Source: a virus. From it: a stretch of 64,000 bases of DNA. Below are positions 1 to 64,000 of this stretch, piece after piece. Every line of letters begins with the position of its first letter. Within the stretch, counting starts at the first letter, position 1. The stretch lies in IMG/VR virus record IMGVR_UViG_3300028859_000013, positions 47,324 through 111,323 of that record. The stretch is one strand, 5' to 3'. The translations under genes and the position numbers were made by a program. A model generated the notes under the pieces. The model saw only the letters and a list, made by a program, of their open reading frames with translations. It was not told where the DNA came from and searched no databases.

Positions 1-44
1 AAAAGTCAACGTTTTTAGCTCACTTAACATCATGTAATTTATAT

Positions 45-518
45 CTAAGATTCTGTTATTTTATTTAATTTATTTCTTCTTGTTCTTTTTATATTTTCTT
101 CGAATCTAAGCTCGTAAATTGGTAGGTGTTTATCTATGAAATTTTTATATTGAACATCAACATAAATAATATCTTCTGCATTTATTATTGTACCCTTATA
201 TCTATGCGATAATAATTCAACAGCATCTCCAATTATAGGTTTGTATATTATACGATTTTTCTCCAAATAATTAAATGGATTGAAATAATTTGCAAAATTA
301 ATAAATTCTTCATCTGTAACTCTTATGCTTTGTTTAAGTTCACTATCACTTTTATGATAACCTTTTATTATTTTTTCAAATTTTATTCCAAAAAAATAGC
401 ATGTATTAAATATTATATCATCAGTAAATATTGGTTTGTTATATTTGTCATATCCTACCAAATATGAATCTGGCTCAATTGAAGTATATTTCATTTTTCT
501 GTCTGTGTATGTTTTCAT
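45..518 (-). CDS. hypothetical protein with C-terminal RxxKL tag
   Basis: 157 aa ORF ending RRNKLNKITES. Confidence 0.7.
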   Translation of the reverse strand: MKTYTDRKMKYTSIEPDSYLVGYDKYNKPIFTDDIIFNTCYFFGIKFEKIIKGYHKSDSELKQSIRVTDEEFINFANYFNPFNYLEKNRIIYKPIIGDAVELLSHRYKGTIINAEDIIYVDVQYKNFIDKHLPIYELRFEENIKRTRRNKLNKITES

Positions 519-744
519 ATTTCATTAAACTTATTGTTATACAACATAAATGTTTTTTATTGTTTGTTTATATAAAGGTAATAAAAAAATTGGATAAAAA
601 AAATAATATCATGTTTTATTTTGCATCTTTTTTAGCTATTTTTCAAAAAAACTATTTAATATATATCGTACGTAAAAAGTAAATATCAACAAATAGTTTT
701 TTTATAAAAATATTTAATATATACATAAAAATAATTTTTAAATT

Positions 745-3700
745 ATGCCAATAAAAGACGCAGATTTCGGAAAATACAAAAGACCAGGTATTTTCTTTGA
801 GGAAATTGACCAGAGTATTGTTCAACTTCCAGTACAAAATGTTTTAATAAATTTAGTTCCTGGTTTTTCAAAAAAAGGTCCTTTTAATACTCCACTTTAT
901 GTTACAAATCCTACAGATTTTAGTACAATATTTGGAGATGATGATACTAGATTAGAAAATAAGGGATCATTTTTTCATAAAACAGTTAAACAAATGCTAA
1001 AAAGCGGTCCTGTTTGGGCGTTAAATCTTTTAGCAACAGATCCAAATAGAGATAAAGTGGACTGGCAATCAATAGGTGTGTCAGCAAGTGTAAAATCTCA
1101 AAATAGTAATGTTATAAGATCTGCTTATGAATCATTTTATAATAGACAAGCTTTCTGGGAAAGAGATACTGATTCATTTTTAAATGTTGTACAAGCAAAT
1201 AATTATGGTGTTCAAGATACTGATAGACTTTTTCATATAACAAACATGGGATATACAGATATTAGTATATTTATGTTTAAATCATCTATAACTGGTTTCG
1301 ATGTTACAGCAGAATCATGGTACGGTGATAGAACAAAAGTACCATCATATCTTGATTATAGAGATTGGATTTCAGATTATTTAGTAACTATCATTGTAGT
1401 AGCTGGTGATTGGTCAGATTATAAAACATTATCTAATGATACTACATATGGTAAGTATTTTGATAAAAATGGATTAATTAAAAATAACGTATCTTCATTT
1501 CTTAATGAAAGTACTGTATCTGTTCTTGCAAATTATGATTGTTCTTTAATTCCATATTTTAAAGATTTGAATAATAGAGATATGTACATTAAAAATATTA
1601 TAAATAATGATACAGATAAAACTGGTTTATTCTGTACATATAATGAAGATGTATTACTTGAAGCTGATTTTAGAGTAAGTAGTTTGGATATTATAGGTGG
1701 AACAATTGTTGGAGAAGATGTTAGTAGTATTAATTTTATGTCATATAATACAATTCTTAATGAACAAATATCATATTCTCAAACATATTTGGATTCAACT
1801 AATAATGTTATTACTAATAATTATGATAGTTATAATCAAGATTTTGTGTCAAATAATGTAGATGTTAGATCAGGTGCATATGTGAATGGAAATATATTTG
1901 GTGTTAGTTGTAATACAACATCATTAACAGGAACAACAGGAACAACTTTATTAACAACGTTTACTATTGATCCTAACGCATATTATGTATTAAATGGAGT
2001 ACTTATTACTGGTAATACATTTGTTGTTAATGCATCAGATGGTGTTTCATATCCAAATGGATCAAGATATGATGTTCTTTATCTTACTAATGATAATACT
2101 ATTAACGTGCTAAAAGGAACAGAATCTAATTCTAATACAGGAGCAATTTTACCAGATTATTTATATAGTTTAGATAGTACTATAATTTTAGGATATGTGT
2201 ATATATTAAATTCTGGATTAACTGCAACATTAACATATAATTCTATATCTGTAGGAACTAATGGTTATATTGCTCTTGGAACTACAACAGGATATGAATC
2301 AGTAATTACTGATGGTTTTGATACACAAAATTATATGAATATTCAATTTAATGGCACATCTGGTCAAACAGGAATTTATAATGATTATAATTATCTTAGA
2401 TTAGCTCAATGTTTTTATGAAATATATGAAAATATTACTGCAAAGAGCGTTTTTATTCATCAAACAAGTGGTGATTTTATTGGTGGAGATAAAGATCCTG
2501 TTGTTTCAGTTTTAGCAACTGAGGCTACTTCATTACAAAATGCGAATATTAAAATTTATATTGATAGTGATTCTCCTGCTTTATGTCATTCAGGTAATAC
2601 ATTTTTATTATATTATGTGGACAATGAATTTTTGTTACATGAAAATTTTGTTGATACTAATACATTGGTAACTATAAATTCTGTTTTATCATCAGGAACT
2701 AATGGTATTGTAGCAACATATTCTCAATTTTATTTAGATTATTATAATGGTAATATTAATAACGATGATTATTTTTATGTTAATAATAATAGTGGATTGA
2801 CAACTAAGATATATTTGGATATGTTTATTGATCAAAATAATATATTAACTGTCAATTTTTTATCTGCAATCAATCCTCCAATAACATATAGTGTTTCACA
2901 TACAGATTGGGATAATTCTAACTATTATAATTATAGTTTAATAGTATATTCCGATAGATCTAATTGGAAACAATCAGTTCAAATCGATCAATGGTACGGT
3001 GATGATCTTACAGATTGTAGACAAATATCTATAGATAAAAATAGATATTCAGAAATAACAATAGGTAATTTTTTAACCGCTTATTATGATGAATCATATT
3101 GGACTGCACCTAATGGAGAAGGATATTTAGAAGGATCTGTTCCAAGAAAAATAACTAGAATTATAAATATTAAAAATGATCCAACAAATGTTAATAATAA
3201 ATATATTTATACAGATTCTCCTATTAAAATTGATAATTATAATTCATTAAATCCAAGTGGTACTACATCATTACAAACATTTACATATCCAGAAATTGAT
3301 GAATATGTTGATGAATATAAAGCATTGGTATTATCGCCTTTTACAGTAAATGTAGCATCTATACCAGATGGTACTGATATTAGACAAAATTCAATATTGG
3401 ATATTATTGATATTGATACAAATCTTGGAAAGGCTCTGGCAGATAAAAATAAAATATCATGGAGATATCTTGTAGATTCATTTGGATTAGGATTGACTCC
3501 AATGGACGGATATGGATCAAAACAACAACTTGCTAATGTTTGTGGATTGAAACTTAATTGCTTAGGATTTATAAGTATGCCATCAGCTAAAATATTTAAA
3601 AATTCAACTAATCCATCATTTATAAATGACGATTATACTTTAAATATTCAATATGTTGCTGCTGGAGCAGATGATAGTAAAAATCCAGATTATTATTATC

Positions 3701-4410
3701 AATTTGCTCAACCTTATACAGACGCTGTAGATAATGTTTCTGTTGATGGTAGAAGTTGTGTTGGTTATTTCTTCCCATATATAAGAATATATGATAATGG
3801 TGTACCAAAATGGGTTCCGCCTGCATCTTACGCAGCAACAACTTATATGCAAAAGTTTGTATCTAATACAGCAGGTATGGTGCCTTGGACAATATGCGCT
3901 GGTATTACTAATGGTAGAGTTCAAACTATAACTAAAACTGAAATGGACTTTAATGATACTGATCTTGATTATTTACATGGCATGAATGCAAATCCTATTG
4001 TATATAAATTAAATAATGGATATTGTATTAATGACGATGCATCAGCACAAGTATTTCCATACTCATCTCTTAGCTTCTTACATTCAAGAGAAGTTCTTAT
4101 TGAACTTGAAAATAGAATGTACGATATGCTATTAAAATATCAATGGCAATTTAATACTGCAGAAATTCGTTCCGAAATCAAATACAATGCTAATAAAATC
4201 TGTAAAGATATGTTGGATAACAACGCATTATATGACTTTTGGAATGTTTGTGATGAAAGTAATAATACTGATTATGTTATAGATTTACAGATGGGCGTAA
4301 TTGACACGTATGTAGAGTTGATAAAAGGAATGGGTATTATTGTTAATAATATTACAATAATGAAGAAAGGTGATATACAATCTATGGGATTTTCATCAGT
4401 TGGTAGCTAA
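745..4410 (+). CDS. tail sheath protein (T4 gp18-like)
   Basis: N-term RPGIFFEEID and GFSKKGPFNTP; C-term WVPPAS, CAGITNG, LSFLHSRE, QFNTAEIR, VCDESNN sheath motifs; large central insertion. Confidence 0.93.
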   Translation: MPIKDADFGKYKRPGIFFEEIDQSIVQLPVQNVLINLVPGFSKKGPFNTPLYVTNPTDFSTIFGDDDTRLENKGSFFHKTVKQMLKSGPVWALNLLATDPNRDKVDWQSIGVSASVKSQNSNVIRSAYESFYNRQAFWERDTDSFLNVVQANNYGVQDTDRLFHITNMGYTDISIFMFKSSITGFDVTAESWYGDRTKVPSYLDYRDWISDYLVTIIVVAGDWSDYKTLSNDTTYGKYFDKNGLIKNNVSSFLNESTVSVLANYDCSLIPYFKDLNNRDMYIKNIINNDTDKTGLFCTYNEDVLLEADFRVSSLDIIGGTIVGEDVSSINFMSYNTILNEQISYSQTYLDSTNNVITNNYDSYNQDFVSNNVDVRSGAYVNGNIFGVSCNTTSLTGTTGTTLLTTFTIDPNAYYVLNGVLITGNTFVVNASDGVSYPNGSRYDVLYLTNDNTINVLKGTESNSNTGAILPDYLYSLDSTIILGYVYILNSGLTATLTYNSISVGTNGYIALGTTTGYESVITDGFDTQNYMNIQFNGTSGQTGIYNDYNYLRLAQCFYEIYENITAKSVFIHQTSGDFIGGDKDPVVSVLATEATSLQNANIKIYIDSDSPALCHSGNTFLLYYVDNEFLLHENFVDTNTLVTINSVLSSGTNGIVATYSQFYLDYYNGNINNDDYFYVNNNSGLTTKIYLDMFIDQNNILTVNFLSAINPPITYSVSHTDWDNSNYYNYSLIVYSDRSNWKQSVQIDQWYGDDLTDCRQISIDKNRYSEITIGNFLTAYYDESYWTAPNGEGYLEGSVPRKITRIINIKNDPTNVNNKYIYTDSPIKIDNYNSLNPSGTTSLQTFTYPEIDEYVDEYKALVLSPFTVNVASIPDGTDIRQNSILDIIDIDTNLGKALADKNKISWRYLVDSFGLGLTPMDGYGSKQQLANVCGLKLNCLGFISMPSAKIFKNSTNPSFINDDYTLNIQYVAAGADDSKNPDYYYQFAQPYTDAVDNVSVDGRSCVGYFFPYIRIYDNGVPKWVPPASYAATTYMQKFVSNTAGMVPWTICAGITNGRVQTITKTEMDFNDTDLDYLHGMNANPIVYKLNNGYCINDDASAQVFPYSSLSFLHSREVLIELENRMYDMLLKYQWQFNTAEIRSEIKYNANKICKDMLDNNALYDFWNVCDESNNTDYVIDLQMGVIDTYVELIKGMGIIVNNITIMKKGDIQSMGFSSVGS

Positions 4411-4430
4411 TTAATTATAAATAATAATGA

Positions 4431-4466
4431 AAAAAAGAGAAATAATTTAATTATTTCTCTTTTTTT
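4431..4466 (+). terminator. intrinsic terminator after sheath gene
   Basis: AAAAAAGAGAAATAAT / ATTATTTCTCTTTTTT inverted repeat. Confidence 0.75.
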
Positions 4467-4523
4467 ATAAACTTTATATTAAAATATTTATATATAGGAG
4501 AAATAGAAACATATATAAAGTTT

Positions 4524-6278
4524 ATGAATAAAGAAGAAAATATAGAAAAAATAAAAAAAGAAAATGGTACATCAGGAAAAATGTATAATGAGAAATACAT
4601 TAAAAATAATTATCCTGAAATTTTTAAAGATGTTATAGAATTTTGTAGTAGTGATAAATTGATAGATTTACCTTTTAAAGAAAAAATTTATCATTATGTT
4701 AATGATTTAAAAGAAATTTTATATTGTTCAAATCCAAATTGTAATAATATAGTTAAGTTTAAGAATTCAACGATAGGATATCATAAACATTGCTCTAAAG
4801 GTTGTACGAGTAAAGATCCGAATATTAAACAACAAAAAGAAGATAATTCATATATAAAATATGGAACTAAAGCACCAGGAATGAATAATGATATTAAAGA
4901 AAAAATGATAAAAACCAATCAGGAAAGATATGGCGGTAATAGTCCTATGCAAAATATTGAAATACAAGAAAAATCTAAAAAAACATTATTTAAAAATTAT
5001 GGTGTATATAATTTAAACGATTCAGAAGAAATTGTAAAAAGAAGAATCGAATCATTTAAAAAAAGTAATTATAAAGAAAATTATACTAATACTATGATGT
5101 CCCGTTATGGAGTAAAATATACATTTCAAAATGAAGATTTTTATAAAAAATCTAAAGAAACATTATTTAAAAATTATGGAGTATTTAATCCTTATGAAAA
5201 TAAAGAGATATTAGACAGAGCACAAAAGAAAAGAAAAAATACTATTAAAAATAATAAAATATTGAATCAAGATAATAATATAATTGATGTTGATTATGAT
5301 ACAAGAGAATATTTGATGAATTGTGATGTTGGAAAAAATCATACATTTAAAATTAGTTTTGAATTATATAAATCTAGAAAGCAATTTGCTAATTATAAAT
5401 GTACTGAATGCTTTCCAGAACATTTCAATCAAACTTCAATGAGTGAATTCGAATTATTAAATTTTATACAAAAACATTATAAAGACGAAATAGTAGTTAA
5501 TAGCAAAAAAATTATTTATCCTTTTGAATTAGATATTTATTTACCAGAAATAAATATTGCATTTGAATTTAATGGTATTTATTGGCATGATGAACAGCAC
5601 AAATCAAGTGATTATCATTTAAAAAAGACTGAATTATGTGACGAAAATGGTATTAAATTAATTCATATATGGGAAGATGATTGGATGTATAAAAATGATA
5701 TAGTAAAATCAAATATTTTAAATATTTTAAGTATAAAAACAAATATTATAGATGTAAATGATTGTGATATAAAAGAAATAACTAATAGTGAAGTTATTAA
5801 AGATTTTTTAGAAAAAAATCATATTCAAGGATTTATAGATTCACAAATTAAAATAGGATTATATCATAATAATGAATTAATTAGTTTAATGAATTTTGAA
5901 AATAATATTGAATCATATGAATTATTAAGATTTTGTAATAAGTTAAATACTAATATTATTGGCGGATATGATAAATTATTCAAATATTTTGTTATAAATT
6001 ATGAACCAACGGAAATTATAGCATATTTTGATAGAAGTTGGAGTTATGATAAAATATATGAAAATTTAGGATTTGAATTAGTACATAAATCTCAATCTAA
6101 TTATTCTTATGTTATTGATGGTATTCGTAAAAATAGATTTAATTTTGGCAAATCTATTTTAATAAAAGAAGGATATTCAAGTGAAAAAACTGAAAGTGAG
6201 ATTATGTTAGAAAGAAAAATTTATAGAATTTATGATTCTGGACAATTAAAATTTATATGGAAAGATAAACAAATTTGA
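4524..6278 (+). CDS. putative homing endonuclease (KYG repeats plus Vsr/PD-(D/E)XK-like domain)
   Basis: KYG/NYGV repeats; ELDIYLPE..IAFEFNGIYWH..HIWEDDW; paralog of 62159-63796. Confidence 0.75.
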   Translation: MNKEENIEKIKKENGTSGKMYNEKYIKNNYPEIFKDVIEFCSSDKLIDLPFKEKIYHYVNDLKEILYCSNPNCNNIVKFKNSTIGYHKHCSKGCTSKDPNIKQQKEDNSYIKYGTKAPGMNNDIKEKMIKTNQERYGGNSPMQNIEIQEKSKKTLFKNYGVYNLNDSEEIVKRRIESFKKSNYKENYTNTMMSRYGVKYTFQNEDFYKKSKETLFKNYGVFNPYENKEILDRAQKKRKNTIKNNKILNQDNNIIDVDYDTREYLMNCDVGKNHTFKISFELYKSRKQFANYKCTECFPEHFNQTSMSEFELLNFIQKHYKDEIVVNSKKIIYPFELDIYLPEINIAFEFNGIYWHDEQHKSSDYHLKKTELCDENGIKLIHIWEDDWMYKNDIVKSNILNILSIKTNIIDVNDCDIKEITNSEVIKDFLEKNHIQGFIDSQIKIGLYHNNELISLMNFENNIESYELLRFCNKLNTNIIGGYDKLFKYFVINYEPTEIIAYFDRSWSYDKIYENLGFELVHKSQSNYSYVIDGIRKNRFNFGKSILIKEGYSSEKTESEIMLERKIYRIYDSGQLKFIWKDKQI

Positions 6279-6305
6279 AAATATATAATATATAAATAAA
6301 AAATT

Positions 6306-6491
6306 ATGATAGAACAAAAACAGAAGGATGATTTAAAAAACCAACTTTTAGATATGACTGAATTGAGTAAGAATTTACAAGAACCAGTATCTGAAGAAGA
6401 ACAAAAGTCTTTAGATGATATTATGAATCAAATTCAAGAAGCTAGAGATTTTTTAGATGAATGTATTAAAAATAATAAAAAGGAGAAATGA
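6306..6491 (+). CDS. small helical hypothetical protein
   Basis: 61 aa ORF, TATATA element upstream, terminator downstream. Confidence 0.6.
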   Translation: MIEQKQKDDLKNQLLDMTELSKNLQEPVSEEEQKSLDDIMNQIQEARDFLDECIKNNKKEK

Positions 6492-6494
6492 ATA

Positions 6495-6527
6495 AAAAAG
6501 AGAAATGATTAAATCATTTCTCTTTTT
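6495..6527. terminator. bidirectional terminator
   Basis: AAAAAGAGAAATGAT/ATCATTTCTCTTTTT between convergent genes. Confidence 0.75.
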
Positions 6528-6928
6528 TATATGTTAAATTTTTTAGTGCTTTTTGCTAATTCTAATTCAGTTTCTAACTTGCCTTTTTTATGATTATATA
6601 AAGTGAATGATTGAGTTTTATTTATTTTCCGATCTGTCAACTCATACCATTTATTATTCATTTTTACTAATATATCAGATTCATAAGTACTTGATAGTTC
6701 ATCTACTAATTTAATATCTTCACACCTCCCAGTTATACTTTTATTTATAGTTAAATAATTAAAATCATACTTATAAATTTTAAAGCATTGAAATGTTATC
6801 ATATGATTTAATATCATTTCAGAAATTAAATCAAAAAAATCAATATTATATGTTATGCAGTCATTCATTAAATTCATGATTGATATTTCTGTGTTGCGTA
6901 AATCTTCAAAGGTTTTTATATATTTCAT
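6527..6928 (-). CDS. CTS-like/KFNI family protein
   Basis: MKYIKTFED...KKFNI. Confidence 0.8.
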   Translation of the reverse strand: MKYIKTFEDLRNTEISIMNLMNDCITYNIDFFDLISEMILNHMITFQCFKIYKYDFNYLTINKSITGRCEDIKLVDELSSTYESDILVKMNNKWYELTDRKINKTQSFTLYNHKKGKLETELELAKSTKKFNI

Positions 6929-6973
6929 GATATTATATATTAAATTAAATATTTATTTTTTATATATAATGCT

Positions 6974-7333
6974 ATGAAGCATTTAAAAATATATGAAGCA
7001 TTTAAAGAATCTGATGTCAAAATAGGAAATTATGTAATATTAAACGTTAAATTTAAAGATTTTGGATATTCTTTATCTGATAATCAAAAAAATACTCTTG
7101 TCGAATATTTAAATAATACAATATGTGAAATTGTTAATATAACTACTAGTTATTCTGGTATCCAAGAGATAGATGTTAAATATAATAATATACCGTTTAC
7201 TCTTAATGATTGGTTCGGTGTAGGAAGAACTATTACATTAGATATTACAGATATTTTTGATATGTCAGATTCAAAAAAAGAACTAATTGATAGACATAAT
7301 TTAAGGCAAGTAGTAAATAAATTTAATATATGA
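6974..7333 (+). CDS. CTS-like/KFNI family protein
   Basis: MKHLKIYEAF...KIGNYV...NKFNI. Confidence 0.8.
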   Translation: MKHLKIYEAFKESDVKIGNYVILNVKFKDFGYSLSDNQKNTLVEYLNNTICEIVNITTSYSGIQEIDVKYNNIPFTLNDWFGVGRTITLDITDIFDMSDSKKELIDRHNLRQVVNKFNI

Positions 7334-7635
7334 AGTATTTAAAAATATATGAAAAATATAATAATTTGCCTATTCTTGGTGATTATGTCGTAGTTTATTG
7401 TGAATCAATGAATGAAAAATTTAACGATTTTATAAATAATAATATTGGTAAGTTAAATAATTACGGTAGAATAACAGATCTTGCTTGGGTTGAGTATTTT
7501 AATATTCCAGAAGAATTAAAAAAACATTTTGATGATGATAAATATGCTATACTTAATACAAATACTATTAAATATTTTTCTAGTGACAAAAAAAATGTAG
7601 AAGCGTATTTGAAAGCTCAAAAATTTAATATATAA
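7330..7635 (+). CDS. CTS-like/KFNI family protein
   Basis: MKYLKIYE...LGDYV...QKFNI. Confidence 0.8.
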   Translation: MKYLKIYEKYNNLPILGDYVVVYCESMNEKFNDFINNNIGKLNNYGRITDLAWVEYFNIPEELKKHFDDDKYAILNTNTIKYFSSDKKNVEAYLKAQKFNI

Positions 7636-7638
7636 AAT

Positions 7639-8154
7639 ATGAAATTGAAAAGATTTAATGAAAGTGTTCATGAAGATTATGTCGAAATACTTCAAGATAA
7701 AATTAAAAATGATAAAAAAATTATTAATAGATTTGAATTTTATTTTGATAACATGAGTAATACATTTGAATGGGATTCTGATAATATTACAATATTTGCA
7801 ACTCCTTATTGGGAAGAAAATTTAAATTTACCTATTGATATTCTTATTGATGATACCGATCGTAATATTGTTTTTGAATTAAAAGAATTAACTTCACAAA
7901 AAGACGTTGATAATACTATAAATTATTATTATGAAATAATAGATTCATTAACATTAAAATTAAATAAAATATCAGAATTGAATAGTGTTATTCCTATTAT
8001 ATTAAATAAATTGAGTATTATAAAATTTGATAATATTATTATAAAATCTATTGACGATATAAAAAAATATGATATTGATGAATTAGTAAAATTATATAAT
8101 TACTTATATAAACAATATCCTGAAATATTTTTAGCTAAAAATTTTAATATATAA
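7639..8154 (+). CDS. CTS-like/KFNI family protein
   Basis: MKLKRFNE...KNFNI. Confidence 0.8.
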   Translation: MKLKRFNESVHEDYVEILQDKIKNDKKIINRFEFYFDNMSNTFEWDSDNITIFATPYWEENLNLPIDILIDDTDRNIVFELKELTSQKDVDNTINYYYEIIDSLTLKLNKISELNSVIPIILNKLSIIKFDNIIIKSIDDIKKYDIDELVKLYNYLYKQYPEIFLAKNFNI

Positions 8155-8157
8155 AAA

Positions 8158-8499
8158 ATGAAATATTTAAAAAAATTTGAAAGTTTCAATTGGAATTCTT
8201 TAATAGATATTAAAATAGGAGATTATGTGATAATTGATTCTAGTAAATTGTCAAATTTTATGATTAAAAATAATGTTGATATATATAGAAATTTTTTGAA
8301 TAGTAATATAGGTAAAATTATTAATATTAGTCGTGTGCTTGATAATATTAGAGTTAAATATGAAAATATACCTGATATTATTAAAGATTATTTTGAAGAA
8401 GATAATTCTATATTTTTACATCCGTCAAAAATAAAATATTTTTCTAAAACAATAGATGACTTAAAATTGAAATTAGATACTGATAAATTTAATTTATAA
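8158..8499 (+). CDS. CTS-like/KFNI family protein
   Basis: MKYLKKFESF...KIGDYV...DKFNL; paralog of 6974, 7330, 11492. Confidence 0.8.
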   Translation: MKYLKKFESFNWNSLIDIKIGDYVIIDSSKLSNFMIKNNVDIYRNFLNSNIGKIINISRVLDNIRVKYENIPDIIKDYFEEDNSIFLHPSKIKYFSKTIDDLKLKLDTDKFNL

Positions 8500-8502
8500 A
8501 AA

Positions 8503-9198
8503 ATGAAATATTTAAAAAAATTTGAAGGATTGATAAAAACTTATGATTATAATATAATCATAAAATTATTAAATAATTTACTTGTTAAATATAATGAAAA
8601 TGATAGTAATATAAGGCAATCCGCACAAGGTATTTATGCTAGATTTTCAAAAAAATTCATTAAAAAATCATATCTTGATATTTTAAATATATTGAAAGTT
8701 TGTGGTTATGTAATATCTTCATATAGTTATGATGAGAAAAAAAGAATTAATAAACAACCAGAAAATAATAATATTTTATCTGATATTTATACATATATTA
8801 ATTTTACACTTATAAAAAAGTTTGATATCGAAAATATAGATAATATAGATAATTTATATCACGTTACTGATAAAAAAAATATTAAAAATATATTAAAAAA
8901 CGGATTAATTCCAAAATCAAATAATAAAATAGAATCACATCCAGATAGAATTTATTTAATGAGTAATTTAACTGGAGCTAATCATTATTTGCGATTACTA
9001 GAAGATAAATATGGAGATTATTCTGGCGATAGGTTTATAATATTAAAAATTAATAAAAAATTAATAAATATAAAATTATATTATGACCCAATGTATCTTA
9101 GGTCAGAAAAAAACGTTGAAGTATCTGGATTTGACGCATTTTATACATATGATAATATTTCACCTGATTCTATAGAATTACTTACTATTGATTATTAA
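8503..9198 (+). CDS. ADP-ribosyltransferase-fold (Tpt1/KptA-like) protein with CTS-like N-terminus
   Basis: LYHVT..NIKNILKNGLIP..RIYL motif; MKYLKKFE start. Confidence 0.55.
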   Translation: MKYLKKFEGLIKTYDYNIIIKLLNNLLVKYNENDSNIRQSAQGIYARFSKKFIKKSYLDILNILKVCGYVISSYSYDEKKRINKQPENNNILSDIYTYINFTLIKKFDIENIDNIDNLYHVTDKKNIKNILKNGLIPKSNNKIESHPDRIYLMSNLTGANHYLRLLEDKYGDYSGDRFIILKINKKLINIKLYYDPMYLRSEKNVEVSGFDAFYTYDNISPDSIELLTIDY

Positions 9199-9368
9199 AA
9201 ATATGTCATAGTTAATAGGTGTAATCTTTTTTTAAATTTACATTATAAATATCTTTAATTTTTGTATATGTTTCCTTCTATGAATTCTAATATAGAATCA
9301 TAAAAAAGTTTCATATTTATTTTTTAATGTAAACAACATTATCACCAATTTTAATATTTTATGATATT

Positions 9369-9686
9369 TTATATTAACCAATTATTTTCATCAATAATCT
9401 CAATTTCTAATATTATTTCATTATCTTTTTTTAAATATATTTTATTATCGTCCCATTTCTGATAAGTATTAACATTTAGTGTAATATTATTAAATAAACC
9501 AACAGTATATATTTTTTGATCTTTATTTAAACTTGGTAATTTATATAAACTACTATCACACAAAATAGTAGCAATATTTCCATTTGTTTCTATATTATCA
9601 ACATTTTCATCAATGTGTGATATGATATCATCTTCTAATTGTTTTTGTGATAAAATACCGGTTTTTTCTGTTATTTTAATTTTCAT
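9369..9686 (-). CDS. hypothetical protein, possible major-capsid-protein-like fragment
   Basis: YTVGLFNNITLNVNTYQKWDDNKI recalls gp23-type G..VYVDPY...D segment. Confidence 0.5.
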   Translation of the reverse strand: MKIKITEKTGILSQKQLEDDIISHIDENVDNIETNGNIATILCDSSLYKLPSLNKDQKIYTVGLFNNITLNVNTYQKWDDNKIYLKKDNEIILEIEIIDENNWLI

Positions 9687-10269
9687 GTTTTTTAATTATT
9701 TTTATTATATAATATGCTTTTTCAGGAAACATTCCTATATCAATTAATGCTATTTTAATATTATTTTTATCATTTAAAGCATTTTCGTTAGTAGCTACAA
9801 TGATACCTGGCTGATCAATATTAGTTTTATACCCAAATATGATTTCGTCATTTAAATATTCAGAAATAATGATAGGTATATTAATATTTTTTTCATTTAT
9901 AATATCTATTAAATCATTATTGTTTTTTGTGATATGTATTTTTTTAGGTATTATAATAAATTTATCATCATATCCAATTTTGATAGTTGATTCTTTTAAT
10001 ATTTTAAAATTATCATTAATATAATTCGCTATTTCATCAATATTAATATTAATATTTGTTGAATTTCTTTTAATATCTTTAATTTTATTTATAAAAATTT
10101 TTTCAATAAGTTCAGGAATATTTTCTAAATCATCAATTTTAAACGTGCCTGCAGATACTGTCTTAGTATATACATTATTATCTTCATTAACATATAGTAA
10201 AGATATTTTTTCTAAATTGTCAGTTTCTTTTACTGATATATAATCTAATGTTTTTATTTTTTCTAACAT
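9676..10269 (-). CDS. hypothetical protein, possible degenerate major-capsid-protein paralog
   Basis: IIFGYKTNIDQPGI and ALIDIGMFPEKAYY recall gp23 C-terminal segments (VGYKG..D.G). Confidence 0.5.
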   Translation of the reverse strand: MLEKIKTLDYISVKETDNLEKISLLYVNEDNNVYTKTVSAGTFKIDDLENIPELIEKIFINKIKDIKRNSTNININIDEIANYINDNFKILKESTIKIGYDDKFIIIPKKIHITKNNNDLIDIINEKNINIPIIISEYLNDEIIFGYKTNIDQPGIIVATNENALNDKNNIKIALIDIGMFPEKAYYIIKIIKKHEN

Positions 10270-10317
10270 ATCATTTTTATTTTAATATATATACTAATAA
10301 AAAATAAGTTTAAAAAT

Positions 10318-11061
10318 ATGAAGACATATATTCAATTTATAAATGAAGCAAGTATTGGAGATCTTTTTAAAAATCAAGTAGAACTATTTCTATCTAATGA
10401 TAGAGAAGATAAACAATTGTTTGCTGAAAGTAAAACATTAGGTAAAAAAATTTTAGAAGATTCTACCATTGTACTTAAATGTAAAAATTATATAATTAAT
10501 TCATTTTCTCAAATGGGATATGATAAATTAAGCATAGAAAATATAGAATTAACTTTTTATGAACCTGAAAATATAATAGTCGGTATTATTCCAGATGGAG
10601 TTCTAAAAAATTTTGGTAAAACTGGTCATAGTGTATCTTTAAGAAAACTTAATATAATAGTTTTTGAAAAATCTCAATGGAAAAATGATGTTGAAGGTTG
10701 GATAATACATGAAGTTGGTCATGTTATATCTTGGAGAGATTATAAAGATTCACCGAAAATAAAAAATGAATTTATTACTGGAACTAAAGTCGATGCTAAT
10801 TCTAATGTATTTGACTCAAAAGATTGCTTCGGTTATAATGGATATCCAAATGTTTGGTTCGAATATATACCATTTATAAATCAAATTAAATTTTTATTGA
10901 AATCAAATTCTCCAGAAAATACAATTAGATTAATGATGAAAGATTATGAAGTAGAACATAATCCTGACGAATTGATGAAATATGAACAAATTTTTATAAA
11001 TTATTTGAATTGCGTATTAGGTGAAAAAAGTGAAATAAAAAATAAATATATAACATTATAA
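10318..11061 (+). CDS. HExxH-containing protein with T4 CTS-like N-terminus
   Basis: MKTYIQFINE start; IIHEVGH. Confidence 0.7.
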   Translation: MKTYIQFINEASIGDLFKNQVELFLSNDREDKQLFAESKTLGKKILEDSTIVLKCKNYIINSFSQMGYDKLSIENIELTFYEPENIIVGIIPDGVLKNFGKTGHSVSLRKLNIIVFEKSQWKNDVEGWIIHEVGHVISWRDYKDSPKIKNEFITGTKVDANSNVFDSKDCFGYNGYPNVWFEYIPFINQIKFLLKSNSPENTIRLMMKDYEVEHNPDELMKYEQIFINYLNCVLGEKSEIKNKYITL

Positions 11062-11072
11062 AAATAATAAAG

Positions 11073-11450
11073 ATGAAAAAAATAAAAACATTCGAAAATT
11101 TTACAGCACAAAATGAAATTAATGTTATTATTGATACTTCTGCAAGTATGTCAGATGATCAATTACAAAAAGCTATAACTGAAATAGATATGATAGATGA
11201 TTACTGTTGTAATATTAATGTTATACAAGTATCAGATAAAATTGATGATGTTACTGTAATTAATAATATACATAATTTATTATATTTGAAATTTAAATTT
11301 GGTGCTGGAGGTTCTGATTTACGTGCAGCAATAGATTATATTATTGATAATGACTTAAATGATAATAAAACATATATTATATCAGATTTCATTTTACCTA
11401 AAATAGATTTCTCAGAATTATCAGATTACGAAAAAATAGTAGTAGAATAA
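11073..11450 (+). CDS. vWA-like domain protein with CTS-like N-terminus
   Basis: IIDTSASMS MIDAS motif, GGGSDL, IISD. Confidence 0.7.
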   Translation: MKKIKTFENFTAQNEINVIIDTSASMSDDQLQKAITEIDMIDDYCCNINVIQVSDKIDDVTVINNIHNLLYLKFKFGAGGSDLRAAIDYIIDNDLNDNKTYIISDFILPKIDFSELSDYEKIVVE

Positions 11451-11491
11451 TTAATTTTATTCTTGATATATTATAAAATAAAATATGAAAT

Positions 11492-11743
11492 ATGAAATAC
11501 TTAAAAAAATATGAGATCGTTAATCAAAACCCAAAAATTGATGATTATGTTATTTTAAATGATATGCCATCAGTAATAGGTAGAATAAAAGAAGTCAATA
11601 GAAATTTTACATATTATATTAAATTTATAGGTAATAGTTATATTACTGATAGAAGAGTTTTTTCAACATCTGAGATTAAATATTGGAGCGAGAATAAGAA
11701 AGAATTAGAGTTAATAGCTGATACAAATAAATTTAACATATAA
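11492..11743 (+). CDS. CTS-like/KFNI family protein
   Basis: MKYLKKYE...NKFNI. Confidence 0.8.
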   Translation: MKYLKKYEIVNQNPKIDDYVILNDMPSVIGRIKEVNRNFTYYIKFIGNSYITDRRVFSTSEIKYWSENKKELELIADTNKFNI

Positions 11744-11753
11744 TATTTAAAAA

Positions 11754-12242
11754 ATGAAGACATATATACAATTTATAAAAGAAGATAATAATTAAAAATT
11801 ATCTGATGATAAATATGAAATTAAATATGAAAAATGGAAAAAATCAGATTATTCTGAATGTTATATGGCATATAACCTTTATAAAAATGATCAATTAGTA
11901 GCTGGTATTTCAAATGATAGTAAAGATAAAATGAAAGTTGTTGTTAGACACATTGAAAATTTTTCAACTGAAAAAGGAATGACAACAAAATTATTATTTA
12001 TGTTGTTAGATATGAATGTTTCTATTGATACTGGTAAACCAAATTATAATTCAATTTCAACTACTGCATATAATATGAATAAAAAAATAGTGGAAATAAT
12101 AAATAATAGTAAAGGTAAATATAAAGCAACTATTTTAGGTCCTGCTAATAATAAAGGCAAAGAAAATGAAGAAAAATATAAAGATGTCGCAGGTAAAAAT
12201 ACTAAATCAGATAATTATCATTATAGATTTCAAAAAATATAA
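11754..12242 (+). pseudogene. CTS-like protein interrupted by in-frame TAA at codon 14
   Basis: MKTYIQFIKEDNN*KLSDD... continues in frame into ORF 11865-12242. Confidence 0.65.
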
Positions 12243-12424
12243 TATATAAATCTATTATATATAAATATTTTTTTTTACTTTTTCATTTTTTATTAAAATA
12301 CTCAATATATAAGCACCTATTTAGGTAAATAAATTTATTTATTGGTTTTTTTCATTACAGTGTGTTAGATTTAATATATAGACTGAATTATATATTTAAT
12401 TTATAAAAAATAATCTAATAAAAA

Positions 12425-12988
12425 ATGGGATTAGCACACTTTACAGCAGTGGATACGGCAAGAGAAAAATGGGAACCTATTCACAAGAATCTATACGAGA
12501 CTACAATTATTTTACCAACTGTTCTCCAATCACTACATCCAAACGCAACACACTTACTTTTGGAAAATACAAAATCAGCAAAGTTTCCAGCTTATCCTGA
12601 TTTATCAACTGGTGTTCAAAGATTTAAATACTCTACAAGAGTTTTTATTATGATGCCAGAAAAAACACATATAGATGATTTATCTATTGTATTTAATCTT
12701 AACCAAAATGATGACTATCAAATATTTTGCTTTAAAATGCTAAAAGATTGGTACGATTTAGGCTGGAATAACGAAACTGGTACTCTTCATTATAAGAAAA
12801 ATACGGTTGGAGATATTATTATTCATGCTCATGATAAAGAAGGTAAAGTTATTCGTAGGGTAACATACCATAACGTTATGATGAAAAGCTTTACAGGATT
12901 TGAAGATCTAAGTTGGGAAAGTTCAACTGATATTTTCGACCTTACTGCAAACTTCGTTGCAGATTATTGGGAAGATTTCTACTATTAA
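12425..12988 (+). CDS. tail tube protein (T4 gp19-like)
   Basis: 187 aa; KDWYDL, LHYKK, LSWES, FVADYW; sheath-tube-hub synteny. Confidence 0.85.
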   Translation: MGLAHFTAVDTAREKWEPIHKNLYETTIILPTVLQSLHPNATHLLLENTKSAKFPAYPDLSTGVQRFKYSTRVFIMMPEKTHIDDLSIVFNLNQNDDYQIFCFKMLKDWYDLGWNNETGTLHYKKNTVGDIIIHAHDKEGKVIRRVTYHNVMMKSFTGFEDLSWESSTDIFDLTANFVADYWEDFYY

Positions 12989-13102
12989 AATTTTATGAAT
13001 TTTTAAAAATTAATAGGTATAAAAACCTATTAATTTTTAAATTTTTAGATTACTGGGAAGAAAATAAATTAAACAAAAAACAAAAAATCATATATATAAA
13101 AT

Positions 13103-13789
13103 ATGAAAAAAATATGTAGAATTTGTAAAGAAAATAAAGAATTAAGTGAGTTTCATAAAAAATGTAATACTTTTGATGGTCATAGAAGTGAATGTAAAGA
13201 ATGTATTAAAGATATTCAAAAAAAATATAAAGAAAAACCTGATTTTAAAGAAAAAAGAAAAGAATATGATAAAGATCGTTATGATGAAAATAGAGAAAAA
13301 ATATTAGATAGGAAAAAAGAATATCACATTGAAAACAGAGAAAAAATATTGGAGAAAAAAAAGGAATATCATAGTAAACCAGAAGTAAAAGAAAAAATGA
13401 AGGATTATAGTAAATATTATAGAACAGAATGTAAAGATAAGTTTTATAAGTATAGGAACAACAATCCTCACATTATAGTATGGCGTTCGGTATTAAATTC
13501 CACGTTAAAGAGATTAGGAACTATGAAGGAGGGTAACACGATAGATATATTAGGTTATTCTGCATTAGAGTTAAAGGAGCACATTGAGAATTTATTTACT
13601 CCTGGAATGACTTGGAATAATCATGGTGATTGGCATATAGATCATATAATAGGTGTTATAAATTTTACCAGTGATTCTGACATTAGGGAAGTATGTTCAT
13701 TAAGTAATTTACGTCCATTATGGTCGACTACGAGGGAGATAGATGGTATAATATATGAAGGAAATTTAAACAGGAGTAAGATTAATTAG
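13103..13789 (+). CDS. HNH homing endonuclease
   Basis: N-term CxxC..CxxC, basic linker, GMTWNNHGDWHIDHI..NLRPLW. Confidence 0.8.
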   Translation: MKKICRICKENKELSEFHKKCNTFDGHRSECKECIKDIQKKYKEKPDFKEKRKEYDKDRYDENREKILDRKKEYHIENREKILEKKKEYHSKPEVKEKMKDYSKYYRTECKDKFYKYRNNNPHIIVWRSVLNSTLKRLGTMKEGNTIDILGYSALELKEHIENLFTPGMTWNNHGDWHIDHIIGVINFTSDSDIREVCSLSNLRPLWSTTREIDGIIYEGNLNRSKIN

Positions 13790-13801
13790 AAAAAGATTCC
13801 A

Positions 13802-14017
13802 TTAGGAATCTTTTTCTATATTTTTAGGTTTTTTATCGAACATTACGATTAATGCGATTGCTGCAAAAATATCTACCCATAATATATTAATTGGATGTAT
13901 ACCTATTAGTCCGCATGTTGCTCCGATAATAAATGCTACAGTTATTGGAATTAAAGCATACCATTTCCAGCCTTTTCTCCACACTAAGATTGTTAAAATA
14001 ATTTCTATTATACCCAT
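13802..14017 (-). CDS. small membrane protein
   Basis: 71 aa, 2-3 hydrophobic segments. Confidence 0.65.
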   Translation of the reverse strand: MGIIEIILTILVWRKGWKWYALIPITVAFIIGATCGLIGIHPINILWVDIFAAIALIVMFDKKPKNIEKDS

Positions 14018-14062
14018 AATTTATTTTTATTTTTTATATAGAAATAGATTATTAAAGTTTAA

Positions 14063-15163
14063 TTAAAAATAATAGTTATCATCATAGAAATCTGATAAAA
14101 AATTTAGCCAAGCATTTATTGCATTTTCATTATATTTTTTAAGAGATATTAAGTTTTTCTTAGTATATGATTCTTTATTTTTTATAGTATTACTTAGTTG
14201 TTTACACATTGAGTTTACACTATTTGGATCTGATATTCCTGTAGATACCCAATTTATTTCGTTTGATACTACAACAGGAACGTTCATAAATACAGCATCT
14301 GCTGTTACGATATTAAATGTTTCAGTTAATGATACTTGCATTAATATATCCATTTTACTTAGTAGATTAAGAAAGTTTTCTCTATTTAGCCATTCAATTT
14401 CGATTAAGTTATGTTTAGTATTATTGAATAATGCTTTAATATTTTTATAAACATTAGCGCCAGATTGTTCTAGTCTACTATAATTGATATAGAAATTTAC
14501 AATTGTATTATTTTCTTCTCCAAATTTTATAGCTGCAACAGCTTGGTTTAGTTGATTTTTCAATGGTCTAATTGCGCCGAAGCATCCAATATTATATGAT
14601 TCTTTAATTTTTATTTTTGAAAATAATTTAAAAAAATTACCACATTTTTTTTTAATTATAATATCTTCATATATATTTGGTAGATATATATTTTTTATGC
14701 CTATTGAATTTAGATCTTTATGAGTTATTTCATTATTAAATGAAACTTCAACATTTTCAATTTTCAAATATTCTTTAATCCATGTAATAGCGATTCCTTC
14801 CATTGCTAAAAATGGAATTTTACTATGTATTCTTATAATAAATTTTATATTTGGATATAATTTATGTAATTCTGATATTTTTTCAGGAGTTACCCAAATT
14901 GCTTCAATTATACATATATTTGGTTTTATTTTGAATAATTTATTATCAATGTCGTTACCATCAATACACAATTCTACATCAGATTGAATATTTGGTAGAG
15001 TTGATATAAAATTTGAAACAAGTCTAGCAGAATTATACAATCCAGATTTTAATTTACCAAATGAATAATCTGGTGAATCATTATAGCCTGAATTGTCACT
15101 ATACTCCGAATTATAGTCTGAGCAATAAGTTTGAGATTTTTTAAGTAAGAATAAAATTTTCAT
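14063..15163 (-). CDS. glycosyltransferase (GT-B, family 4-like)
   Basis: IGCFGAIRPLKN; SLTETFNIVTADA..VPVVVS. Confidence 0.85.
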   Translation of the reverse strand: MKILFLLKKSQTYCSDYNSEYSDNSGYNDSPDYSFGKLKSGLYNSARLVSNFISTLPNIQSDVELCIDGNDIDNKLFKIKPNICIIEAIWVTPEKISELHKLYPNIKFIIRIHSKIPFLAMEGIAITWIKEYLKIENVEVSFNNEITHKDLNSIGIKNIYLPNIYEDIIIKKKCGNFFKLFSKIKIKESYNIGCFGAIRPLKNQLNQAVAAIKFGEENNTIVNFYINYSRLEQSGANVYKNIKALFNNTKHNLIEIEWLNRENFLNLLSKMDILMQVSLTETFNIVTADAVFMNVPVVVSNEINWVSTGISDPNSVNSMCKQLSNTIKNKESYTKKNLISLKKYNENAINAWLNFLSDFYDDNYYF

Positions 15164-15339
15164 ATATAAGTTTTTTTTTTAATTGTTAAATAAGTTTTAA
15201 TATTTTTTATAACTTATATATAAAAATATATTGTTAAATAATTGATAAAATACTAATTATTATGATATAAAAATAAAAAAATATATTTTTATGGTGGGAC
15301 AGAATCTTTTTTATATATAATCAAAAAATAATTAATTAT

Positions 15340-16296
15340 ATGAGTAATAATTCAAATAATAAGAAAGAAGAAGATGCATTATCTTATTTAGAAAATAATT
15401 TTGTTGATGATAAAGATGATATTGTTTCTATAAAAAAGCCAGATATGTCATATTTAGATAATAATGTACCATCTAATGAATATATTATTATTCCATTAAA
15501 TATTTTACCTTGCGGAATATTTTATAAAAATGGTACAAAAATTAGTATTAGAGCGGCTAGAGTACAGGAAGTTCAGGCTTATTCGGTAGTTGATGATAAG
15601 AATTACCTTGATATTACTGAAAAAATGAATCAGATATTAAGTGGATGTGTAAGATTTTTTAATCCAAATGGCAAACAAGGTTCATATAAAGATATTAGAG
15701 ATGGTGATAGATTATTTCTAATTTTCATGATTAGAGAATTAACATTTCCAGGTGGTAAAAATTTATCAAAAGAAGTTGTATGTGGTAATTGTGGTAATGA
15801 ATTTAAGATGGAATTAAGAGCAACAAGTTCAACTACTGTAGAGAAATCTTTTGTAAATCATGATATACCTGAAAAATTAAAGAAATTTTTTGATCCTATT
15901 AATAAAGTTTTTGTATTTAAAATTGATGGAGTTGATTATAATTTAGCTCCTCCTACAATTGGAATTCAGGAAACATTTTTTGGAGATATTAAAAATAAAA
16001 TTCAAGGAGAAAAAAATCCAAACGTTGCATTTTTGAAATTGGAATCATTTTTGTTACATGATAGAAATAACATAACAGAAGATGGTATAAAAGTAAAAGA
16101 GCAAGAATTTAAAAGAATGGATATGAAAACTTTTCAAATTTTAAATCAAGCAGTTAATCAAATGTTATTTGGTATAAAAGAAATGAAAAATCAGTGTCCA
16201 AGTTGTGGAATGGAGGTCCATACTGATATGAGCTTTCCCACAGGAGCCTCAAATATTTTCGTTATTCCAGATGCCTTTGGAGACTATTTTGGATAA
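15340..16296 (+). CDS. baseplate hub protein (T4 gp26-like)
   Basis: LP..G.FY, GDRLFLIFMIR, two CxxC pairs. Confidence 0.7.
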   Translation: MSNNSNNKKEEDALSYLENNFVDDKDDIVSIKKPDMSYLDNNVPSNEYIIIPLNILPCGIFYKNGTKISIRAARVQEVQAYSVVDDKNYLDITEKMNQILSGCVRFFNPNGKQGSYKDIRDGDRLFLIFMIRELTFPGGKNLSKEVVCGNCGNEFKMELRATSSTTVEKSFVNHDIPEKLKKFFDPINKVFVFKIDGVDYNLAPPTIGIQETFFGDIKNKIQGEKNPNVAFLKLESFLLHDRNNITEDGIKVKEQEFKRMDMKTFQILNQAVNQMLFGIKEMKNQCPSCGMEVHTDMSFPTGASNIFVIPDAFGDYFG

Positions 16297-16525
16297 TAAA
16301 TTTGGATTTATGGATGTTGATCATATTGCGCCTAGATATATAGATGAATTAGCTTGGTGGGAATATGAAGAATATGTAAAAAGATTAAATGCTAGAATTG
16401 AAAGAGATAATAAGCAGCAAAAAGAAACATCATCATCAACTGATAATTCAAGTATGTCAAATTATGCTAATAAAATGCCTAATATGAATTCTATGATGAA
16501 CAATCTTGGTAAATATAAACCTTAA
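16271..16525 (+). CDS. baseplate hub assembly protein (gp51-like)
   Basis: IDELAWWEYEEYVKRL, overlaps gp26-like gene. Confidence 0.55.
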   Translation: MPLETILDNKFGFMDVDHIAPRYIDELAWWEYEEYVKRLNARIERDNKQQKETSSSTDNSSMSNYANKMPNMNSMMNNLGKYKP

Positions 16526-16736
16526 TAAAAAATCACTATTTTTTAATAGTGATTTTTTATATATATCGAATCCAGAACATAAAAAATATTATAAATTATA
16601 TTATTAAAAAATATTCTGATTTCATGAAAGAAGTATAAATTGAAAGAAGTATAAAAAATTTTTTAATTTATAAAAATATTGTTAATTTAATTGATTTTTT
16701 ATATTTATATATATACCAAATTAAAAAATTATAAGC

Positions 16737-16943
16737 ATGTCAAGAATAAATACTTATAGACAATTTTTAAATGAATTATTTACTATAACATCTGATGAAT
16801 TGCCTATAATTGATGATATGGCAGATAATATACATTGGAGAAAAGGTGATAAATTTGCGTTTATTGATTTTAATGGAATAAAAGATATCCCAATTAGTAT
16901 TAATAATAAGGAATTAATAAATACTACTATTAAAAATAAATAA
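16737..16943 (+). CDS. small CTS-like protein
   Basis: MSRINTYRQFLNE. Confidence 0.55.
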   Translation: MSRINTYRQFLNELFTITSDELPIIDDMADNIHWRKGDKFAFIDFNGIKDIPISINNKELINTTIKNK

Positions 16944-16956
16944 TAATTTATACTTT

Positions 16957-17430
16957 ATGATAAATTTTGATGAATATATAACAGAACTCAAATCTAATAA
17001 GCAAAAAACTCATAAACTTTCTGGAGTAGTTTTAATATGTAATAATAAGATATTATTAGTAAGACCAAAAAAGTTTAAGAAAAAAGAAAAAAAATGGTCT
17101 ATTCCTAAGGGACATGTTGAAGATGATATGAGTATAATAAAAACTGCAATTATAGAATTAAGAGAAGAAGCAGGAATAAAATTATCGAAGAAACAGATGA
17201 AATCAAGTGATAAATTTGTTATAAAATATGAAAAATCTGGAGTTAATAAAATATTAACTTGTTATGTTGTAGATATTGAATATGGTGATATTAACATTAA
17301 ATTAGTTAATGATATGATTTTAAAAAATTTTTTAAAGAATGAAATTATAGAAGCTGGATTTTTTTCAAAAGAAGATGCAGAAAAACTTATAGAATCACAA
17401 CAATTAGAAATTTTAAAAATTTTAAAATAA
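16957..17430 (+). CDS. NUDIX hydrolase with CTS-like N-terminus
   Basis: WSIPKGHVE..TAIIELREEAG Nudix box; MINFDEYITE. Confidence 0.85.
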   Translation: MINFDEYITELKSNKQKTHKLSGVVLICNNKILLVRPKKFKKKEKKWSIPKGHVEDDMSIIKTAIIELREEAGIKLSKKQMKSSDKFVIKYEKSGVNKILTCYVVDIEYGDINIKLVNDMILKNFLKNEIIEAGFFSKEDAEKLIESQQLEILKILK

Positions 17431-17431
17431 T

Positions 17432-18322
17432 ATGAAAAAAGAAATTGCATTTTTTGATTTAGATAATACACTTTGGTATATAAAGAGTGATATTTGGTTA
17501 ATTGATAAAAATAAACCATCTATACCTATATTAAAAATTTCTCCTATTGAATTTGCATTAATAAATAATGGAATTTATTCAAAAGATGAATTATCTATTG
17601 ATTATAATGGAGAAACTTTTTTTATATCTAAAGATATGTTAGAACGAGTTCAAAGAAAGCACAGAAATATTAGATTATCAAATTTAGGGATATCTTATAG
17701 TGAGTTTTTTAATGAAGATATTTTAAATAGTAAAGAAGTACAATTATTATTAGATAATGTTAAGCATCTTATTGGTAAAAATATAGAAATAGGAGTTTTA
17801 ACAGCAAGAAGTGATAGAAAAAAACATGCAAATTTATTAAATAAATTAAGAGAAAAATTAAAAGAGTATGGTTTAGAAATAAGTAAAATATATTTTGTTT
17901 CTGAATCAATTAGATCTACTGGATTTATGGATAAAATAATTTATGATAAAAATAAAATTTTATTGGAGCATTTAATTGGTTTGACAATTGAAGATAAACG
18001 TTTTATTCCTGTTAAAAAAGAAGCTTATGATAAAGTTTATTTTTATGATGATGTTAAATCTAATTTTTTAAATACTAATAATTTACAAGATTATTTTGAT
18101 TTTTTGATTAGAAATAGTGACGATGAATGTATTGAATATATTAATAATAGATTACAAAATAATAATATATTTTTAATAAATAATTTAATAAGTAATAATA
18201 CAGTAAATCCATTTGAATCAAAAACAATAGAATTGAAGCCTCCTATTAAATTTCCTATTAAAGTTTCTGATAATAAATTAACTGTTAAATTTGAGAATTT
18301 TAAAAATATTAATCTCTACTAA
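17432..18322 (+). CDS. HAD-superfamily protein
   Basis: FFDLDNTL, LTAR, FYDD motifs. Confidence 0.7.
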   Translation: MKKEIAFFDLDNTLWYIKSDIWLIDKNKPSIPILKISPIEFALINNGIYSKDELSIDYNGETFFISKDMLERVQRKHRNIRLSNLGISYSEFFNEDILNSKEVQLLLDNVKHLIGKNIEIGVLTARSDRKKHANLLNKLREKLKEYGLEISKIYFVSESIRSTGFMDKIIYDKNKILLEHLIGLTIEDKRFIPVKKEAYDKVYFYDDVKSNFLNTNNLQDYFDFLIRNSDDECIEYINNRLQNNNIFLINNLISNNTVNPFESKTIELKPPIKFPIKVSDNKLTVKFENFKNINLY

Positions 18323-19760
18323 TTTTAACTGTTGATGTTGCAATTTTTCCAGTTCCGTCAGTTACTTTTACAGTATAATTTGAAATCTCAATTAATGGTG
18401 TTATCAAAGTTTTAGATATATATGGTATATATGGTGTTAATGTTCTAGTACCATCGTCATAATCAAGATTAGGATCATTTGCTATTATATTGCCATATGA
18501 ATCTGTCCATTCAAATGTATAATTATAATCACCTCCATTTGCTGTTACACTTAGAATTGCTATTTGATTAATTTTTACATGATCAGGATTTGCTGTTGCT
18601 GTTATTTTAAATTGTACATTATCTGAACGTTTTTTTATTTTATTAAATAATGCTATTATAACCGCTAAAATAGCGAATATACTTGTTATAGAATCAGTTA
18701 TAGATTTAATTATTGCTAATATTCCTGTAATGGTTGCAATTATACCTACCAAAAATGTCATAGGTAATAAATAACCTATTATATCAAATGATGCTAAAAA
18801 AGGAAATATTTCACCTATTTTTGATTTTAAAGTTTTTATTGCCATCATCATAGTTTTTACAGCGGTTAATGCTGTTGGCATTCCAGCTCCAAATGGTAAT
18901 ATTATAACTGATGATACTAATGATGTTAGTGCTAATGCTATAGTTACTGTAGTATCAGCTATCAAATCAATAAATTCTCCTAATTTTATACCTAATTGTA
19001 TTAATGAATCTTTTAATTCTTTTATCCATTTATCAATTTGCTTTGATATTGGATGTGAATCATCAATAGGTTTGTGATAATTATCGTCTGTTGGTTTTGA
19101 TACACAACTTGGATCTAAAATATCATTATCATATAAAATTCCATTTTTATAATATAATTTTCCATATATAAATAATTGAGCATCTTCTTCTGTCATTAAT
19201 GGATTTGATATTAATAATACCTTTTTAGCTGTTTGTCTTTTTGTTAACAATAAAGGTTCAATAGTATTCCATAAAATAGTTGTCACATCTTTTATTGCAG
19301 ATAATCCTAATCCTTGTAGAATAATCATATCATTCTTTATTCCATCTATAATCTTTGTTAATTCATCCGTACCTAAACTTATAGTATTACCTGTTATTCC
19401 AGATGTTACTCCTGATATTATCGTTGTTCCTGATGTTGATCCTGACCTTGCTATAGCATCTATACTAAAATTTGATGTTGTATTATTACTTGATGTTATA
19501 CCTGATATAGATGAATTGTAAGTACCGTCATAGTAACCTGTAAATGGATATATCATAAATGGATTACTTGTTGTATAATTTTGATATCTATTTATATCAC
19601 TTTTAATTGTTTGTATTGCTCCATCTATTCCATGATATTCAATTCCATTAATTGAAGGATTGAAGTCCGAAGAAAATAGTTTAGTATCTATAACTACTCC
19701 ATTATATCTTATTTCTATATAAATTGTATCTCCTACTATATGACCTATAAATTCGAACAT
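18309..19760 (-). CDS. putative membrane/virion protein with hydrophobic helices and C-terminal Ig-like domain
   Basis: long hydrophobic stretch; C-term YTFEW..YTVKVTDG. Confidence 0.6.
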   Translation of the reverse strand: MFEFIGHIVGDTIYIEIRYNGVVIDTKLFSSDFNPSINGIEYHGIDGAIQTIKSDINRYQNYTTSNPFMIYPFTGYYDGTYNSSISGITSSNNTTSNFSIDAIARSGSTSGTTIISGVTSGITGNTISLGTDELTKIIDGIKNDMIILQGLGLSAIKDVTTILWNTIEPLLLTKRQTAKKVLLISNPLMTEEDAQLFIYGKLYYKNGILYDNDILDPSCVSKPTDDNYHKPIDDSHPISKQIDKWIKELKDSLIQLGIKLGEFIDLIADTTVTIALALTSLVSSVIILPFGAGMPTALTAVKTMMMAIKTLKSKIGEIFPFLASFDIIGYLLPMTFLVGIIATITGILAIIKSITDSITSIFAILAVIIALFNKIKKRSDNVQFKITATANPDHVKINQIAILSVTANGGDYNYTFEWTDSYGNIIANDPNLDYDDGTRTLTPYIPYISKTLITPLIEISNYTVKVTDGTGKIATSTVKISRD

Positions 19761-19847
19761 ATTAATTTTTTAATTTTAAATATATATATAAAAATATTAA
19801 TGTTATATTTCATTTTTAAATTTTTATATATAAAATAAAATTTTTAT

Positions 19848-21086
19848 ATGAAAAATATATATTCAAAAAATGAATTTTTAAATATTCATAATGATAGTAA
19901 TTTAACAAATGAAGGATTATTTAATTTTATAGGTAAATTATTTAATACTATTTCAACTTACATAAAAAAAGTAAAAGGAGGACAAGAAATTCAAGATATT
20001 TATAATAAATTTCTAACAAAAATTAATGATGATATTAAAAAGAAAGTTCAAGTAGATTTAAGTTTAACTGCAGATAATCAAATAAAAACTACTATAACTA
20101 CTACGATAGCAACTACTCCAATAGTTACTACAAATACTACTACAGTACCTGTAAAAGAAAATAATATCGTAAGGGTACATTTAAAAAATAAATTAAATGA
20201 AGCAGATGTTGCGACAGCAGTTAATAACGTGAAAAATGTAGTAAATCAAGCTAAAGATGCTATAAATCCAAGCATAGAAAAAAAAGAAGCAGGAACAAAT
20301 GTAAAAATGACTATAGATGCATTAAAGAGCAAAGGTAATCTTATTCAACAAATAATTGATACAGACGCTGCTGTTGCAAGAAATGAAATGAATAGAGTAC
20401 TAGCTAAGTATGGTGGACAAGAAAAAAATCCAAAATTAGCTGTTATTATAGGAAATAAAATAGATGAGTTTAAATTAGCATATTTAAATGCTAAAATAAA
20501 AATATATGACGCTGGCGGAGATAGAACAGCTTCACTTGCTGTAGCTAAAAATAGAGATGTATTATCTAAACAATTAGATGAAAAATGGAAAAACTTATCA
20601 AAAGAACAGCCTGCTGGTCAATCAACAGATTTAAAAATTGGAGATACTGTTAAATTTCATTCTGATGCGTTGAATAAAGATGTTGAAGAAAAAATAATTA
20701 AAGTTGAAGGAGATACGTTAACATTTAAAGGAGATAAAGGAGATTTTACTAAAAAGAAAACTGAGGTAACTAAAATAGTACCAGTAGAAACCCCTGCTAA
20801 ACCTGTTGAATTTAAAGTTGGAGATAAAATTACTTGGAAGCCAGATGGTCAAGATAAAGAAATTATTAGAACTATAACAAAAGTAGATAAAGATATATTA
20901 ACTTTTAAGCAAGGAGATGAACAAGATGGACAAGAGCAAACTAAAAAATCAAGTGATGTTAAAAAAATAGAAGCACAGCCAGCGTCAGCACAAGTTCAGA
21001 AAGCAGCGCCAATAACACCTGCAGCACCAATTACACCTGCAGCACCAATTACACCTGCAGCGCCAATAACACCTGCAGCAAAATAA
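19848..21086 (+). CDS. putative internal head protein
   Basis: NEFL..NEGLF start, two K(I/V)GD repeats, PITPAA tail. Confidence 0.6.
   Translation: MKNIYSKNEFLNIHNDSNLTNEGLFNFIGKLFNTISTYIKKVKGGQEIQDIYNKFLTKINDDIKKKVQVDLSLTADNQIKTTITTTIATTPIVTTNTTTVPVKENNIVRVHLKNKLNEADVATAVNNVKNVVNQAKDAINPSIEKKEAGTNVKMTIDALKSKGNLIQQIIDTDAAVARNEMNRVLAKYGGQEKNPKLAVIIGNKIDEFKLAYLNAKIKIYDAGGDRTASLAVAKNRDVLSKQLDEKWKNLSKEQPAGQSTDLKIGDTVKFHSDALNKDVEEKIIKVEGDTLTFKGDKGDFTKKKTEVTKIVPVETPAKPVEFKVGDKITWKPDGQDKEIIRTITKVDKDILTFKQGDEQDGQEQTKKSSDVKKIEAQPASAQVQKAAPITPAAPITPAAPITPAAPITPAAK
21003..21080 (+). repeat. 18-bp coding tandem repeat (AAPITP x4)
   Basis: gcagc(g/a)ccaat(a/t)acacct units. Confidence 0.85.
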
Positions 21087-21110
21087 AATAAAATAAAATA
21101 AAATAAAATA

Positions 21111-22001
21111 ATGAATATAATATTATATAATAATTTTTTAATAGAGAATGCTGAATCTTCTATATCTGATTTTTTGAAAACTCAATATAATCATATATTT
21201 CCAGATCCTACTCAATCATTAAATAATCTATTTTCTGATTTTAATAAAAAATTATATACAGAAAAAAATATTTCTAATTTATATCAGATGTATTTGAAAT
21301 CAAGTCAAACTCTTACTCAAAATGAAATTAATAATGCTACTGATATTATTGGAGTAGATAAAATATTAACAGAAAGCATTAAATATTTTTATTTTTCTTT
21401 GAAACCAATTATAAATAAATTACAAAATGATCAATTTACAGTTACTGAAATATTTGGAAGATCAAGGGATAAAAGATTAGCTACATTAATGAGTTATTCC
21501 GAAGATCAATTTACAAATGCAGCAGCAACATATGCATCAACAGTAATTACCGAAATTAAAACATCTGCAGGTATAAATTCAAATACAGGTACAACTACTA
21601 CTAACACTACTAGTGTGAATCCAAATACTAGTACCAATACTACAACTGTTATACAAACTACATCAGAATCTATAACAGATAGAATAAACTATAAAATTAA
21701 TAGAATATTAGAAGCCGATAATATTGTTAATAATACAAATTTAATAAATTATAAGAAATCTGCAATAAATTGGATAAATATATCATTATTTGATATGATA
21801 AAACCTAAAATTCAGTTATTGAGTCAAATAAGTGCTAATACAAGTAATAGCGTTGATCAATTATCAACTCAAATGAAAGGTACAACTAACGAAAATGCAA
21901 AAAAGATTATTCTTAATAAAATTCTTAATATGAATAAAGAAGAATTACAAACATTAGTAAATACATTAGGATTAACAAAAGAGCAATTGGGAGATTTATA
22001 A
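21111..22001 (+). CDS. CTS-like protein with Thr/Asn-rich linker
   Basis: MNIILYNNFLIE start. Confidence 0.65.
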   Translation: MNIILYNNFLIENAESSISDFLKTQYNHIFPDPTQSLNNLFSDFNKKLYTEKNISNLYQMYLKSSQTLTQNEINNATDIIGVDKILTESIKYFYFSLKPIINKLQNDQFTVTEIFGRSRDKRLATLMSYSEDQFTNAAATYASTVITEIKTSAGINSNTGTTTTNTTSVNPNTSTNTTTVIQTTSESITDRINYKINRILEADNIVNNTNLINYKKSAINWINISLFDMIKPKIQLLSQISANTSNSVDQLSTQMKGTTNENAKKIILNKILNMNKEELQTLVNTLGLTKEQLGDL

Positions 22002-22252
22002 AAAACTAAATAAAATGAAAATATAAAAATTTGAAGCATATAAATATAGAGGTAAAAAATTAGATATTATAAATAGAAAGGAATTTATAAGTGTAATTTC
22101 TTCATCTTTTGCATCTGATATGTTTGAATTCCAAAATAATGGAAATAGTTATTATACTGATTCAGAAATTTTACTAATTTATTTGATGAATAATGAAACA
22201 GGAGAAGAAAAAACAATTAGATTGGATTTATCTGATATGGGAATTGAAATAG

Positions 22253-23620
22253 GTAGTATTTAATATCTTTAATTAAATCAATGAAAAACAATGATTTTTT
22301 AATGAATATTTTCATTAAAATTATTATAAACTTTAAATTAAAATAATACTATAAATTAAATGTTAAAGGCAATTAAAATAAGACTGTATCCAAGTGAAGA
22401 TAAAATTATTGATATAAATAAATTGATTGGATCTGCACGATTTGTTTATAACAAATGTCTTAGTTTTAAATCAATTGAATATGGGTTATTTAATACTTCA
22501 ACAGGCATAGGTCAAACAAACAAACACTACATAGAATTAAAAACTAAATATTCATGGCTTGGTGAAGCACACTCAAAGGTAATGCAACAATCCATGATGA
22601 ATCTTGAACAGGCCTTTAGTAATTTCTTTAAAGACCTAAAGAAAGGTGATAAAAAGATCGGAGTTGGTTACCCAGACTTCAAGAAAAAGAAATTTAAAGA
22701 AACATGTAGATTTCCAAGTGATGCGATATCAAGTGTCAAAGGAAATAGAATTAATATCATTAAATCTTTAAAAAATATTCATTTTAAATGTTCCGTAAGT
22801 GATGAAAAATACCTAAACAAACATCAAAAAGAAATTAAATCAGGGACGTTAACTAAGACTAAATCAGGACATTATATATTTAGTATTTTAATTGATCGTC
22901 CAAATAAAACTTTAAAGAAAGCTACAAATGATGTCATTGGTTTAGATTTAGGCATTAAGGATTTCATCGTAACGTCCGAAGGACAAAAGTATGAAAATCT
23001 TAAAATTAAAAGAAAGAATGAAGTCAAATTATCAAGACTTTACAGGCAATTATCAAGAAAAAAGAAAGGTTCGAAGAATAAAAATAAGACAAGGATAAAG
23101 CTTGCTAAGTTTCATGAAAAATTAAATAATCAAAAAGAATACTACTTACATCAAACGGTGAATCAAATCCTTAGTGAAAACCAAACTATCGGTATTGAAA
23201 ACCTTAATGTAAAAGGCATGATGAAAAATCATAATTTAGCTAAATCTATCCAGGAAGTGTCCTGGTCAAGGTTTAGAACGATATTAACCTATAAATCTGA
23301 ATGGTATAACCGTGAAGTAATTGTTGTTGATAGATTTTTCGCTTCCACTAAACTATGTAGTGAGTGTGGTTACAAAAATGATGACTTGACGTTGAAAGAT
23401 AGATTCTGGATTTGCCCTAAGTGCGGTAAATTACATGATCGTGACATCAATTCAGGAATAAATATTAAAATAGAAGTAATTAGAATTAAAATAGGACTGA
23501 GTTCACCCAAATCAACGCTTCAGGAGAGTAAATCCATTAGATCCTCTGTGAATGAAGAAACAAACAGTAAAAGACCTAAAATGATTAAACAGTGATTTCA
23601 TTGTTTTTCATTATTTTACC
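22253..23620 (+). mobile_element. TnpB-only IS200/IS605- or IS607-type element
   Basis: boundaries (+/-1 nt) defined by in-frame restoration of host gene; 15-bp subterminal inverted repeat; no tnpA. Confidence 0.8.
22360..23595 (+). CDS. tnpB: TnpB RNA-guided endonuclease
   Basis: MLKAIKIRLYP HTH; RuvC GLDLG, IENL, DRDIN; CSECG/CPKCG Zn finger. Confidence 0.95.
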   Translation: MLKAIKIRLYPSEDKIIDINKLIGSARFVYNKCLSFKSIEYGLFNTSTGIGQTNKHYIELKTKYSWLGEAHSKVMQQSMMNLEQAFSNFFKDLKKGDKKIGVGYPDFKKKKFKETCRFPSDAISSVKGNRINIIKSLKNIHFKCSVSDEKYLNKHQKEIKSGTLTKTKSGHYIFSILIDRPNKTLKKATNDVIGLDLGIKDFIVTSEGQKYENLKIKRKNEVKLSRLYRQLSRKKKGSKNKNKTRIKLAKFHEKLNNQKEYYLHQTVNQILSENQTIGIENLNVKGMMKNHNLAKSIQEVSWSRFRTILTYKSEWYNREVIVVDRFFASTKLCSECGYKNDDLTLKDRFWICPKCGKLHDRDINSGINIKIEVIRIKIGLSSPKSTLQESKSIRSSVNEETNSKRPKMIKQ

Positions 23621-23791
23621 GAACTATGGAATGGTATGATGAAGATGAGATAGAAAACCATGATGATTTAGGAGTATTTACTCCAGAAAGAAATTTAGAT
23701 GAAGATATAACAAAAGCATATAAATCTAATAAAAAAGATTTTACAAAATTTAACATATAAAATAATTTAAACATTATTTATAAAAAATAAT

Positions 23792-24839
23792 AATGATTAT
23801 CCGCAAAGTATGCAGTTCTAAATTTTAACTTTACTGTATGTTAAATGTTTAAAGTTTGATTCGTAAGATGCGGTAACAGCGAGTAATCTTTCAAAGGGGT
23901 CAAGGGGTATTTTGATCCGATTGAATTTGTAGCAAAATTCATTCAAATACCCTTGAAGGAATTCTGATTTTATACCGTGATACATATCATCAATCAATGA
24001 TTTTGCATTACTTATGGCTATGTGTACCCAAGGCAGTACCTTAGCGATTTTTTCAGGTGGAACAACCGAAGCATCGTGTTGGGCAAAATGGTCTTTGAAG
24101 TTCGTGTATGAGGTAGAGCCGTCAGTTGTAATTTTTGCATCTTTATCTATCGATGTATTTGCTTTCTGATCTATAGTTACTGCTTTTAAGTCGGGAATAA
24201 CTATCATTTTCAGATGATTGACCCGTTTAGGCTTTTGTGGGTTTTTGGGATTTTCAACCTGCTCACTTTCGACCATTACAAGTACTTTGCTTTTTTTCTG
24301 ACTGCCACGTCCACGTTTCAATGGTTCGTTTTTTCCTTTTTCATCTCGTTCGGTAGAGAAAAAGCCTTCATCAAGTTCTATCATCCCGGACAAGGTATAT
24401 TGGGCATCGCGTTGCCCCATTACACTACGGATCTTATGAAGCATTTCCCAAATGGGTTGATATCGTTTATGACCTAATTGTCGTTGCATCTCAGAGGCTG
24501 AAAAAGTCTTTTTTGTACTTGTCATCAAATGAATGGCTTTAAACCAATATAAAAAAGGCAATTTAGAACCGTGCATAATAGTGCCTGAACGTAAAGACCT
24601 ACGACAATGACAGGATTTACATTCAAAATGCATCGAAGCAGGTAACCATGTATGCTCTTTATTACCGCAATGAGGACATACAATACCGGATTTAATCCGC
24701 ATCTCTTTGAATTTTTCAATACAAACGGCTTCATTTGGGAAGTGTTTGTCAAAGTCTAATAGTTTCATATAACTGTTGATTTATTACTCTAAAGATACGA
24801 AATATTCTTGACAAAATGTGTTAAATGCGGATAATCATA
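23792..24839 (-). mobile_element. IS1595-family insertion sequence
   Basis: perfect 13-bp IR ATGATTATCCGCA; 8-bp direct repeat AAAATAAT on both sides; visibly higher GC than flanks. Confidence 0.92.
23818..24768 (-). CDS. IS1595-family DDE transposase
   Basis: CPHC..CKSC Zn ribbon, IELDEGF, KRGRGS, ITTDG, YLNEFCYKFNR. Confidence 0.93.
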   Translation of the reverse strand: MKLLDFDKHFPNEAVCIEKFKEMRIKSGIVCPHCGNKEHTWLPASMHFECKSCHCRRSLRSGTIMHGSKLPFLYWFKAIHLMTSTKKTFSASEMQRQLGHKRYQPIWEMLHKIRSVMGQRDAQYTLSGMIELDEGFFSTERDEKGKNEPLKRGRGSQKKSKVLVMVESEQVENPKNPQKPKRVNHLKMIVIPDLKAVTIDQKANTSIDKDAKITTDGSTSYTNFKDHFAQHDASVVPPEKIAKVLPWVHIAISNAKSLIDDMYHGIKSEFLQGYLNEFCYKFNRIKIPLDPFERLLAVTASYESNFKHLTYSKVKI

Positions 24840-24865
24840 AAAATAATATAACAAATAAAAATAAT

Positions 24866-25612
24866 ATGATATTTAAAAGATATAACGATTTTTTGGTAGA
24901 AAATGCATTATTTAAAGGTGATTATGATAGATATGACAATTACTTTGATGATATAGAAAATAATAAAAAAACATTAAAAAATTTTGATATTGAGATAAAT
25001 TTATTGATTTCTAGATTTAAAAATCTGGATTATACTAAAATAAAGTTTAGTAAATCAAGATATAAGGATGATGAAAATTTTGAAATAAAATTTCCTATTG
25101 AGATAAAGACTTTAATTACTCCTTTTGACGGATTATTACAAGAAATAGAAAATAGAAATGATGTATTATATCATAAAATAATTAATTCATATTTTAATGG
25201 AAATGAACCAATTTTTTTATTTGATGTTCAAATAGAAAGAAATTATTTTAATAAATTTCATTTTCCAGTTGATTTACCAGTAATTTTTAGAAATCTTGGA
25301 TTAGGTAAGAAAATAATCAAAGCAGCAATATACAATTTTGAATATTTATTATTTACAAAAGAAGATGACTCATTTGAACTAAAAACCACAGTTCATTCTA
25401 TCACAGAAATGAAAGATGTATATTCTTTCATGAAAGAACAAAATATATTAATATTTAAAGATGACTTTGATTTAATTAAAAAAATATTACCTAAGTTTTT
25501 TAGTGATGATTATGATAATAAATATACATTAGATGAAGATTTTTTTATTAAATATAAAGATGAAATAACTAACGATGAATTTTTATCAGAATTATATAAA
25601 AATAAATTATAA
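24866..25612 (+). CDS. GNAT-like protein with CTS-like N-terminus
   Basis: start moved to MIFKRYNDFLVE (24818 start lies in IS end); FRNLGLGKKII motif; paralog of 39234-39911. Confidence 0.6.
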   Translation: MIFKRYNDFLVENALFKGDYDRYDNYFDDIENNKKTLKNFDIEINLLISRFKNLDYTKIKFSKSRYKDDENFEIKFPIEIKTLITPFDGLLQEIENRNDVLYHKIINSYFNGNEPIFLFDVQIERNYFNKFHFPVDLPVIFRNLGLGKKIIKAAIYNFEYLLFTKEDDSFELKTTVHSITEMKDVYSFMKEQNILIFKDDFDLIKKILPKFFSDDYDNKYTLDEDFFIKYKDEITNDEFLSELYKNKL

Positions 25613-25627
25613 AAATATCTAAAATAT

Positions 25628-25658
25628 TTTGATATATAAAATGTATTTATTATCTTTG
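25628..25658 (+). promoter_or_regulatory. Bacteroidota primary-sigma promoter
   Basis: TTTG-N19-TATCTTTG, 18 nt before ATG 25677. Confidence 0.75.
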
Positions 25659-25676
25659 TGACTTAAAAATTAAATC

Positions 25677-26027
25677 ATGAATATAATAAATTTTTTATTT
25701 TATAAATCAGAAAAAACTATGCACATAAATAGTACAGATATTGATAATTGTACTAGATATAAAGATAAATGGATCCAACCTTATACAGAAGTTATTAAAA
25801 ATAAAATAATTACTGATTCTAATAAAATGATAGATGAAGTGAATTTGAAATATAAAAGAAAAAATAAAAAAGAACTTATTATTGAAATAACTTTATGCTT
25901 AAATAGAATAGATAGAAACTATGATGATCACGGAATTAGTAATAAACAATATCAAGCAGAATTTGAGCATTTTATAAAATCAACAATACTAATATATAAA
26001 AATAACGTAATATATGAAAGTAGATAA
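25677..26027 (+). CDS. hypothetical protein
   Basis: 116 aa ORF after host-type promoter. Confidence 0.65.
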   Translation: MNIINFLFYKSEKTMHINSTDIDNCTRYKDKWIQPYTEVIKNKIITDSNKMIDEVNLKYKRKNKKELIIEITLCLNRIDRNYDDHGISNKQYQAEFEHFIKSTILIYKNNVIYESR

Positions 26028-26421
26028 ATTTAATGAGACATACGAAGAAATAATTCATATTGAAGGTAATGATGTATCAAATGATTCAGTACCAATAACA
26101 AATAATCGTGATATATTAACTTATATGGTTAATATTCAAACTGATGCATTTAAATCTCATAAATTAGTATTAACTAGTAATTTAATTGAACCTTTAACAA
26201 AAATTTTTGGTACTCAAAATAAAACAATGAGACTTGAGTTTATGACAAAGTTGTGGGTTTTAAAATTTAAAGATTTGACATTTAATGTTTATACAGCAAA
26301 GAATAGAGGAACATCTTATGAAGTTTGTGACTATTCATATGAAGATATTCGTACAGATAAATTATTAACAAAAAAAATTATAGAATTTTTAGATGAATTG
26401 TATAAATTAATAAACGAATAA
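26014..26421 (+). CDS. hypothetical protein
   Basis: 135 aa, MKVDKFNE start. Confidence 0.7.
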   Translation: MKVDKFNETYEEIIHIEGNDVSNDSVPITNNRDILTYMVNIQTDAFKSHKLVLTSNLIEPLTKIFGTQNKTMRLEFMTKLWVLKFKDLTFNVYTAKNRGTSYEVCDYSYEDIRTDKLLTKKIIEFLDELYKLINE

Positions 26422-26426
26422 ATAAT

Positions 26427-26768
26427 ATGAAAAAAGCTTATATCGTAAAACTAATTGATGGCGATAATGATACCATTATGAAACTTGTTGATCAGGAAAC
26501 TTGGAATTGGATAAATTTAGATAAATCTGGACAACCAACTCCTACTAAGGTGAAAAAATTTAAATTTTTTGCTACTGCTACTGGTGGTAGATGGGATGAT
26601 AAATTGTGTCCAGATTCAATCCGAGAACGGATCAAAAATGATACAGAATTAAATAATTGTATTTTTGATGGTGTTTGGATAACAGAAGGTACTTGGAACA
26701 ACGATAGAGCTATATTAGCACCAGCATTAGAAGATAATAACGAAGATTTTAAAAATAGAAAAAAATGA
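26427..26768 (+). CDS. hypothetical protein
   Basis: 113 aa ORF in operon. Confidence 0.65.
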   Translation: MKKAYIVKLIDGDNDTIMKLVDQETWNWINLDKSGQPTPTKVKKFKFFATATGGRWDDKLCPDSIRERIKNDTELNNCIFDGVWITEGTWNNDRAILAPALEDNNEDFKNRKK

Positions 26769-26840
26769 CTTTTTTTATATAATATATAAGAAAGTAGAAA
26801 ATAAAATAAACAAAATACAAATTTAAATATATACAATATC

Positions 26841-26939
26841 ATGAACAACATTAGTAGAAATATCACAGCAGTCACAACAACAACTACCCCCGCAGGAGGC
26901 AGACCAGTCGTGTATTTGGGTGATAATAATCTAAGTTGA
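26841..26939 (+). CDS. putative attenuator leader peptide MNNISRNITAVTTTTTPAGGRPVVYLGDNNLS
   Basis: 32-aa ORF (not in ORF track) with Thr run, followed by terminator, preceding tRNA array. Confidence 0.75.
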   Translation: MNNISRNITAVTTTTTPAGGRPVVYLGDNNLS

Positions 26940-27010
26940 TATTTTTATAAAATATTTTAATAGTGTTAAAAACCCAAAGATGATTATTCAACTTTGGGTT
27001 TTTTCTTTTT
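26915..27010 (+). promoter_or_regulatory. attenuator: antiterminator plus intrinsic terminator
   Basis: terminator AAAAACCCAAAG(26968-79)/CTTTGGGTTTTT(26992-27003) plus U tract; TTTGGGT (26915-21, inside leader) can alternatively pair with ACCCAAA (26972-78). Confidence 0.7.
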
Positions 27011-27022
27011 AAATAATTAATT

Positions 27023-27100
27023 GGTCCTGTATTGGCAGAATTTCCTAAATTCTATGTGCATAATGGAATGAAAATGAGAGTTCAAATCTCTTCTGGACTA
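27023..27100 (+). tRNA. atypical tRNA-Arg(CCT)-like, D-arm absent, D-loop-like segment 3' of anticodon arm
   Basis: GGTCCTG/CTGGACT acceptor; AGAAT-TTCCTAA-ATTCT; GAGAG-TTCAAAT-CTCTT. Confidence 0.65.
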
Positions 27101-27110
27101 CAATAAACAT

Positions 27111-27171
27111 CGGGAGTATGTGGTAGTGTCTCGGGTACCGACACAAGAAAGTTCGACTCTTTCTCTTCCGA
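27111..27171 (+). tRNA. D-armless tRNA-Pro-like gene (CGG/GGG in a 9-nt loop)
   Basis: CGGGAGT/TCTTCCG-A acceptor (C1:G72, A73); GTGTC-TCGGGTACC-GACAC; GAAAG-TTCGACT-CTTTC. Confidence 0.5.
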
Positions 27172-27188
27172 CAAAGGTTGAATTAAAT

Positions 27189-27261
27189 ATGGATGTAGTT
27201 CAGTAGGTAGAATGCTTGGTTTGGGACCAAGTGGTCGGGATTTCGAGCATCCCCATCCATA
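27189..27261 (+). tRNA. tRNA-Pro(TGG)
   Basis: full cloverleaf, CTTGG-TTTGGGA-CCAAG; unusual A1:U72. Confidence 0.88.
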
Positions 27262-27272
27262 CATATAATAAT

Positions 27273-27349
27273 AGTCCTGTAATGGCATGGTTTTCTAAAC
27301 CATAAGTGCATAACGGATGTGAATGTGGGTTCGAATCCCATCAGGATTA
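27273..27349 (+). tRNA. atypical tRNA-Arg(TCT)-like, D-arm absent, D-loop-like hairpin 3' of anticodon arm
   Basis: AGTCCTG/CAGGATT; ATGGT-TTTCTAA-ACCAT; GTGGG-TTCGAAT-CCCAT. Confidence 0.7.
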
Positions 27350-27358
27350 CAAAAATAA

Positions 27359-27433
27359 GGGGGCTCATGTTCCAAGGCTCGGCGATGAATATTTGCAATA
27401 TTTGTGAGGTGAATCCGATTTTCACAGTCTCCA
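27359..27433 (+). tRNA. tRNA-Ala(TGC), atypical D and T loops
   Basis: GGGGGCT/AGTCTCC with G3:U70; GAATA-TTTGCAA-TATTT. Confidence 0.75.
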
Positions 27434-27467
27434 CTATTTTTTGTTGGGTTCAAAATGATTATAATTT

Positions 27468-27542
27468 GCAGATATAGTATAACGGCTAGTACATAACATT
27501 GCCAATGTTAAGATACCTTTTCGAGTAAGGTTATCTGCTCCA
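27468..27542 (+). tRNA. tRNA-Gly(GCC)
   Basis: cloverleaf, TAACA-TTGCCAA-TGTTA, U73, encoded CCA. Confidence 0.9.
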
Positions 27543-27638
27543 AGTATTTATGGACATTTTTTATTAATAAGTGAAAATAATAGTTCGTTTTTGAGTTTAT
27601 GCTCATCAATATTTTTATATATACAAATAAAAAGTTGT

Positions 27639-28808
27639 ATGGTAGAATATTGTAAATTTTGTGGTAAAGACATTAAGGATTTAAAGCCAACACAAAAAGG
27701 TCAGCATGTTGCAAATTGTAGCATGAATCCAAATATAAAAATAATTAAGGATAAAAGAGCATTATCAAAAATAGAAACACAGAGAGCAAAAAATCCAATA
27801 TTGAAAATTAAGTTGAGATGCTTAAATTGTAATGAGGAATTTGAAATTGATGTGATTGAAAGTTATTATAAACGTGGTAGGTATAAAAAATGTTGTTGCG
27901 AAAAATGTGCAAAGCAATATTCAACAAAAAATTATGATGACGATATATTAAAAAAAGATTTTTGTAAAGAATGTGGAGAAGAATTTTTAGTTAAAAATAG
28001 AACAAAAATAGGTATATCAACATGTACAAAATGTAGAAAATTAAAAAGAAATAGAGGCAAAAATATAAAAAATATTAATAAAAAACTTGGTGATAAAAAT
28101 ATTATAGAAAAAATATTAGTATGTAAATTTTGTGGTGACGAAAAATGTAAAAAACCAGAAGTGTGTTCAAAATTTAGACAAAAAAATAATGTTTATGAAA
28201 AATATTTAGGTTTTGATAGTAGTAAAAAAGGAAATAATGATGTGTATACTGAGTTTGATAGAATTATAAATGAATTAAAATTTGATTATTTTGATAAAGA
28301 ATTGTCTATTGTTGAAATAAGCAAAAAGTATAATATGAATTATAAATCTATGTATTTAATATTTAAAAAGAATAATATTGTTATTAGAACATTTTCTGAA
28401 GCTGTAATGAATTCTATTAAAAATGGAAAAATAAATTATAATAATATAGTGCAATATCCATATAAATCTGGAATGTATATAACATGGAAAGGTGATAACG
28501 TACATTATAGAAGCAATTATGAGAAAGAATATTATTCTATTTTGGATGATAAAAAAGTGAATTATGAAGTTGAAAGTTTAAGAATACAATATTATGATAC
28601 ACAAAAGAAAAAAATAAGAATTGCAATACCAGATATTTATATTAAAGAAATAAATGAAATTATTGAGATAAAAAGTAAATGGACTTTGAATGAAATAAAT
28701 ATGAAAGATAAAGTAAAATCATATAAAAAACTAGGATATAATGTTAGATTGATTGTTGGTGAAGGAAATAAGAATTTTTTTAAAAATACAATTGATATAA
28801 TATATTAA
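27639..28808 (+). CDS. Zn-finger plus TnsA-like PD-(D/E)XK endonuclease in tRNA array
   Basis: multiple CxxC; YRSNYE..PDIYI..IIEIKS; likely ATG start 27639. Confidence 0.75.
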   Translation: MVEYCKFCGKDIKDLKPTQKGQHVANCSMNPNIKIIKDKRALSKIETQRAKNPILKIKLRCLNCNEEFEIDVIESYYKRGRYKKCCCEKCAKQYSTKNYDDDILKKDFCKECGEEFLVKNRTKIGISTCTKCRKLKRNRGKNIKNINKKLGDKNIIEKILVCKFCGDEKCKKPEVCSKFRQKNNVYEKYLGFDSSKKGNNDVYTEFDRIINELKFDYFDKELSIVEISKKYNMNYKSMYLIFKKNNIVIRTFSEAVMNSIKNGKINYNNIVQYPYKSGMYITWKGDNVHYRSNYEKEYYSILDDKKVNYEVESLRIQYYDTQKKKIRIAIPDIYIKEINEIIEIKSKWTLNEINMKDKVKSYKKLGYNVRLIVGEGNKNFFKNTIDIIY

Positions 28809-28813
28809 AATAT

Positions 28814-28884
28814 GCAAAATGTAGCTTAACGGTAAAGTATCTGATTTCCAATCAGAAGACGGGGCTCAACACCCACATTTTGCT
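28814..28884 (+). tRNA. tRNA-Gly(TCC), atypical 8-bp acceptor and short T stem
   Basis: GCAAAATG/CATTTTGC; TCTGA-TTTCCAA-TCAGA; T loop CTCAACA. Confidence 0.75.
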
Positions 28885-28891
28885 CATAATC

Positions 28892-28964
28892 AGGACTTTA
28901 GCTCAGTTGGTAGAGCGCAACTATTACAAAGTTGATGTCATCGGTTCGATTCCGATAAGTCCTA
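28892..28964 (+). tRNA. tRNA-Val(TAC)
   Basis: cloverleaf, CAACT-ATTACAA-AGTTG. Confidence 0.92.
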
Positions 28965-28975
28965 CGAAAATAATT

Positions 28976-29046
28976 GCACTTATCGTATAATGATATTACT
29001 TTGGCGTTGTATACCAAAAATTTCGGTTTGATCCCGAATAGGTGCT
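28976..29046 (+). tRNA. tRNA-Thr(TGT), divergent
   Basis: GCACTTA/TAGGTGC; TTGGC-GTTGTAT-ACCAA; TTCGG-TTTGATC-CCGAA. Confidence 0.7.
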
Positions 29047-29090
29047 CAATAAAATAAACTTTTATTTTATTTTTTAATATATAAACATAT

Positions 29091-29163
29091 GCCATTATGA
29101 TGTAATGGATTAGCATTAAAACCTTCTAAGTTTTTCGTCAGCGTTCGAATCGCTGTAATGGTA
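29091..29163 (+). tRNA. tRNA-Arg(TCT)
   Basis: cloverleaf, AAAAC-CTTCTAA-GTTTT, D loop AATGGATT. Confidence 0.92.
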
Positions 29164-29164
29164 C

Positions 29165-29206
29165 AAAAATAAAAATCAATCATTATTATGATTGATTTTT
29201 ATTTTT
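29165..29206 (+). terminator. terminator closing the tRNA array
   Basis: AAAAATAAAAATCAATCAT/ATGATTGATTTTTATTTTT. Confidence 0.75.
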
Positions 29207-29319
29207 AATTAAATAATTTTTACAAATTGAATTTATTTCCGTTATATAAAAGTTCTAATTTTTCAGGTAATTTATATATTTTCACATTATATTATATATT
29301 AATTTTTATATATAGATTT

Positions 29320-30024
29320 ATGGAATATATTAAGAATTATAATAATTACAATGATGATATAATTTTAGAAAAATTAAATCTTAAATCTCTTTTAGATACA
29401 TTTAAATCGTTGAATAGTAAAAAAGTAGCTACTTTTATAGTAGGTGGACTTTTGACTATGATGACTGTTACACAAACAATAAATTATATAAACAATTTAA
29501 ATTTAAATGCTAATCAGAAAATAACATTAATACATACTGTTGATAAATTTAAAGATCCATTAAGTTTTGGAGTTAGTAATTTTATATATGAGCATATCAA
29601 AAACCACGAAAAATTAAAATTAAAGGCATATAGATTAAAAGATAATAAAATAACTATAGGATTTGGTCATGCTGAAAATATTGGAGAATCTAAATTTAAA
29701 ATTGGAGATCAAATAACTAAAGAACAAGCAGATCAATTATTTGAACAAGATTTACAATTTGCATATGATGGAGTTAGACGTATATTTAAAGAATGGAATA
29801 AAAAAGGAATCAATATAAAATTAACACAAAATCAGTTTGATGTTTTAGTGTCATTAGCATTTAATATGGGAATTGATAATTTAAGAACTTCAGATTTTAT
29901 TCAAGCATTAAAACGTAAAGATATTAAGAATGCATCAGAATTGATAAAAATTACTGGATTACGTGATGGATTTGCTGGATTAGTTGATAGAAGAGAAGAA
30001 GAATATAATATATTTATATCATAA
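29320..30024 (+). CDS. GH24 phage lysozyme with N-terminal extension
   Basis: HE..KAY..D..TIGFGH, LTQNQFDVLVSLAFNMG, GLVDRREEE; likely ATG start 29320. Confidence 0.88.
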   Translation: MEYIKNYNNYNDDIILEKLNLKSLLDTFKSLNSKKVATFIVGGLLTMMTVTQTINYINNLNLNANQKITLIHTVDKFKDPLSFGVSNFIYEHIKNHEKLKLKAYRLKDNKITIGFGHAENIGESKFKIGDQITKEQADQLFEQDLQFAYDGVRRIFKEWNKKGINIKLTQNQFDVLVSLAFNMGIDNLRTSDFIQALKRKDIKNASELIKITGLRDGFAGLVDRREEEYNIFIS

Positions 30025-30053
30025 AAAAGAGATTCAAATGAATCTCTTTTTAT

Positions 30054-30362
30054 TTATTTTAATCCTTTAAGATTATCAATTTGTTCAGTTAGCCATTTCA
30101 TATCAAAATTTTGATATACATTTTTTTTAACATACTCTAATGCTGATATTCTTTCATTAAGTATATTATTTTCTATTAGACCTTTAATTTTTTCAACTAA
30201 TTCTTCTTTACCATTAATGGTAATATCTTTATCAATTGAATTATCGTTTGTAATTTTAATAGAAATTGATTCATCTATTAAATCATAAATCTGATTTCTC
30301 AAAGTATCTTTGGCTTCATACTTTTTTTCAATTACGTCTTCTATTTTACTAAATTTTATCAT
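30054..30362 (-). CDS. hypothetical protein
   Basis: 102 aa ORF. Confidence 0.7.
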   Translation of the reverse strand: MIKFSKIEDVIEKKYEAKDTLRNQIYDLIDESISIKITNDNSIDKDITINGKEELVEKIKGLIENNILNERISALEYVKKNVYQNFDMKWLTEQIDNLKGLK

Positions 30363-30525
30363 ATTTATTTATTTATTTTTTCAGATAAGTATTTTCCACC
30401 TTTTTTAAAGTATCTTCATGACTATATATCTTTGTTAAATCCAATCCAATTTCTCTAATTTTTTTTCTTTTTCTATAAGCTATTTTTTAAACTCTTTCAA
30501 ATGTTTCATTTTTATATATTTATTT

Positions 30526-30792
30526 TCATTTGTAAGTATATCCTGATCTATTTGCCCAAATAAGTCCAGTAATTTGCATATATGTTACTCCATTTGCCAT
30601 AATAGCTGGATATGTATTTACCATAGTTGTACCTGTTATATATGGATATTCGTATTTCAATACTGTACCATCAATTGATGCTCTTTTAATTGACCATATT
30701 GAGTCTGTATCTTGAGTGCCTGGTGTCGCATATCCATAATATGTTGTTCCACTTTCATCAGAAGGATCAACTCTTAAAAGTTCCATTCCCAT
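30526..30792 (-). CDS. hypothetical protein, possibly virion-associated
   Basis: 88 aa, YYGYATPG..WSIKR..WANR. Confidence 0.65.
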   Translation of the reverse strand: MGMELLRVDPSDESGTTYYGYATPGTQDTDSIWSIKRASIDGTVLKYEYPYITGTTMVNTYPAIMANGVTYMQITGLIWANRSGYTYK

Positions 30793-30878
30793 AATTTATA
30801 TTTTTCTTTTATATATAAAAAAAATCATTTCATATTTATGTATATATAAAAAAAACTTATAATTAAATTATAAGTTTT

Positions 30879-31243
30879 TGGTGGAGATGTCGGCATACAA
30901 TAGCCGAGTCCAATATTGCCTTTCAGCATTTTCTACAAGTTTAGTTCATTTTTTCTAAAATAAACAAAAATACATAATTTTTAAATGATAATTATTAAAT
31001 TCATCAAACATTTTTACACCTTAAAATAGTTTGCTAACAAGGTTTCTGATTTTAGACCGATTAGGCTACTAAAACTTCATTACCAACAACAGCTTCAGAA
31101 ACTGCGAAAGTTGTATTAGAAGTTAAAATATGCGTATGTGCTTTGCCATTTAAATTTTACCCATTAATTTATTAATCGCTGATAGATAATGCGATACTTG
31201 CTGATAACCTTATTCTACATTACTGTCAAAATCGTTCATCCCC
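30879..31243 (-). ncRNA. ssrA: tmRNA
   Basis: 5' GGGGATG..TTTTGAC, 3' CATCTCC-A-CCA with G3:U70; internal tag ORF 31147-31061 GKAHTHILTSNTTFAVSEAVVGNEVLVA*. Confidence 0.88.
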
Positions 31244-31263
31244 TTTTGAACTGTATATAGTAA

Positions 31264-31536
31264 TTAAAAAATATAAAGTTTTTCTATTTTTTCTAATTTT
31301 AATTTTCTGACTTCATTTTTATATAATAATTTTTCATCATATGTTTCACTATCTGAAAAATTTTTAATTATACTATTTATATAATCTTTATTATTCTCAT
31401 ATCTTGGTAGAACATCAATTGAATCATCGTTATTTTTTCTAAAAAAAATATCACCTTTATTCAAATCTATAATTTCAATAGCATATAATGATATTGTATT
31501 ATTTATTTTTTGCACACTAAATTTTTCAGTTATCAT
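31264..31536 (-). CDS. hypothetical protein with RxxKL tag
   Basis: ends EVRKLKLEKIEKLYIF. Confidence 0.7.
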   Translation of the reverse strand: MITEKFSVQKINNTISLYAIEIIDLNKGDIFFRKNNDDSIDVLPRYENNKDYINSIIKNFSDSETYDEKLLYKNEVRKLKLEKIEKLYIF

Positions 31537-31537
31537 A

Positions 31538-31909
31538 TTATTCGTTTAATTTTGAACTTATATCATTTTTAATTTCTTCTGCAGTTATATTTGGATATTT
31601 TTCTTTAATAGATAAATATAATCTATCTCTATCATCTTTTAGTTTTTCTATTTTATCATAGAATGGTTGAATTATATTTTGAATAGATTTAATTTCTCTT
31701 TCTAAATATATTAATTTTTCATTTAAATCCATTGTTTTTCTAATATCATTCGCATCGGATTGAACAATAGTTTTCATTTCATCTTGAATTTTCTGAAATG
31801 CTTCTTTTTTTTTCATTATTATAGGTTCTTGATCTACAATTTCTTTTAAGTTTTGAAGATAATATTTCCTAATTCTTACTGCTTCATTAATATATTGATC
31901 ATTAATCAT
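31538..31909 (-). CDS. coiled-coil hypothetical protein
   Basis: 123 aa, operon context. Confidence 0.75.
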   Translation of the reverse strand: MINDQYINEAVRIRKYYLQNLKEIVDQEPIIMKKKEAFQKIQDEMKTIVQSDANDIRKTMDLNEKLIYLEREIKSIQNIIQPFYDKIEKLKDDRDRLYLSIKEKYPNITAEEIKNDISSKLNE

Positions 31910-32306
31910 TTTCTATATTTCTTTTTTCAATTAAATATGCAACATATTCTTCGTCTGACATTGTGTTTGTTGACTTATTTTCATCATTCTTAACAGTATC
32001 AGGAATTAATTCATTTTCAGTTTCATATTTCATTTTATACCATTCATCAATATCGAAATCTACATCTTCGATTCTATCGTTTAATCCGTATTCATTATAT
32101 TTTGAAATTAAATATCCAACATCAACAGTTTTACCTATTGTACCAGAGAAATAATCAATTAAAAAACTTGAAATAGTAGAAAAATCTTCCAATTCTATAG
32201 CTCTATCTATATAATAATCAGAAAGATATCCTGCCATTTTGATAATCTTCATTTCATATTCTTTTAATTTCCTAACTGAATCTAATTTTTTATTAATTTT
32301 ACTCAT
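31902..32306 (-). CDS. hypothetical protein
   Basis: 134 aa, operon context. Confidence 0.75.
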   Translation of the reverse strand: MSKINKKLDSVRKLKEYEMKIIKMAGYLSDYYIDRAIELEDFSTISSFLIDYFSGTIGKTVDVGYLISKYNEYGLNDRIEDVDFDIDEWYKMKYETENELIPDTVKNDENKSTNTMSDEEYVAYLIEKRNIEND

Positions 32307-32315
32307 TTGTGTTAT

Positions 32316-33071
32316 TTATTTTTTAAGTTCGTTATCAATAATTGTTTTAAGTTGATTATATATCTCATTTTTTAATTTAGTTGGATCTTTTATTATTTTT
32401 TCTGATATTAATGTTGCGTAATATTCAACAGCATCAGCTTCTACATTTTCTTGAATCATTCCAATAAAATTAGGATTAGGAATCATTTCTTCTATAGGAA
32501 TACTCATTTTTATTGAATAATTACTTTTAAACATATTAAACATCATTTTAATAGGATCAACTTTTGGTTCTTCTTTTTTTATTTCTATTGGTTTATCGCC
32601 ATTTAAAAATTTTTCATCATCAATTTCATCCCAATTTTTTTCTTGTACACTTGGTATATCTGCACCTGGCATATTTTGTCTCCATTCATCTAGCATTGCT
32701 TTCTTTTGTTGCGGAGTTAAATTTACTGAGCCTTCAACCTGTTTTTGTTTTACTTGAGATTGAGACATAGAATTATCAGATAATACAACAGGTTCTTCAA
32801 TGAATTTTACTTTAGCTCCAGATGTTGGATTGTCTGTTATTTTACTAGTATCTAAATTTTTTAGTTGTTGAGCCATATTCATTAATGGATCACTAGACGG
32901 AGCTTGAAAAAAAGAGTCAGGATTTATAGATTCTTCTATCATATCATATTTTTTGGCTAATACATCTTTTTTGATACTTACATTATCACTTAATACATAG
33001 AAATTAGTATCCTCTTTTACAATACTAACTCTTTCTCCTGTTTGTTTATTTATAAAAACACTATTCGGCAT
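32316..33071 (-). CDS. hypothetical protein
   Basis: 251 aa ORF. Confidence 0.8.
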   Translation of the reverse strand: MPNSVFINKQTGERVSIVKEDTNFYVLSDNVSIKKDVLAKKYDMIEESINPDSFFQAPSSDPLMNMAQQLKNLDTSKITDNPTSGAKVKFIEEPVVLSDNSMSQSQVKQKQVEGSVNLTPQQKKAMLDEWRQNMPGADIPSVQEKNWDEIDDEKFLNGDKPIEIKKEEPKVDPIKMMFNMFKSNYSIKMSIPIEEMIPNPNFIGMIQENVEADAVEYYATLISEKIIKDPTKLKNEIYNQLKTIIDNELKK

Positions 33072-33139
33072 AATTTTAATTTATTTTTATTATATATATT
33101 GAAATATAGTATCTATAAAAAAAAAGTTTTAAATAATAG

Positions 33140-33415
33140 ATGAAATATATAAAAACATTTGAAGAAAAATTATATCAACCTGGTAAAAAATTGTTATGTA
33201 TTAATAATAACGTTGGTGAATTAGAAGATAAATATGATTTTACTATTGGTAAATTTTATAATATACATGAATATGAATCTTGGTGGATATCATTTATAGA
33301 TGATAAAGGAGTTGCACAATTTTTTAAACCTTCAGATGTTTCTAAAAATTTTTCAACTGCTTAAAGTTTAGAAGAGTATGAAATAATAAAAAATACTAAT
33401 AAATTTAATATATAG
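33140..33415 (+). pseudogene. CTS/KFNI family gene with in-frame TAA before its C-terminal tag
   Basis: MKYIKTFEE...NFSTA*SLEEYEIIKNTNKFNI*. Confidence 0.7.
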
Positions 33416-33419
33416 ATTT

Positions 33420-33863
33420 ATGATAACAAAATTTAAAATTTTTGAGGATGTAGATTATGATGAATCTAAATATATTGGAAAGTTTTGTGCTTTAAAATCA
33501 GATGATAATGATATAAAAATGACTATATCTTTATGTACTCGTGTAGATTTTCACGATGATTTTAGTGTGTTTGCTGTATTTGATTGTTTTGATATTGATA
33601 AAAATGATAATATTAGTGATCCAGTAGGTGATCATGAAAATTTTACTAAAGATGAATTTAAAAAAATTAATTTTATGACATCAATTGAATTTTATAATAG
33701 TCATAAAGATATTTGTGAGAAATTATATTTTAAAATTAGTGAAGATATTAAAAAAATAGGATTAGAATATTGGAAACTCTTAATATTAAGAGATTATAAA
33801 AAAGTATTAGATACAATACCTTATTTTAAGTTTTTTGTTGATTCTGATAAATTCAATATATAA
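33420..33863 (+). CDS. CTS-like/KFNI family protein
   Basis: MITKFKIFE...DKFNI. Confidence 0.8.
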   Translation: MITKFKIFEDVDYDESKYIGKFCALKSDDNDIKMTISLCTRVDFHDDFSVFAVFDCFDIDKNDNISDPVGDHENFTKDEFKKINFMTSIEFYNSHKDICEKLYFKISEDIKKIGLEYWKLLILRDYKKVLDTIPYFKFFVDSDKFNI

Positions 33864-33900
33864 TTTTTATATATACATAAATAGAAAAAATATTTAACCT

Positions 33901-34521
33901 ATGATAAGTAAAGAACTTCGTTATTCGGAATTAAAATTTAATGGTAAAATTTTCACTGAACAGTGGAAAATTGATGAGATTTTAATTGATAATAAATTCA
34001 ATTGGATGGTTAATGCAGAAATAAAAAATGCTAGACTTGAAATTTTTCAAGATACATTAGTTTGGAATGCTGGTATTTGGTATAATGGTGATTGGTATTT
34101 TGGAGTTTGGAGAGATGGTGAGTGGAGATATGGTAATTGGCAAAATGGAGTATGGTATAATGGAGTATGGAGAAATGGAATTTTTAAATCAGGAATTATA
34201 TACAAAGGAAATTTTTTTAAAGGAAAAATAGAAGGAGGAGAAATACGTGGTGGTAATTTCATAGATGTTGAAATATCTCCAAATGTAGTTGAATATACTG
34301 GTGATGAATATCAAGTAAAAAAACAAGAAGAACAAGAAAATAAACAAGTTGCAACAGCGCAAGCACAACCTATAACACAATCTCAGCCTAATGTAACAGA
34401 TAAAGTTAAAGTTCATAGTTCACAAGCAGAAGTTACACAACCTATTCAACCAAAAAAAGAAAGTATAAAATATAAAATATCAAGAGTGAAAAATTTTGAA
34501 TCATTCTCAAAAAATAATTAA
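33901..34521 (+). CDS. G-x-W pentapeptide-repeat protein
   Basis: WNAGIWYNGDWYFGVWRDGEWRYGNWQNGVWYNGVWRNG. Confidence 0.75.
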   Translation: MISKELRYSELKFNGKIFTEQWKIDEILIDNKFNWMVNAEIKNARLEIFQDTLVWNAGIWYNGDWYFGVWRDGEWRYGNWQNGVWYNGVWRNGIFKSGIIYKGNFFKGKIEGGEIRGGNFIDVEISPNVVEYTGDEYQVKKQEEQENKQVATAQAQPITQSQPNVTDKVKVHSSQAEVTQPIQPKKESIKYKISRVKNFESFSKNN

Positions 34522-34526
34522 ATAAA

Positions 34527-34844
34527 ATGAATAAAACAACTTTAAATTTTGATGATTTCATAACTGAAAAACATCATGACAAAGAAGATAAAATTGATAC
34601 CATTACAATGGATGTTCCATTATTTATTCGTATGCTTGAATTTGCAAAAGAAGATGCTAAAACTGATATGGATTTACATAAAGCAACAGAAATCGCGCTT
34701 AAAATTTCAAAAAAAGAAGGTAAATTATCTATGGATAATTATTATAAAATCGTAAGTGAATGCGGTCAAGAAGAAGGTAAAGAAGATGATAAGAAAGATG
34801 ATAAAAAAGACAAAGACGATAAAGACGATAAAAAAGATAAATGA
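34527..34844 (+). CDS. CTS-like protein with D/K-rich tail
   Basis: LNFDDFITE; DVPLFIRMLEFAKED. Confidence 0.7.
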   Translation: MNKTTLNFDDFITEKHHDKEDKIDTITMDVPLFIRMLEFAKEDAKTDMDLHKATEIALKISKKEGKLSMDNYYKIVSECGQEEGKEDDKKDDKKDKDDKDDKKDK

Positions 34845-35152
34845 AAATGAAAAAAACTTTAAAATTTGATGCTTTTTTAAATGAAACATTATCAACTATT
34901 CCAGGTTCAAAAAACTCATCATCAGATAAACAGATTCTAAGAGCAGCAATTTTAGCGGAGCTAGATACTATCAACTTATATGAGCAAATGGCTGACGAAG
35001 CTAACGATAGAAAAATTAAAGATACGTTACTAGATGTGTCTAGAGAGGAGAAGGTTCATATCGGTGAATTTCAAACCTTACTAAAAGAAATTGATGAAGA
35101 ATATGCTGAGGAATTGAAAAATGGTAAAAAAGAAGTAAAAAACAAAGAATAA
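34841..35152 (+). CDS. ferritin-like protein (encapsulin-cargo type) with CTS-like N-terminus
   Basis: AILAELDTINLYEQ...EEKVHIGEF di-iron motif. Confidence 0.8.
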   Translation: MKMKKTLKFDAFLNETLSTIPGSKNSSSDKQILRAAILAELDTINLYEQMADEANDRKIKDTLLDVSREEKVHIGEFQTLLKEIDEEYAEELKNGKKEVKNKE

Positions 35153-35164
35153 AATATAAATAAA

Positions 35165-36130
35165 ATGAGTATACCTTTAAATTGTGATCATCTTTTAAAT
35201 AAGTCACTTGATATTATATCAGCAAATTATAAAAATATATCAGATGAACAATTTTCAAATAATTCAAATCTATCTGATTTTAATTTTATTGATATCGTTT
35301 ATATTTATGCTCTTACAGATAACGAAAATACTGTAAGATACGTTGGCAAAACAAATAATCCTCACAAAAGAAGATTAAAACATATATCTGATGCTAAAAA
35401 TTTAGTCGGAAATAGACATAAATGTAATTGGATTAGAAAGGTGATAAAATCTGGAAATTCTATAAATATTAAAATATTAGAAACTTGTAAAGAGGAAGAT
35501 TGGATTAATAGAGAAAAATTTTGGATTTCTCAATTTAAAAATTTAGTTAATATATCTGAAGGAGGAGAAAGTGGAGGAAATAAAAAATATCACAAAACAT
35601 TTAAATATGTAAAAAATTGGGTTAATAAAAATATTCCAGATCTTAAAATAAAAGAAGATTGGTTAGAATATATAAAAAATAATACGTTACCTAAATTTAT
35701 ACCTAAACACCCGTATACAGCATATAAATGTAAAGGTTGGATTTCTTGGGGTGATTTTTTAAATAATGGAAAAGAAACATTCTTGGATTATATTAATTGC
35801 AAAATATGGATTAAAAATAATTATCCAAATATAACAACTCAAAAAACTTGGAGACAAAATAAACATTTATTTCCAGGATTCATTCCAAAAAGACCAGATT
35901 CTACATATAGTAAATCTGGTTGGATATCTTGGAAATCATTTTATCAAAAAGAATTTATGTCATATGATGATTGTAAAAAATGGTTAAATTATAATTATCC
36001 AAAGATTAATACTAGGAATTATTTCGATATTTTTAGCAAATCATCAGATAGACCTTTAAATATACCGAGTTGTCCATATATTGTATATAAAGATAATGGA
36101 TGGATATCTTGGTCAAAATTTCTTAGATAA
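35165..36130 (+). CDS. GIY-YIG homing endonuclease with C-terminal repeats
   Basis: YIYAL..RYVGKT; three IP..P...Y...GWISW repeats. Confidence 0.8.
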   Translation: MSIPLNCDHLLNKSLDIISANYKNISDEQFSNNSNLSDFNFIDIVYIYALTDNENTVRYVGKTNNPHKRRLKHISDAKNLVGNRHKCNWIRKVIKSGNSINIKILETCKEEDWINREKFWISQFKNLVNISEGGESGGNKKYHKTFKYVKNWVNKNIPDLKIKEDWLEYIKNNTLPKFIPKHPYTAYKCKGWISWGDFLNNGKETFLDYINCKIWIKNNYPNITTQKTWRQNKHLFPGFIPKRPDSTYSKSGWISWKSFYQKEFMSYDDCKKWLNYNYPKINTRNYFDIFSKSSDRPLNIPSCPYIVYKDNGWISWSKFLR

Positions 36131-36158
36131 AAAGAAACAAAAATACAAAAAAAATAAT

Positions 36159-36689
36159 ATGAAAAAATTAAAAACATTTGAATCATATGTAGATGACGCA
36201 GAAGAATCTGGATTATATGATGATATGAGTGAGCTTCTTGATAAAGCTAATATTCTTATATGTAATTATAAAGGTATTAATCCAGAAGAAAATAATGACG
36301 CATCAGATCCAGAAGAAACAAATGATTCATTAGCTAAAATTGCTACGCCAGAAGCAATTAATTTAATTAAAGAAATAAATGATAAATCTACTGAAATCGA
36401 TGAGATGGAATCAGAATCATATTATAATGAAGACGATGAATTATCTGAATCTGTAGGTGATTTAGAAGATAGTTTCGTTAAAATTAATATAGATGAAACT
36501 GATTTAGAAGATTCAGATAGAAAAAAATCTGGTAAATTGAATCAAAAAACTGGTAATATTATTATTGAAAATCCAAGTAAGACAGATGAGTATAACGCAA
36601 AAATGAGATTAGGTGGAGAAGTTATTGTTGATCCTAAATTTCCTGAAAAATCTATACATCACGTAAAAAGTTTTAATGATTTTCATTAA
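36159..36689 (+). CDS. acidic CTS-like protein
   Basis: start moved to MKKLKTFESY; ends VKSFNDFH. Confidence 0.7.
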   Translation: MKKLKTFESYVDDAEESGLYDDMSELLDKANILICNYKGINPEENNDASDPEETNDSLAKIATPEAINLIKEINDKSTEIDEMESESYYNEDDELSESVGDLEDSFVKINIDETDLEDSDRKKSGKLNQKTGNIIIENPSKTDEYNAKMRLGGEVIVDPKFPEKSIHHVKSFNDFH

Positions 36690-36719
36690 TAGAACCATGT
36701 AAATGAAATATATAATATA

Positions 36720-37043
36720 ATGGGATATATTTATTTATTAGAATCATCTAATGATGATGGTATAATTTACAAAATTGGTTATACAAAAAATTCAGTCCAA
36801 AAAAGAATTAATTCATTACAAACAGGCAATCCTTTTTTAATAAAGGAATTGTGCTGCTTTCAAACGAAATATAATCAAAGATTAGAAAAAAGTCTACACA
36901 ATTTCTATTCTCATTGTAGATTAAATGGTGAATGGTTCAAATTAAATATATCGGAGATTAATAATTTCATTACGTTATGTAATAAATTAGAAAATAATTT
37001 TGAAAATCTACAAAATAATCATTTTATTTCAAAAATGTTTTGA
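36720..37043 (+). CDS. GIY-YIG (T5orf172/MUG113-like) protein
   Basis: GYIYL..YKIGYT..RINSLQTGNP..GEWF. Confidence 0.85.
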   Translation: MGYIYLLESSNDDGIIYKIGYTKNSVQKRINSLQTGNPFLIKELCCFQTKYNQRLEKSLHNFYSHCRLNGEWFKLNISEINNFITLCNKLENNFENLQNNHFISKMF

Positions 37044-37069
37044 TATATCAAATAAAAATACTATCTTTG
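37039..37069 (+). promoter_or_regulatory. Bacteroidota primary-sigma promoter
   Basis: TTTG-N19-TATCTTTG upstream of tRNA(CAT). Confidence 0.75.
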
Positions 37070-37122
37070 TACTCAATTCTAAAACAAATTATGTTTTTAA
37101 ACATATAATAATAGTATAATAA

Positions 37123-37195
37123 GGATCATTAGCCAAGTCGTTACGGCATCTGGCTCATAACCAGAAGATCGTTGGTTCGATTCCAACATGATCCA
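37123..37195 (+). tRNA. tRNA(CAT), Met or Ile2
   Basis: GGATCAT/ATGATCC; TCTGG-CTCATAA-CCAGA; GTTGG-TTCGATT-CCAAC. Confidence 0.9.
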
Positions 37196-37241
37196 CAATC
37201 ATAAATTTTTATGATTATAATAAAATAATAAATAAATAAAG

Positions 37242-37403
37242 ATGAAAAAAGTAATTTTAATGATCGCAGTTATTGCTGCTTTTACATTTGCTTCTTGTAC
37301 TCCAAAGAGTGCAAAATCTACAACTCCTGCTCAGGATTCAATTTCTGCTGTTGATTCAGCTAGTGTTGATACAGTAGCAGTTGATACTGTAGTAGCAAAG
37401 TAA
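37242..37403 (+). CDS. small lipoprotein
   Basis: MKKVILMIAVIAAFTFAS-C lipobox, then Ala/Asp/Ser/Thr/Val-rich tail; 53 aa, below ORF-track cutoff. Confidence 0.8.
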   Translation: MKKVILMIAVIAAFTFASCTPKSAKSTTPAQDSISAVDSASVDTVAVDTVVAK

Positions 37404-37538
37404 CAAATTTGTAAATAATTTGCGAAAATAAAAAAATCTGTATTTTTTAATACAGATTTTTTTATTTTCTATAAACTTGTAATATTTTTTGTACTATTAT
37501 TGATAACTCAGTTGTTGAATATATAGGAGAAAAAATAT

Positions 37539-38033
37539 ATGAATACAATAATGGCATTTATTTTAGGAATGTTGTCAGTTATAGTTTTTGCAGCGATTGT
37601 AATGGGTGTAATTGCATTTTTTAGGGTAATAAAAATGAATAAGAAAATTATTGAATTAGAAACAAATATGACAAATAATGTTGGTGAAATATATGATAAT
37701 ATGCAAATACAATCGACTGATTTATCTAATATGATTTCTAAGTTAGAAAAATCTACAGAAAATAATTTTAGTGAAACACACAATATTATTAATAATAATG
37801 TAGAGACATTAAATAATGAAATTTCACAATTATCTAGTGAAATTTATCGTACAATGGATTCAAGATTCAATAAATTTGAGAATAAAGTTGATAGCGAAAG
37901 AGAAACTGTTTATAGAACAATGGATTCAAGATTTGCTAATGTTGAAAATAAAATTAATAGTGAAAATGTATCTATTAATAGAAATATTGAGTTTAGATTT
38001 AATGAACTTGATAAAAAATCAAAAGGTGAATAA
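37539..38033 (+). CDS. membrane-anchored coiled-coil protein
   Basis: N-terminal TM, YRTMDSRF x2. Confidence 0.75.
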   Translation: MNTIMAFILGMLSVIVFAAIVMGVIAFFRVIKMNKKIIELETNMTNNVGEIYDNMQIQSTDLSNMISKLEKSTENNFSETHNIINNNVETLNNEISQLSSEIYRTMDSRFNKFENKVDSERETVYRTMDSRFANVENKINSENVSINRNIEFRFNELDKKSKGE

Positions 38034-38081
38034 CCTTTATAAAAATAATAAAAATTCAACAACCGAGTTAATAAAAAATCA

Positions 38082-38480
38082 TCAATTTTTAATTGATGAT
38101 TTTTTGTTTTTATATTTTCTATTATTGTAAGGCGTGATAATTTTATTATGTGAAAATGTGAAATTTTTAAGTTTTTTAGTAAGTTGTTTTCTTGGATTAA
38201 ACATCTTCATTAATTCTTTCATGATACTCTTATCAATTTCTTTTGATAGTTCTAAGCTAAAAATTTCTGAAACATCTGCTATAGTTGAATGATTAACTAT
38301 ATCATTAATTTTATTATATAATTTTACATTATCAATAGATAATATTTTTATTTTTCTTGTAATTTTATCAGTAGTAGAATAATAGATATTAGGAAAATCA
38401 GTAAAATATATATAAAAATGACTTTCTATAAATTTTATTTCTGATTTTCTATTTGCTGTATATTTATATAAGTTATTCAT
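38082..38480 (-). CDS. hypothetical protein with RxxKL tag and gp23-like helix
   Basis: ITRKIKILSI; SEIFSLELSKEIDKSIM. Confidence 0.55.
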   Translation of the reverse strand: MNNLYKYTANRKSEIKFIESHFYIYFTDFPNIYYSTTDKITRKIKILSIDNVKLYNKINDIVNHSTIADVSEIFSLELSKEIDKSIMKELMKMFNPRKQLTKKLKNFTFSHNKIITPYNNRKYKNKKSSIKN

Positions 38481-38492
38481 TTAGTTATTTAG

Positions 38493-38972
38493 TTATTTTC
38501 CAGTTGTTCCAAATCCGCCTCTATTTTCGGAATTCAAATCATCAACATAAATAATATTAATACCATTTGAGAAAAGCCATTTTAATTTTACCCAAAATGG
38601 TGCAAACATTGTTGGCTTGATTTCAAATTGACAAATTCTTTCACTTTCATTAATTGTAATATCATCCATAGCTAATGCTGCAAATTTCCATCTATCGTTA
38701 TTACCAGAATATCCAGATTCTTTTTTTGTTGGACCATCAACAACTCCATAGTGATTTGTTTGTAATAGTTTAAAGTTTTTATATGTACCAGATCTTGGTA
38801 CTATATTACCTTGATAATATTTAGGTAGTTTCATAGAAACTCCTAAATCAAGTAATTTAAAATCGAATTTTTTAAGCGTTGTAGTTTCAGACACTCTTAA
38901 ATCTATCCAGTTTCCAAATGAAACCAATTCACAATTTTCATTGTGCAATTTAACGTATATTTTTATTTTCAT
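38493..38972 (-). CDS. dut: trimeric dUTPase
   Basis: IDLR, PRSG, GVVD..YSG, RICQ, RGGFGTTG motifs. Confidence 0.92.
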   Translation of the reverse strand: MKIKIYVKLHNENCELVSFGNWIDLRVSETTTLKKFDFKLLDLGVSMKLPKYYQGNIVPRSGTYKNFKLLQTNHYGVVDGPTKKESGYSGNNDRWKFAALAMDDITINESERICQFEIKPTMFAPFWVKLKWLFSNGINIIYVDDLNSENRGGFGTTGK

Positions 38973-39010
38973 TATATTTTTAATTTTTTTAATTTAATTT
39001 TTCTATTATT

Positions 39011-39268
39011 TTAATTTTCAAATTTAACTATTTTATAATCTTTCAAATTTATATTATCAGTAGATGGATTTTTATAATTCATAGAAAATTGCGGATGCAC
39101 ATTTATCCTGTATGCAATTTCAGCTTCATCTTTAGTTTTAACGAACCATAATGGTGAATATATACATGTAGTGAAAAAATATTCCTGTCCAAATTCAGAA
39201 TCACCATTTTTTAAATCACATCTGATAATTTCGTTAGTTTCTTTGTTTATAAATGTCCAAGCTTCCAT
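39011..39268 (-). CDS. hypothetical protein
   Basis: 85 aa ORF. Confidence 0.65.
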   Translation of the reverse strand: MEAWTFINKETNEIIRCDLKNGDSEFGQEYFFTTCIYSPLWFVKTKDEAEIAYRINVHPQFSMNYKNPSTDNINLKDYKIVKFEN

Positions 39269-39911
39269 ATATTTCTATTATTTTTTTTTCTAATTCTTCA
39301 TCAAATATCAAATCATCAAATTTAAATTTTAATACGTTTGAATTATAATTTTTTAAATTATCTAAATATGTTTTAATTTTATTATCTGATTGATTTTTAA
39401 GAATAACTCCAGTAATATCATTTGATGTGAACGCGTATAATTTTTCAGTTGTAACTAATCCATTCCAAATATGTATAGCATCCTTTGAACTGTATTTATT
39501 TGTAGTTATAAATCCTACTTTATCTATTACAAATAAATATAATTTATATCCTAAACTAATACCTCTCAATAAATCTGGAATTCCTTTTTTAAAATCTATT
39601 AAATTTAGATTATTTATATCATAAGAAAATTCAAATTGTAAATCTGTTGATATTTTAGTTTCTAAATCTTTATTAATTTTATTAATTTTATCAATAAATA
39701 TATTATCTGGTGTTATACAAAAATCATAAGATTTATCATTATAGTTAAAGTTGGATATATCATATTCAATCAATTCAATTAATGATAATCTATAATTTTC
39801 AGCATCTTCTACATAATCACTTAATCTTCTTTTTAAATATGTTCTTTCAGTTTTTTTTAAATCAGCTAACACATTTTTAGTGAAAGCTTCAAATTGTTTT
39901 ATATAACTCAT
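39234..39911 (-). CDS. GNAT-like protein with CTS-like N-terminus
   Basis: MSYIKQFEAF; LRGISLGYKLY..S.DAIHIW. Confidence 0.6.
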   Translation of the reverse strand: MSYIKQFEAFTKNVLADLKKTERTYLKRRLSDYVEDAENYRLSLIELIEYDISNFNYNDKSYDFCITPDNIFIDKINKINKDLETKISTDLQFEFSYDINNLNLIDFKKGIPDLLRGISLGYKLYLFVIDKVGFITTNKYSSKDAIHIWNGLVTTEKLYAFTSNDITGVILKNQSDNKIKTYLDNLKNYNSNVLKFKFDDLIFDEELEKKIIEIYGSLDIYKQRN

Positions 39912-39928
39912 TATTTAATTATTTTATC

Positions 39929-41002
39929 TTATGAATTCCAATAATCATCATCATTTTTTATGTCTACTATTTTAACTTCATTTATAACTTGATTAAATTT
40001 TGGATCCAAATCTACTTGATTTGAAATTAGTTTATCTGCGAATTCTTTAAAAATTTTAAATTTATTATTTGAATCCATATCGGTTAATTTAATAAAAGTT
40101 TTAGGATCATAATTTAAAATCAATAATTCTGTACCTTTTGTATCTTTTGTTTCAGAAAAACTTGCAGATGAACGAAAGAAATCTTTTTGTAACCAAATAT
40201 ATTCATCTTTAGGTAAATATTTGGATAATTCTGGAAAATCGTAGTAAGATAATGCCCAACGGGATTTTGTTGTTTTTAAAAGTTCTAATAGTCTAATATG
40301 AGTTTTTTGATTGAAACTATCTTTTACTCCATACCATGAGGCTCTTTTTCCAGTGTCATTGCCATCTTCATCATTACTGAAGTATGGTGGATCTAAATAA
40401 AAAAATGTATCTTTTGAATCATACATATTTATCAATTCTTCAAAATCTAAGCTATGAACGTTTGTTATTTTAGATAATTTATTTTGATATTCTTTTTTCT
40501 TTAATTTATTTATTAATGCATATAATTTAATTTTATTAGTGCCACCTATACCACTATATCCCCCACTTCTAGGGTAAACACCGTTAAACGTTGAAGTTAA
40601 TAAAAATGCATATTTTACTCCAGCATCAAAATCTGGTATATTTGTTGGTGGATTATCTAAAAAATTAGTTTCACTCTTATCATGTTTATATGAGTAAAAT
40701 ATATCTTTATGAAATTTTTTATATTCTTCTCCAGTTTTATCTGTTTTTAAAAATCCATTATTTATTTCATCCTCTATATGAGATAAAAAAGTTTTGTGCT
40801 CTTTTAAGCATGCAAATAAATTTGCCATATGTTTATTGTAATCATTATAAATTATATTTTCAACGTGCGAATAGTCCAATTTAGGACTAGTATATACCCA
40901 CATAGCGCCACTAAATGGTTCAGAAAATGTTTTTATGTCTTTTGGTATGTAGTTGTATATCCAGCCGGCCATACGGCTTTTTGCCCCGAAATATGAAATC
41001 AT
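39929..41002 (-). CDS. DNA adenine methyltransferase (Dam/D12 class)
   Basis: YFGAK, EPFSG, YNDYN, YLDPPY. Confidence 0.9.
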   Translation of the reverse strand: MISYFGAKSRMAGWIYNYIPKDIKTFSEPFSGAMWVYTSPKLDYSHVENIIYNDYNKHMANLFACLKEHKTFLSHIEDEINNGFLKTDKTGEEYKKFHKDIFYSYKHDKSETNFLDNPPTNIPDFDAGVKYAFLLTSTFNGVYPRSGGYSGIGGTNKIKLYALINKLKKKEYQNKLSKITNVHSLDFEELINMYDSKDTFFYLDPPYFSNDEDGNDTGKRASWYGVKDSFNQKTHIRLLELLKTTKSRWALSYYDFPELSKYLPKDEYIWLQKDFFRSSASFSETKDTKGTELLILNYDPKTFIKLTDMDSNNKFKIFKEFADKLISNQVDLDPKFNQVINEVKIVDIKNDDDYWNS

Positions 41003-41026
41003 TTTTTTGTTATTATTTTTATTTAT

Positions 41027-42031
41027 TTAGTCTAATCTTTTGCCTTTGTTTAAATTTCCTTCATAAAAAACTTCATCAATTATTCTACTTGTTGCCCACA
41101 TAGGGTTTAAATTTGTTAATGCATTTACAATAGATGGTAAGTCAGTTGATTCAAATGTAGCTATACTACGAACATGATCTATGTGCCATTCTCCATAGTT
41201 ATCCCAACTCATACCTATTGTAAATTTGGATTCAATGTTCATTTTAAATTCTTCTGCTGAATAACCTAATATATTTATTGTTTTATCATATTTTGTAGTA
41301 TTAAAATACGAAAATGTTCTTTTTAAAACAGCTCTCCACGCATATCTATATTTATTTTTATTGTAATTCTCATTATATCTTTTTCTACTTCTTTCTTTAT
41401 TTTTCTGTTGGTATTCTTTACGTTTTATTTTATATTTTTCTGATTGTCTTCTTTTATTTGCTTTTTTTAAAATTTCCTCTTTATTTAATTTATAATATTC
41501 TCTTCTTTCTTGTGCTAATCTTTCTTTATCTTTTTCATATTTTTCTTTATCTTTTTCATATTTTTCTTTATTTTTTTCTTTAATTTTTTCTCTAAATTCA
41601 TCATTCAACATATCTTTATGATATTTTAATTTTTGTTTCTCTCTATATTCTTCTTTACTTTGTTTAACTTTTTTTATTTTTGGTTCAAATGTAATAACTA
41701 TTTTTTTACATTTTTTAATTATAGTTAAAATTTTTTTAATATTCTTATCTAATTCAATAATCTTTTTTCTGTTCTTTGAATTAATATCACTTGGTTTAAT
41801 TATTTTTTCTTTTTTCTTTTTTTTATAATAAATCTTTCTATCAATTTTTAATTTTTCTTTATTTTTAATTCTATATTTTTTTGCGTTTATCCTTAATTGT
41901 TCTCTATTTTCTTTTTTATATTTATTTCTACATTCTTTACAAGAATCAGTAAATCCATCCTTACTATACTTATCTTTTGAAAATTCTTCAAGTTCTTTTT
42001 CTTCCCCACATTTTTTACATATTTTTTTCAT
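41027..42031 (-). CDS. HNH homing endonuclease
   Basis: CKKC..CKEC; GMSWDNYGEWHIDHV..NLNPMW; paralog of 13103-13789. Confidence 0.8.
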   Translation of the reverse strand: MKKICKKCGEEKELEEFSKDKYSKDGFTDSCKECRNKYKKENREQLRINAKKYRIKNKEKLKIDRKIYYKKKKKEKIIKPSDINSKNRKKIIELDKNIKKILTIIKKCKKIVITFEPKIKKVKQSKEEYREKQKLKYHKDMLNDEFREKIKEKNKEKYEKDKEKYEKDKERLAQERREYYKLNKEEILKKANKRRQSEKYKIKRKEYQQKNKERSRKRYNENYNKNKYRYAWRAVLKRTFSYFNTTKYDKTINILGYSAEEFKMNIESKFTIGMSWDNYGEWHIDHVRSIATFESTDLPSIVNALTNLNPMWATSRIIDEVFYEGNLNKGKRLD

Positions 42032-42195
42032 TAGTCATAATATTCTTTTTTATCAATAGCTTTATGCTCAATAAGATCTGAATATATTAGATATTCAATA
42101 TATTTTGATATATTGTTGATATTATTGTTCAGATATTCTCTGATATTTTCACTTAAGCACACTGATAATTTTTCTTTTGTCGTTATTTTTTTCAT
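42031..42195 (-). CDS. small ribbon-helix-helix-like protein
   Basis: MKKITTKEKLSVCLSENIREYL..NISKYIEYLI; TAATG-coupled to HNH gene. Confidence 0.6.
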   Translation of the reverse strand: MKKITTKEKLSVCLSENIREYLNNNINNISKYIEYLIYSDLIEHKAIDKKEYYD

Positions 42196-42308
42196 ATATT
42201 ATTTATTCTTTAAGGGTATATATAAATAAAGTAAGGTTATGTTTTGATATTTAATAAATTATTTTAAACAAAAAAATAGATTTTTATTATAAATAATAAA
42301 AATCTATT

Positions 42309-42473
42309 ATGTCATTTGAAAAATTTAAAATAAAATCAAATAAAAAATCTATTGGTATAACATTAGATATAGAAATAAATAAAAATTTAGATAAATATTT
42401 AGAAAAAATTAAAATGAGTAAATCTGAATATATTGAATATTTAATAGAAAAAGATATAAAAAAAGCTGATTAA
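42309..42473 (+). CDS. small ribbon-helix-helix-like protein
   Basis: KKSIGITLDIEINKNLDKY..MSKSEYIEYLIEKD. Confidence 0.65.
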   Translation: MSFEKFKIKSNKKSIGITLDIEINKNLDKYLEKIKMSKSEYIEYLIEKDIKKAD

Positions 42474-42715
42474 ATATCAGCTTTTTTGTTTAATTTTTCA
42501 AGTTTTTTCTTTCTAATTAATATATTAACATATCTTTGATGTTCTTGAGAACCATGTCATTCATTAAATGATAATTTATTATCAAAATCTATGATATAAA
42601 TAGTATCATCATTATCTTCTTCATTATATTGTGAATCACTAAAATATTTTCTGTAAGCTTTAATATCAACTGCAAGTTTTTCCGCATTTTATAAAGGCAT
42701 TCCGTAGTCTATCAT
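42470..42715 (-). pseudogene. RxxKL-tag gene with two internal stops
   Basis: MIDYGMPL*NAEK...FNE*HGS...IRKKKLEKLN. Confidence 0.6.
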
Positions 42716-43173
42716 ATATTAGTTTTCACATCTTCTTTACCCCATTCACTTTCAAATTGAGTTCTCATTTCTTCATATTTTCCGTACATTTCTTTGAATC
42801 TATTAGTATCTTCAATTGAAATAATTTTACAACTAAAAAAACATGGATATCCATTAACACTTCTTGGTCCTGCTTGACTATAGCTTTCATAAAGCATACC
42901 TATTGTTCTTAAATATTCTTCACGTTTGTGAGTATTATTTTTATATTCAGTACATTCATCCAGATAGTTAAGTTTATTTTTTCTATCAATTTTTATTTTT
43001 CCTGTTAAATCAGGAATAGTTGGAGCAGATCCTAAAAATATAAAAGGCATAAAAATCATCATCAAGTCACTTTGGCTACATTGAAGAGATGTGAATATTT
43101 TACAATCAAATACATTTTTAACGAGTTCTTTAAGTTCATCGTTAGTCATTTTATGATGTTCCCAGTTTGTCAT
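42712..43173 (-). CDS. hypothetical protein (internal RxxKL)
   Basis: DRKNKLNYL; AGPRSVNGYPCFFS. Confidence 0.75.
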   Translation of the reverse strand: MTNWEHHKMTNDELKELVKNVFDCKIFTSLQCSQSDLMMIFMPFIFLGSAPTIPDLTGKIKIDRKNKLNYLDECTEYKNNTHKREEYLRTIGMLYESYSQAGPRSVNGYPCFFSCKIISIEDTNRFKEMYGKYEEMRTQFESEWGKEDVKTNI

Positions 43174-43478
43174 TATTTTCTTATTATGTTATTTTTTACG
43201 TTAAGAATAGAATTATTATCAACTGTCCAATATTCATCATTAGAGTCAGAATTTCTAATATGTAAATATTCTAAGCCAGATGTGTACAATTCTTTATTTG
43301 TTTCTGAATTGAATCCTGATAATACAGCTGAATTTGAACCAGCATCAAGAGATTCTTCACAAGCTTCTTGCATAGCATCTAAAATCAAATCTACATTACA
43401 GTCATTGATAACATCATTTTTCAATATGATTGAATTTAGATGTTTTTCAAGAATTGTTCTTAAATTAATTTTTTCCAT
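43173..43478 (-). CDS. hypothetical protein
   Basis: 101 aa, operon context. Confidence 0.65.
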   Translation of the reverse strand: MEKINLRTILEKHLNSIILKNDVINDCNVDLILDAMQEACEESLDAGSNSAVLSGFNSETNKELYTSGLEYLHIRNSDSNDEYWTVDNNSILNVKNNIIRK

Positions 43479-43496
43479 TTTTAGTTTTTTTAATGA

Positions 43497-43730
43497 TTAA
43501 AATAAATTTTCTGGATCTTCTTTTTTTAACATATTTAATTTTCTATACCTTATCTCTTGCTCAAAATTATATAAATATTCATCTATTCTTTCTTTACCAT
43601 ACATAGTTTTAAAAGATGTTTCTCTTTTTTTCATTTGTGATAATGCGTTACATAAATGATTATTTTTCATATTTATTATTTTTCTAGATATACCATTTGC
43701 TGTAATCCATTCTAAATTTTTATCTCTCAT
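43497..43730 (-). CDS. hypothetical protein with RxxKL tag
   Basis: EIRYRKLNML. Confidence 0.65.
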   Translation of the reverse strand: MRDKNLEWITANGISRKIINMKNNHLCNALSQMKKRETSFKTMYGKERIDEYLYNFEQEIRYRKLNMLKKEDPENLF

Positions 43731-43983
43731 TATAAACCACTGATATATTTTTAAGTTTTTCTAAAACTTCTTTTTCATCTTTAAATTTTTCTATCCAATC
43801 ATTCAAATCACAATTATTATATACTATGCTACATGTAGCTGTCATCTCAATTTGATCAATAAATACTTCTTTATAATATTTATCATTTTTTTGTGTATTA
43901 TCAGAAAAATAATTGTTATATGTTCTATCTATTATTTCTTTATTTTCTGAGTCTTGATATTCTTTTATTCTATCTTTTTTCAT
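43720..43983 (-). CDS. hypothetical protein
   Basis: 87 aa, overlapping operon. Confidence 0.6.
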   Translation of the reverse strand: MKKDRIKEYQDSENKEIIDRTYNNYFSDNTQKNDKYYKEVFIDQIEMTATCSIVYNNCDLNDWIEKFKDEKEVLEKLKNISVVYNER

Positions 43984-44182
43984 ATGCTTTCAATTTTTCT
44001 AATTTTTCTTTTCTTTTCATTTCTATATAATTACACGTGAATGAATTTCTATTATTAACATATTTAAGATTTGAGCAAAATTCACAATCATGGGTACAAT
44101 AGAGGCTACTAATTTTGACTCCTTTCAAATGATGGCAATCATTTAATGTACCAAATGTATAAACATCATAATATTCTTTCAT
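43970..44182 (-). CDS. Cys-rich protein with RxxKL tag
   Basis: C..C..CEFC..C; KRKEKLEKL. Confidence 0.65.
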   Translation of the reverse strand: MKEYYDVYTFGTLNDCHHLKGVKISSLYCTHDCEFCSNLKYVNNRNSFTCNYIEMKRKEKLEKLKAYEKR

Positions 44183-44547
44183 TTTAATATTTTATATTTA
44201 AGTCTATTAAGTCTTTTGATTTTTCTTTTTCTAGCATCTTTTAATGTATATTTATAGGATGATTTATAAAAAAATATTACAATAATATAGTCAGTAAATT
44301 CTTTAGCAATTATTCTAAATACAAGAAAAAATAAAAAAGTTCTAAAAATATTAAATAATGTAAATGTTTCTCCTATATAACTAATACATATAATACCTAA
44401 AAATATAATCAAAGGTAATATAATATATAATCTACTTCTAATGTGATCTTTTTTACTATTTCTTACTTTACAATTATTGATAATTTTTTTATCAACAGTA
44501 AAAACATAAGTATAAAATGATTTAATAAATATTTTTAGAATATTCAT
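44179..44547 (-). CDS. two-TM membrane protein with RxxKL tag
   Basis: ARKRKIKRL. Confidence 0.65.
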   Translation of the reverse strand: MNILKIFIKSFYTYVFTVDKKIINNCKVRNSKKDHIRSRLYIILPLIIFLGIICISYIGETFTLFNIFRTFLFFLVFRIIAKEFTDYIIVIFFYKSSYKYTLKDARKRKIKRLNRLKYKILK

Positions 44548-44553
44548 ATTTAA

Positions 44554-44772
44554 TTAGATATGAATTTTATTATTTTTTATCAAATTATAAATAATTTCAT
44601 TCATATTTAGAATTAAATATTCTTGAACTTCATTTTTAATATATTCTATTCTATCTACATCTGATGAAGAATTCCAATCTTCTAACTCTGGACTAGTTTT
44701 TATTTTAAACTTATCAATTTCTACTGTAATAGTTAGTTCTTTTTTCATAATTATTTTTAATATTTGTAGCAA
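44554..44772 (-). CDS. hypothetical protein
   Basis: 72 aa ORF. Confidence 0.55.
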   Translation of the reverse strand: MLQILKIIMKKELTITVEIDKFKIKTSPELEDWNSSSDVDRIEYIKNEVQEYLILNMNEIIYNLIKNNKIHI

Positions 44773-45167
44773 AAAGGAGGATTTAATCCTTGATTTTCAT
44801 ATTCTTTCTCTTTTACCAAATCTTTCAATATAGATTGGCATTCAGCTTTTCCTTCCCTTAGAGATGATTTATACCATATTACAAGCTCATTTTCAGGTGG
44901 ATAATGTTCTTTATCCATACTGGATTCTTTCAACAATTCTTTATACGATGATACCATATCTTCAAAACTACGTATAATTTTAGATAGGGAGTACTCTACT
45001 ACAATTTTTTCTTCTAATATTGTTATGTCATCTACATCGAAATAAAACCGAGTTGTTTCTATCATATCCTTTTTATTTGCCATTATTCTTATATTTTTAA
45101 TATTCAACAAAGATAATTCATTATTTTTGAATAAAAAATTAATATCATTAAAAAATATGTTAATCAT
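44757..45167 (-). CDS. hypothetical protein
   Basis: true start probably at the internal MANKKD. Confidence 0.6.
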   Translation of the reverse strand: MINIFFNDINFLFKNNELSLLNIKNIRIMANKKDMIETTRFYFDVDDITILEEKIVVEYSLSKIIRSFEDMVSSYKELLKESSMDKEHYPPENELVIWYKSSLREGKAECQSILKDLVKEKEYENQGLNPPFCYKY

Positions 45168-45307
45168 TATTAATTTGTATTATATTTCTGTTTTTTGCTG
45201 ATTTTATGACATATTATTATTACCTTTGTATATTAAAATAAATTATTGAATTATGGTTTCAATAATAACATTTTTAATATATCCGCACAATTCAGGAAAA
45301 AGTATAT

Positions 45308-45541
45308 ATAAAAAAAGTTGTTTGCATTAAAATTCCAAACATTAATAATATTGATCATTTTAATTTAAATGAAAAATATGATTATTGGTCATCGTCTCAT
45401 TTTGATAATTATTTTATTGTCATTAATAAAAAATATTTTATGTTCTCATTTGAAGAGCATGAATTTAAAAAATGTTTTATGAATGAAAGAAAATTCAAAT
45501 TATTAAATATTAAAAAATTATTAAATGAAAAAAGTTGTTAA
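45308..45541 (+). pseudogene. first of three tandem paralogs, ATA in place of ATG
   Basis: (I)KKVVCIK...EFKKCFMNERKFKLLNI. Confidence 0.55.
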
Positions 45542-45758
45542 TATTAAAAATATAGATATAAAGTTTATTGAATCAGATTATTATACTTTGTATGTTAGTT
45601 ATAACTATTATTACTCAAATAATTTAAAGAGTTATGTTGTATCAGATAACTATGATGCTAGTTGTGTGTTTGGTGTTATGGAATTTAAAAAATATTTTAT
45701 GAATGAAAGAAAATTTAAATTATTAAATATTGAAAAAATAGAAAATATAAATGAATAA
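45525..45758 (+). CDS. small paralog with RxxKL tag
   Basis: MKKVVNIK...EFKKYFMNERKFKLLNI. Confidence 0.7.
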   Translation: MKKVVNIKNIDIKFIESDYYTLYVSYNYYYSNNLKSYVVSDNYDASCVFGVMEFKKYFMNERKFKLLNIEKIENINE

Positions 45759-45951
45759 AGTAATATGTATACAACAAAATCATGATAATTTTAGTTATGG
45801 ATTTAAAATTAATAATATTTATGATTATTTTAAAACTGATGAACAATATTTTGTTATTAAAAATAATGTAAGATATGGATATGATAAAATACATTTTGAT
45901 AAACAATTTATTGATGAAAGGAAATTAAAAATTATCAAACTAAGTAAATAA
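45751..45951 (+). CDS. small paralog with RxxKL tag
   Basis: MNKVICI...FDKQFIDERKLKIIKL. Confidence 0.7.
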   Translation: MNKVICIQQNHDNFSYGFKINNIYDYFKTDEQYFVIKNNVRYGYDKIHFDKQFIDERKLKIIKLSK

Positions 45952-45981
45952 AAATAATATATAATAAAAATAAATTTATAG

Positions 45982-46470
45982 ATGACGAATATAGATTATA
46001 TAAAAACTAAATTTTATGATGATATAACCATTAATAAACAGTTAAATATTTGGAGATTAGAAAATAAAAAAATTGTATTTACAAATGGTTGTTTTGATAT
46101 TTTGCATAAAGGACATGTAGAATATTTATCAAAATCAAAAGATTTAGGAGATATTTTGATTGTTGGATTAAATTCTGATAATTCAGTGAAGAGATTAAAA
46201 GGAGAAACAAGGCCAATAAATAATCAAAATTCAAGAGCATTCATTTTATCTGCATTGCTATTTGTAGATGCAGTAATATATTTTGATGAAGATACTCCAT
46301 TAAATCTAATTGAAAACATAAAACCTGATGTATTAGTAAAAGGAGGTGATTATAAAAAAGAAGACATTGTTGGTTATGATTTTGTAATAGAAAGAGGTGG
46401 TGAAGTTAAAATAATTGATTTAGTAAAAGGTTATTCAACAACTAATATAATAAAAAAAAGCAGAATTTAA
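45982..46470 (+). CDS. rfaE2: D-glycero-beta-D-manno-heptose 1-phosphate adenylyltransferase (RfaE domain II)
   Basis: VFTNGCFDILHKGH, VGLNSD.SVKRLKG, KPDVLVKGGDY, GYSTT. Confidence 0.9.
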   Translation: MTNIDYIKTKFYDDITINKQLNIWRLENKKIVFTNGCFDILHKGHVEYLSKSKDLGDILIVGLNSDNSVKRLKGETRPINNQNSRAFILSALLFVDAVIYFDEDTPLNLIENIKPDVLVKGGDYKKEDIVGYDFVIERGGEVKIIDLVKGYSTTNIIKKSRI

Positions 46471-46489
46471 AATTCTGCTTTTTTATTTT

Positions 46490-47006
46490 TTATACAGTTG
46501 GAACAACTGTGGTTTGTTGTGTAGTAGTTGTTGGCTGAACTGTTGTAGTTTCGGTTGTTGATACAGGATTTTCAACACCATCATCATAAATTATAAGACA
46601 AGGTACCTTTGAAGAAATATTGATCATCCATGCTATTTCTTTCATTCTAACAAATGGATGATCAATATTTTTTATAGTGTCACGTAATGAATCTAAATTG
46701 TTTTTATTTACATAAACATGAATTCCACCTGATCTATTTTTACCATCCCAACCAATATCAAAATTCGTAGTAATAAGTGCTAATTTATCTGTTGATTCTA
46801 ATATTTTATTCAAATTTGGATTTTGATCATTTCCACTCATATCCACATTAACCTTAAATCCAGATTTATTTAAAGCAGGATGAATAGCATTAATGATATT
46901 TGTTGCTATGGTTTTATTTTGTTCTTGTGATTGATAAGCCTTCTTTAGTACCGCCATGTATTGAGGTTTCATTTACAAAACCAATAAAATCTTTTAATTT
47001 TTTCAT
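46490..47006 (-). pseudogene. CTS-like gene, N-terminus out of frame with body
   Basis: MKKLKDFIGFVNETSIHGG.. from 47006 stops after 30 aa; body is ORF 46490-46972 in another frame. Confidence 0.55.
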
Positions 47007-47032
47007 TTTTTTTCATTTTTTTTAATTATATA

Positions 47033-47338
47033 TTAATAATAAACTTTTATTTTTTTAGATCCATTTTCAAAATTTTTATTCCAAACAATTCTTGTTTTAT
47101 TATCTTGAAAATCATCAAATTCAGTCCATGCAGTTTTATGCGTACCTTCATTATAACCATTCAAAGTAGATTTAATATAACCCCTTGCTTTTATTTCTAA
47201 TTTTTTATCCTCAGATTTAACTATCTTAAAATATGTTATTAGAGTAGTTGGGTTATCCTTTATATCTCTAATAATTATTTTATAATCTACATTTACATAT
47301 TTTCCTGTTCCTTCTAAAAATTCTTTGAAATTTTTCAT
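47033..47338 (-). CDS. CTS-like protein
   Basis: start moved to MKNFKEFLE. Confidence 0.7.
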   Translation of the reverse strand: MKNFKEFLEGTGKYVNVDYKIIIRDIKDNPTTLITYFKIVKSEDKKLEIKARGYIKSTLNGYNEGTHKTAWTEFDDFQDNKTRIVWNKNFENGSKKIKVYY

Positions 47339-47397
47339 ATGATATATATAAAAATAAAAACTTTGAATTTTCATTCAAAGTTTTTATTTAATAATTA

Positions 47398-47838
47398 TTA
47401 AATTAGTTTTCTTTTCATTATTGCTGCAATTTCACCATAATTTTCACTATCAGTTCCAGATAACCATTCTAATTTATGCTCAATTATAACATTACTACCT
47501 AATTTACTCCTCCACATATCACCAAATTGTTTGCACGCATGTGTTACAAAATTATTATTAGAGTATATTGCAATTTTTTCATAATCCAATTCATATGAAT
47601 CATTTTCACATATTTTATAATTATATGTAGAATAGAACTCTATATAATTTTTTACTGTTGCATATCTATCATTAGGATTATGCCATAATTTACAATTAGC
47701 TCCGCTCCATTCATTATAAACATCTATAGCAAAAGAAAAACAATTAAAATCATCTAAATTTTTATTAGTATTAATTATTTTCCATTTATTATTTTTTAAT
47801 TTTGGATGCCAATATTCTATCTCTTTATAAATATCCAT
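47398..47838 (-). CDS. putative papain-fold (Cys-His) protein
   Basis: FNCFSFA..THA..WRSKLG. Confidence 0.55.
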   Translation of the reverse strand: MDIYKEIEYWHPKLKNNKWKIINTNKNLDDFNCFSFAIDVYNEWSGANCKLWHNPNDRYATVKNYIEFYSTYNYKICENDSYELDYEKIAIYSNNNFVTHACKQFGDMWRSKLGSNVIIEHKLEWLSGTDSENYGEIAAIMKRKLI

Positions 47839-48139
47839 TTTCTGATGCCCATTTTTTCCAAATATTTTTCATTTCAGATGTTGTTAGAGAATATTCTTCA
47901 TATAGTTCAATATTGGTTATTTTTTCTAATGCTTTTAACCATATTATCGAAAAATTTTCAAATATATATGGAATAGAATTATATCCTTGCATTATTATTT
48001 TTTGATAATTTTCATTTTCATAAATAGCATTTAAATCTGATTTATTTCCACATTCATATTTAACCTTTTCTATTAATTCTTTAATATTAGAATTCTCATT
48101 ATATTTTAAAAATTCATTATATTTTTCGATATTTTTCAT
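47825..48139 (-). CDS. helical partner protein with CTS-like N-terminus
   Basis: MKNIEKYNEFL; YQKII.QG..IPYI..WLKALEKIT. Confidence 0.6.
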   Translation of the reverse strand: MKNIEKYNEFLKYNENSNIKELIEKVKYECGNKSDLNAIYENENYQKIIMQGYNSIPYIFENFSIIWLKALEKITNIELYEEYSLTTSEMKNIWKKWASENGYL

Positions 48140-48166
48140 GTCATTTTTATTTTTATATATAATATT

Positions 48167-49141
48167 TTAAATTTTAATATTATCAAGTAATATTTGTTCA
48201 AATCCATCTGGTAAATAATTACTACTCAATCTAGTTAATTTTCTTGAAAAAATTATATTTTCATTTACTCTTTCTTTAAAATTAACTTCTTTATTTTTTC
48301 TATAAATATAAAGAATATCACAAAGATTACTTATAAATTCATCAGAATCAAAGTCAATATCATCAGGAAATTTTAGTTTGTACATGGAATATACAGTATT
48401 TGATCCAGCATCACCAATACCTCTTGAATCTTCTTTGAATTTAACAACACTTAATATATTATCTCCTGAGTCTCCTGCAACCAATTTTTTAAAATAAGAT
48501 TCTTCTTTATTTACTGGAGAAATTTTAGCTTTACTAGTTATTTTATCAAAATAATTTATAAAATCCATATCATCATTTAGATCAAAAATATCACCTTCTG
48601 TTGTATCTTCTAGATTTTTTAAAAATATATTATAATTAATAGGTACATATAATTTTTCATCTTGAAACTTGTGATTATACATCATATTTATATAATTATT
48701 AGATATACTAAATTTTAATAATTGATGAAGGTCACCATCATTAGAAACTATTAGATTTGATATTCCTTCTTTATTTCCTTCATTAACAATATGAGCTATT
48801 AAATCATCACCTTCAAATGGATCTATTTGATATAAATAACAATTGCGTCTATTTTTTATACTTTCTTTAAATTTATCAAATGTATCAAATACAAATTCCC
48901 AATCAATTTCTAAATCCTTCTTTCTTTTACCTTTATATTCAGGATAAACATTTTTTCTCCAACTTCTTTTACTATCAGACACAAAATATATTTTATTGAA
49001 ATTATATGCATTTGTTAAATTATTAAAGTCATTTAATAAAAGTGTTTCTAAATCTCCGTAAAGTGTTTTTAATTTGTGTAGGATAAATACAGATCTATAC
49101 AACATGTAATTTCCATCTATACACAATGAGAGTGCTATCAT
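48167..49141 (-). CDS. rnh: RNase H / 5'-3' exonuclease (T4 rnh-like)
   Basis: IDGN, SWRK..YKGKR, EGDDLI, SNDGDL.QL, GDSGDNI. Confidence 0.9.
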   Translation of the reverse strand: MIALSLCIDGNYMLYRSVFILHKLKTLYGDLETLLLNDFNNLTNAYNFNKIYFVSDSKRSWRKNVYPEYKGKRKKDLEIDWEFVFDTFDKFKESIKNRRNCYLYQIDPFEGDDLIAHIVNEGNKEGISNLIVSNDGDLHQLLKFSISNNYINMMYNHKFQDEKLYVPINYNIFLKNLEDTTEGDIFDLNDDMDFINYFDKITSKAKISPVNKEESYFKKLVAGDSGDNILSVVKFKEDSRGIGDAGSNTVYSMYKLKFPDDIDFDSDEFISNLCDILYIYRKNKEVNFKERVNENIIFSRKLTRLSSNYLPDGFEQILLDNIKI

Positions 49142-49370
49142 ATTTTTATTTATTTTATCTTATATATTCATTTTATAAGTATTTGTTTAAAAAATGATAT
49201 TTAATTATTTATGAAAAATTAAATTTAGTAAAGAAAATGTCTGTATTATAGCAAGGTTATAATTTTATATTTATTATTGATAAAAAATATGATGAATTTT
49301 TAGAACTGATAAAAGTTAATATATAAATAAAATGATAATTGAATTATTAAAAAATTAAAAAATAGTTAAA

Positions 49371-50270
49371 ATGTTAAATATTATAAATTGGGATAATTTT
49401 ATATGTGAAAGAAATAGTTATAATAAATTGACCACAAATTTATCTAAAGTTATATTAAATGTAATAAACTACAATATTGGAAAATTGATATTGTATAAAA
49501 ATATATCGATAAAAAATTCTATAATTTTATCAGATGATATAAAATTTTCTGATGATATTATAAATATAAAAATATCAAATAGAAATTATGGAAATATGAA
49601 TCCTAATAGTATAATATTTAAAGAAAATGAAATAATCGGATTGATAATAAATTTAGAAATAATTTTAACTCAGAGTGAATTAACTTCTAAAAAAATATCA
49701 AACACTAATATAATTATTGATACAATTGAACATGAATGTCTACATATTATGGAAAGATATTTAACATATATGAACAATTCTGATTTTTCAAATTCTTGGA
49801 AAATGGGTGAACGTTTATATCAAATGAATGAAAAATATAAAAAATCTAAAATATGGAGTGATATATCACATATAATATATTTATCTATGCCACATGAAAT
49901 TAGGGCCAGACTTCAACAGCTAAATTCGTCATTAGAAAGAAATAATGTAAACGGTATAGAAAATTCAATAGATTTTATAAAAAATACAAAAATATATAAA
50001 GATATAGAATCTTTATCTAATATAAATTCTAAATTAGTATTAAAAGAATTAAAAAATGATTCAAATTATAATGATATTATTAAAGATTTTAGTATTATAT
50101 TTTTAAATAATACTAAAATAGATTATGAAAAAAATTTTATAGATTATTTAAATATAATTACAAAAAAAAATAAAAAATTAATAGAAAAATTATTAAAAAT
50201 TTCTTATAATTTTGAAAATTGTGAATATCCAGATATAGATATTGATTATAGTAAATATATGATAAAATAA
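49371..50270 (+). CDS. HExxH metallopeptidase-like protein
   Basis: HECLH..YLSMPHEIRAR; paralog of 60598-61491. Confidence 0.65.
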   Translation: MLNIINWDNFICERNSYNKLTTNLSKVILNVINYNIGKLILYKNISIKNSIILSDDIKFSDDIINIKISNRNYGNMNPNSIIFKENEIIGLIINLEIILTQSELTSKKISNTNIIIDTIEHECLHIMERYLTYMNNSDFSNSWKMGERLYQMNEKYKKSKIWSDISHIIYLSMPHEIRARLQQLNSSLERNNVNGIENSIDFIKNTKIYKDIESLSNINSKLVLKELKNDSNYNDIIKDFSIIFLNNTKIDYEKNFIDYLNIITKKNKKLIEKLLKISYNFENCEYPDIDIDYSKYMIK

Positions 50271-50316
50271 AAAATGTAATATATTGAATTACAATATAAT
50301 TACACTTTTTAATTAT

Positions 50317-50601
50317 TTAGTTGACAATATATGTCATATGACTAGCATGTGGTATATTATCAGAACCAATATATGTATAATATACTTCAATTGATTCTAA
50401 TTCATTTGGTAATCTTTCAACTTTTCCGCTGGTTTCATTAATTTTCATATTCTCTTTATATAAAAATTTAATTGCAGGCTCTTCACCTAATACGCTTTTC
50501 AATCCAAATTTTATATCTTTGGCTCCAGCATGAGTTAAATCTATATTATGATAAATATAGTCATTAATAACTTTTTCTTTAAACGCTTTTATATCATCCA
50601 T
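50317..50601 (-). CDS. hypothetical protein
   Basis: 94 aa ORF. Confidence 0.7.
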   Translation of the reverse strand: MDDIKAFKEKVINDYIYHNIDLTHAGAKDIKFGLKSVLGEEPAIKFLYKENMKINETSGKVERLPNELESIEVYYTYIGSDNIPHASHMTYIVN

Positions 50602-50602
50602 A

Positions 50603-51104
50603 TTATTTTATTATTTTTTCTATATATTTTAATTTACTTTTTCTAAATGAAATATTTATTTTATCTAACTTAGATATTCTATCATCTTTAAGTTTTTTTA
50701 TTGGATCCCAATAATCATATACAAAATCCATGTATAATAAAGATGTGCATGGAGAAGACATTGGCATAACTGATACTAATCCATCAAATTCTTCATCATC
50801 TGGTAATACTACATTAGGTTCTTCTCCTTTAAGTTCTTTAAGTTTATTTATTCTATCTTCTTTTAATTGTTTTTTTTTTTGATTTTCTCATTCCTCCTCC
50901 AGCAAGTGTGTAAGACATTATTCTTTGAGCAATAGGAAATGTAATTGAACTAAAATTAGTTCTATTATAATCATTTGCATTAAGCTCATCTTGAATAGAA
51001 TTTATATTTTTACTGCTCATTGATGATAAATCTGTGATATTTTCATTAGTCAATTTACCCATTATTGAACTCCATTTTTCTATTATTTTTTCTTTTTCTA
51101 TCAT
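50603..51104 (-). pseudogene. major-capsid N-terminus-like gene frameshifted in an A11 run
   Basis: IIEKW..FPIAQRI..[shift at 50870-80]..LVSVMPMSSP..LLYMDFVY. Confidence 0.6.
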
Positions 51105-51118
51105 TTAAATTATTATTT

Positions 51119-51577
51119 TTAATAACTAATATTTTCTGTTATTATTTTTATATTATTAATATCATCTTTCAAACAACTAAGATAAGTTTTAATTTTAATA
51201 TTTTCAATCATTAATGATTTAATAAATTTACCGTTATTTGTATCTAAAATTATAATTTTAATAATAACATTATATAATTCTTTTATTTCTTCTCCTTTTA
51301 ACTTTTTCAATTTCAATTTTCTAATATGACATAAATTAATATCAATATCTTTAATAATATGAGATATATTAAGTAAATTAATTTGATGATCAATATCATC
51401 TTTAGTTACTACTTCACCATAAATATAAGCATCATTATTTATTATATTATTTTTTATGTTATTCAAAGATTTTAATGACTCATTATCTAATGAGTATTTA
51501 GATTCTATTATATATTCATTATTAATTATATAATATTTAGATGAAATATCATTAATTCTATATAAAAAGTTTGGCAT
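51119..51577 (-). CDS. degenerate prohead protease (gp21)-like paralog
   Basis: YGEV..INLLNISHII..ILDTNNGKFIKSL; no GELxHP His or SSRG Ser. Confidence 0.55.
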   Translation of the reverse strand: MPNFLYRINDISSKYYIINNEYIIESKYSLDNESLKSLNNIKNNIINNDAYIYGEVVTKDDIDHQINLLNISHIIKDIDINLCHIRKLKLKKLKGEEIKELYNVIIKIIILDTNNGKFIKSLMIENIKIKTYLSCLKDDINNIKIITENISY

Positions 51578-51579
51578 TG

Positions 51580-52521
51580 TTAAATCTTTAAATTCGTTTT
51601 TATGTCAGTTACATAAGATATTAAATGAATAATAGGATCAATTGTCTCTGTATATCTTTCATTATAAGATCGTTGAACATTTATAAGTGATGCTCCAATT
51701 TTTATAATATTTGAATTGTCAATTAACATTAATCTATTAAAAAGAGGTCTACCAAGAGCTTTCATTAATTCTAATGGATTATCTTGAAAATTATTTAGAA
51801 CAAAATTATAGTTATCTTCAATATTATTTCTACCATCAAGCATAAATTCAAAAATTGCATCATAACTAGAAGAACTTATTGATTTAAATTGATCTGTATT
51901 TTTAGTAATAAATACTTCTTGTAATTTTTGTGTTGCACTTCTTAAATCAGGAAAACTAATCATGATTATTTTCTTTATTTCATCATCAGAAATATTCATT
52001 TTATTTTTTTCTGATATCGCTTTCAAATATTTAAGATACATAACTTGCAAATATTCTTCTTCCTCTTTATTTTTAGGATTAAAATCTACTTTCATAAATC
52101 TTGATAATATTTTATCATCAATATCTTGAATATAATTAGTAGTAAGTATAAATCTTACATGCTGATATGTATCTGAAAAACCTTTCATTGCTTTTTTATA
52201 TTCTGTAGATACACCATCAAATTCATCTAAAAATATAGTTTTTTGAGCATTTTTCATAAAAGGATTTAAACTTTTACAATGAGTTTGCAATTGATCTCTT
52301 AATATATTAACACTTGTATCTTTTGATGCATTAAATTCAATATTATCTGTTTCTTTACATAATATTCTGGCTAATGTGGTTTTTCCTGTTCCTGGAGTAT
52401 CACTATAAAATATCATATTAGCGATTAAACCATTCTCAATCAATTTTCTAACTCTTGGTAATAATATAATTGTTTTTAAGCTTTTAGGTTGGTATTTATA
52501 CCAGAACATATCATTTTTCAT
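51580..52521 (-). CDS. clamp loader AAA+ subunit (gp44/RFC-like)
   Basis: KYQPK, PGTGKTT, NAS, LDEFD, ILSRF, PDLR. Confidence 0.92.
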   Translation of the reverse strand: MKNDMFWYKYQPKSLKTIILLPRVRKLIENGLIANMIFYSDTPGTGKTTLARILCKETDNIEFNASKDTSVNILRDQLQTHCKSLNPFMKNAQKTIFLDEFDGVSTEYKKAMKGFSDTYQHVRFILTTNYIQDIDDKILSRFMKVDFNPKNKEEEEYLQVMYLKYLKAISEKNKMNISDDEIKKIIMISFPDLRSATQKLQEVFITKNTDQFKSISSSSYDAIFEFMLDGRNNIEDNYNFVLNNFQDNPLELMKALGRPLFNRLMLIDNSNIIKIGASLINVQRSYNERYTETIDPIIHLISYVTDIKTNLKI

Positions 52522-52695
52522 ATATTTATAATTTATAATTTATGAATATTATAGAATTAAATATTCAGAATGTTTGAAAAAAATATATCATTTGAATTAT
52601 TTTATATTTTAATAAAATTATTATTGATAAAATAATAAATTGTTTATTTAAATACTAATTATTTTTATATATATGGAATAAAAATAAAATTATAC

Positions 52696-53529
52696 ATGAA
52701 TATAGATAATACATACAATTATGATGATAATTTTGTAAGAATGTCTACTGTTGCATTGGCAAAGGCATTAGGTACTAAAATAAGATGGATAAATCATTAT
52801 AGTGATGGTAGAAAAATAAGAGTGTTGATACCATTTTATACATCATTTGCAGGTCAAGAAAGATTTATGATAGATGCATTTGTAGATGATGTCACTACAA
52901 CAAGAGTTGAATTAAATACAGATCAAAAACAAAGAGGTACAATAATATTTAAGGGAGGTTCACAAAGAGATGATGAATTTGCAAATCCTAATCAATATTT
53001 ATCTAAAGAGAGTAAAATTAATGATAAATTTAGAAGCGTTATAAGTCGTACAAAAGCAGTTCCAATTTCTCTTAGCTATGAGATTAATATTAGATTAGAT
53101 ACTGAATTAGAAGCTGATATTTGTTATACTAAATTATTAGATACATTATATAATTATAGATTTTTTAGTATAAGTTATTTTGGACTTAAAATCGATTCTT
53201 TTTTTAAATTACCATCTGACGGAGGAATTGATATTCCAAGAGATATAAATTTAGCATCTGATGATACAATAAATATGAAATTTACATTAGAAGTTATAAC
53301 GTATTATCCTGTGTTTACTGTTAATACCGATGATTACGAAATATGTGATAATGATGATTCAATAGATTGGACTTTTCTTGGTGTTGATAAACCTACTGAA
53401 GATAGTAAATCTAAAAATGAATTAAAAAGAGCATATTGGTATAATAATTTGCTTGATAATAGAACAAAAGATGAAATAATTAAAGAAAAAGAAGATAATA
53501 GAGACAATGAAATAAATAATATGGAGTAA
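52696..53529 (+). CDS. tail sheath stabilizer/terminator (gp15-like)
   Basis: IPFY..ERF, AVPISLSYE, FTLEV.TYYP. Confidence 0.6.
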   Translation: MNIDNTYNYDDNFVRMSTVALAKALGTKIRWINHYSDGRKIRVLIPFYTSFAGQERFMIDAFVDDVTTTRVELNTDQKQRGTIIFKGGSQRDDEFANPNQYLSKESKINDKFRSVISRTKAVPISLSYEINIRLDTELEADICYTKLLDTLYNYRFFSISYFGLKIDSFFKLPSDGGIDIPRDINLASDDTINMKFTLEVITYYPVFTVNTDDYEICDNDDSIDWTFLGVDKPTEDSKSKNELKRAYWYNNLLDNRTKDEIIKEKEDNRDNEINNME

Positions 53530-53552
53530 AATAAAAAATCATAACTTATAAG

Positions 53553-53765
53553 TTATGATTTTTTTATAGTTCTCATTTTTATAAAAGGCTTATTATTAAT
53601 AGTTATATCCCCTTTTTTATTTACATTTATAGAACTAACTTTTATTTTCTTATTTTTAAATCTACCAGATAATATATCATCTCCAATTTTTATTTTCATT
53701 TTAGATTTACCATCAAGAGATATATTCAAATTTGAATAATCTTCATATGTCTTTATAAATTTCAT
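53553..53765 (-). CDS. small CTS-like protein
   Basis: MKFIKTYEDY; IGDDILSGRFKNK. Confidence 0.7.
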   Translation of the reverse strand: MKFIKTYEDYSNLNISLDGKSKMKIKIGDDILSGRFKNKKIKVSSINVNKKGDITINNKPFIKMRTIKKS

Positions 53766-53912
53766 AAAAATTATTTATTTTTTATTATATATAAATAAAA
53801 TAATTTAAATTTATTTTTGTCAAAAAATGAGTTTTTTTAATTAATATATAATCTCAGAAAACATATAAAAATCATTAAAAGATGCAACATAAAAACATAA
53901 TAAATTAAAAAC

Positions 53913-54125
53913 ATGAATAAATTAAAAAAGTTCGAAAATTACAATAATAATAATTGTAATGCAAATTTGACAATTTTGCATTGGAAGTCTGGAATATATA
54001 GACTTTTGATAAAATTGATTTCATTATCTGGAGATGAATACTATGCCGATGGTGTTCAATTAAAGGAATCCGACGCTAAAAAATTAATTAATGAGTTTGG
54101 AGCACAGATTGAAGAAAGATATTAA
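53913..54125 (+). CDS. small CTS-like protein
   Basis: MNKLKKFENY. Confidence 0.65.
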   Translation: MNKLKKFENYNNNNCNANLTILHWKSGIYRLLIKLISLSGDEYYADGVQLKESDAKKLINEFGAQIEERY

Positions 54126-54153
54126 TAAAAAATAAAAAATAAAAAATAAAAAT

Positions 54154-55440
54154 ATGAAAAATTTAAAGTATGATTTATTCAATTTCAAAAAGGAATTACC
54201 TATTGAAGATTATGAATTAAATATGATTGTTGAAAGATACATCAGCAATTATGATAGTTATTCTGAAAAAGAACTTGTAAGTTCTTTAAAAGAAACTTTA
54301 GCAGGATATGCTTGGGACACTAAAGTTAAAAAATTAGTTGAATCTTTACAAGATGAAATTAAAAGTGAACCTATAAATTACAACTTGAAAGATTTATATA
54401 AAAAAATTGAAAGAAAAAATTATGGACAAATGTATCGTCCAGCATTAAACTCAATTCTTAATATTATAAATATTCAAGATAATGATTCAAAAATGAGTAC
54501 AATATTAAATGAATTGGTTATTCATGATTGGATTCCTGAAGTTAAAATGTTTTTATCTGGTTATATGAATAATCCTATTCAAAGACAAAATTTAGTAAAC
54601 TCAGGTAAAGCTTCAAAGGTATTTACATTAGTAGAAAAAACAAATGATGGAAATTTGGTATTTATGAAAGATCGTTGGTTTTTAATAGGACAAGATGATA
54701 TTAAACAAACACTTTTAGAAAATCATATCACAGACATCGAAAAAATTAGAGAATTTAGAATTTTAGAGAAAGTTATGACAATTGGAGATATCAAAGAAGA
54801 TAAAATATCATTTAGATTAGATGAAAATTTAGTTTTAAGCATTTCAACAAAATCTGATAAAGACGTATTCTTAAATGAAGAAAAATTAGATAAAGAAACT
54901 ACATTAGAAAATTTATTTAATTCTAAAATTATTCCTTGGTTGAAAAAAGATTTTTATGTATTATCAACTACAACAGCTCAAAATTTGGATAAATTTGTTG
55001 ACCTAGATATAGCATTAAAAGTAGAAAATGTACTACATCCACAATTAGAATCTTATGTTATAAATTATAAAGATAAATTATATACATATAATAATGACGC
55101 TAGAACAGGATCAGCTTTCTATGAATATAATTCACCAAATGATTTAATTAACGATGTTCAAAGAGAACTAGATTATGATTTGACAGGATTCTTAGAAAAT
55201 AAACTTTCAAAAGAAGTTAAACATTTAAGAACATTAGAAGATAAAGAAATGGAAATAAAAGAATCAATTAAAGAAATCGATAAAGGCTTAGAATTATTAA
55301 AAGAAAATGAAGTATTAGTAAATGAAGATAAAGCATTGAAAGAAACATTTAATCAATTATTAGTATCTAAACATGAATTGTATGAAAATTTGAAATCTGT
55401 TACTGATGATAAAGTTAAAGCAAAAAGAATGATTATATAA
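54154..55440 (+). CDS. probable head-morphogenesis protein (function unknown)
   Basis: 428 aa, C-terminal coiled coil, late-gene context. Confidence 0.6.
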   Translation: MKNLKYDLFNFKKELPIEDYELNMIVERYISNYDSYSEKELVSSLKETLAGYAWDTKVKKLVESLQDEIKSEPINYNLKDLYKKIERKNYGQMYRPALNSILNIINIQDNDSKMSTILNELVIHDWIPEVKMFLSGYMNNPIQRQNLVNSGKASKVFTLVEKTNDGNLVFMKDRWFLIGQDDIKQTLLENHITDIEKIREFRILEKVMTIGDIKEDKISFRLDENLVLSISTKSDKDVFLNEEKLDKETTLENLFNSKIIPWLKKDFYVLSTTTAQNLDKFVDLDIALKVENVLHPQLESYVINYKDKLYTYNNDARTGSAFYEYNSPNDLINDVQRELDYDLTGFLENKLSKEVKHLRTLEDKEMEIKESIKEIDKGLELLKENEVLVNEDKALKETFNQLLVSKHELYENLKSVTDDKVKAKRMII

Positions 55441-55602
55441 TTATTGTAAATGAGCAAATTAAAAAAAGATATCACAATTTGTGATATCTTTTTTAATAAA
55501 TATTCAAATTTATTAAACTTTTATTAAACTTTTCATTATTAGAAACCTATAAAATTTAACTTATATATAGAATATAATTAAAAGTGAAAATAATTAAATA
55601 AT

Positions 55603-56664
55603 ATGTCAAGACCAAAACCTGCAAATTTATCAACACCAAAACCGGCAAATTTAATATGGACAAAGGAAGAATGTAAGAACGAAGCATTAAAATATATTTA
55701 TAAAAAAGATTTTATAAAACAATCATATGGTTCATATCAAGCATCACTTAGAAATAAATGGATAGATGAAATTTGTTCTCATATGATACCATTAGGAAAT
55801 AAATATAACAGATTAATTTATAGAATTATATTTCCAGATAATGTTTGTTATGTTGGATTAACTAATGATTTTGATAGAAGAATATATGAGCATTTAAATA
55901 AAAAAGGTACAGTATATTCTTATATATACAAAATAAAATTATTACCTATTAATATTGAAAAATTAACTGATTATATACCAATCACAGAAGCTAAAATACA
56001 AGAAGAATATTGGAAATGCAAATCAGAAGATGATGGATATATATGTTTAAATATTGCTAAAACTGGAGGTGTAGGTGCAAATAATCTAAAATGGAATAAA
56101 TATGAATGTCAAAATGTAGCTAATAAATATAATACAAAAATTGATTTTATAACAAACGAAAGTTCAGCTTATAATTCTGCTAGAAAATATGGTTGGCTAG
56201 ATGAAATTTGTTCTCATATGATAGCATTACATATTAATTGGACTAAAGATGATTGTAAAAATGAAGCATTAAAATATAATCATAGGGGAGAATTTTCAAA
56301 AAATAATCGTATTATATGGGGATTTGCACAAAAACATAATTGGCTAGATGAAATTTGTTCTCATATGACACTGAAGCATAATAGTTATAGTAAAGATGAT
56401 TGCAAAATAGAAGCATTAAAATATAATAGTAGAAATGAATTTAAAAAAAATAATAATAGTATGTGGCAATGTTCTAATAGGTATAAATGGACAGATGAAA
56501 TTTGTTCACATATGATACCATTAAGGCATACTTGGACCATAGAAGAATGTAAAAATGAAGCAAAAAAATATAAAAACATAACAGCATTTGCAATAAAAAA
56601 TCATAATATGTATGAATTTGCAAGAAAAAGAAAATGGATTGATGAAATATTCAATAAAAAATAA
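55603..56664 (+). CDS. GIY-YIG homing endonuclease with helical repeats
   Basis: LIYRI..CYVGLT; repeats WT..ECKNEALKY..WLDEICSHM. Confidence 0.8.
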   Translation: MSRPKPANLSTPKPANLIWTKEECKNEALKYIYKKDFIKQSYGSYQASLRNKWIDEICSHMIPLGNKYNRLIYRIIFPDNVCYVGLTNDFDRRIYEHLNKKGTVYSYIYKIKLLPINIEKLTDYIPITEAKIQEEYWKCKSEDDGYICLNIAKTGGVGANNLKWNKYECQNVANKYNTKIDFITNESSAYNSARKYGWLDEICSHMIALHINWTKDDCKNEALKYNHRGEFSKNNRIIWGFAQKHNWLDEICSHMTLKHNSYSKDDCKIEALKYNSRNEFKKNNNSMWQCSNRYKWTDEICSHMIPLRHTWTIEECKNEAKKYKNITAFAIKNHNMYEFARKRKWIDEIFNKK

Positions 56665-56674
56665 TTAAATATGA

Positions 56675-57049
56675 ATGGCAAGATACATTAATGATACGGA
56701 TTTCTATTATGAGGTTTTAATTAGCAAAGGCAAAGGAAAATTAACTAGAAAAGCTGAAAATATGATTATACTAATAGGAGAAGAAATGATCAAAAAATTT
56801 GAAAGAAAGTATAAAACTTCAGATGATAAATATGATTGTATGCAGCAGGGCATAATGATGATGCTGCTAAACTGGAATTTATTTAATGAAAAAAAATATT
56901 CATCAGCGTTTCCATATTTTTCGGAGATTTGCAAGCGTGGAATAGCAGGTGGTTTAAATGTAATTTATCAGAAGAAAAACAATCAAGACATGCCTAAAAT
57001 GATAAGTTTAAGTAGTGCAAATGATGGCAAAGGTCTTCATAATATTTAA
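56675..57049 (+). CDS. late transcription sigma factor (gp55-like)
   Basis: YIND.DF..; FNEKKYSSAFPYFSEI resembles F.PEKS.N.FAYFTQI. Confidence 0.7.
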   Translation: MARYINDTDFYYEVLISKGKGKLTRKAENMIILIGEEMIKKFERKYKTSDDKYDCMQQGIMMMLLNWNLFNEKKYSSAFPYFSEICKRGIAGGLNVIYQKKNNQDMPKMISLSSANDGKGLHNI

Positions 57050-57077
57050 AAAATATTTAAAAAATAATATATACAAT

Positions 57078-57341
57078 ATGGCACTAAGAGATTGGGTCAG
57101 AAATGACGGATTAATTAATTCAACTCCAGGACCCTCAAATTCATATAGAGGAGATGAAGAATTTATAATGTTAGTTAGAGATATTCAATTCCAAGATATT
57201 CAGACTGGAGCATATAATAAATTTCCAACATTATATGATGTTGCACAAGCAAACGGCGGTAGAAATTATATTAATGTAACAGATAACACTAAACTTGTTC
57301 AAGATCCTCCTAATTTGAATGCATTAAGAAATAGATATTAA
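57078..57341 (+). CDS. hypothetical protein
   Basis: likely start MALRDWVR after TATATA element. Confidence 0.65.
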   Translation: MALRDWVRNDGLINSTPGPSNSYRGDEEFIMLVRDIQFQDIQTGAYNKFPTLYDVAQANGGRNYINVTDNTKLVQDPPNLNALRNRY

Positions 57342-57344
57342 ATT

Positions 57345-57872
57345 ATGGGAGCAAATAACGCATCATTTGGGAATCGCAGGACCAAGAAAGGGAAAAACAA
57401 ATATATTCAAGGTCTTTATAATATTGAAAATGAAGAAAAATACATTGGAATTATGCCAATAAAATATTTTAGTTCATGGGAATTAGGATTTTGTAGATTT
57501 TGTGATTTGAATGATAGAGTTTTAAAATGGAGTTCAGAGAGTTTAGAAATTCCATATCAAATAAAAAATAGTTTAGGTATTATAGAAACTCATCGTTATT
57601 ATCCAGATTTTTATATAGAAATGATAGATAATAATGATCCAGAAAGATATGATAGATTTGTGATTGAAATTAAGCCAAAGCACGAAACAGAACCACCTAA
57701 ACAACCACAAAGAGAAACATTAAAAACACTAGAAACGTATCAATATTCTTTAACAGCATATAAGAAAAATATTCATAAATGGCATTTCACAAAAGATTGG
57801 TGTGATAGACATAGTTTGAAGTTTATAATAATTTCAGAAGATGATTTGAAAAAATATGGAATAATAAAATGA
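57345..57872 (+). CDS. head completion nuclease (gp4-like)
   Basis: N.EKY.G, SSWE, WSSE..IPY, HRYYPDF, IEIKP, KW.. Confidence 0.9.
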   Translation: MGANNASFGNRRTKKGKNKYIQGLYNIENEEKYIGIMPIKYFSSWELGFCRFCDLNDRVLKWSSESLEIPYQIKNSLGIIETHRYYPDFYIEMIDNNDPERYDRFVIEIKPKHETEPPKQPQRETLKTLETYQYSLTAYKKNIHKWHFTKDWCDRHSLKFIIISEDDLKKYGIIK

Positions 57873-58639
57873 GTAAAATGTCATTCACTGAAGAACTTAA
57901 AGCATTATTTGGGCAATATAATCAAAATATTAGTTTAATTAGAAAAGAATCTACAGAAGAAATATTTAGTTATATTATACGAAATCCAAATAAACAAATA
58001 AGACCAACCACATTAGGAAATATTCAAATTGGTAAATTTTATATAATTAAATATAATTATAATGGAAATAAATTATGGTGTCCTATTTTAACTATTCCAC
58101 CGTTAGCAAATTCTAATGAACTTGGAATATTAGAAAGTCAATTAAAAATTGTTAACATTAAAAAAATTTTATATGCAATAAATTTTGATTATTTACCATT
58201 ATTATATAAAGCAAAATTAATAGATGCTATAATACAAACAAATTCAGATAGATACGATAAAAATTCTGATAAAATATCACAAGGTGATGTTGTAAATAAT
58301 GAATTTAATTTTAATATAAAATGGATTTATGAATATTTGAAAATAAATGGAAAAAAGAATTATTCCATAACAGCATATGATATATCAAAAATTGAACATG
58401 TGTATCAAGTATCTTCTACAATTCTACAAAGATTTGTTTTTTTAGATACATATAAAATAAATAATAATTTAATGTATGATACATTGAATAAGATTATAAA
58501 TGATAAACTTAAAGGAGAATTTTCAGATAAAATAATAATGTATGAAGAAATATTGAAATTATATGAAAAAGATATAGAAAAATTTTATACTTCACTTAGA
58601 AATTTTGAAAAAAATTTAAAATTAATAGAAAAAATGTAG
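57869..58639 (+). CDS. DNA end protector (gp2-like)
   Basis: GKFY..Y, INFDYLP; synteny with gp4. Confidence 0.55.
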   Translation: MSKMSFTEELKALFGQYNQNISLIRKESTEEIFSYIIRNPNKQIRPTTLGNIQIGKFYIIKYNYNGNKLWCPILTIPPLANSNELGILESQLKIVNIKKILYAINFDYLPLLYKAKLIDAIIQTNSDRYDKNSDKISQGDVVNNEFNFNIKWIYEYLKINGKKNYSITAYDISKIEHVYQVSSTILQRFVFLDTYKINNNLMYDTLNKIINDKLKGEFSDKIIMYEEILKLYEKDIEKFYTSLRNFEKNLKLIEKM

Positions 58640-58701
58640 AATAAATAAATTTAAAATGAACATACGCAATTTTATATATAATAAAAATTAATAAATAAAC
58701 A

Positions 58702-64000: not shown

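Follow-up and report, generated by a model that had tools for sequence, protein, structure and literature searches.

thrL (Thr/Ile), the ilvGMEDA leader (Ile/Leu/Val), trpL, hisL, pheL, and leuL are leader-peptide attenuators of the enterobacteria. The T-boxes of the Firmicutes bind uncharged tRNA through a specifier codon, need no translation, and control synthetase and amino-acid genes. In mycobacteria, leaderless polycysteine short ORFs act as Cys-responsive attenuators (bioRxiv 10.1101/834739), and in Anabaena PCC 7120 a silent tRNA operon is induced under translational stress (PMC8421152) and has the repressor TrcR (PMC10272220). The role of tRNA genes in phages, and their control, have been debated for decades, with codon compensation and escape from tRNA-cutting defences as the two positions (PMC10264068, PMC11555353). 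Our literature search found no published account of leader-peptide attenuation controlling tRNA genes. Here we analyze a 64,000-nt stretch of a peat phage genome (IMG/VR record IMGVR_UViG_3300028859_000013, positions 47,324 to 111,323; hereafter the window), in which a ribosome-mediated (leader-peptide) transcription attenuator likely gates a phage tRNA array, as judged from the sequence.

The locus resembles the enterobacterial leaders in having a short 5′ ORF with control codons, placed for translation during transcription, a terminator close downstream, a candidate alternative pairing through the terminator 5′ arm, and codons tied to the function of the downstream genes. As with the thr and ilv leaders, more than one amino acid would be sensed; the window's leader samples six. 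The locus differs in that the regulated genes are tRNAs rather than biosynthetic enzymes, so that the product would act directly on the signal, in that the ATG is at or adjoining the predicted transcript 5′ end, and in that the stop codon lies past the antiterminator strand. No 1:2 pause hairpin of the enterobacterial kind was detectable at the window leader, and an Rfam scan of 26400-29500 (E up to 10) gave no match to the Thr, His, Leu, or Trp leader families. T-box leaders, like the switch proposed here, sense tRNA status and toggle a terminator against an antiterminator; a T-box riboswitch was rejected, as the same scan gave no T-box match. In the mycobacterial case, as in the window, the expression of downstream operon genes would depend on the codons of a short ORF that lacks a leader; that system is reported to differ by sensing one amino acid, by controlling cysteine-related protein genes, and by residing in a bacterium. 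The Anabaena operon is likewise an accessory tRNA array that is turned on when impaired translation calls for it; its control is reported to be by a transcriptional repressor and not by a leader peptide and terminator (PMC10272220).

Table 1. Features of the leader, terminator, and tRNA array, in window coordinates
Feature	Position	Strand	Remarks
Conserved promoter-associated element	26751..26789	+	includes motif P1 (AATATATA, 26781-26788)
Promoter-like motif P2 (AATATATA)	26826..26833	+	7 nt upstream of leader ATG
Leader ORF, 32 codons + stop	26841..26939	+	ATG 26841, TGA 26937-26939
Sensor run, codons 9-24	26865..26912	+	16 codons: Thr6 Ala2 Val3 Pro2 Gly2 Arg1
Candidate antiterminator 5′ strand, TTTGGGT	26915..26921	+	codons 25-27; copy of terminator 3′ arm
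Spacer, leader stop codon to terminator	26940..26967	+	28 nt, non-coding, AT-rich
Intrinsic terminator	26968..27010	+	12-bp stem, 12-nt loop, T tract
tRNA-like Arg(CCT)	27023..27100 (approx.)	+	no D arm, long insert after anticodon arm; ARAGORN 80% threshold
Minimal tRNA-like, Pro or Thr	27111..27172	+	61 nt, 9-nt anticodon loop; ARAGORN mitochondrial mode only
tRNA-Pro(TGG)	27189..27262	+	ARAGORN default; Rfam 63 bits
tRNA-like Arg(TCT)	27273..27349	+	no D arm, long insert; Rfam 34.9 bits, ARAGORN relaxed
tRNA-Ala(TGC)-like	27360..27434	+	G3:U70 acceptor pair; ARAGORN 80% threshold and mitochondrial mode
tRNA-Gly(GCC)	27468..27542	+	ARAGORN default, Rfam
Endonuclease-like gene, 389 aa	27639..28808	+	splits the array
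Internal promoter-like motif P4 (AATATATT)	28799..28806	+	7 nt before tRNA-Gly(TCC)
tRNA-Gly(TCC)	28814..28884	+	Rfam 47.6 bits, ARAGORN relaxed
tRNA-Val(TAC)	28892..28965	+	ARAGORN default, Rfam
tRNA-Thr(TGT)	28976..29047	+	Rfam 41.8 bits, ARAGORN relaxed
Internal promoter-like motif P5 (AATATATA)	29076..29083	+	7 nt before tRNA-Arg(TCT)
tRNA-Arg(TCT), canonical	29091..29164	+	ARAGORN default, Rfam
Array-closing terminator	29165..29206	+	-18.4 kcal/mol, z -7.8

An earlier note on this DNA had described the 32-aa ORF, the 28-nt gap, and the 12-bp terminator with its U tract, and these are confirmed here (Table 1). The same is true, codon for codon, of its list for codons 9-24, which are drawn solely from Thr, Ala, Val, Pro, Gly, and Arg, the six amino acids of the downstream array. 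In six frames of the 111,323-nt genome this is the longest run restricted to the set; its own antisense comes second with 12 codons, and no other run exceeds 8. Mononucleotide shuffles of its 48 nt reproduce the run at 5e-6 (5 per million), so GC content alone is no explanation. With the anticodons read by hand, ∼11 of the 16 codons are readable by the array under standard wobble, while ∼5 (GTC twice, ACC, CCC, and ACT) have no standard cognate in it. The further suggestion that several leader codons are rare holds only for GTC, GTG, ACC, CCC, and GGC (2-6% of their families); ACA, GCA, GGA, AGA, CCA, and ACT are, by codon usage, the phage's commonest codons for their amino acids.

Upstream, the promoter-associated element shares 90% identity with 63897-63935 and also resembles 53822-53851 elsewhere in the genome, and it is unchanged but for one base across five related contigs. 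The window's homology to the relatives' full-length upstream gene stops just short of it. Because P2 stands so close to the leader ATG, a leaderless or nearly leaderless mRNA is implied. Motifs of the P2 type recur 7 nt upstream of two tRNA 5′ ends (G28814 and G29091) and, at distances of 4-7 nt, upstream of the start codons of several genes, and an RNA-library contig that begins at 26840 offers a weak hint in this direction.

The terminator (5′ arm 26968-26979, 3′ arm 26992-27003, T-rich tract up to 27010) folds with -17.3 kcal/mol (z -5.9). The complementarity of TTTGGGT to ACCCAAA in its 5′ arm, pointed out in the earlier note, is found at 26972-26978 and would form a 7-bp duplex of -7.7 to -9.5 kcal/mol; any 7-mer complement within the 121-nt leader has a probability of 0.013, and the shuffle p for duplex energy is 0.006. 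In the folds with ribosome masking that the note had suggested, equilibrium structures retain the terminator under each mask tried; in nascent-transcript folds, the alternative pairing prevails only with a stall near codon 9. A weak local hairpin of 26914-26921 with 26929-36 competes with the antiterminator pairing. The leader stop codon lies 16 nt past the antiterminator strand, whereas in trpL it is beside the strand, and the switch must therefore be kinetic. RNA-library coverage of 26910-27058 by a contig crosses the terminator, which we take as a hint only.

Put together, these elements suggest the following sequence of events. Two phage-type promoters, P1 (near 26781) and P2 (26826-26833), would start transcription, the latter placing the ATG at or adjoining the 5′ end, so that a ribosome could load as soon as the RNA emerges. 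The ribosome would pass eight conserved codons and then the 16 sensor codons. With fast decoding it would mask TTTGGGT during synthesis of the terminator, the 12-bp hairpin would form, and transcription would stop before the first tRNA. If usable tRNA of any sensed kind were short, slow decoding would stall the ribosome in codons 9 to ∼20, leaving TTTGGGT free to pair with ACCCAAA of the terminator 5′ arm, and polymerase would continue into the tRNA genes. The outcome would be negative feedback, in which phage tRNAs are produced until the codons they serve are read fast. In this scheme we infer that the ORF is translated, where transcription starts, which way the switch works, and what depletes the tRNAs.

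An unrelated record, LR745206.1, contains at least seven similar cassettes, alike in promoter motif, spacing, and layout; the window has one cassette for one six-amino-acid array. As in the window, the AATATATA motif precedes the ATG (by 7 nt in cassettes A, C, and D and by 10 nt in B), the peptides have an Asn/Thr/Ile-rich start, the terminators are built on AAACCC...GGGTTTTTT, and the tRNA block lies within ∼20 nt of the terminator. In one example, a 16-codon leader with 7 Gln codons stands ahead of three tRNA-Gln. None of the other 5040 permutations scores as well as the true assignment of leaders to blocks, which again ranks first, alone, among 40,320 when the window cassette is added. By a crude whole-peptide count, the window leader scores 0.58 for its own set vs 0.65 for a large Asn/Arg/Leu/Val/Ile/Thr set; codons 9-24 taken by themselves score 16/16 for its own amino acids. 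For each terminator 5′ arm in LR745206.1, the strongest pairing falls within codons 16-30 of the leader region it belongs to (Fisher p 2e-5), in the last third of the leader and immediately 3′ of the block-specific codons; the weakest pairing, that of cassette E, extends beyond the stop codon. With the window cassette included, swapped arms beat own-arm pairing in just 19 of 40,320 permutations; for the window cassette alone, one foreign arm pairs better than its own. The test for co-variation of leader and tRNA content that the earlier note had called for succeeds in LR745206.1, where 7/7 leaders agree with the block behind them and pair with the arm of their own terminator. The Caulobacter phage phiCbK has the window's layout in a GC-rich genome with sigma-70-like promoters; its two leader/terminator cassettes are of reciprocal composition (23:1 vs 3:10, Fisher 8e-6), and one has a 10/11 copy of its terminator arm within the ORF.

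These comparisons bear on an attenuator of opposite or more general logic, in which read-through needs leader translation, or in which the element reports amino-acid supply or the capacity for translation in general instead of how available these particular tRNAs are. In contrast to trpL, the antiterminator strand precedes the stop codon, and a ribosome at the stop would mask 26929-36 and free TTTGGGT just behind its footprint; a shortage of charged tRNA brought on by amino-acid starvation would moreover stall a ribosome just like loss of tRNA. However, opposite logic would amount to positive feedback on tRNA supply without obvious use, and under general logic there would be no need for every leader to use the amino acids of the block that it precedes. 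The alternative partner is also consistently immediately 3′ of the block-specific codons, which fits stall-induced exposure, and we consider this alternative unlikely.

Orthologous leader ORFs, of 33 and 36 codons, are found in five related IMG/VR contigs (L022/L027 and L023/L024/L025). Their conservation, named in the earlier note as a test, is borne out: all remain open through 3- and 9-nt indels, every one in frame. Variation is concentrated in the sensor run, where 22/60 alignment columns vary or are gapped vs 0-9% in the flanks; codons 9-24 are five to ten times more variable than these flanks. The replaced or inserted residues are Thr, Ala, Val, and Gly, plus one Asn. The promoter barely varies, TTTGGGT is invariant (the pairing shows no base-pair covariation among these relatives), the terminator is nearly invariant, and the spacer has 0/28 variable columns among four distinct alleles. 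The cassette as a whole is 91-93% identical to the relatives vs 78.7% for the adjoining protein genes. The relatives' arrays hold 11-14 tRNAs for the same six amino acids, and co-variation of content is therefore testable only in distant phage. Codon-level tracking was not seen in this comparison: the window has GTC without tRNA-Val(AAC), and L023 has tRNA-Val(AAC) without GTC. The in-frame hypervariable orthologues and the matching of leaders to blocks in LR745206.1 both support the attenuator that the earlier note had proposed. With a codon-matched leader and a terminator ahead of the tRNAs, in a design kept in related phages, the peat phage's tRNAs are probably made only when the leader codons are read slowly.

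The leader could instead be a small transcription unit of its own, whether a tiny protein gene or a vestigial ORF, before a leaky constitutive terminator, with the match a by-product of a low-complexity Thr/Ala/Pro/Gly stretch like the linkers in the phage's own proteins. Other GC-rich low-complexity coding islands exist in the genome, and the antiterminator is never strongly favoured in equilibrium folding. The peptide has no homologue beyond close relatives; a comparison with 1.84 billion protein representatives gave only low-complexity Thr-rich matches. All six amino acids are family-box with G/C-rich codons, and such amino acids are favoured both by a GC-rich stretch and by a tRNA set for A-ending codons. 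Yet composition fails to account for the sensor run. A functional peptide should keep its sequence, whereas here the center is the most variable part and still stays in frame and within the six amino acids, and a vestigial ORF should neither survive two indels open nor have non-coding flanks better conserved than the adjoining genes. The layout also recurs with different block-specific amino acids in LR745206.1 and phiCbK, and we judge this explanation quite unlikely. That the locus is a non-coding element with an incidental open frame, either a small RNA ending at the terminator (the T4 tRNA region retains small stable RNAs of unknown role) or a minus-strand hairpin at 26884-26902 (8 bp, -13.9 kcal/mol, z -2.7), is very improbable, for the plus-strand leader RNA does not exceed shuffled sequence in structure (z -0.24) and has no Rfam match, the hairpin sits inside the hypervariable part, is disrupted in relatives, and has no minus-strand gene within 3 kb to its right, and indels that preserve the frame, together with substitutions confined to the six-amino-acid set, suggest that the ORF is translated.

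If leader-peptide attenuation does operate here, phages would gauge how fast codons are decoded and adjust their tRNA supply through feedback, and the logic of trp and his attenuation, so far a matter of amino-acid supply, would come to cover the tRNA pool as well. More tentatively, phages very different in size and lineage (a ∼110-130-kb peat myovirus, a 635-kb phage, and phiCbK) may share a programmable sensor, with a hypervariable run rewritten to follow the tRNA block and the block switched on solely by ribosomes stalling at the codons it serves; host anticodon nucleases, by cutting those tRNAs, could be one trigger, which would make the switch the on-demand counter-defence of the earlier note, a possibility that we put forward with some doubt. 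The locus is a convenient test case because it is compact, comprising a single cassette and 270 nt of control region. Its natural alleles differ chiefly in the sensor run, internal promoters are present in some of the related phages and missing in others, and the predicted leaderless start is easy to rebuild in a reporter.

Behind the terminator, ten tRNA or tRNA-like genes are present, as the earlier note had counted, the first beginning at 27023. ARAGORN at default settings finds Pro-TGG, Gly-GCC, Val-TAC, and Arg-TCT only; Rfam contributes three more, Gly-TCC, Thr-TGT, and the unusual Arg-TCT (27273-27349), and ARAGORN at 80% adds Ala-TGC and Arg-CCT, the latter missed by the Rfam scan. The 27111-27172 element has a visible acceptor and T arm and is called Thr-GGT by ARAGORN; because its anticodon loop has 9 nt, the gene that the note read as Pro(CGG/GGG-like) may be Pro or Thr. 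Aberrant tRNA-likes make up 4/6 of the proximal genes, which weighs against the gating model. The product of the gene splitting the array has weak PHROG matches, one of them to an endonuclease family, and the gene has 65-71% nucleotide identity to Lak phages. It is missing from the contiguous array of L023 and, judged by this sequence comparison, is an addition of the window's lineage.

No promoter-like motif was found inside the relatives' tRNA arrays, P4 having no counterpart within those of L023 or L027, and one of these arrays is uninterrupted, which points to promoter, leader, terminator, and whole array as the ancestral unit and to the window as its remodelled form. In the LR745206.1 and phiCbK cassettes, too, the situation is unlike that of the window, where an endonuclease gene splits the array and internal promoter-like motifs have been gained. 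The earlier note's concern that tRNAs might be transcribed from promoters downstream of the terminator thus applies in part, to the distal tRNAs of this phage (P4 and P5), and not to the relatives' arrays. Given the inserted gene and the two internal motifs, the four distal tRNAs, Gly(TCC), Val, Thr, and Arg(TCT), are partly independent in this phage and probably have their own supply; counting against gating by the leader, the Thr and Val tRNAs, which match 9/16 sensor codons, lie behind their own promoter-like motifs.

The elements from which the earlier note built its proposal are all present in the sequence: the 32-codon leader ORF, the terminator hairpin 28 nt beyond its stop codon, the TTTGGGT segment with its complement in the 5′ arm of the terminator, and the downstream tRNA genes. 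Codons 9−24 of the leader (the proposed sensor run) encode exclusively Arg, Pro, Ala, Gly, Val, and Thr, the six amino acids of the ten tRNA or tRNA-like genes that lie behind the terminator. This 16-codon run is the longest of its kind in the genome when all six frames are considered, followed by its own antisense (12 codons) and then by a run of 8. The observation is confirmed. Shuffling of the 48 nt recovers the six-amino-acid property in 5 per million shuffles, so that GC-richness alone, raised as a caveat in the earlier note, cannot account for the match of the codons to the array. Plus-strand RNA structure is likewise rejected as an explanation of the GC-rich stretch (z −0.24). The statement that several leader codons are rare holds for GTC, GTG, ACC, CCC, and GGC, but 9 of the 16 codons are the phage’s commonest for their amino acid, and it is these nine that the array anticodons target. 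The occurrence within the leader of a 7-mer complementary to the 5′ arm of the terminator has a chance probability of 0.013, and the pairing of leader and arm, when scored by duplex energy, has a shuffle p of 0.006. The sensor run had no match in viral contigs, by exact 23-mer or back-translated pattern, the leader had none in cultured phages by tblastn and blastn, and no paralogues were found within the genome.

Coordinates of the leader cassette and of neighboring features in the window
Feature	Position	Strand	Detail
Leader ORF	26841 to stop 26937-26939	+	from sequence
Putative antiterminator strand TTTGGGT	26915-26921		complement at 26972-26978
Terminator	26968-26979 + 26992-27003		12-bp stem; T-rich tract to 27010; -17.3 kcal/mol, z -5.9
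AATATATA site to leader ATG	26826-26841		motif at 26826-26833
AATATATA sites to tRNA 5′ ends, within array	28799-28814, 29076-29091
AATATATA sites, elsewhere	6934, 33407, 36707	-, +, +
Second motif copy (P1)	26781-26788
Truncated upstream gene	26427-26768
Aberrant Arg-type tRNA-likes	27023-27100, 27273-27349		without D arm; 21-22-nt insert behind anticodon arm
Minimal tRNA-like	27111-27172		61 nt; 9-nt anticodon loop
Aberrant Ala-type tRNA-like	27360-27434		irregular D region
Endonuclease-like gene	27639-28808		within tRNA array
IS1595-family transposase gene	23818-24768	-	Pfam DDE_Tnp_IS1595, 3.6e-23
Small ORF behind tRNA-Met	37243-37404

Of the genes in the array, four were called by ARAGORN, three further by Rfam, and two further at a relaxed ARAGORN threshold, while the minimal tRNA-like is called in ARAGORN mitochondrial mode only and could be Pro or Thr. 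The Arg-type tRNA-like matches sequences of a 735-kb phage and of Streptomyces phages at 82%; a pattern search for the odd tRNA-Arg gave no match. The endonuclease-like gene is 65−71% identical at the nucleotide level to Prevotella Lak megaphages and recalls the homing endonuclease genes inside the tRNA region of T4.

Comparison with other phages bears directly on the proposed switch. LR745206.1 is a public 635-kb record (30% G+C) of an unrelated phage that has some odd tRNAs in common with the window and carries 61 tRNAs in several arrays. It contains seven blocks, each with a 16−38-codon ORF and then a terminator ending 2−12 nt ahead of the first tRNA, the distance in the Glu/Tyr block being measured to an unrecognized tRNA-like sequence. 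Five of these leader ORFs have the promoter motif ahead of them, three at 7 nt from the ATG. A leader with seven Gln codons stands before three tRNA-Gln genes, and one with nine Ser and two Arg codons before Arg and Ser. The leader rich in Tyr and Glu precedes Glu and Tyr; that with His, Phe, Lys, and Trp precedes His, Phe, Trp, and Lys; that rich in Ile and Gly precedes Ile, Gly, Met, and Gly; that with Pro, Asp, and Gln precedes Pro and Asp; and that with Asn, Leu, Thr, Val, and Ile precedes a long block for the same amino acids. Among the 5040 possible assignments of leaders to blocks none scores as well as the true one, and the same holds among the 40,320 with the window’s cassette included; the co-variation of leader and tRNA content that the earlier note proposed to test is thus seen in this phage. 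In each LR745206.1 cassette the best partner of the terminator 5′ arm falls within codons 16−30 of its own leader region (combined p 2e-5); the pairing is weakest in cassette E, where it extends beyond the stop. With the window’s cassette included, only 19 of 40,320 permutations pair swapped arms as well as own arms pair, a preference that appears to amount to co-variation at the level of the helix. Three of these leaders have orthologues, conserved as peptides, in other IMG/VR contigs, and all three of the contigs long enough to show the block (3/3) have matching tRNA blocks. The window’s leader resembles the LR745206.1 family in its promoter, its spacing, its Asn/Ile/Ser/Thr-rich start, and a terminator on AAACCC...GGGTTTTTT. 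No clear leaders were seen in a second huge phage, LR756501.1. Both records hold tRNA-like sequences missed by ARAGORN (2881−2949 and 3214−3337 in LR745206.1; 3618−3716 in LR756501.1), with Rfam tRNA matches of 99−124 nt that may contain insertions.

In the cultured Caulobacter phage phiCbK, the annotated gp083 (45 codons) and an annotated terminator are followed by tRNAs for Pro, Pro, Lys, Lys, Leu (three), and Ser (two), and a 32-codon ORF with a terminator is followed by Phe, Val, Ile, Ile, Val, Gln, and Gln. The two leaders are reciprocal in content (23:1 vs 3:10, Fisher 8e-6), and the second ORF contains a 10/11 copy of the 3′ arm of its own terminator.

A pattern built on the motif, its spacing, and the opening codons of the leader located this cassette in five IMG/VR contigs, in which the leader has 33 codons (L022, L027) or 36 codons (L023, L024, L025); the leader indels are of 3 and 9 nt and keep the frame. 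When these relatives are aligned, 10 variable and 12 gapped columns fall among the 60 of the sensor run. Variable columns number 8/90 in the promoter region, 1/24 in codons 1−8, 1/27 from codon 25 to the stop, 0/28 in the spacer, and 2/38 plus one gapped column in the terminator. Residues replaced or inserted in the relatives’ leaders are all Thr, Ala, Val, or Gly, bar one Asn. Such a pattern speaks against a peptide that is functional in itself and equally against untranslated DNA, and it is what would be expected of interchangeable sensor codons. The cassettes of the relatives are 91−93% identical to that of the window, the upstream protein genes 78.7%, and their arrays hold 11−14 tRNAs for the same six amino acids. 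Because the L023 array is uninterrupted and AATATATA is absent inside the tRNA arrays of L023 and L027, the ancestral unit would have comprised two promoters, the leader, the terminator, and the whole array. By this comparison, the endonuclease-like gene and the two internal motifs would be additions in the window’s lineage; the L027 array has two different ORFs inserted. A reading of the locus as a tRNA cassette that had entered the upstream gene at its 3′ end was rejected, since in the relatives this gene is full length and the cassette follows it at the corresponding position. The window therefore has a ∼300-nt deletion, which removed the 3′ end of this gene and joined it to the cassette’s promoter element. 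The 113-aa product is without ∼30 C-terminal residues present in all homologues, and peat RNA libraries contain near-identical strains with the full-length version.

The AT-only motif AATATATA, with a preceding T run, recurs in intergenic DNA, often 4−7 nt ahead of a gene ATG. It stands exactly 7 nt ahead of the leader ATG and exactly 7 nt ahead of the 5′ ends of tRNA-Gly(TCC) at 28814 and tRNA-Arg(TCT) at 29091. Its position before mature tRNA 5′ ends favors a promoter over a signal for translation, and suggests to us a phage-specific promoter whose mRNAs are leaderless and whose tRNAs lack a 5′ leader. We infer that transcription starts ∼7−8 nt past the motif, which would make the leader mRNA leaderless; the motif-to-start spacing recalls the T4 late promoter. 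An RNA-library contig beginning at 26840 agrees with this start, although the end of a contig is no proof of one and gives a hint only; a contig that spans the terminator is likewise a hint. None of the RNA-library contigs covers the tRNA genes or shows a level, start, or end. A 117-nt contig that matches 26910−26939 and then runs into unrelated sequence directly past the leader stop could be chimeric or come from a variant context. The second motif copy, P1, is part of a 39-nt element that recurs at other places in the genome.

With corrections, these comparisons support the attenuator interpretation of the earlier note, and ribosome-mediated attenuation with the tRNA genes as target is the best-supported reading, one we consider likely. 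Stalling anywhere from codon 9 to codon ∼20 would leave the antiterminator strand free, and a ribosome running on would cover this strand during synthesis of the terminator. As the leader stop codon lies past the antiterminator strand, such a switch would have to be kinetic. Further weak points of this reading are that the alternative helix is short, that some sensor-run codons have no standard cognate in the array, and that aberrant tRNA-likes make up four of the six proximal genes. Equilibrium folds with ribosome masks retained the terminator under all masks and did not discriminate between the models; in nascent-transcript folds the alternative pairing was preferred for an early stall only. 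The tRNA shortage sensed could possibly stem from poor decoding of the phage’s A-ending codons by the host, from amino-acid shortage, or from anticodon nucleases. Leader-peptide attenuators have been published for amino-acid and resistance genes. Other published work covers leaderless Cys-sensing ORFs in mycobacteria (bioRxiv 10.1101/834739), a stress-induced tRNA operon under repressor control in Anabaena (PMC8421152; PMC10272220), and phage tRNAs set against tRNA-cutting defenses (PMC10264068, PMC11555353). Attenuation of tRNA arrays is not described in the literature found on attenuators, tRNA operons, and phage tRNAs, in agreement with the earlier remark that no attenuator for a phage tRNA array was known.

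The window makes up the right-hand 64 kb of one 111,323-nt virus contig (23% G+C), and it occurs in DNA runs from metagenomes of peat, permafrost, and soil. The standard genetic code fits the genome, and the encoded tail sheath, portal, and several homing endonucleases point to a myovirus-like phage. ARAGORN reported no tmRNA over the whole window (30879−31243 included), and there is no leader or terminator ahead of the tRNA-Met at 37123. The transposase gene sits in an island of 35−44% G+C within the 23% G+C phage. The small ORF behind tRNA-Met likely codes for a lipoprotein, given its signal peptide and the lipobox-like Ala-Ser-Cys therein.

What the first reader, a model, noticed from the sequence alone, without database searches (positions are those of the whole stretch)
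27023..27349. Two tRNA-Arg-like genes with the D-loop apparently relocated 3' of the anticodon arm
SEEN: 27023-27100 (CCT) and 27273-27349 (TCT) share one layout: acceptor, 7-nt linker TA(T/A)TGGC with no D-arm, anticodon arm, a 21-22 nt insert containing GTGCATAA(T/C)GGA, T arm, acceptor. The insert can fold as (G)CAT-AA(T/C)GG(A)-ATG(T), and its loop matches the D-loop of the canonical tRNA-Arg at 29091 (TAATGGA), keeping GG and the following A. Anticodon and T stems differ between the copies by compensatory changes (AGAAT/ATTCT vs ATGGT/ACCAT; GAGAG/CTCTT vs GTGGG/CCCAT), which argues for selection rather than decay. KNOWN: G18G19 docks on the T loop and A20 is a major ArgRS identity element. 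INFERENCE: a topologically rearranged tRNA that rebuilds the elbow from the variable-arm position. It could be a functional nuclease-resistant tRNA or a decoy.
Basis: partly seen in the sequence, partly recalled or inferred. Interest (0 to 1): 0.85.

Follow-up and report, generated by a model that had tools for sequence, protein, structure and literature searches.

The report
Phage arginine tRNAs with rewired D-arm
Two genes in the tRNA cluster of a giant peat phage are very probably working arginine tRNAs whose D-stem is threaded around the anticodon arm instead of sitting beside it; they belong to a large phage family that gene finders miss and that I found described in no paper.

Summary
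They are not isolated: I parsed 89 distinct relatives from viral contigs and cultured phages, including Felix O1, phi92-like coliphages and Streptomyces phages. Acceptor, anticodon and T stems are kept by abundant compensatory changes. Eighty-five of the 89 carry arginine anticodons.

The local hairpin in the insert is not conserved. Instead, two bases of the 5' linker pair with the two bases just before the D-loop-like motif in all 89 sequences, in five different pair combinations. So a D-stem is rebuilt across the anticodon arm. The insert supplies the 10-13 strand plus D-loop (A14, A15, G18, G19, A20), the linker supplies the 22-25 strand, and a U before the T stem covaries with position 15.

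The best reading is a functional tRNA-Arg for AGA/AGG, which make up 86% of this phage's arginine codons, built with a permuted core. Why the core is rewired is unknown, and expression was not shown.

This scan has reported the same family several times on other DNA, so this is another member of it. I found no publication describing it.

The parts
27023..27100 (+). Rewired tRNA-Arg(CCU) gene, 78 nt (copy 1)
   Evidence: Layout read. Scores 80.0 bits with family model R1. Missed by ARAGORN and by Rfam even at E<=10.
27273..27349 (+). Rewired tRNA-Arg(UCU) gene, 77 nt (copy 2)
   Evidence: Layout read. Scores 91.4 bits with R1. Rfam tRNA 34.9 bits with the D-arm deleted and an 18-nt insertion. 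Missed by ARAGORN.
27030..27036 (+). Copy 1 linker: U8, A9, then the 22-25-like strand of the rebuilt D-stem. The core pairing bases are 27033-27034; 27036 is the 26-like base.
   Evidence: Alignment columns 8-15 of A1. U8 and A9 are invariant. Columns 12 and 13 pair with columns 48 and 47 in 89/89 sequences.
27058..27067 (+). Copy 1: 10-13-like strand (27058-27061; core pairing bases 27059-27060) followed by the D-loop-like A14 A15 U G18 G19 A20 (27062-27067)
   Evidence: Same motif as the D-loop of the ordinary tRNA-Arg at 29091-29164.
27075..27075 (+). Copy 1: U48-like base immediately before the T stem, proposed Levitt-type partner of A15 (27063)
   Evidence: Columns 51 and 67 of A1: A-U in 87 sequences, G-C in 2, never mixed.
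27280..27286 (+). Copy 2 linker: U8, A9, then the 22-25-like strand. Bases 27282-27284 pair with 27309-27311 as A-U, U-A, G-C.
27308..27317 (+). Copy 2: 10-13-like strand (27308-27311) followed by the D-loop-like A14 A15 C G18 G19 A20 (27312-27317)
27324..27324 (+). Copy 2: U48-like base before the T stem, proposed partner of A15 (27313)
29091..29164 (+). Ordinary cloverleaf tRNA-Arg(UCU) of the same cluster. It serves as comparator and shows that the UCU anticodon is present in both architectures in this phage.
   Evidence: ARAGORN. Rfam 53.5 bits.

Best explanation
Both elements are genes for functional arginine tRNAs (anticodons CCU and UCU, reading AGG and AGA/AGG) with a permuted core.

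The acceptor, anticodon and T arms are ordinary. The D-arm is re-threaded:
- After U8-A9 the chain runs straight down as the strand that normally is 22-25, then a 26-like base, then into the anticodon stem.
- After the anticodon stem a 3-5 nt spacer leads into the strand that normally is 10-13. This pairs back to the linker.
- Next comes the D-loop (A14, A15, Y, G18, G19, A20).
- A short tail ending in U48 then leads into the T stem.

Compared with the cloverleaf, three backbone joins are swapped: 9 to 22, 44 to 10, and 21 to the 46-48 region. All modules of the L-shape are kept: D-stem on anticodon stem, U8-A14, 15-48, and G18G19 on the T loop.

What is shown: the layout, its conservation, the covariation of the four helices and of the 15-48 pair, and the restriction to Arg anticodons together with A20.

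What is inferred: that the RNA folds into an L-shape, is charged by the host ArgRS (through A20, C35 and A/G73) and decodes the phage's dominant AGA codons.
For: - **Family size and covariation.** There are 89 distinct members (alignment A1). Standard pairs form in 96.8% of acceptor cells, 93% of anticodon-stem cells and 98.4% of T-stem cells. Nineteen of 22 pairs show double changes, and 0 of 500 shuffles reach the observed values.
- **Rebuilt D-stem.** Columns 12-48 are U-A in 72 and C-G in 17. Columns 13-47 are G-C in 84, U-A in 3, A-U in 1 and C-G in 1. None is unpaired. There are 17 linker/insert haplotypes. Only this register gives 100% pairing; slid registers give 2-90%. The scans that found the two main insert types left the linker unconstrained.
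- **15-48 pair.** A-U in 87 sequences and G-C in 2.
- **Tertiary core.** U8, A9, U13, A14, G19, G53, T54, U55, C56, A58 and C61 are invariant.
- **Identity.** Among the Arg-type layout the anticodons are only UCU, CCU, UCG and ACG. Position 20 is A in the Arg members (one shows G through a one-column misalignment) and U in the four Ile/Val relatives. The discriminator is mostly A or G.
- **Encoded CCA.** CCA follows the discriminator in 15 of 85 members, against 1/64 expected by chance.
- **Context.** Members lie in tRNA clusters, with a median of 8 other tRNAs per ~9-kb locus. Only 13 of 77 loci hold an ordinary tRNA with the same anticodon. In Felix O1 the only UCU tRNA is the rewired one at 25951-26029; its ordinary tRNA-Arg is ACG.
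- **Codon demand.** In this phage contig 79% of arginine codons are AGA and 7% are AGG.
Against: - No direct evidence of transcription, processing, CCA addition or charging.
- The rebuilt D-stem has only two always-paired positions. The flanking layers pair in 51/89 and 16/89 sequences; the majority has G opposite G at the 10-25 layer.
- For the majority haplotype, two other registers (slid by 2) also pair about 90% of the time. The register rests on the 17 sequences with variant haplotypes, which may descend from few events.
- RNAalifold predicts only the three ordinary helices. Single-sequence folding energies are not better than shuffles.
- This window also has an ordinary tRNA-Arg(UCU), so here the rewired UCU copy is not strictly needed.
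- No 3D model could be made.
Confidence: 0.75

Rival explanations
1. First reader's fold. The tRNA has no D-stem at all. The insert forms its own small hairpin (three pairs, with a loop carrying GG and A20) at the variable-arm position, and this hairpin alone docks on the T loop.
For: In the two window copies, and in roughly half of the family, a three-base complement follows the D-loop motif. The pairs 47-62 and 48-61 are formed in 41 sequences each.
Against: These pairs are unpaired in 12-14 sequences and absent (gapped) in 34-36 of 89. Many members have no such complement at all. The same three bases pair with the linker in every member, with covariation. When the middle base of the triplet changes, the linker changes with it.
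Confidence: 0.08
2. tRNA mimic that is not used in translation. It would act as a decoy or sponge for a host tRNA-Arg-directed nuclease, for a modification enzyme or for ArgRS, or as a regulatory RNA of the tRNA operon.
For: The architecture is odd. This window also has an ordinary tRNA-Arg(UCU) at 29091-29164. tRNA-directed host defences are common (background, for example PMC13096335 and PMC12851939, seen).
Against: A decoy would not need a perfect anticodon loop with four different Arg anticodons, A20, an A/G discriminator, and an encoded CCA in 15/85 members. In 64 of 77 loci, and in Felix O1, no ordinary tRNA with the same anticodon is present nearby. Ile and Val versions of the same layout exist with U at position 20. 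That pattern fits a general tRNA architecture rather than an Arg-specific decoy.
Confidence: 0.1
3. Decayed or rearranged tRNA pseudogenes without function.
For: Gene finders reject them. GenBank records mostly leave them unannotated or call them tRNA-OTHER.
Against: The layout is conserved across phages of Enterobacteria, Actinobacteria and uncultured giant phages. It shows hundreds of compensatory cells and invariant tertiary-core bases.
Confidence: 0.02

Closest known systems
Ordinary class I bacterial and phage tRNA-Arg (Rfam RF00005), for example this window's own tRNA-Arg(UCU) at 29091-29164
   Same: 7-bp acceptor stem, 5-bp anticodon stem with a 7-nt loop (U33, C35, purine 37), 5-bp T stem with the standard T loop, U8, A14, A15/U48, G18G19, A20, and A/G73. 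The D-loop sequence is nearly identical.
   Different: The order of segments differs. The 22-25-like strand comes before the anticodon arm, and the 10-13 strand plus D-loop come after it. The D-stem therefore encloses the anticodon arm and has no loop of its own.
D-armless mitochondrial tRNAs, for example mt tRNA-Ser(AGY) (reviewed in PMC7609411 and PMC4013460), and the synthetic D-armless mini HisT (PMC11551756)
   Same: [quoted passage not shown]
   Different: Those tRNAs truly lack the D-stem and the G18G19 elbow contact, and they adopt a relaxed or Y shape. Here the D-stem strand, D-loop, G18G19 and the 15-48 pair are all present and conserved, only relocated.
Class II tRNAs (Leu, Ser, bacterial Tyr, Sec) and allo-tRNAs with a long variable arm (PMC5389517)
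   Same: A long segment of about 18-30 nt lies between the anticodon stem and the T stem.
   Different: Class II variable arms are self-paired hairpins next to a normal D-arm. Here the segment is not a conserved hairpin, there is no normal D-arm, and the segment pairs with the 5' linker.
Circularly permuted tRNA genes of the red alga Cyanidioschyzon merolae (PMC3728597)
   Same: The gene order of tRNA segments departs from the cloverleaf order.
   Different: There the 3' half precedes the 5' half in the gene, and processing restores a normal cloverleaf RNA. Here the 5' and 3' ends are normal and the permutation is internal, so it would persist in the mature RNA.

Membership tests
Canonical tRNA (Rfam RF00005 cloverleaf) | Score at or above the Rfam gathering threshold (29 bits) | tested here: inconclusive
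   Copy 2 scores 34.9 bits. Copy 1 is not reported even at E<=10.
Canonical tRNA (Rfam RF00005 cloverleaf) | Self-contained D stem-loop between position 9 and the anticodon stem | tested here: not met
   Only 7 nt lie between the acceptor and anticodon stems. Infernal deletes the D-arm.
Canonical tRNA (Rfam RF00005 cloverleaf) | Acceptor, anticodon and T arms of standard size, kept by covariation | tested here: met
   96.8%, 93.0% and 98.4% of cells are paired. 0 of 500 shuffles reach the observed values.
tRNA-Arg identity (bacterial ArgRS: A20, C35, U/G36, A/G73; established knowledge) | A20, C35 and an Arg anticodon | tested here: met
   Both copies have GG followed by A, and have C35. In the family, position 20 is A in the Arg members (one misaligned row shows G) and U in 4/4 Ile/Val members.
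tRNA-Arg identity (bacterial ArgRS) | Actual arginylation by ArgRS | not testable with these tools
   This needs in vitro charging or acid-gel Northern blots.
Rewired-D-arm phage tRNA family (as defined here by model R1) | Short linker beginning U-A whose 4th and 5th bases from the anticodon-stem side pair with the two bases that lie two and three positions before A14 | tested here: met
   Copy 1: 27033-27034 pair with 27059-27060. Copy 2: 27283-27284 pair with 27309-27310. In the family, 89/89 are paired.
Rewired-D-arm phage tRNA family (as defined here by model R1) | D-loop-like A-R-Y-G-G 3' of the anticodon arm, with a pyrimidine before the T stem that matches base 15 | tested here: met
   R1 scores are 91.4 and 80.0 bits, against 34 bits or less for ordinary tRNAs. 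The window copies are part of the seed, so their scores follow by construction.
D-armless mitochondrial-type tRNA | Loss of the D-stem and of the G18G19 elbow contact | tested here: not met
   G18 is nearly invariant, G19 is invariant, and a covarying D-stem is present.
Class II tRNA (long variable arm) | Self-paired variable-arm hairpin beside a normal D-arm | tested here: not met
   The hairpin pairs are missing or unpaired in about half of the members. There is no normal D-arm.

The most novel reading that the evidence does not exclude
The rewiring is an adaptive counter-defence. By swapping backbone joins around the D-arm and variable region, the phage keeps every surface needed by ArgRS, EF-Tu and the ribosome, but it removes the continuous D-arm or variable-loop substrate recognised by a host tRNA-directed nuclease, or by the phage's own host-tRNA-degrading activity. 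The phage's dominant AGA/AGG codons then stay readable when ordinary tRNA-Arg is destroyed. The existence of Ile and Val versions would make this a general, naturally evolved alternative tRNA architecture, and possibly an orthogonal one.
Probability: 0.25. Interest if true: 0.9.

Novelty: new variant of a known kind. Interest (0 to 1): 0.8.

Why it matters
Reviews and recent experimental papers state that all known bacterial and cytosolic tRNAs are cloverleaves that differ only in arm sizes (PMC7609411, PMC11551756).

- **A second wiring for the L-shape.** A widespread natural family that rebuilds the tRNA core with a different strand connectivity would show that the L-shape can be reached by more than one wiring.
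- **Under-counted phage tRNAs.** Phage tRNA repertoires are systematically under-counted. Felix O1's only AGA/AGG reader is unannotated, and ARAGORN finds 4 of 88 members.
- **Practical uses.** The family offers a natural scaffold for orthogonal tRNA engineering.
- **Directly testable.** Members sit in cultured phages of E. coli and Salmonella, so the question of why phages carry unusual tRNAs can be tested directly.

Tried and rejected
- **Expression.** One run search and one read-laying. Four peat and permafrost metatranscriptome contig sets touch the 4-kb stretch only in pieces. One 149-nt contig covers 26910-27058, which is the upstream region plus the first 36 nt of copy 1. None covers a whole tRNA. 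Contigs cannot show ends, and DNA carry-over is possible, so this is no evidence either way.
- **Prokaryote genome scan**. Only 3 of 120 rows were true members, all on MAG contigs (L197, L251, L267). Absence from cellular genomes is therefore not shown.
- **Targeted scan for G15 variants**. This found only one true member (in L190), which does carry C48. A second G15/C48 case is the Ile member in L160. The 15-48 covariation therefore rests on two sequences.
- **Scans with the insert left free**. These gave mostly ordinary tRNAs whose D-loop matches the linker motif, plus 10 new members, all with the same insert type.
- **Neighbour-gene clustering over 77 loci**. Only HNH homing endonucleases, ThyX, NUDIX and unknown proteins recur. 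No recurrent synthetase, nuclease or repair enzyme lies within about 5 kb.
- **Thermodynamic folding** and **RNAalifold**. Folding z-scores are not significant.
- **Literature.** Six full-text searches and two papers read gave no description of such tRNAs. Subscription-only papers were not searched.
- **Felix O1 exact-pattern search**. It found nothing because Felix O1's stem bases differ. The covariance model then found the gene.

Full report
**What the window is.** The window is part of a 111-kb IMG/VR virus record with 23% G+C. CheckV estimates it at 16% complete, so it is a fragment of a very large phage. DNA runs that hold it are peat metagenomes. Weak DNA similarity points to Lak-type and other huge phages. 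Positions 27023-29164 form a plus-strand tRNA cluster. ARAGORN finds Pro, Gly(GCC), Val and Arg(UCU) there, plus Met further on. Rfam adds Gly(UCC), Thr(UGU), a tmRNA and one of the two elements in question.

**The observation.** Both elements have exactly the stated layout (coordinates are under 'parts'): a 7-bp acceptor stem, a 7-nt linker that starts U-A, a 5-bp anticodon stem with a standard 7-nt loop (CCU or UCU), a 22- or 21-nt insert, a standard T arm and discriminator A. The two copies differ by compensatory changes in the anticodon and T stems. The insert carries the same A-A-Y-G-G-A motif as the D-loop of the ordinary tRNA-Arg at 29091. ARAGORN misses both copies. Rfam's tRNA model reports only copy 2, at 34.9 bits, by deleting the D-arm and inserting 18 nt.

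**Relatives.**
- blastn found the UCU copy's relatives in two huge-phage assemblies and, unannotated, in a series of Streptomyces phages, directly after an annotated tRNA-Arg.
- Motif scans of IMG/VR gave many more.
- A parser that demands only the three ordinary stems and the short linker yielded 89 distinct sequences, aligned as A1.
- Among those with this insert type the anticodons are only UCU, CCU, UCG and ACG. Four further members with the same layout read Ile (UAU twice, GAU) and Val (UAC).
- The covariance model R1 scores the window copies at 91.4 and 80.0 bits, and ordinary tRNAs at 34 bits or less.
- R1 finds a member in Salmonella phage Felix O1 at 25951-26029 (56.8 bits). This member is unannotated, partly overlapped by an HNH CDS, and has an encoded CCA.
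- blastn with the Felix O1 copy matches 263 cultured-phage records: Felixounavirus, phi92-like, Klebsiella, jumbo coliphages, Serratia and Streptomyces. Most are annotated 'none', a few 'tRNA-OTHER' or as a CDS.
- ARAGORN detects 4 of 88 members, and those with wrong ends.

**Structure.** The three ordinary helices are kept by massive covariation. Standard pairs form in 96.8%, 93.0% and 98.4% of cells, 19 of 22 pairs show double changes, and 0 of 500 shuffles reach the observed values.

Its two testable pairs are unpaired in 12-14 members and gapped in 34-36 of 89, and many members have no complement after the D-loop motif.

Instead, the linker pairs with the bases just before A14:
- Columns 12-48 are U-A (72) or C-G (17).
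- Columns 13-47 are G-C (84), U-A (3), A-U (1) or C-G (1).
- Neither pair is ever unpaired.
- The flanking layers pair in 51/89 and 16/89 sequences.
- There are 17 linker/insert haplotypes. Only this register gives 100% pairing.

A caveat applies. For the majority haplotype, registers slid by two also pair (about 90%), so the register is fixed by the variant haplotypes. These include Felix O1 (three pairs C-U-C with G-A-G) and a second copy in LR745206 (C-C-C with G-G-G).

The scans that found the two main insert types did not constrain the linker, so the association is not built in. The number of independent evolutionary events behind it is unknown.

The base before the T stem pairs with base 15 (A-U in 87, G-C in 2). 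U8, A9, U13, A14, G19, G53, T54, U55, C56, A58 and C61 are invariant.

**Reading in standard numbering (inference).** The linker is 8, 9, then 22-25 and 26. The anticodon arm is 27-43. A 3-5 nt spacer (usually 4) takes the place of 44-45. Then come 10-13 (G-C-A-U in the window), 14-20, and a tail of 3-10 nt ending in 48.

Geometrically, the 39-43 strand runs on into the 10-13 strand, which is the direction those strands already have in the stacked D/anticodon helix of an ordinary tRNA. Positions 9 and 22, and positions 21 and 46-48, are neighbours in the known L-shape (established structural knowledge, not computed here). The rewiring therefore swaps three backbone joins and keeps all modules. 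G10 opposite C or U in the variants, and Y11-R24 in the majority, also mirror ordinary tRNAs.

**Function.**
- *Shown:* selection on every tRNA feature. Arg anticodons go together with A20, while the Ile/Val relatives have U20. The discriminator is mostly A or G. CCA is encoded in 15/85 members. Members lie in tRNA clusters. In 64 of 77 loci no ordinary tRNA with the same anticodon lies in the held flank. In Felix O1, whose ARAGORN-detected set covers 19 amino acids, the ordinary tRNA-Arg is ACG and the rewired one is the only UCU. In this phage 86% of arginine codons are AGA or AGG.
- *Inferred:* the RNAs are processed, charged by the host ArgRS and used to read AGA/AGG.
- *Not shown:* any transcript, or the reason for the architecture. 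No recurrent partner gene was found nearby.

**Comparison and novelty.** The elements work like tRNA-Arg but fail the defining cloverleaf feature of a self-contained D-arm.
- They are not D-armless in the mitochondrial sense, because the D-stem strand, G18G19 and the 15-48 pair are present.
- They are not class II tRNAs, because there is no conserved variable hairpin.
- They are not gene-level permuted tRNAs, because their ends are normal.

A 2020 review of non-canonical tRNAs does not mention phages or such a layout. [quoted passage not shown] Six full-text searches found no description.

Notes of this same scan show that other agents reached the same reading on at least eight other genomes. 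I used one of those notes as the lead to Felix O1 and verified it myself. These notes are not independent evidence. They do mean that this window adds two more members (one CCU, one UCU, from a peat giant phage) to a family the scan already knows.

**Verdict.** Confidence is 0.75 that these are functional tRNAs with this fold.

Noticed in passing
window 27105-27175 (+): Between the two rewired genes lies a ~65-nt tRNA-like stretch. It has a good acceptor pairing and a standard T arm, but no D-arm and an odd 9-nt loop on its middle hairpin. ARAGORN, Rfam and model R1 all miss it. Another first-stage note (e1-5956505) calls it a minimal tRNA-Pro-like RNA.
   Followed up: no
window 28815-28883 and 28976-29046 (+): Two further tRNAs, Gly(UCC) with a shortened atypical T loop and Thr(UGU) with a C-A mismatch in the anticodon stem. 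Rfam finds them (47.6 and 41.8 bits) but ARAGORN does not. This phage's tRNA set is generally unorthodox.
   Followed up: partly
window 27591-28808 (+): A 405-aa ORF inside the tRNA cluster, rich in CxxC pairs. It has no Pfam match, but its 3' part is 65-71% identical at DNA level to Prevotella Lak megaphages. It may be a homing-endonuclease-like insertion, like the HNH genes in other phage tRNA clusters.
   Followed up: partly
window 30879-31243 (-): A tmRNA match only just above Rfam's gathering score (48.8 against 47 bits).
   Followed up: no
L008:2956-3032, L160:743-823, L060:5360-5436 (-), L174:10637-10713 (-): The same rewired layout with Ile (GAU, UAU) and Val (UAC) anticodons. These have different D-stem base pairs and U instead of A at position 20, so the architecture is not restricted to arginine.
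   Followed up: partly
L001:1340-1420 (735-kb phage LR756501): Next to the rewired tRNA-Arg lies a tRNA-Gly(UCC)-like gene whose D region appears expanded by about 12 nt.
   Followed up: no
L361, L366, L388, L329, L333, L319, L353 (IMG/VR contigs): A recurrent tRNA-like gene with a normal T arm and acceptor stem but an unusually long, differently organised 5' region. It was picked up only because it contains the linker motif. It may be another non-standard phage tRNA class.
   Followed up: no
alignment A1, columns 6 and 86 (copy 1: 27028 and 27094): A U-U mismatch at acceptor pair 6-67 recurs in 20 of 89 family members, including copy 1. It looks like a conserved subfamily feature rather than damage.
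   Followed up: no
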